From the NCBI RefSeq assembly GCF_002571385.2, contig NW_019217911.1, positions 62,001 to 126,000 on the forward strand: a stretch of 64,000 nt of DNA, given 5' to 3'. Both the position numbers and the translations under genes were made by a program. The notes under the pieces are model-generated. The model was not told the DNA's origin and did no database searches. It saw nothing but the letters and a program-made list of their open reading frames with translations. The first letter of the stretch is position 1. Each line of letters starts with the position of its first letter. Origin of the DNA: Stylophora pistillata (Eukaryota). Of the stretch, positions 1-64,000 are shown piece by piece.

Positions 1-11900: not shown

Positions 11901-14900
11901 TCATAGAAACGTTTCTTGTTCATAACTTGACCCTGCAAAATTAGGACATAAGCAAATTCCTGTCTTTCAATCAGCCTTGCAGTAGGGTACATGATTATTG
12001 TGTATTATAAATGACCTTCATGTAAATATCACAAGTACTCTATTGCTTTTTACAGTAACTCTAACATTGCTTTTTACATTCTCTCTGATAGGTATGCAAT
12101 TCTGTCACAAATGCTGAAATCTGATTGGCTACTCTACCCACCATCTATTACATGATTGATGGTGAGAAGAGTGAGTTTCCTGACAGTGTGCAATTAAAAA
12201 AAAAAAATTGAGGAAAAAGATGCAACCTTTCTTTTTGTTAGATTTAGAAGAAAAAGAAGCTTCATTTTACAACCATTAGAATTAGTTCATGAGCTCGAGA
12301 TTTCTTTGCTTGATGATTGATTCCAGCCATGCACTCATAACCTATCATGCAATAGAAATCTCAAGCTCATAATTTGATTGTTCAATAGCAATCAGACATT
12401 GTCCTGTGCATAAATACAATGAGTTGGTTTGTTCAGGCTTAGGTCTCTATTTTTTTTTCTATGGATTATCAACTGAACCATTAATTAGTAGCACAATATA
12501 ACTTCTAGCATTTTACTCACCCCTTCCTCTGGACAGATAAGATGCAGGATTACCTCCACCACCTTTAATGCCGCATCACGGAAAGGAACCAGGATCAAAA
12601 TCTTGGGTCTTGTAAGTCCTTGATCACGGAGTTCACTGTAAAAGGAAGTTGCAATGAGCGAGAATGTCTGAATTATTAGCAACAGAGAATATAGTGACTA
12701 AAACAGGTAATGCAACAAGTCACCTAACTCTAGAGGGAACTATTGTCAGAACTGACACCAATCTGAGTGTTTTTTTTTCTTACAGGCAGTCAGAATTAAA
12801 CAAGTTAAGTTATACTAACTATAAAATAGGAAAAGATACTGGACAATTGCAAGAAAAAAAAAGATTGAGGTCTGCACATTTTCCTAATCAAGACTGATTA
12901 TCTGCTACGGCACTTGAACATTAGACAACACTTTGGTGGTTAAATGGGATGTTGGAGTTAAGCCTGGCATCCTGGGTTACCAGCAAGCAAGGGAGTAAGT
13001 TCTCAACAAAAATTCATTAACCAAGGGATGCCACTGGCCTGCCTCAATGCTTTCCTTCCCCTATGATAAAAATCTATCTCTCATTTATTCCCTGGTAGTC
13101 ATGTTGCAACAGGAAATAAATTTATGATATGCAAGAAAGAAGACAGGTACCTTTGCTGAAATGACTTGGTAGAATGACTAATTTCTTACCCAATTTCATT
13201 CCCGTCTTTCCAGGACTGAACAATTTTTGCAGTATTCTTCGTCACTCTTGACCGTGTCCTATTGGGCAATATAAAAAATACTTCACTGTAATTTACTTGA
13301 CATGTACTGCTTTTAGGAGAAGTGTTCCTCTGAGGGAATATGATTTTTATCTCAGCCATTTAACCTGCAGCATTGGAGATTTCAATGAGTAACCTGAGCA
13401 ACAAAACATTTTCCACACGTGTTCAAAATTCACCAATGGCTGCTACTTTTTTGACCTTAATGCTTGATGCAAGAGTGATATTGTAAGGAGAAATTAGATG
13501 CTAAAGTTTATGAACCCCAACTTGTGGTTCATAAACTGCTTCAGCTCTGGGCCAGGTTGTTCAAAGGTGGGTTAAGATAACCCTGGGTTAGTGTGAAATT
13601 TGACTTCAGATCTGAAAGCTTCAAAATAAAATTAATTTTAATTCCATTTGCCTACAATTTGATGATTTAATGCTCTGAAAAGAATTAGAAAAGTTATCCT
13701 AAAAAGACTTTTGAACAGAGAAATATAGAAACCCGGACTAAAATTTAACCCTGGGTTAACGCTAATTGGCCTTCAAACTGGCCCTGGTTATGCAAATGAA
13801 AAAAAAACAACAACAATTATTCTAGTAAAAAATGCGTCTTGTGTTGCTCCTTAGGATTCCAAAAACTTCCCAAGAGATGGAGAGAAGATGGGAGACTTTT
13901 TCTTTGGCTAGGATGCTGGCTGAGTAAGATCCAAAATGCCGGGATCCAAATAAGAATTTGTGGCACAATGGAAGAAAATTTCAGATGGTTAGGTTTACTG
14001 TGATTCTCATATATCACAAACATGCCCAGGATGTAGCCACAGGCACAGCCTAGTACAATGTTGAGGCATTTTTGAACATTTATTGTTAAATCACAATCTG
14101 TACTAGGTGTTGACTCCCACTTCCCTACAAAGCTAAGGTGAGTTCAACTTCACAGGCAAGCCAGCAGTTCTCTCATCAACGAAAATATTTTATGTGAACA
14201 TCATCTGCAGTGGCGGCAAAGAAACCTGTGACATAACAACTCCGTTTTTCTACCAACTATGTCCAACAGAAATTTTGCACCAGTCTGATTTGCATTTCAC
14301 GCTGACCCATCACAGTTGTGCTTGGGACTGAGTAGAACAGATTGCCAACGTTATCAATTAGCACTAGGGACTATGTCCCAGGTATGTCTGTAGCATATGA
14401 GAATCAGGCTCTCTGCAGTGTTGTTTACAGGAATCTCTCAAGAGGTTTAAAGAGGGTAACAGGGTTTGTACCATTTTTCAGAAACAAATTTCAAGGACTT
14501 TCCTACAACTTAGATTGATTTTTCCAGGGCTCCAAATTTTTCCCTCAAACCCTTTCCTTCTCCAGATTCTAAAGTCAATTCTTTTACAGTCTACACACAT
14601 TTCTTAGGATGTAAATTCTGAAAACTTTATTGCTTGAATCAGGCAGATTCCTGGGACTTTCCAGGACCTGTAGTCTTTTTCCAGGACTTTCCACTTCTAG
14701 AAAACATCAAAATAAAATTCCAGGACTTTCCAGGTTTTCCAGGACTTGTAGAAACTCTGGTTTAAGTTTGTAAAGAAACTGTGGTGCTGTGTCAGTGAAG
14801 GGTAAAACAAGGTCACATAGTTTTAGAAACTGCATTAACATCGTAAATTAGCCACCCTAAAGGGTTTCTAATGCTGACATTTCAAGCATTAGCAATTTGT

Positions 14901-17900
14901 CAGGTTGAGGTTTAAATTTCTTAAACCTAATAGAGGAAAAAACAAAAAAATTCCAAAATTGTTTACAATCTGTTTCTCGTGGCTTTCTCAGTGTAACATA
15001 AACTGTTATCATAAACTTTTTATGGCACCTTCCTACTGTTACAATGTTTCTTAGAAAAAAAAAAACAAGTGATAGGAAGGAGTCAAGTACTGTTAAATAA
15101 AACACTTGATGTAAGATAGCTTGATATTTATCCCCAACAGTACAAACTCTCATTGGTTACTTTGAGGTCACACAACAATGCAACTGTTTCTCGTCAAGTC
15201 TCTGAACTGGAAACACTGCAGGATCTATAATAAGAATGTAACAGCAAAATATATTGACTGATAACCTTCTAAAATATTCATGTTTATCTCTGCTTTGCCT
15301 TTGCTTTGAGAGACATTGAAGTTCCTCATTGAAAAAGTAAGTGGGAATTCCTCACAAGAAATTATGTGCTGATTTGTTTTAAGATTTAGAGTCATTCATG
15401 TTCATCTGAATGAATTTTGAGTTCAATGGGGTAGGATAAAGGTTGACTTCAGAGTTTTAGAGCTTGGTATCACCAATAATGCTCCCAAAACTGGAGTCCA
15501 ACAAAACTGTAAAAAAGAAAAAAAAAACCAGCAAGAAAAGTTGCTGCACCAAGAACAAACAACGAAAAAATAGTGCTACATACATACATACATACATATA
15601 TAGATACATTTTATTACATGGATTCATATTTACAGGTTTTCATGCACCCACAATTAGCTCAAGCACTATTTTAGGTGGGTGAAACTTAGTAAAACTATTA
15701 CAAACAGTGCTAGCCTTCAATTAACTACCACAGTTCTTCAAAATTATTAAAACTTTGCAGCTTTTTCTCTAACATATTTACAAACTAGTCTTAGTTAACA
15801 AACAGCTTTCTCAAGTTAAACATCAAAGAGACAGTATGCTTACCACTAACATATTAAGTAAGACAACGTCAAATTCTTGTTCCAGACTAAGCTCTAGATT
15901 AATTGCTTAGTGCAGATGGTGCCACCATGATCACAGTTATTGCATTCTGACTTACTGTGCAACCCTTTCACTCCTCGAAGTCATTGACATATAACTTCTT
16001 TCCATAATATCCATGCATTTTCCAGCAAATTTGTAATCATAGAGATTACTCAAACTTGTAAGGAAATTGCTATCTTTATACAACACCAAATTCTCAAAAC
16101 TCGTTTACCAAGAAATTTGTAGCAGCTATAGTGGACAATTAACAACCAGATCTTTGGAGTAAAAGGGCTGAGGCTTCCTCAACATCATAAAATTAATAAA
16201 TAGAAATAATAAATTTAAATAATAAAGAAATAACTAAACCTTGATTATCTTGTATGCCCTTGTAAAGCCAAGGATGGCTTTTGATTCCCTTAGCTCTTAA
16301 AAACGCTGCTTAAAAAAAAAGCTGAAGACATCAAAAGTATTTGGAAAAGTTCCTTAAACTGTTTCACTACCTAAAGTGACCTGTTGATGAATTCTCTTAA
16401 CCACATTAGGCACTTGAATAAAAAGAAAATTGTTGTCCAGCAGGGCCAGGTTGTTCAAAGCTGGGTTAAGGCTTTTTGTCAACTATCTGATGATTGAATA
16501 TTCTAAAAAGAATAGAGATTTTTTTAGAAAGGGTTTTGAACAGATAAATAGTGCTGATCAGCCTTTGAACAACTGGGACCAAGAAAATATCACACATATT
16601 CATTAATGGTGGAGCTTGCAGAGCATAGCCCCATAATTATACAGAATGGTAGTAGTAACCCATCAAGCTGAAAAAATTTGGACTTATGACTGTACGCGTG
16701 TCTGTACAAGGTGCTACTTTTAGCATGCAAGGTCAACTGTACTGTGGGCACACCAACACCACGGCTTTGTCCAATAGCCCAGTGGTCAGTGCACTAAGCT
16801 CTGAGTCGAAGGACCCAGGTTCTAGTCCTGGCTGGGGCAAGGCATGGTGCCCTTGAAATGTGCAGGAAAAAAAAAATGTGAGCTCCACTTTTAGGCTTTG
16901 CTAAATCCAGGGGCGGATCCAGGAATTTTTGATTGGGGGGTCCAAACTTTGGTTCAGAAAGGACTGTTGGACCGAGGCAAATTACTTCTCCCCCACACTC
17001 CCCTCCCACCAGTCGTGGTTGCACATTATATTCCTTGGCCGCTTACTATTTACTTGGATTCATTAAAAAATCAGCCAGTTAAAAAGTGATATACGATCCT
17101 GTCGATGTAAGAATTTCAGTCTCAAATTTGTAAGTGTCAGGTCTGATAGGAGGTCCGGATCCCCCGGACCCTAACCCTGGATCCGCCACTGAAATCTATA
17201 TATTATATTAAGAAATAAAAGTTTTTAACTTACCAAAATTGTCTTTCAGATCTTACAGATGAAAGGGTTAATTGCATGTCAAACAGTCTACCAAAAAGTT
17301 GCCTAAGATTTTTAGGAGATTGGTTAAAATGACTTAATTGACTCCCTCGCCTAATTTACATTGTTTAGGCTTATAGGCAAGCCTAATCAATTTTCCCCTC
17401 AAAATAGGCTTTTACCAGAATCTCTACTTCACTTTCTTTACTAGAATTTTTTAACTCCTTTTCTTCACCTCTTTTCACTAGAAAATCCCATAATATGGGA
17501 TGAAAAACAATTAAAGAGTGTTACAGTTGTTGGGAGAACAACCTTCAATGCAAACTTAGTCCCAAAAACAGTTGAAAGTAAACAATAAAGAACAATCATG
17601 TACAGAGATAAGAATTTCCCTAACTTTTTCAAATGTTTTCTCACAGGCTCTAATTTGTCACATGCAATATCAAAGAGGTCCTTGGGGATATACTGTTTGT
17701 ATCCTTTAGTGTATTCTTTCATTTCATCTCGATGATGCTTTTTACAGACATCAAACAACACACGTAAAAGGTGGAAATAAGTGTTGGTAAATGAGCTGTA
17801 CAATGTCCAAATGCAATGGCAAATAAGTACATTTATGGCCACAGATGACAAAGTTTCAATGAGAAACTTCATACCAGTAATTAACAAAATGTTGGAAGCA

Positions 17901-20900
17901 ATCTGCAGTGATAAGGAGCAGCAGTATGAAAAATATATCACCCAAACAATAGAAAGACAAAGAAATACAAACTCAAAAAAGAAAAACACTGCTTTTACAA
18001 GCTTATTCTTAAACCATTCTATTCTTGAACCCCAAAATCTTAACCAGTCAAAGGTATACCAACAACCTCCAAAACAAAAAGAAACAATTGGTAGCGAAAC
18101 AATGGAGTCTACAACAGTCATAATTATGAATAGAGCTAATTTAAGTAAAGACAATAGAACCTTTCCCACAAAGGAAACTAGATTTCTACATACATCTCTC
18201 CAGTTTCTAGAGAGAGAACTTCCTTCAAGAATTTCAGGTTCACCTTCCCAATTCCCAGAGAATAAATTTACTACTAGAATTTCAGATGCATCTTTCCAGT
18301 TTCTATCCAAAGTTTCAAAACCAAATGATTGAAAATTCTGTTGGATGTTATCTGGAATACTACTATCCTTGGAAGAATCTGATGGATCTATTTCATTACA
18401 CTCATCACAAGCATGCCAGTAGTTGCTGGGGGACAAGGCTTGAATAACCTCACAAGTTTTAAGAAAGCATGTTATGTGTTTCCTATGAATGAAACTGGGA
18501 ACCCTGGTTGAGGAAGAGGGCTTAAAGATCACACATAACATTCGCACGCCAAAACAAAATGCACAAGCACATAGGCCTGGAAGTTTTTTGAAGGCAAAGG
18601 AAAACACTGACTCGATCAGGTATGGTGGGGACAGATTGGTGAAAGCTTGAGAGAACAGTCTTGGTACCCCAAGGACAAAAACATCTGTACATAGCAAAAC
18701 ACCTACGTGAGACATGATCAAAATAAAAATCTCAACAATATGATAACATATTCTTTTCCATTTTTTTCCAGTGGGTTTGGCCTTGTGCAAGAAGATACAA
18801 TTTGCAATTAAGCTTCTTATACCTATAGGGCTAGCTGGTTCACCAACATCAATCACATCAAGACAAAAGCCATCCATCTCGCTTTCAGCTGCAAAGTAAG
18901 TTAATTGTTGAGAAGAAGCAGCTGCCTTGTCCTTGGAGCCTTGTTCCACAGCAGAGGGTCCAGGGGAGTTATCTTCTGTAGACATAAGCCAGCTACCGGC
19001 ACAAATTTTCTCAACACAAATTTCCTCAACACAAATTCCTATATCGTCGTGTTCTCGTGGTTGCTTTTTTGTATTCTGGTAACTTGGGCTCTCGCCTTTA
19101 GCATGATAGTCACTTTCCTCCGGCTGCTTGCCCAAATGATTTTCACGTCTTAATTTTTTCAGAGTGGGACAAAACAAAGTTAACACTTTAGGACTCCATA
19201 AGATATACGCTATCCCAATTAGGAAGATTAAGACGTAATACAATGATGTGAGCGTAAGTTCGTGGTCTTCGGACACATTGCCATTCGAAAAACCGGCAGA
19301 AAGATGGTAGTTTGTAGCCAAATAAACGTAACCAAAGAAAGGCATATTCCAGCTTTGATTGTCAAAAGAAATGTGGAAACGAAGCGAGCGTAGAACGTTG
19401 AGTCCATTTGAAACAGCCATTACAGTTTGGTTTAACGCGGGTTGTAGAAGACAGGAGACATTTCGTATGAAAGTTTCGTTGATTTCCTCTGTCTGAAATG
19501 TTTGTTCTAAAGCTGCCAGGGTGATAAACCGGACTAATCTGAATCCATGATCAAAATAGTGTTCTTTACTTACAGGTAAAACGAAGACATAACCCGTTGT
19601 GGTCGTATTATGAATGTTGTTAGCCACGCACTTTTGATGGACAAGGTAGCTTATGTTAAGCCGGATCTCCATCTTGCGAGCGGTCGGGGAAGTTTTACCT
19701 GTACTCGTAGAAAAACCATTCGCAGCGTGTACCATCTATCGACGAGTAAACTTCCTTGACGTTTTGCAGCAAAACTAACACGGTAATGACCATACACAAC
19801 ATCTTGACTATGGTCTCAGGAGTGAATCAAATTCTCTTCCGCTTTCGACTGGGAAGGAGGGTGTCGCCGAATCTAGACAGAGTCCGCTGTCGCTGGCTAA
19901 CTCGATATCAATCGAAGAGGACTGTAATCTATCTTCTTTTCCAAGATTTATTCTCAACGTACACCGCCGACGTTCTAACAATTTTTTTTAACAATTCCAA
20001 CAATTCCAACGAAACAGTTCAGACGATTCTATCATATTCTCGCTATGTAAACGTTCAAACGTTCAAGTAAATCTAATGTAATTACAATCTACTGTGGTAT
20101 TCATAGTCTGCCTTGCGTGACTACAAGCCAGTGTTTTTCCAACAGTCACGAGTACAGTAAAATCCCAAGCCAACCTATTGTAATATGTCTATATTTCATT
20201 CTTTCTACCCAATAGCAAGTTTCCCATTCCTTATTAGGCGGACTAAACACCTGCTATAATTTATACATCAAAATTATGCAATAAAAATATGGGTCAACGT
20301 GAGAGCTAAAGTCCATCGTACCTCTTTACCTGGTCCATTAATGAGATTTAGCATAAGGACGAAACGTCATTTCAGAACGGGAGAGAGTAGCCTGCGAACA
20401 GGCTCCCGGCTTGGAGGTGCACAACGGCGCGTCTGATTGAACGGGGAGCCTGTGCGCAGGCTAGGGAGAACGCGGAGAATAGTCTGGACACGACTCCATT
20501 TCGATTTCCGGTGTTATCGTTGCAGTTCCCCAACAAGTTCAGGACGTCATTTCGCTAGTTTTCGCATCCCGATCAGAACGCCTGGGATTTACGTAAATCG
20601 TGCACTTGTAAACGAGATAATATTGTTGGGAAGTACTTCAAAACTCATTTCCAGGGTAATTAGGTCCATTTCTTTGATTAATTTACCGCTATTTCTGCTG
20701 GATTCCCGTAAGAAAATCGAAACATAAACGTTAGCAAGCGATCCTAGATTTCAGGACTCAGTTCGCTTTTAAGTGAGCGAGGCTTTAGGCAATAAAAGGG
20801 CTCCTTTAATACATCTCTTTAAGCCTACATGAAAACTCTAAGGAAGATGCTGATAAATCAATTTCGTCGTAAATTAATTTATCATATCAAACAATACCGC

Positions 20901-23900
20901 GCGCTCCTAATCACCTGATTACGTGTTTTATGTGCCGTACAGGATGCGCAGTGTAATACTGAGAAATCCTGTGCAATGAGTGGTGACGTTCCGGGCGAAA
21001 CGAAAAAAAAAAAACCATTATTTTTGAAGGAGAGGGTAAATAAAGAGCGGAAATAAAAGAAGAAGAAAACAAACAAACAAACAAAAAAACAAAACTTGTA
21101 ACCGCTGGGATTGACCCCAGGTCCTCTCGTTCTAGAGGAGAGGCGCTATCTGGTCCCAAGTTTTAGAGTGTTTCTAGGCGATAACATTAACGTGTACCTG
21201 TGAGTAGACTTCGTCGATAAAACATGACNGATCCTAGATTTCAGGACTCAGTTCGCTTTTAAGTGAGCGAGGCTTTAGGCAATAAAAGGGCTCCTTTAAT
21301 ACATCTCTTTAAGCCTTCATGAAAACTCTAAGGAAGGGATGCTGATAAATTAATTTCGTCGTAAATTAATTTATCATATCAAACAATACCGCGCGCTCCT
21401 AATCACCTGATTACGTGTTTTATGTGCCGTACAGGATGCGCAGTGTAATACTGAGAAATCCTGTGCAATGAGTGGTGACGTTCCGGGCGAAACGAAAAAA
21501 AAAAAACCATTATTTTTGAAGGAGAGGGTAAATAAAGAGCGGAAATAAAAGAAGAAGAAAACAAACAAACAAACAAAAAAACAAAACTTGTAACCGCTGG
21601 GATTGACCCCAGGTCCTCTCGTTCTAGAGGAGAGGCGCTATCTGGTCCCAAGTTTTAGAGTGTTTCTAGGCGATAACATTAACGTGTACCTGTGAGTAGA
21701 CTTCGTCGATAAAACATGACCTTTCTTTCCCAAAAGGTAAAATACAAAGTCTTTTTGATCATGAACAATGATACCAAACACTGGTGTTTATGATTACATA
21801 ATTCATGGGATTAATTTAATAATAAATTTGAGTTTCCTACAATCTTGCACATCTGCAAGTTTGTTTGTTTAGCATAACGCACTCACTTGATTTGTATAAC
21901 TTCAGTATAAAAAAAAAGAAAAAAAAAAAAGGAATAAAGGTACCTCCTGAGGGGTACAAATTAGGTTAACATAGCAGCTAACTCATGACACTGGCCATGT
22001 CAAACATGACAGTCCTTTCAGAACCTGAACAAGCTCTTGAACAACATGCAGGGCAACAAATGTGTCTTTTTGAGAGTACAAGGATAGGCTTTGAAGAAGT
22101 TACACAACAGACATATTATCATAATAAAAATAATTTTAAGGGGTTTGCTGCAAACTGTTTCTTTTACTCTCTTTTGGGTCTCATATTTCCTTCAATATCT
22201 AATGAGTGATCCCTCCAGGAAAAGTTAGTTTTGCAATCTCTCAAGTCTCCATCTTTCCCTCAAAAAATTGTAAAAACAAACTAGGAAACTGTTTGCCACT
22301 GAGTCAGAATTAAGTTTATGATGTCCTTATACTCCTTTATTTTACATGGTACTATTAGATTTGAACAATCTTCTTCTGTAACGTTTCCAAACTAAAAAGT
22401 AGGTATATAAAATATTTCCATTCTTACTTCAAGATGTGATTAACAGCATGTAGACAATATAGCCTTCTTATTTCATCACCATTCTGAAAGGTGCGGCTTG
22501 AGAAGTAAACATCCTGTAAGAAAGAAGAACATATCAAAATCTAAAAAGGCTCAAGAATTCTCTCTCCTGTAAGCTCCATTTTTCCACATTCTTATTCTCT
22601 TACAAAAAAATTTAAAAGTGAAAAAGGGAGCTCTAATACTGATATTCTGCAGGTCCTTGGTAATTTATGCAAACATTTCAATAAATGTCATAATCATAAT
22701 TTTTGGTATTCAGTGGTCAAATTTCTAGCAGCTGTATCTTGTTCCACTGCAAACCTTTATCTATATTCTCATTTGTTATTTACAGTGCATCTACTGATCA
22801 GAAGGAAAGGCCAATTAAAAATTAAAAAGCAAGCTGGGAGCAGAACTGAAACAATATATGCCAACATTTTCAAATCTAACCACTGAAACAACAGATACAA
22901 AACAATGAAATTTCAATTTTTTTATTGGCTAAACCACCGTCTATTTATCACTTCCCCATTCTGACAGAATATAGGAGTCATTTTGTTTTGGTCATTTCTT
23001 GAAAAACAAAGTACAATTCAACTGAAAAAGGACAGAGAAATGTGTTCAAATTACTGTATATGTCAAATCCAAAAACTTTGCACCAAGCCCTCTATTTTTT
23101 GACAAGCCTTTCACTAACCTTATATGCATTGATATGATAAAAAAGATCTTGCTGAAGTGGAGAAAACAACCCTGAAAAAAGAACTCTAAATTTAAAATCA
23201 AGTGATTTCAAAAGTTTTCATAATAACAATAGTTCATCTTTATTGAGGATGCCAACATCACAAAAAAGTGGTTTACAGAGGGGTCCTCGAAAGGTAACTA
23301 CATAAAATATAATTACTTAAAAATAAAAAGAATAAAATACATATCGAAAAATATGANACCCAAAAATTATAAAGAAATCTACAATTAAAGGTACATTTGT
23401 TAAAGTCAACCCCATTCTCTCACAGCCCCACCCCTCTAGTAAAGCCCCAATCAACAGGATGGAAACAAAGAGTTCTCCTAGAGGTCATTGTGACTCACAA
23501 AATTATCATCACCAATTGGCTATTATGAGCTTGAAGGTTACATGTAAAATACTTCTGAAAGATGAAATGTGTTTAAAATAATTTATTACAAATGGTGTAC
23601 CTTCAGAGTTAGGTATCTTATTGATTGCCTGCCATGAAAGAGCAAGTCTGGACTTTATCTGGAGAAGTAAATTAGGTTTATCACTAAGGCAGCTATAATT
23701 TAATTTAATGATTAAAAATACTAGCAAAACTGTTTTAAGTGGTCACCCACAGGAAATGGTAGTGTGACCAATTAATACAGGTTGAATGCCTAATGTAGGG
23801 GTATTATAAAAAAAAAATTGTAAAAGATGTCATTTCCTGCCATAATGGCACACTTCATGTACAAAAACTCACTCAAAACTACCACTAAAATTAATTGCAG

Positions 23901-46071: not shown

Positions 46072-49000
46072 TCAGTGATTCTTGGAGGGTAACTTTGAGG
46101 AAAGTTTTTCATCATCATCTGGTCTTTTAACATGAGTCTTCATGTGGGCTGACCGGCTCTTTATCTTGTGGAATATTCTACAAGTGGATTAAGAAAAGTA
46201 TTAGCACCACAACAGACACAATGAATTGAATTCCATTTAGTTCGATATTTTATTTTTGATAACTTTTTGCAGCAAGGGGGATAACTAGTAGAAGCAAGTA
46301 AGCTTCTTCGGTGCCCTCTGCACTAAAACAATCACTTGAAAGACAGGTTAGCATTGGAAAAAAGAAGTGAGAAAAGAGGATAACACCTTAGAGCTAAGGC
46401 CCTAGCTAAGCACAGGCCCTTCTAAATGCAGGCCCTAGCTTTAAGCCCAGCTAAACTTCAAATATCTCAAAGGAAAATCAGTTCAAATACAAGGTTATGC
46501 TGATTATACTTCAGACCAGACCTAGGAAAGAGAGCCACTAACCTTCCACAGACTTTACAGGCAAACTCAGGTAATTGCCCATCTGGATTATTTAAATCAG
46601 GGAGGGCTGAAGCAGGTGCTGGCGAGGGAGACTTTCTCTTTCTGACTACAGGTGCCGAATTGGTTCCATTAGTGGCAGATGAACCTGCAGTGTTACGATT
46701 CTTACGTCTGTTTGGCTCTGAAGGCTTCATAAAGCTGTCAATAATATTGTGGTTACCATGTGAGTTAGGAGCAAACATTTACTGATTGAATTCAGGAGCA
46801 AAAAAACACATAATACAAAAAGAATACAAGCATAGCTATTAAGAAACCCATTAGCTTGCTTATGAAAATTGAACAAAGAGATACAGGGGTTGTATCATCG
46901 AGCATTCTTTTCAAAGATATATTTTCAGTTGGGCATTAAATTTAATCCAGGATTGCTCCAGAAAACTATTGCCACTTTCTCACTTTGTAATAGCTTTGGT
47001 TTTGGCTTTACATTACTCAGTTAAAATGCACCCATAGAAAAGACAGAAATTGTCAGTGTTTTTTACCTTAATAATTGAGTGGCCATTATCAAAGCCACAA
47101 CAAAAATAAGCAGCATAATACAATTCAATTAGTAAATGTTTAATCCATTTAAAGTAAATTTTGAGTCATAACATCACATTGGTTTACTACTGTTTCTCAA
47201 CTATGTTTTTGGAACTAGCCATTAATGAGAAATATAATAATTTATTTAAAGTCGATAATGTAGGAAGTGGTTGCCCAATCTTCCAAGCCAGTGACTTAAA
47301 ACACTCCACTCCACATTGAATTGGAATTTGGAATGTTGGTTTTTGCAGAGGGAGGAAAACCAGAGGACCTGGAGAAAACCTTCAGAGCAAGGATGAGAAC
47401 CAACAACAAACTTAACTCACATGTGACACCACGTCCGTGAATCAAACCCAGGCCACAGTGGTGGGAGGTGAGCACTCTCACCACTGCGCAATACCTGCTC
47501 CCCACTGGAAATTACATAATGAAAATCGATGAAGAAATGTATTTACCTTCCTCCATGGACACGAATATGACCGTTCAGTGCTTGCCTTGACACAAATTTC
47601 TAAAATAAATAAACAAATAAAATTAATAGAGCTCATACAATCAGCTTCCATGGTTGAGTTAAGTGCAGTGTGAGGTCTTTCACTTAAAACAAAATTATGT
47701 GTGCTTAATTAAGAACTATTCTTGCCTAATTACTGATGTAAAACAATAAACGGTGATTGATGATGAATAAACATGCAAATAAAAAAAAAATGGATACTAA
47801 AGTGAACCTAAATTATATTATAAGGCTTCTGTAAAGAAACAGATCTTGGCAGCAACTCTCTCTGTACAGAAGAAATATTTCAAAACAGAAGTCACCAAGT
47901 GAGGACTTACAGCATTACACTGAGGGAAATCACACTCAAAATATGATGGATTGCTGTTAGTTTCACTTCCTGTGTCCTCATAATCCTGATAAAAAGAAGA
48001 CAACCAAACACTTTTACCACAAAGCAGCAAAAAAGAAAGCAACTTTTAATTCAGATATGGATGCTATCCATATATAGTTCTTATAAGCAATGATTCATAT
48101 GATGGATTGTACCCCCGCTAAAATAATGATCCAAACTAGTCATTTAAAAATGTGAACTGGCAGGCAATTGAGGAAAGTCCTTAAAATATCTGAGACTTTT
48201 CTCTCCCAAATAGGACTTTCTTGCTCAGTCTAGTGGGGTGCCCCCAATATGTAAGAGGCACAGTCCAGGCCCCATATTTTTTTATTAATTTCTAAGACTT
48301 GATTCGTGATCCTGATAATCAATGACATACCTCAGAGTCTGAGTCAATGTAACGTGTTCTTCCTCTTACAGCCTCAGGGTGAGCTGCTTTCCAATGGTAA
48401 TAGAACTCTATACAGTCAAAAATTGTTTTCTTGCCTCCAATCTATAATCATTACAGTACAAAAAATGTGTTTACCAATGAATCTAAGTGCATTACAAGTT
48501 AATAAAGGATAACTAAATTACGAAGTGACAAAAAGTATTTAAACCCTCCCTGGATGGAATGTTAGTCCATCATGTGTTACTTCCTCACAATTTAGGCCAG
48601 GTTACCAATACAGCTTCCTAATTCCCATGTTTACTAATTTAGAGGGATCCTCTGTAAGAGTTATGATGTTTTATTGCCCAAGAACAATGATCCAAACAAC
48701 TCCATGATGTGACAATGTTATTAACAAGGAATAAAACTTACATCTTTCTGAAGTTCAGCAAAGTCTTTTCCTTTTGTTCTGAAATTTTGTCTGAAAATCT
48801 GCCTCTCCTTTGAAGCCCATCTCACAGAGCCTGTAATAAATTACAATACACCATGAACATGTCATTGGACATGATTTGATGCTACCCTGGTTTAAGGATT
48901 TAATGAATGTAACCAGAAATTAAAATCCACAGACCCAACATTTTCAACACTCCTGTCTAGTGGCTTCATCAGGGGTGATCTATTTGTTGCAACAAGAGGT

Positions 49001-52000
49001 CCTTTTATATGCTCATTAATTAGCAGCCCTTTCTTCTGACTAGGGTGGAGGCATGGTGGCCTCATGGTTGGTGCACTCGACTCCGGATCGAGTGGTCCAG
49101 GTTCGAGCCCCGGCCAGGACATTGTGTTGTGTTCTTAGGCAAGACACTTTACTCTCACAGTGCCTCTCTTCACCCAGGTGTATAAATGGGTACCAGCAAT
49201 TTAATGCTGGGGGTAACCCTGTGATGGACTGGCATCCCACATCCAGGGGGGGTAGAAATACTCCTAGTCGCTTCATGCTACAGAAACCGGAGTTAGGCAC
49301 TGGCCTAACCGGCCACTAGGCTTGTAAACAGACTTTACCTCTTCTTACTAGGTGTAAATAGGCATCAAGTAGTAAGCCACTATCATCACAATTTAAAGGA
49401 GAGAGGGCAGAGTTAATATGCCAGGATTCCAGACAAAGACACCAGTGGTTATTGGAGCGAAACAAAAAATAAGTCATAAAAGTTGACTTTCTTCTTTACC
49501 TTCATAGTGATAGTCATACATTGGGTCATCATTGTGTGTGATAAATTTCTGACATAGCAGCAATTTTACTGCATCCTGGTGAGATCAATTACAAAGGAAC
49601 AATAAAGGTTATGAACAATCCCACTCAATAACAAAAAAGCTCTCAGAGGATCTAAGAATAGCACCAATAAACTTACAAATTTGGCATGTAAACACCTTCT
49701 CATTGCAAAATGAGATCATCCAAGTTGGGGAGGTCCTGGAAAGGATTGTTGTCAACAAAAATGGCTGATATCTAAAAAAACACCTGTGGCATTCTTCATC
49801 AGCATCTAGAGTACACACATCTTTGATAGCGCAAGTGTTTTTTTAAAAAAAGTCTACTGAGTGTTGTTATTCCTGTACCTACGTTTAGCCAAAGAGTTGT
49901 GTTTTCTTCATACCTTAACATTTCCATTTGCTTTATGAAGAATGTGCAAGGCATATTCCTTGTTTGATCCACCACCAACTATTGCAACAGAGCAGGCCAT
50001 ATCCAGAAAGGATTCAACTGAAATTTAAACAAGAAAAAATGATGAGATTTGATTTGTAGTTCTCCCTTCTTGCTTTCAAAAATGATTTCAAAAATTTATG
50101 AGAATGTTATTTTATTTAGAGAACCACTCCTGACTGTTAAGTTTGTTTACTCTAATCACTTGTTTGCTTATCAATGTAAGAAATTTGTTGTGAAAAATAA
50201 CATGATCATCACTCATGGGAGCTGAGAGGTTAATGCCACAAAATATGGGAGAGATTTGGTTCATTCTGCTCTGAACACAAGCACTTCCTTTTTCATACAA
50301 AAACCGCTGAACAACAAAACTTTTTCTGTCAACAGAAATTACTGAATCTGAATAGCTGAGGTTTTTGGGCAACAAAATGAAGAGTGAAAAAGCAGAGCTG
50401 TGTGAAGTGGTACATAAGAACTTACTTTCCTCCCGTCTCATACGTTTCTTTTCATCAAAAGGTTTCCAGCACAGTGTTGCCTTGTGAACATCGTGGATTG
50501 CTCCTTTTTTGTCACCTTGGAAGAAAATGGGAGGAGAGGATTAGCTTTTTGATGCTGAGCAAAACATTCCAAGCAAAAAGAGGATAGATGCATGGGTTAC
50601 ACCAAGCCATCTTCCTTCTTTTTCCTTGGGTTGATATGCTGTAATTCTACAAGACAAGAACATTGCTTTTTCACCTAAATGGGATGCTATACTCTTTCTG
50701 GCTACCCTTCAGCATTTTGTTATGTTTCACTGACAATTAGCTGATACCCATGCATACTCCCAGACAGAGAGAGAGAGAGAGTGGGGTGTCTTTCCCAGGA
50801 ATACTGCACTTTAACCCAATCAGGGCTTGATCATCAACCCCCCAATCGAGAGTCCATTCCACTAATCCCAAAGCCAATGCAAATTCTGTAATTTAGTATG
50901 ACAAATTAGTTGAAAATTTACCTATTCCTAACATGCATTACTCTCTCCCTTAAAGTTCTTTAATTTCGTTATAAATTCTCATTACTTGCACGCTTTAAAA
51001 CTTTAATTTCAGACAGTACGAAGATGTCAAGAGCCTATTCCTGTAGAATAATACACTCACCAGCCAAAGGAGGCACCTCAGCTTGGAACTGTGGACCAAC
51101 ATTTATTTTCCTGTTGACAGAAATACATTGTAAGTTAATTCTATGTTGCGCACTTCCATTTTATGTAATTCTCTTATTCTCAGCAGTATCAATGTTGACA
51201 CCATCCACCAAAGATGGACAATTTTCTTCTAGGTAAGTGGTACAAAATCATCAAGAACAATTTTTTGGGGTTCGTTTGTTCTCTGAAGGTGATGGCATAT
51301 CACAGTTAAAACAATTTGGGGAAATCAAAATAAAACTGTGAAATACTTACGGCTCAGGGAATTGACTGGCTTCTTCTCCATCAAAGCTGCCTAAAATTGT
51401 GAAGAAAAGTTGCTCAATTAAAAGCACATGGTACAATAAAATTCAAATTCAAGCAACATTTCTTGCAAAGAATAAAAGTGCTTTGTATTCTCCCTCTAAA
51501 TGTAATTTAGCATGTAATACTACCATGATACAAAGCTGTTAGAAGACAGTTTGAAGGTAAGGCAAAGAATCTATTTGGCAGTGAGCTTGTCACAGTGGAG
51601 TGGGGGAGGGGGGAGGAGGAGGGGGGGACTTGTAAGCATTAAACATCAAATAAATGAAAACCTCTGCTTAGCAAAAAAACATAATGGCTTACTTCTATGG
51701 CCACTAAGAAGAAGCCTGCTTGGTGTCATAGGCAGCTGCAAGGATGCACTCGGTCGTGGCGTCAGATTTCCCAAGGAGGGAACATGATATATACTACGAG
51801 GACTGAGCATTGGAGGAGGTGTATACGGAGGTGAACATGGTTGACTGCGATTCATTGGAGAGCCTGGACGATTAGGAAAGTAGGTCGTGCTTGCCGATGG
51901 TGGGATAGTCAAAGGCTCTGGACGTGGCCTTTGTTTCCGCCTTGGGGTGACTATCTCGGCAGGATTTCTAAACACGGCCTGGTTCCCTTTGTCTTGTGCA

Positions 52001-55000
52001 TTGTTATTGTCTTCAAGCTTGATGTGAGCAAGGGGTGGACCACTGACATCTCTCCTCTCTGCGATACCCACTTCTGATAATCGTTGCCTCTTCTCCGCTG
52101 GTTGGCCATCATTGTTTTTACTGTTTCTGAACTCGGTTCCTCTCGAGAGTGTCTCCACATGGTTTAAATCATTGTCGCTGGTAACAGAGCCATTACTCTC
52201 TGGTGTCATTGTATGTCCATAAAGTGATTTGTTGTTACCCATGGATGAAGTTGAGTTATATGCATTAGCTGTTTCATCGTAGCGCACCTAACAAATGACA
52301 CGAACGATGTTAGAATGCGCTTTAACTTATATTTGCACCTTCAGTGGTAAATTCAAGAATTTTCAAGTTTTCGATTTTATCCAACTGCACTGAGAGATGT
52401 GCAAGATGCTATTATGTTTTCAAGACTTTAAAAGTAGATACAAATGGCCTGGTGATCATAGAGAAGAAGACAATGCAATGACACATAAATCCAAATGGAA
52501 TATTATTATTTGTGTGACAACAGTGTTGTGCAAAGACATCAGCGTATAAATATGGTTTTTGTGCATAATTTTCCCATTTAAGAGACATTCCTAATTTGCC
52601 CAGTTTCCCTAACAGTAATGCAGAAGGATAAAGCAGACTTTTTATGGGAAACCTTGCAATAATAAAATCAAACCAATTATTTTCAACGCCTACTTTTTAA
52701 GTTTTACCACATGATCATAAACATTAATCAAAAGCTCCATTCTCAGTTTAGGTAAAAAAATAAGTTCCATCCATGCACAGCGCAATTTGGTTTTAATTAC
52801 AATTGATGATGATGAAATTAAAGGATAAGAACAAACTGTTTGGCTCAATATCTACGATTTCAGTCACACAATAATAAATTGCCTTACTTACAATATGTCT
52901 GAGTTCACCTTTAGATCTGTCAATATTCAAAATAAAAGAAAGAGTAGTTTTTGCCCCTACAGGTTTTTGTTTTGTTTTGTTTTGTTTTGTCTTCAAAACT
53001 GTTAACTTGTTTCCTTTAAAGGTTTTTCTTGGAGATAATACATCACCATAAAAATTCAGACTCCGAGGTAGGCACAGAAGGGCAAAATGAAAATAAATAT
53101 ATTTGGAGACAGCTTCCTCACAAAGATATAAAAATAGAAAACAGAAATAAATTGTGTTATGCTGTAGAATAAAAACTAAAGATCAAAGATCAAAGATAAA
53201 TACTGTGGTGAAGTGAAAATGGTAAAATGGAACACAGATAGAACCCATGTTATCATCAACAGTTGTAATCTTTGCTAACCTAAGATATTGACTCAGGAAC
53301 TACTAATTACTGAACCTAAAAACTGGTGAATGTTTGGTAAAGTGACTGATCATAATGCTTTTAGCAATAAGTTGAGAATAAGCAGCAAATCAAGAGAAAT
53401 TCAGAGCCTCAGATACATGCCTTAACCATTCTGTTTCTCTGAAAACAGAAAGCTATGCAGAGAGTTTGCACTTTGGAATCTGTAGAAAAGGGAGTGTGGG
53501 TTGATTTCCATTAGGTTATGGAGCAAAAATGAACTGCTACAAACTGCTGGTGATGTTGCAACTGATTTACAAACAGTGGACATGGATAAGAAAGCTCTCT
53601 TCCACGAAAGCAAGAGACTCTAGAAAACACTTGGTCACATGATCAATCAGCCTTGAAGAATATTTCATTCAAGTTCTGGCTAAAATGCAAATTTGCGTGG
53701 TTTGAATAGGCCACAGAAGACAAACACAAGTCAATCAAGTGTCAGACAAGCAGCCAACCAGCCAATCACAAGTGGGAAGCCACTCTAGTGTACAGGTGAC
53801 TTGTCAGGAAAGCGATAACCTAAGAAACAGCTGCCTGCATCTCAAAACAATTGAGCTCAAAATGAATATTGATGGCATTAAGCTTAAATCTATTTGGTTT
53901 TCAAATTTAAACCCTCCTATCTAAATAATGTAAGGTGGAAGCCAAAACAGTGACAAAAATGGAATCAAAGAAGTAACTGCCAAGAGATAAATTGGGTGCT
54001 GGAAGAGAATACCAAGCAGAATAGAACATGCCTGAAATTGAGCCAAAAGGTGTCATCTTTACACAAATGGACTTCAAATACTTATAATTAAATATTCATT
54101 TCAATCTTCATTGAAAAGCAACCAGGCGTGAAACAATATAGGTCTGCACAAATTGTGCTCCCTCTATATAGTAAACAAGCCTGCCTGGAATCACATTAGG
54201 TCTTTAATCTGACAATATTATGAACTATGCACACTTTTCTTCCCATAATATTTATAAAAAATATTTGTCTTAAAGAAAAAAAAAAAAAAAGAACATTTAT
54301 ACAAAGAATGACTACTAACCATCTTCTTTTGTAAAAGAAAAAAGACAATAGTATTGAAAGGACAAGAAAATGTATTCATTGATCATTCACCAAAGTAAAC
54401 AGTCAGGTCATATATGTCATGGATCCTTTTTTAAGATTGAGGAAAGAAGTAAATTATAATGAAAACACTACAGCAGATAACAATTAAAGACCTGATGTAG
54501 AGTACACCAAAGAGAACTAAGTTATACATTGTAATTTTTTTTAGTGTGCCAATTCCCATCACTGACTATCTCAAAATGTCACCATTTGAAGATCATTAGA
54601 CAAAGTCATTTTAGTGAGAACACAAGTAAATTTGTCTGGCCAAGAAACTAATCACTGGTATGGTAACAAATCTTTACCAGCTCAACAACTGATGGAGCAT
54701 GTACCAAATCACAAAAAATACAGCAACGACTCAAAGTTTGGTACATTTCTAGTGCTGATTTTCATGGAATGAAGTAATAAACCCTCTAACTCTCAGAAAT
54801 AATTAATTAATGTCACTTCGATCTCCTGACAATTCCAATATGTTATCTTGCAAACAGATTATGACAACAGACAATTCAGTTATCAGCTAAAGGGTGTCAC
54901 TTTTGAAATTATGACCAAATTCTCCTGTCTAAGTAGCCAGGGGGCTCCACACTAACTTTTCAACTTACTAGCCAAGTGGCTAGTGACATCTTACTGTAGA

Positions 55001-58000
55001 TGTCTTTAGATGTTACAACAATTTTGTCCTGTTTACTAGCTAGGCAAACTGGCTGGTGGAAATTGAAAACCACTAGCCAAAACTGAATTTCTACTAGTCT
55101 GTAGCTAGTGGGCTACCGTTAGTGTCGAGCCCTGAGTAAGCAGGGAGATTTATAAGTTAGACCATAGGAGTGAAAGGGCTAAAAGCCGTGCTTATTGTTA
55201 GTTAATTGCTGGTCTGTACTCGACCTGAGTGACCCAGCTGGAGCTCATCCCAGGTTTGCTTAGCTTGAAGTGACTAGGAGTATTACTACTTCTCCCTCCC
55301 CTGGATGGGATGTTACTCCATCGCAGGGTTACCCCCCAGCATTTCATCAGGGTTCCCTGACAATTTGGCATTTCTCACTTCTACTCTTTGGTTGAGAGAG
55401 GCATTGTGAGAGTGAACTGTTTTGCCAGAGAACATAACACAATGACCAGCCAGGCCTTGAACCCAGATCTCTCGACCCAGAGTCCTGTGCACTGACCAAT
55501 GGCACACTGTGTCTCTTCACTGCAGGTGCTTCCTTAAAAATCATCAAGTTTCCCCCAAAATTTGCATGTATTACTCCTTTACTCTCGCGTGGAGAAAGGT
55601 ATAGTGCAAGTGAAGCATTTTACCCACGAACACAACACAATGTCCTTGCCAGAGGAGGAACCCACACCTCTTGATGCAGAGACCAGTGCAGTGACCTCTA
55701 GGTCACCACTGGGCCATATAGTCGCAGAAATTTATTACATGAGAGAGTACTCACCTGTTGCCACTGTGTTCCAGAAGGATGCACTCCATAGAAACTGTCA
55801 CCAGTGTATCTAAATTGTCCCATTTCTTTTGCTGTGGCTACAGCAACAGCAGTAGGATCTGTAGGAGTTCCGACATGTCTTCCACTTTGTTGTTTGTAGT
55901 ATGCCACCTGCATGGTATCTGTTAGCCGGGAATCTTGGGAAGGTGATGGGGTTGCCTGTGTTGACACCCCAACAGTCTTTGTCATCTCCGTCGGAGTGTC
56001 TGCATCGTTCATCATTCTTTGACGGGATTCATTGACCAACCCACTGGCTTGCTGGGAAGCAACTGGAACTTGGAATACTGTTGAGGGAAAGTGATATTGG
56101 TACACAAACCGTGGGTCCTGAGCATACAATGCTGTCGGATACCACTGCGGGTAAGGTGTTCCATCTGGGTGGTACACCACATAGGGCTGCTGTTGAAACC
56201 TTTCTTGCCACAATTCATTGCCATTTCGAGCACCATGCTGTCCTTTGACACGATCTGCTGCCTGCTTGAGCAAGTCAACTGCTGAATGAGGTAACCCAGT
56301 ATCAGTAGCTTTCTCGGGTACACTTTGCTCTGCAGAGTTGCCAAGCCCATCCTCAGATGTCGTTGAGCTGAAGCTGTCACTATTCCTTTCCCTTTCTCTC
56401 AAGCCATTCAATGCTGCTCCCTCCAGAGGTAAATCAATAGGTCTTTCACGAGGGGCACTAGGTTCATGGGTGCTTCCAGGTGTTGATCTACCTGAGCTCC
56501 TACCACTATCATACCCACTAACTTGAAGGTGCTCATTGCGAACCTTTGTCAACTTTGGTAAATTTCTTGGTGACCCCACGTGCTCATTACTTCCAGCTGG
56601 TGATAGTTTATCATTGCAGTTTAAGCTTGGACTTCCAGAACCAGGTGGTCTAGAATCATTGACGTTGTTCCCATTGGCTGAGTGATGATTCTCCAAGTGT
56701 CGGCGTAGAGACCGCATGTCACAATAGCTCTTATCACAATCTGTGAACCTACATTCATATGGTTTTTTGTCCCGATGAGTTACCATGTGACCATTTCTGA
56801 AATTGCAAAAAATCAAAGTTAATTTTGATTTCTGGTTCATATTTTATGAACAATTTTTTGTTGTGAATAATAAAATGCAGAGCTGCAAAACCCAAACCTT
56901 GTTTGTAATCTATTTTTAATTGATCTTCTGCAGTCAGAATAATCAATAATCATTGTGGTTTGGGTAAATTTCACAAGTAGTTTTCTCCTTCAGTAAACCA
57001 TTACATTAAGAGTTTCTTAGATATATATCAGGCCATTCTCTGTTATCAAAAGAAGAAAGTGCTCAAAGTAAGCAACATTTGACTTTGATCTCTAAGTTCA
57101 CACCGGATTTGACCCTGAAGATCCAATTTCAGTTATTTGTTTACTTGAATGTCCTTTAAACATCTGTGCAAATTCTGCTCACAAGACAATATTTTATGGC
57201 AGATATTCAAATCAGGCCACAAATCCGATGAGCACAAAAGTGTGTGTTTCACCGAGATCTGGTACCATGTTGAACGCCAACATCAAATTAAGCCAATCTA
57301 CCCAAACAGGAAATTGCCAAATTCACTCACAAATGATCCTGTCTTTTGAATCCTTTTCCACAGGTTGAGCACACGTATCTTCTCTCATCGCTGTGAGTAA
57401 GTTTGTGCTTTGCAAGGGCACTAGATGATCCAAATGTTTTTCCACATTGCTCACACTTGATCTCTGGCTTTGAAGCCCCTGTAGTGGGCTTTGGTTTGCC
57501 TTTTAATTTACTTTGAGCAAGTTTCTTGCTGTCGGGATCTTCACCGGGAGTAGGACTACTACTGTCACTCTTAATGGCTGGAGAATTTGCTGATCTCCGT
57601 TCTTCCAAACTCGATGCTGGAGACACAGCAGAATGAACAGGGCTTACATAAGGCTTGGCGGTATCTGTGGAATGTCAAAAATGAATTTACAATTCACAGG
57701 CTGGGTTTCACATCAAAACATGCATCAATTAAGATCCATTGCTTCCTCAAGTAATACATTGTCAGTCCACTGGGGGACAAGATTAGTTTCTAGGCACGGC
57801 ACGGAGTAGCTAAAATATTTACAGAATGTTATCATGCATTTTTAATGATTCAAGCCCTGTAAATAAGATCTCACTAACAAACACTTAAATCACAGATCTT
57901 TCATTGGAAAAAATAAAGTGTATCAAATAGCCATTTTTTAAGTGAGAAGCTCCCTCAGTTGTGGTTTCGCTTTATAAAAGCTAAGCTTAAAAGCAACCCC

Positions 58001-60379
58001 ACAATTCCATTACTGCACATGAATACAATTTCCTTCATTCAGCACTACCTCTCAATAGCTTATTAACTGGAACCATAGAAACTCCCAAATAATTTTTTTC
58101 GCTTTAAGGACAACCATGACACACAAATTATCAACATTTGATTCAATCAGAATAAAATTATGCTTCTTTTTTTGAACCAATCTGTTTTTTTTTCACTGCC
58201 TTTAATTACAAAATTCACCCCCAAATGTTTGCATTTCTTGAGAAAGCTTATCAAGAAGAGAATGCTTTCAAAAATTTCCAGATCAATGCATGACTCCACA
58301 AAGAGTTCTTAACGCAAGCATCTGCTCTCAAGCAAACTTCCACTAGTCATATTTCACATCATGCAATAACTACAATAAATCATGGACTTATCCTGGAAAC
58401 AATATATAACTTGACAATGAAGGGTAAATATGCAGATTCTCAGACCCAATAATGAACATACATTTCATTATGTATCACAATTTGTGATGAATAACCTTTT
58501 GTGACAATCAGGTTTTCAACATGTCTAGAATTCCTGCATCTAAAAATAAATGTACTTTTGAAAGGGAGATTTTTTTCCCGGCACAAGAATGTATTCTATG
58601 TCAGATACTTACAGAAATGTTGATTTAAACCTTCCCAAAGCATTTTGCAAAAAAGATTATTCAAAAAAATACTTTCAGTCAAAATCTGTCAGAATACAGA
58701 CAGGGGTACTTTGTGGTTTGCATATAGGTACATAAAACTACTTAGAACTGACTCAAATTATTGCATGCACAGAGGCTTCCAAATTAGACCCGTAATATTA
58801 CTACTGGGCTTAGAGCTGTCAAATCGCCTGACAATACAAGGGAGGCAGGGATCTAAGTGCTAAATGAACCATGCAAAGACTCTTCAGAAAACAATGCAAC
58901 AATGTTAGTTGAAGAGGTGTTAAAAAAAAAGACACAGTCCTAATTAGTCTGCTCTGAGAACAAGTGAAACAGCTTACGTCATCAGGAAAAGGAGCTGTAT
59001 TGGCATTGCAAAAAGCCAAGTTCAATATTGGGTTAAAACAATACCTTTAGCCTATATTAGAGAAGATTCAATTTGATCTGCAGACACAATGGCTAAAAGC
59101 ATTTTTGACACCTACTTAGCAGCTTGTCTTGACCTCGCTGGTTTACCACATCAGTGTTTGAAGCAGCTGAACTGGGAAGTTGTGACTGTGTCTGAGATGC
59201 TGATGCATCAGAAGGGATGTTATTCAATGGCACAAATGAAGGCACGGCAGCAAAGTTTTCATAACGACCCTGATCACCCCCTACAGAGAGCCCCTGATAG
59301 TACATTCCATCGATCACTCGAACAGGTCCAAGTCCAGGTACCATAGCATAGCCTCCTGCATGGACAAGTCGTCTGTCCATAAACTGCAAGCCTGGAGCTC
59401 CATGCTGCAAATTTCCATAAACGTTTCCTTCTCCAGGGTTCACTGTACTTGTTGCCACAGGTACTTGTTGCTCCGGCCTTCCCGAAACATAATCCATGTG
59501 CTGAACAGGAAATCCCTTGAGCTCATTCATGCTAGTGTGCACAAAATGCTCCCTCTTTAGCACATTAGCACTGTTTCCAGCATTTCCACCGGCCATTGCT
59601 ACCATATGTGGATATGCTCCAGCCGGCATGTAATAAACAGGAAGCGCTTTCGTATCTCCGTGCACGTTCCTCAAAATCTCCCCGCCAGCGTTCTGTGATT
59701 TGGCATTTCCTTTGTCTTCCAGTTTGTTGACATCCTCGTGGTGTGCATTATAATTATAATACAGCGCACGCGAGGAGTGAGATTGAACCGCATTCACGTT
59801 CTCATCATTTCCATCAGAAATTTTCTCGTTGCATCGAAGCTCGCTGCTTCTTATCTTGCCCGAATCTTGTGAATCGTTGTCAGAGTCCGAATCGACTTCC
59901 TGTTGTTCTTTATTGTTCATTCTTTTTATTATAACGCTAGCGCGATCGCTTTCTTGTTGTTGACGATCGTTCGGAGTTGTGGCATGCGCTGGAATAGATG
60001 ACGAATTTCCGTGATTTAACTGAATCCAGTGAGTTCGAGGGACTTCATAAATATTATTCCCTTCCATAGCACGCCTCCCTGCATCATCGACGTTCTTTTT
60101 AGCAAGATGGCTCGCTTCTGTTTCCTGGTATTCCTTTTGCGTGTTAAGCTTCAACGCATCGCCACTTTTAGCATTTACCTGAGCAATTTCATCTTCGCTC
60201 ATCATCTGATCTTCGATATTCGCCGTTTCGGCGAGTCTTGAGGGTTCTGCGTTCATGACTGGCTTTTTGATTAGCAGCCGAGAGGAATCGTCCTCCGGAG
60301 TTTCAACGTATAATGACGGAGCTGGTTCTTCTGTGCTTTCAGCTTCGGGGCTACCACACGGAAAAGTCTCAAAAGACAT
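46072..60379 (-). CDS. TRERF1: TRERF1/ZNF541/MIDEAS-family C2H2 zinc finger - ELM2 - SANT transcriptional co-regulator (15 coding exons, about 1406 aa)
   Basis: Exons 60379-59116, 57664-57331, 56796-55755, 52287-51693, 51390-51351, 51110-51061, 50515-50426, 50017-49914, 49575-49500, 48830-48742, 48441-48331, 47985-47911, 47599-47547, 46734-46543, 46177-46072. Three N-terminal C2H2 fingers (incl. [12 protein letters not shown]); [10 protein letters not shown]; ELM2 ([22 protein letters not shown]); SANT (CIEFYYHWK); fingers SRQALNGH and [12 protein letters not shown]. The first donor (59116) is the least certain. Likely co-orthologue of the three vertebrate paralogues. Confidence 0.88.
47290..47503 (-). 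mobile_element. tRNA-derived SINE with V-domain-like core
   Basis: On the minus strand: A-box GCGCAGTGG, B-box-like GGTTTGATTC, core GGTTTTCTCCAGGTCCTCTGGTTTTCCTCCC. Confidence 0.65.
49044..49341 (+). mobile_element. Full-length tRNA-derived CORE-like SINE
   Basis: A-box TGGCCTCATGG, B-box GGTTCGAGCC, core GGCAAGACACTTTACTCTCACAGTGCCTC...TGTATAAATGGG, TTTACC tail; decayed reverse copies at about 48545-48700, 50660-50870, 55215-55515 and 55540-55710. Confidence 0.8.
54938..55133. mobile_element. hAT-like MITE nested inside a TTAA/CCC-type repeat
   Basis: CAGGGGGCTCCACACTAAC ... GTTAGTGTCGAGCCCTG; internal ACTAGCC repeats. Confidence 0.6.
55215..55515 (-). mobile_element. CORE-like SINE copy (reverse)
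   Basis: Reverse-complement similarity to 49044-49341. Confidence 0.7.
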
Positions 60380-60497
60380 AACGAGGAAAGTCTGTTCCGA
60401 TAAAATACTGTCCCGCGCGGTTGCTGGTAGTTTTCACAAGCGCCAAGGCAGGGCGCTCAGAACAAAATCGACCGGCGTAATTCACTTTCGCAAGAAG

Positions 60498-62000
60498 CTG
60501 TAACAAAGCAAATAGAAAGGTTATCAATAAAACACGAACCATAAGGATTTCAGGGAAACGAAAACTGAAACCTTGGCGAGACCTGTTAGCTGAATTTCTT
60601 CACATCTCTTTGAAATTTGTTCCTCAAACCCCTTCTAAAAAAAAAAGCACTCTTTACTCAAGTATTTTCTTGGCACGGAAAAATACTTACTGGTAACCCG
60701 GTATTTCATGTAAAAGTGTTCAGAGTAACTCATTGTATTCAAAGTTCGCTTTGACTGACCCGGCACGATTCAACATGTTTTAAGCACGATTTCCAGGTAA
60801 CACTCGTGACGAACTACGGCTACTCAAAAACTGTCCTTTCATGGCACTGATGTGATTATCGCCAAAAAACAAAAACAACACGAGGAAAGAAGCGTCGAAG
60901 ACGAACGAAGCTTCAAACCGTACGGGGATCACGAGACAATGAAAGGTGAAAGCTGCAATGAACGGTAAATTATTTTACTTTCATGCCTGAACACCTTTCC
61001 ACAGCGAAATAAGACCGTGAAAAACAAATACGATCTATGGGGAACATCAAAGAGAATGCTGATTCAACACCACAGAGCATGAGTCTGTCCGTACCTACGC
61101 ATTCTCCACTGGAACGATATCGAGTTATTTATAAAATAAAAATGCGATGCAGAAAATGGAAAATGAAACAAGGAAATAGCTCTTGCCTTTAGTGCATCGT
61201 ATTTTTGGGTAAGAATGGCAATCATGCGACCTTCACCTCAAGATCTACGCAACGAGTAACGACAATTCTTGCCAAGATTACAGTTACCCTACTCCTCGAG
61301 TTGGAAGCGGCGTGCGAAATTCATGCAAATGTAGCTAAAACTGGCCGTCTATAAAGCTTGCACTTTGCTTTTAACAAAGAAAAGCGTGTAATTCAAGAGA
61401 ACACGAACTTTCACTCCCACCATGACTGAAAAGTCTTCAATGAACACAAAATCCCTGGGAATCGACAGCGCTGGTAGTAGAATAAACAAGCGCAAAGCTT
61501 CCACGTAGCGAGACGAAATGACGACACAACTGAAAACCAACGTCTCCACGCGTTCGAAGTGAAAACCACATTTGCTTACCGGAAACTTAGGTTCTCCGCA
61601 GAACTCTACATTCGATCGCCCAGAAAACACCTCAGATCAACTCTTGGGTGGTCGATCACAGTCTAAGCAACAAATTGAAGTTATGAACTCGTAAATATTT
61701 TGGCTCCCAACTTCTAAGTATTGGAGTTTCCAGTTTAGTGCTACGTTCGTCAACCAGGGACCTTTCACAACTGGCTATTGACTACGTCACACATCACCAT
61801 ACAATCACTTCCCGCCCACGGGCCAATCAGTATAACCATAGAGATCCCTTGGGAATGGGTGGGCAACAACCCATGAGTCAGATTTCACTATAAATATAAA
61901 CAATACGGTTCCGCGCCAAAAGCGAATGTCCATTGACCTCGGCCCTCAATACCGTCACTCAACTAACCGAGGTAAACATTGCATGGACTTCGCACGTTGC
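60498..62000. promoter_or_regulatory. CpG-rich upstream/promoter region of the TRERF1-like gene
   Basis: Acceptor at 60498 implies non-coding upstream exon(s); candidate donors at 60690, 62739 and 63797; cluster of GC-box, CCAAT, TGAGTCA and TATA-like motifs at 61810-61900. Confidence 0.4.
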
Positions 62001-64000
62001 AAACGAAAATCCCTAGAAATGCAGATAGAAATTAGCTCAAAAAGCAACGGGTCAAATGATGCTTTCCAAAACTGAATTTTGTCTGCAGTCTGAAGCGTTT
62101 TGTTTTCGCTTTCTGCATGTGTTATCTCTTGATAGAATTAAACGGAAGTCTTTGAGACGTCATCGATTTATCCCAGTACATTCGAAAGCCAATACGTAAC
62201 ATGACACACGCTGAGCAATTTGACCTCTGCGACATCAAAGAGTGCTGACATGCAACCCAAGCGCTTTGTCTTTGCGCTTTCTGCAGAAGTTTAAACTACA
62301 AGCATGACAAGCGACAAATTTTACATGTTGATGTCATCCTAAAGATTCTCTATTGAGCTCTCCAACGCAAGATTGTTCTCGCCTCAGCTGCGTGTATTGA
62401 CAGCCTGGATTGCAAGCTGCGTAGCAACAATAATAGTGTCAAATATTTGTCCCCTAATAAGGATCGACCCTTCAATAAATGTTCCGCTTTGCGATGCAAT
62501 TACCTCACCGTTTATTTTTAATCACGAGTTCTAGAACGTCCTTACAGGTCACGGTCAACTCTTCGAACAAATTTTAAACGAGTTTCAAAACATCCAATTA
62601 ACGCCCCTAATTACAACACTGGCGTCCTAGACCATGTCGACCAGCTCTAGTACTTGTAACTCCCCCCCCCCACCCCGTACCTGCGCGAAAAGATTTTACT
62701 GAAAAATATAAAAAAACAATAACAATACTCCTAGCTTACCCGAACTTTGCACAGTCTCACGTAGAAGAGAACAAACATGAATGCTGAACTGTAGCCAGCA
62801 GTGTTATTGATAGGGACAAATAAACATGGACCCGTGATCACAGAGCTTGCCATCTCATGTGATTATTGACCATTATTACCAAAAGTGCTGAATGTGGACA
62901 TTGACCGAAAGCGGAAATTGAAACCAGTTTGCTAGGGGAAAATTAGGGAATTTTTCGCGCAGAGATTTTCTTTTTTTATTTTCCGCGATCCGCAAACAAA
63001 GCATGAATTTGAAATCGTGTTACTTTGACGACGAGTGACGCTCGTAAAATTCTTTTACGAGAAATTTTCTAAAGTCGCAACCTCATCATTTGGGATCTAT
63101 AGCGCTGCTATTTCGCATGTTTTTTTCAGGCATGTTTTCGGAAAGCTCATTCTGGACACCTGTTGGTGTGTTTCACTGCTGTGAACGGGACAAAAGGTCA
63201 GAAATTTGTAGTCTCAGGAGATTTCAAATCAGTCTCCGCTACACAGAACAATTGCTTATCCTCGAGCAGATTTGCCCTTTACAAATCCATTGTTTATCGT
63301 TGATTTCTCAGGAAATGCGTGAATTTAAGGCACGTATTGCTAAAATGACAGCAGGCATAAGATTAAAAATATTTTCAACCTGAAGAGCCTCGTTCAAGGA
63401 AATTTAAACGATCATGTGCACTCCGAAACTGGAGGGTTGAGACTGACGCAATATATTTTTAGTAATTCTTTGAAAATACTGGCTGCAAGCAAACAGATAT
63501 ATTCAATTTAAAAACCTTCGATAGCTTTTGATCCAAAAGGCGTTTTGAATGCAAATGCAACCTCTACTAAAAGCCGTTGAATTTCCGCACAAGAAATTCG
63601 TATCGGACATCACTAATATTTCTCAAAATTGATTCTCGCCCCTAGAGAAGTAAATTTGTGTTGCCCAAGAGCCCAGCTTGAATTGAAATGATGCAAGCTG
63701 CTGAAAAGTAGAGCGTAACAATCGCTTGAACGAAATTATTTGCAAAATGTTTTGTAAGGCAATCCATAGGGCTCGCGCGGGGAACAAAGGCACTCACCTG
63801 GCCACTTTTTTCAGTTGTGACGCATCATGTTTGCTTGCATAGCCATCGAGATGCCTCTCTTTGAATTTGACTTTGCCTCAAATTTCCTTAAACTTATACT
63901 AACTCCCGTCAGAAACCATCTCTCAGGTTCAGTGCTCTGAAGAAAATGGTCATGAATTTTACATGCGACCAGGATCTCTTATTTTTCGTCCCATAAACGT

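What the first reader, a model, noticed from the sequence alone, without database searches (positions are those of the whole stretch)
17383..19802. Same-strand nested orphan membrane-protein gene inside a 9.2-kb UTP25 intron
Seen: UTP25 intron 9 (13259-22427) is far longer than the gene's other introns and holds a 2.3-kb intronless ORF in the same orientation. The product has a glycosylated extracellular region, one TM, a long cytoplasmic insert and then many TM helices, with no family I can name. Established: most nested genes are antisense to the host, so same-strand nesting requires the host transcript to read through the inner poly(A) signal. Inference: a member of an uncharacterised lineage-expanded receptor or channel-like family that retroposed or translocated into a housekeeping gene.
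Basis: partly seen in the sequence, partly recalled or inferred. Interest (0 to 1): 0.7.

Follow-up and report, generated by a model that had tools for sequence, protein, structure and literature searches.

The report
Nested coral membrane gene, broken allele
A real gene for a predicted multi-pass membrane protein from an unstudied coral family sits inside an intron of the housekeeping gene UTP25 and is likely switched on by its own promoter, but the copy in this assembly is broken by two one-letter insertions that other alleles lack at each site.

Summary
The nesting is real: a 756-codon frame (17465-19735, minus strand) lies in UTP25's eighth coding intron (not ninth; about 8.7 kb once an assembly duplication is removed), on the same strand. 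Homologues place the signal peptide and the C-terminal helix in other frames, so this haplotype carries two 1-base insertions. Contigs of two DNA runs hold both this allele and one lacking the extra base, at half depth each in X1: a real heterozygous broken allele, not an assembly error. RNA contigs of two studies cover the ORF and end at an AATAAA at 15615, while UTP25 is spliced across. A CpG island over the 5' end suggests its own promoter. Two raw RNA runs gave no reads. The protein belongs to an old, multi-copy, intronless, often broken stony-coral family with about nine predicted transmembrane helices. A confident model (pLDDT 83.5) matches no solved fold. Most likely it is a cell-surface channel- or transporter-like sensor (inferred). 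Retroposition is unsupported; same-strand single-exon nesting is well known. Verdict: ordinary arrangement, moderately interesting dark family.

The parts
19713..19802 (-). True start and predicted signal peptide of the nested gene (30 codons, frame -3). In this haplotype it runs on to a stop after 35 codons.
   Evidence: translation; tblastn of 8 of 8 homologue N-termini, 43-50% identity
19711..19715 (-). Frameshift 1: one extra base in a 5-base A/T run; polymorphic
   Evidence: X1 has a window-identical contig (depth 49.2) and a contig lacking one base (65.9 of 115.1); X3 11.1 of 24 lack it
17465..19735 (-). 756-aa open frame: ectodomain, TM1, polar insert, multi-TM core. First 7 and last about 15 residues are out of the family frame.
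17513..17515 (-). Frameshift 2: one extra base in a 3-base A/T run; polymorphic
   Evidence: 221-nt window-identical contigs (X1 51.7, X3 12.5) beside 220-nt contigs with 25 other letters and 1 gap (X1 63.6, X3 10)
17383..17514 (-). End of the last TM and conserved C-terminal helix (frame -2), ending at TAG 17383
   Evidence: 7 of 8 homologue C-termini match, 51-65% identity
15610..17382 (-). Inferred 3' UTR of about 1.8 kb with dispersed repeats; AATAAA at 15615-15610
   Evidence: RNA contigs 15613-16470 (X14, depth 19.7) and 15629-16214 (X8, 17.7), background below 15500 of 0-6.4
19000..21720 (.). CpG-rich island (o/e 1.13-1.19) over the 5' end and upstream of the nested gene; inferred own promoter region; includes dispersed repeats
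20740..21720 (.). 489-nt duplication around an N at 21229; most likely an assembly overlap
13259..22427 (-). UTP25 coding intron 8 (host intron)
   Evidence: spliced UTP25 contig in X14
6237..29056 (-). Host gene UTP25, 18 coding exons once the three model exons inside intron 8 are set aside

Best explanation
This is a same-strand, single-exon gene inside UTP25 intron 8 that belongs to an old multi-copy stony-coral family; it is transcribed, likely from its own promoter, and intact alleles would encode a predicted cell-surface channel- or transporter-like sensor, while the assembled haplotype carries two 1-base insertions and is likely non-functional. Shown: nesting, family membership, the frameshifts, alleles lacking each extra base, RNA over the ORF that ends near the AATAAA at 15615, and spliced UTP25. 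Inferred for the gene: an internal unmethylated promoter starts the RNA, and 3'-end formation at about 15600 competes with UTP25 splicing, which usually wins on host transcripts because the nested gene brings no splice sites of its own. The family gains and loses copies (birth and death), and this copy segregates as a polymorphic pseudogene. Inferred for the protein (about 805 aa when in frame): signal peptide, an N-glycosylated ectodomain of about 170 aa, TM1, a variable polar cytoplasmic loop, then about 8 more helices with four conserved acids in or at the membrane segments and a cytoplasmic His/Cys cluster that could bind zinc. My odds for function: ion or solute channel/transporter gated by the ectodomain 0.4, non-conducting receptor 0.3, other 0.3.
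For: Three-frame homology. Both alleles in two DNA runs of two studies; in X1 the two add up to 115, equal to single-copy intron depth of 113-124. At 21 variable codons the other alleles carry the homologues' commonest residue at 11, the window at 5, neither at 5 (counted by eye), as expected if the window allele is decaying. RNA: X14 has a 4,898-nt contig covering 17105-19900 at depth 19.6 and a 3' contig at 19.7, against 0 in three intron bins and 66 for spliced UTP25; X8 has 7-24 against 0-6.4 and 87.5. CpG o/e is 1.13-1.19 at 19000-21228, the same as the UTP25 promoter (1.13), against 0.11-0.23 on both sides; 5' versus 3' ORF p=3e-6; 4 of 5 homologue loci fall the same way from 5' to 3'. 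Coral methylation lies in gene bodies, not promoters (PMC5990304, passages). Family: 17, 36 and 32 hits, named members from Montipora foliosa and Porites lobata, matches on 9 other contigs of this genome, with stops inside 6 of 13 and 12 of 21 matches. AF2 model of a homologue's core: pLDDT 83.5, pTM 0.78. Conserved D79, D248, E283, E322 and H149, C152, C172, C175 in 70-83% of 70 rows.
Against: Phase is not shown: no contig displayed proves that one haplotype lacks both insertions. The frame of the expressed contigs was not displayed (X14: 93 other letters, 32 gap letters). Listed allelic differences are 28 non-synonymous to 6 synonymous, pN/pS 1.3-1.7, not different from neutral (p 0.33-0.68; only 34 listed differences, hundreds of rows not shown), which fits a gene losing constraint. 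2 of 4 RNA runs laid (raw reads X21, X24; 2% and 6% of each run read) had no read on the ORF; X21 also had only 1-2 UTP25 junction reads, and X24 had no UTP25 control. The runs with RNA were picked because they hold the gene. Neither the strand nor the start of the RNA is shown. The CpG island overlaps dispersed repeats, and one of the five comparison loci (L015) does not keep the gradient. No functional evidence exists; the channel-like reading rests on architecture and conserved acids alone, whose 3D clustering I could not inspect.
Confidence: 0.65

Rival explanations
1. The gene is dead or dying in this species: the two insertions lie on different haplotypes or all alleles are unconstrained, and the RNA is residual transcription.
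For: pN/pS 1.3-1.7 among 34 listed differences. Allelic divergence over the ORF is 2-4% in RNA contigs and 11% in one 220-nt block, against 1 letter in 354 for UTP25 exons. Many paralogue matches hold stops. No intact protein of this species came up.
Against: No in-frame stop in 756 codons. Other alleles restore conserved residues more often than they lose them (11 against 5). No stop among the 34 listed differences. X8's expressed contigs share three letters with the X1 contig lacking the second insertion, and their net gaps (-16 and -3) are compatible with lacking the insertions.
Confidence: 0.15
2. The nested RNA is an intronic-polyadenylation isoform of UTP25: transcripts from the UTP25 promoter read into intron 8 and end at the AATAAA at 15615, so the nested gene would also act as a brake on its host.
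For: The X14 contig continues 2,110 nt beyond 19900, and the distance to the exon-8 donor without the duplication, plus a 30-nt overlap, is 2,066 nt. Such interference is described for nested genes (PMC3192792, abstract).
Against: The CpG island argues for an internal promoter. The spliced UTP25 contig in X14 seems to run unbroken across the exon 8/9 joint (968 nt upstream = 896 nt of exons 1-8 plus 72). 37 ATGs lie between the donor and the nested start, so such an RNA would translate the ORF poorly. Where the extra 2,110 nt map was not seen.
Confidence: 0.12
3. The public model PFX26374.1 is right: pieces of the nested ORF are spliced into UTP25 as exons, giving a chimeric 1,110-aa protein.
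For: The model uses GT..AG sites at 19538-18823, 18702-18244 and 15224-15161.
Against: The X14 nested contig runs unspliced through 17105-19900, no joint at these sites was listed, and the length of the UTP25 contig fits direct exon 8/9 splicing (55 joint rows not shown). A TM helix inside UTP25 makes no sense for a nucleolar protein (own knowledge).
Confidence: 0.03
4. The frameshifts are assembly errors and the gene is simply intact.
For: Both are single bases in homopolymer runs.
Against: Contigs identical to the window across both sites exist in X1 (another study, 2024) and across the second site in X3.
Confidence: 0.03
5. The ORF is transposon or viral cargo.
For: It is intronless, dispersed in the genome and flanked by repeats.
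Against: No Pfam domain in the 38 aligned members beyond chance; no BFVD match at E<=0.001; near single-copy DNA depth over the ORF; homologues in Montipora and Porites.
Confidence: 0.02

Closest known systems
Unnamed coral homologues (P0004-P0020; 41-55% identity) and 'uncharacterized' XP_068688509.1 (Montipora foliosa), CAH3179654.1 (Porites lobata)
   Same: Same signal peptide, ectodomain, TM1, SPxG motif, Cys/His cluster, TM core and C-terminal helix; single long frames where DNA was read. The window gene is sister to a 15-row group, support 100 for the 16 (quick tree, 70 of 70 rows, last 330 aa).
   Different: They are full-length in one frame. Whether any of them lies in a UTP25 intron could not be established.
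Distant branch P0072/P0073 carrying Pfam accession PF28478.1 (precomputed label)
   Same: Same order of parts and the C-terminal Y-x2-F..Y / IP-x2-L / P motif; E 1e-8 to the core profile.
   Different: 23% identity over 19% of the query; hhalign probability 28.6. The label is on none of the close homologues. The family's name and function were not available.
Same-strand single-exon nested genes (Drosophila, PMC3814207; mammals, PMC11694760)
   Same: Single-exon gene in an unusually long host intron, same strand, fast-evolving.
   Different: Here the host is a ribosome-biogenesis housekeeping gene of a coral and the nested gene segregates a broken allele.
TMEM16/TMC/OSCA channel superfamily
   Same: Many TM helices with cytoplasmic helical parts; language-model leads at score 0.76 (TMC on 13% and anoctamin on 69% of cluster members).
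   Different: Scores are below the 0.9 lead mark; no Pfam hit; no structural match listed for a confident model. A signal peptide plus N-terminal ectodomain is not typical of that superfamily (own knowledge).
Coral 'dark' gene families (PMC13044578, passages)
   Same: Conserved, lineage-restricted, often membrane-associated (115 of 161 with any assigned feature), expanded by duplication.
   Different: Whether this family is among their orthogroups is unknown; the supplement could not be read.

Membership tests
Same-strand nested gene | Coding region wholly inside one host intron, same strand | tested here: met
Same-strand nested gene | Host mRNA splices across it | tested here: met
   X14 UTP25 contig has 968 nt upstream of exon 9, matching 896 nt of exons 1-8 plus 72; the joint itself lay outside the stretch laid, so this is by length
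Same-strand nested gene | Own transcription start and 3' end | tested here: inconclusive
   3' boundary at AATAAA 15615 and CpG island; no start site or strand data
Polymorphic pseudogene | Disabling mutation present in real haplotypes | tested here: met
   window-identical contigs across the frameshifts in X1 and X3
Polymorphic pseudogene | An intact allele segregates | tested here: inconclusive
   alleles lacking each extra base seen; phase across 2.2 kb not shown
Retrogene | Intron-bearing parent gene | tested here: inconclusive
   no intron-bearing paralogue seen among loci read; genome searches score only the best candidates
Retrogene | Poly(A) remnant and target-site duplication | not tested
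   an old insertion would have lost them; no empty orthologous site available
TMEM16/TMC/OSCA superfamily | Pfam profile match | tested here: not met
   0 of 38 members match these families at E<=1
TMEM16/TMC/OSCA superfamily | Shared ten-helix fold | tested here: inconclusive
   not listed in Foldseek or VIA-align results; Atlas lead 0.76
GPCR (7TM) | Seven-helix bundle fold or profile match | tested here: inconclusive
   top Foldseek rows are GPCR fusions at E>=0.28, TM<=0.14; Smoothened at E 0.099 by sequence; no Pfam hit
PF28478 | Match to the family profile | not testable with these tools
   profile absent from the local library
Transposon or viral ORF | Transposase, RT, integrase or capsid domain | tested here: not met
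   no BFVD match at E<=0.001
Ion channel or transporter (functional class) | Conduction or transport activity | not testable with these tools
   only conserved acids in or at TM segments

The most novel reading that the evidence does not exclude
This is one member of an undescribed superfamily of about nine-helix, ectodomain-gated coral channels or sensors with a fold unlike any solved structure, evolving like immune or self-recognition receptors: many dispersed copies, highly divergent alleles kept by balancing selection (an 11%-divergent block, three alleles at some codons, non-synonymous excess) and a common null allele.
Probability: 0.2. Interest if true: 0.7.

Novelty: new member of a known kind. 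Interest (0 to 1): 0.38.

Why it matters
The arrangement itself is known. What is useful: (1) it exposes a wrong public gene model (PFX26374.1 fuses the nested ORF into UTP25) and a gene that is hidden because the reference haplotype is broken; (2) it outlines a coral membrane-protein family that spans at least three coral genera, folds confidently and matches nothing solved, which is a real target for work on coral sensing, symbiosis or ion handling; (3) if intact and null alleles segregate at one locus, colonies give a natural knockout for testing function.

Tried and rejected
No family or fold found: Pfam, NCBIfam, PDB by sequence (best E 0.0094, a designed protein), Foldseek PDB with two models (no E<=0.001), VIA-align over 48,161 chains (no Z>=8; best 7.5 and 7.2 on short helical stretches), BFVD, Atlas by structure (TM by query <=0.31 on a poor model). 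These absences do not show a new fold, and the ectodomain was never folded well (pLDDT mostly under 50). Homodimer prediction gave no verdict (score 0.00, alignment not used). A search for shorter proteins to catch an intact N-terminus of this species found none among 1,248 candidates. Synteny: the first JGI scan found nothing; the second gave 8 loci found with the sister-clade alignment, of 1.9-6.3 kb, with no UTP25 exon in the flanks; these are too short and not orthologues, so this is no evidence either way. True dN/dS was not computed, for lack of orthologous DNA. Rfam found nothing in 13000-23000. Raw RNA reads at 16900-17280 and 19820-20700 are repeat-derived (83-86% run on unlike) and were not used. 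The careful tree did not finish; the quick tree is used only for placement. Paper searches for PF28478 (0 papers) and UTP25 plus coral (2 unrelated), found no description of this locus or family by listing; only open-licence papers were searched. Earlier scan notes had nothing by sequence or place.
Full report
1. What is there. The window holds a 756-codon stop-to-stop frame at 17465-19735 on the minus strand, far beyond chance (longest frame in 200 shuffles of the intron 166 aa). UTP25 lies on the same strand (Pfam UTP25_NTPase-like). Mapping the public protein P0003 (PFX26374.1, labelled Stylophora pistillata by its source) base by base gives 8 coding exons upstream of the GT..AG intron 13259-22427; the 16 other introns are 160-1,240 nt. 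About 490 nt of the intron are duplicated around a single N at 21229 (487 of 489 identical), most likely an assembly overlap, so the real intron is about 8.68 kb. P0003 itself splices two pieces of the nested ORF and a 64-nt piece into UTP25. I take that to be a prediction artefact (section 3).

2. The gene is broken in this haplotype. Close homologues (41-55% identity) begin with a signal peptide and end in a conserved helix that the 756-aa frame lacks. tblastn finds the N-termini of 8 of 8 homologues at 19802-19713 in frame -3 and the C-termini of 7 of 8 at 17514 to about 17386 in frame -2. They are not assembly errors. In DNA run X1, each site has a contig identical to the window (depth 49.2 and 51.7) and a contig lacking one base (65.9 and 63.6). 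The sums, 115, equal the depth of single-copy intron contigs (113-124), so this is one locus with two alleles. X3, another study and possibly the assembly's own source, shows the same pair at the second site (12.5 and 10), and 11.1 of 24 lack the base at the first. Phase across the 2.2 kb between the sites is not shown. Of 34 listed differences inside the gene (157 and 441 further rows, many in repeats, were not shown), 28 are non-synonymous and 6 synonymous: pN/pS 1.3-1.7, not different from neutral. At the 21 variable codons of the main frame (two changes outside it left out), other alleles carry the homologues' commonest residue at 11, the window at 5, neither at 5. This fits a decaying window allele beside better-preserved ones, but does not exclude relaxed or diversifying selection on all of them.

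3. Expression. I laid 4 RNA runs of 4 studies. In X14 (RNA by guess; it shows spliced UTP25 joints and empty introns) one 4,898-nt contig covers 17105-19900 at depth 19.6 and another 15613-16470 at 19.7. Three intron bins are at 0 and spliced UTP25 is at 66. In X8 (poly(A)) the nested region is at 7-24, intron background 0-6.4 and UTP25 87.5. Coverage ends at an AATAAA on the minus strand at 15615, which gives a 3' UTR of about 1.8 kb. The X14 UTP25 contig has 968 nt upstream of exon 9, matching 896 nt of exons 1-8 plus 72, so the host is spliced straight across (by length) and the fused model is not the main form. Against: raw runs X21 and X24 have no read on the ORF; only 2% and 6% of them were read, and X21 gave just 1-2 UTP25 junction reads. 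Contig depth is a poor measure of level, holders were selected for holding the gene, and strand and start are not shown. Independent support for an own promoter comes from CpG: o/e 1.13-1.19 over 19000-21228, as at the UTP25 promoter (1.13), against 0.11-0.23 in the flanking gene body and in the 3' part of the ORF (Fisher p 3e-6); 4 of 5 homologue loci show the same fall. Methylation in this coral lies in gene bodies and is scarce at promoters (PMC5990304, passages). One open point: the X14 contig runs 2,110 nt past 19900, close to the 2,066 nt that would reach the exon-8 donor, so read-through from UTP25 is not excluded.

4. The family. Searches gave 17 proteins among 6,955 candidates, 36 representatives and 32 among 7,996 scored with a core profile. 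The few named ones are uncharacterised proteins of Montipora foliosa and Porites lobata. In this genome, matches lie on 9 other contigs, some in clusters, with stops inside 6 of 13 and 12 of 21 matches (some may be alignment overrun); counts are lower bounds. Members whose DNA I read are single long frames or frames broken by stops and shifts, without introns. So the family is old, dispersed, intronless and turns over; retroposition of this copy is neither needed nor shown. The 'long insert' is the family's variable loop, 62-191 aa in the 8 of 16 members where my pattern measured it and visibly longer in distant ones. A distant branch carries PF28478, which I could not look up. Synteny in other corals remains untested.

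5. Structure and likely working. A model of homologue P0024's core on 70 sequences is confident (pLDDT 83.5, pTM 0.78); the full-length model of P0007 is weaker (63.1). Averaged hydropathy gives 7 segments in the core, one long enough for two helices; with TM1 that makes about nine. Conserved in 70-83% of rows are four acids in or at these segments (D79, D248, E283, E322, P0024 numbering) and an H-x2-C...C-x2-C cluster that I read as cytoplasmic; the C-terminal Y/F/Y/IP/LF/C/P motif is nearly invariant. No solved or viral structure matches, which does not prove a new fold. From this anatomy I infer a plasma-membrane glycoprotein whose ectodomain senses a ligand and whose helical core passes ions or a solute (0.4), or only signals (0.3). 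No step of this is tested. The window allele would give a 35-aa peptide from the first ATG, or from the second ATG a product without signal peptide and C-terminal helix, most likely inactive.

6. Comparison and verdict. Same-strand nesting is the minority but common: 71.27% of Drosophila nested genes are opposite-strand and 72.53% of same-strand ones are single-exon (PMC3814207, passages); mammals show only a slight bias (PMC11694760, passages); interference through poly(A) sites is described (PMC3192792, abstract and outline). Conserved coral genes of unknown function are often membrane-associated (PMC13044578, passages; its supplement, which may list this family, could not be read). 'Polymorphic pseudogene' is used as defined in PMC11576641 (search listing only). 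My searches showed no paper on this locus or family. It is a new member of known kinds, with residual interest in the unstudied family and the natural null allele: 0.38.

Noticed in passing
window 29409-31280 (+): Single-frame gephyrin-type gene (MoCF_biosynth, MoeA_N, MoeA_C) head-to-head with UTP25 (ATG 29056), sharing a CpG island: a likely bidirectional promoter.
   Followed up: partly
window 32663-34027 (+): Single-frame HSP70-family gene with a hydrophobic N-terminus; looks like HSPA13 (name recalled, not from a call).
   Followed up: no
window 12000-28700: CpG depletion runs about 7 kb downstream of the UTP25 promoter and again about 7 kb downstream of the nested island, then fades below 12000, as if each unit lays down its own gene-body methylation.
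   Followed up: partly
window 18244-19538 and 15161-15224: Public model PFX26374.1 uses these stretches as UTP25 exons; probably a mis-annotation.
   Followed up: yes
G000:C11 about 18600-39100 and C1351 about 23000-32200: Clusters of shorter-loop family members, several broken; C11 and C1351 copies are 81-83% identical. An exon resembling an ABC-transporter C-terminus (label recalled) lies on the other strand in L030.
   Followed up: partly
L023:9127-9477 (-), G000:C138: An acidic frame resembling a piggyBac transposase N-terminus (recalled, untested) just upstream of the 923-aa paralogue.
   Followed up: no
window 17814, 18898, 19471: Three different letters occur across runs at these non-synonymous sites: at least three haplotypes, or contig artefacts; contig differences are unusually rich in transversions.
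   Followed up: partly
window 40003-40872 (-), 49050-49121 (+), 51646-60433 (-): GBBH-like exon, tRNA-Arg(CCG) and exons of a C2H2 zinc-finger gene.
   Followed up: no
window 1237-2073 (+), 35362-35889 (+): Short frames resembling decayed LINE-type retroelement proteins (recalled; no Pfam hit for 35362-35886).
   Followed up: no
L044:4015-9867 (+), G000:C839: A 1,718-aa single frame preceded by an in-frame stop, near a distant family member.
   Followed up: no
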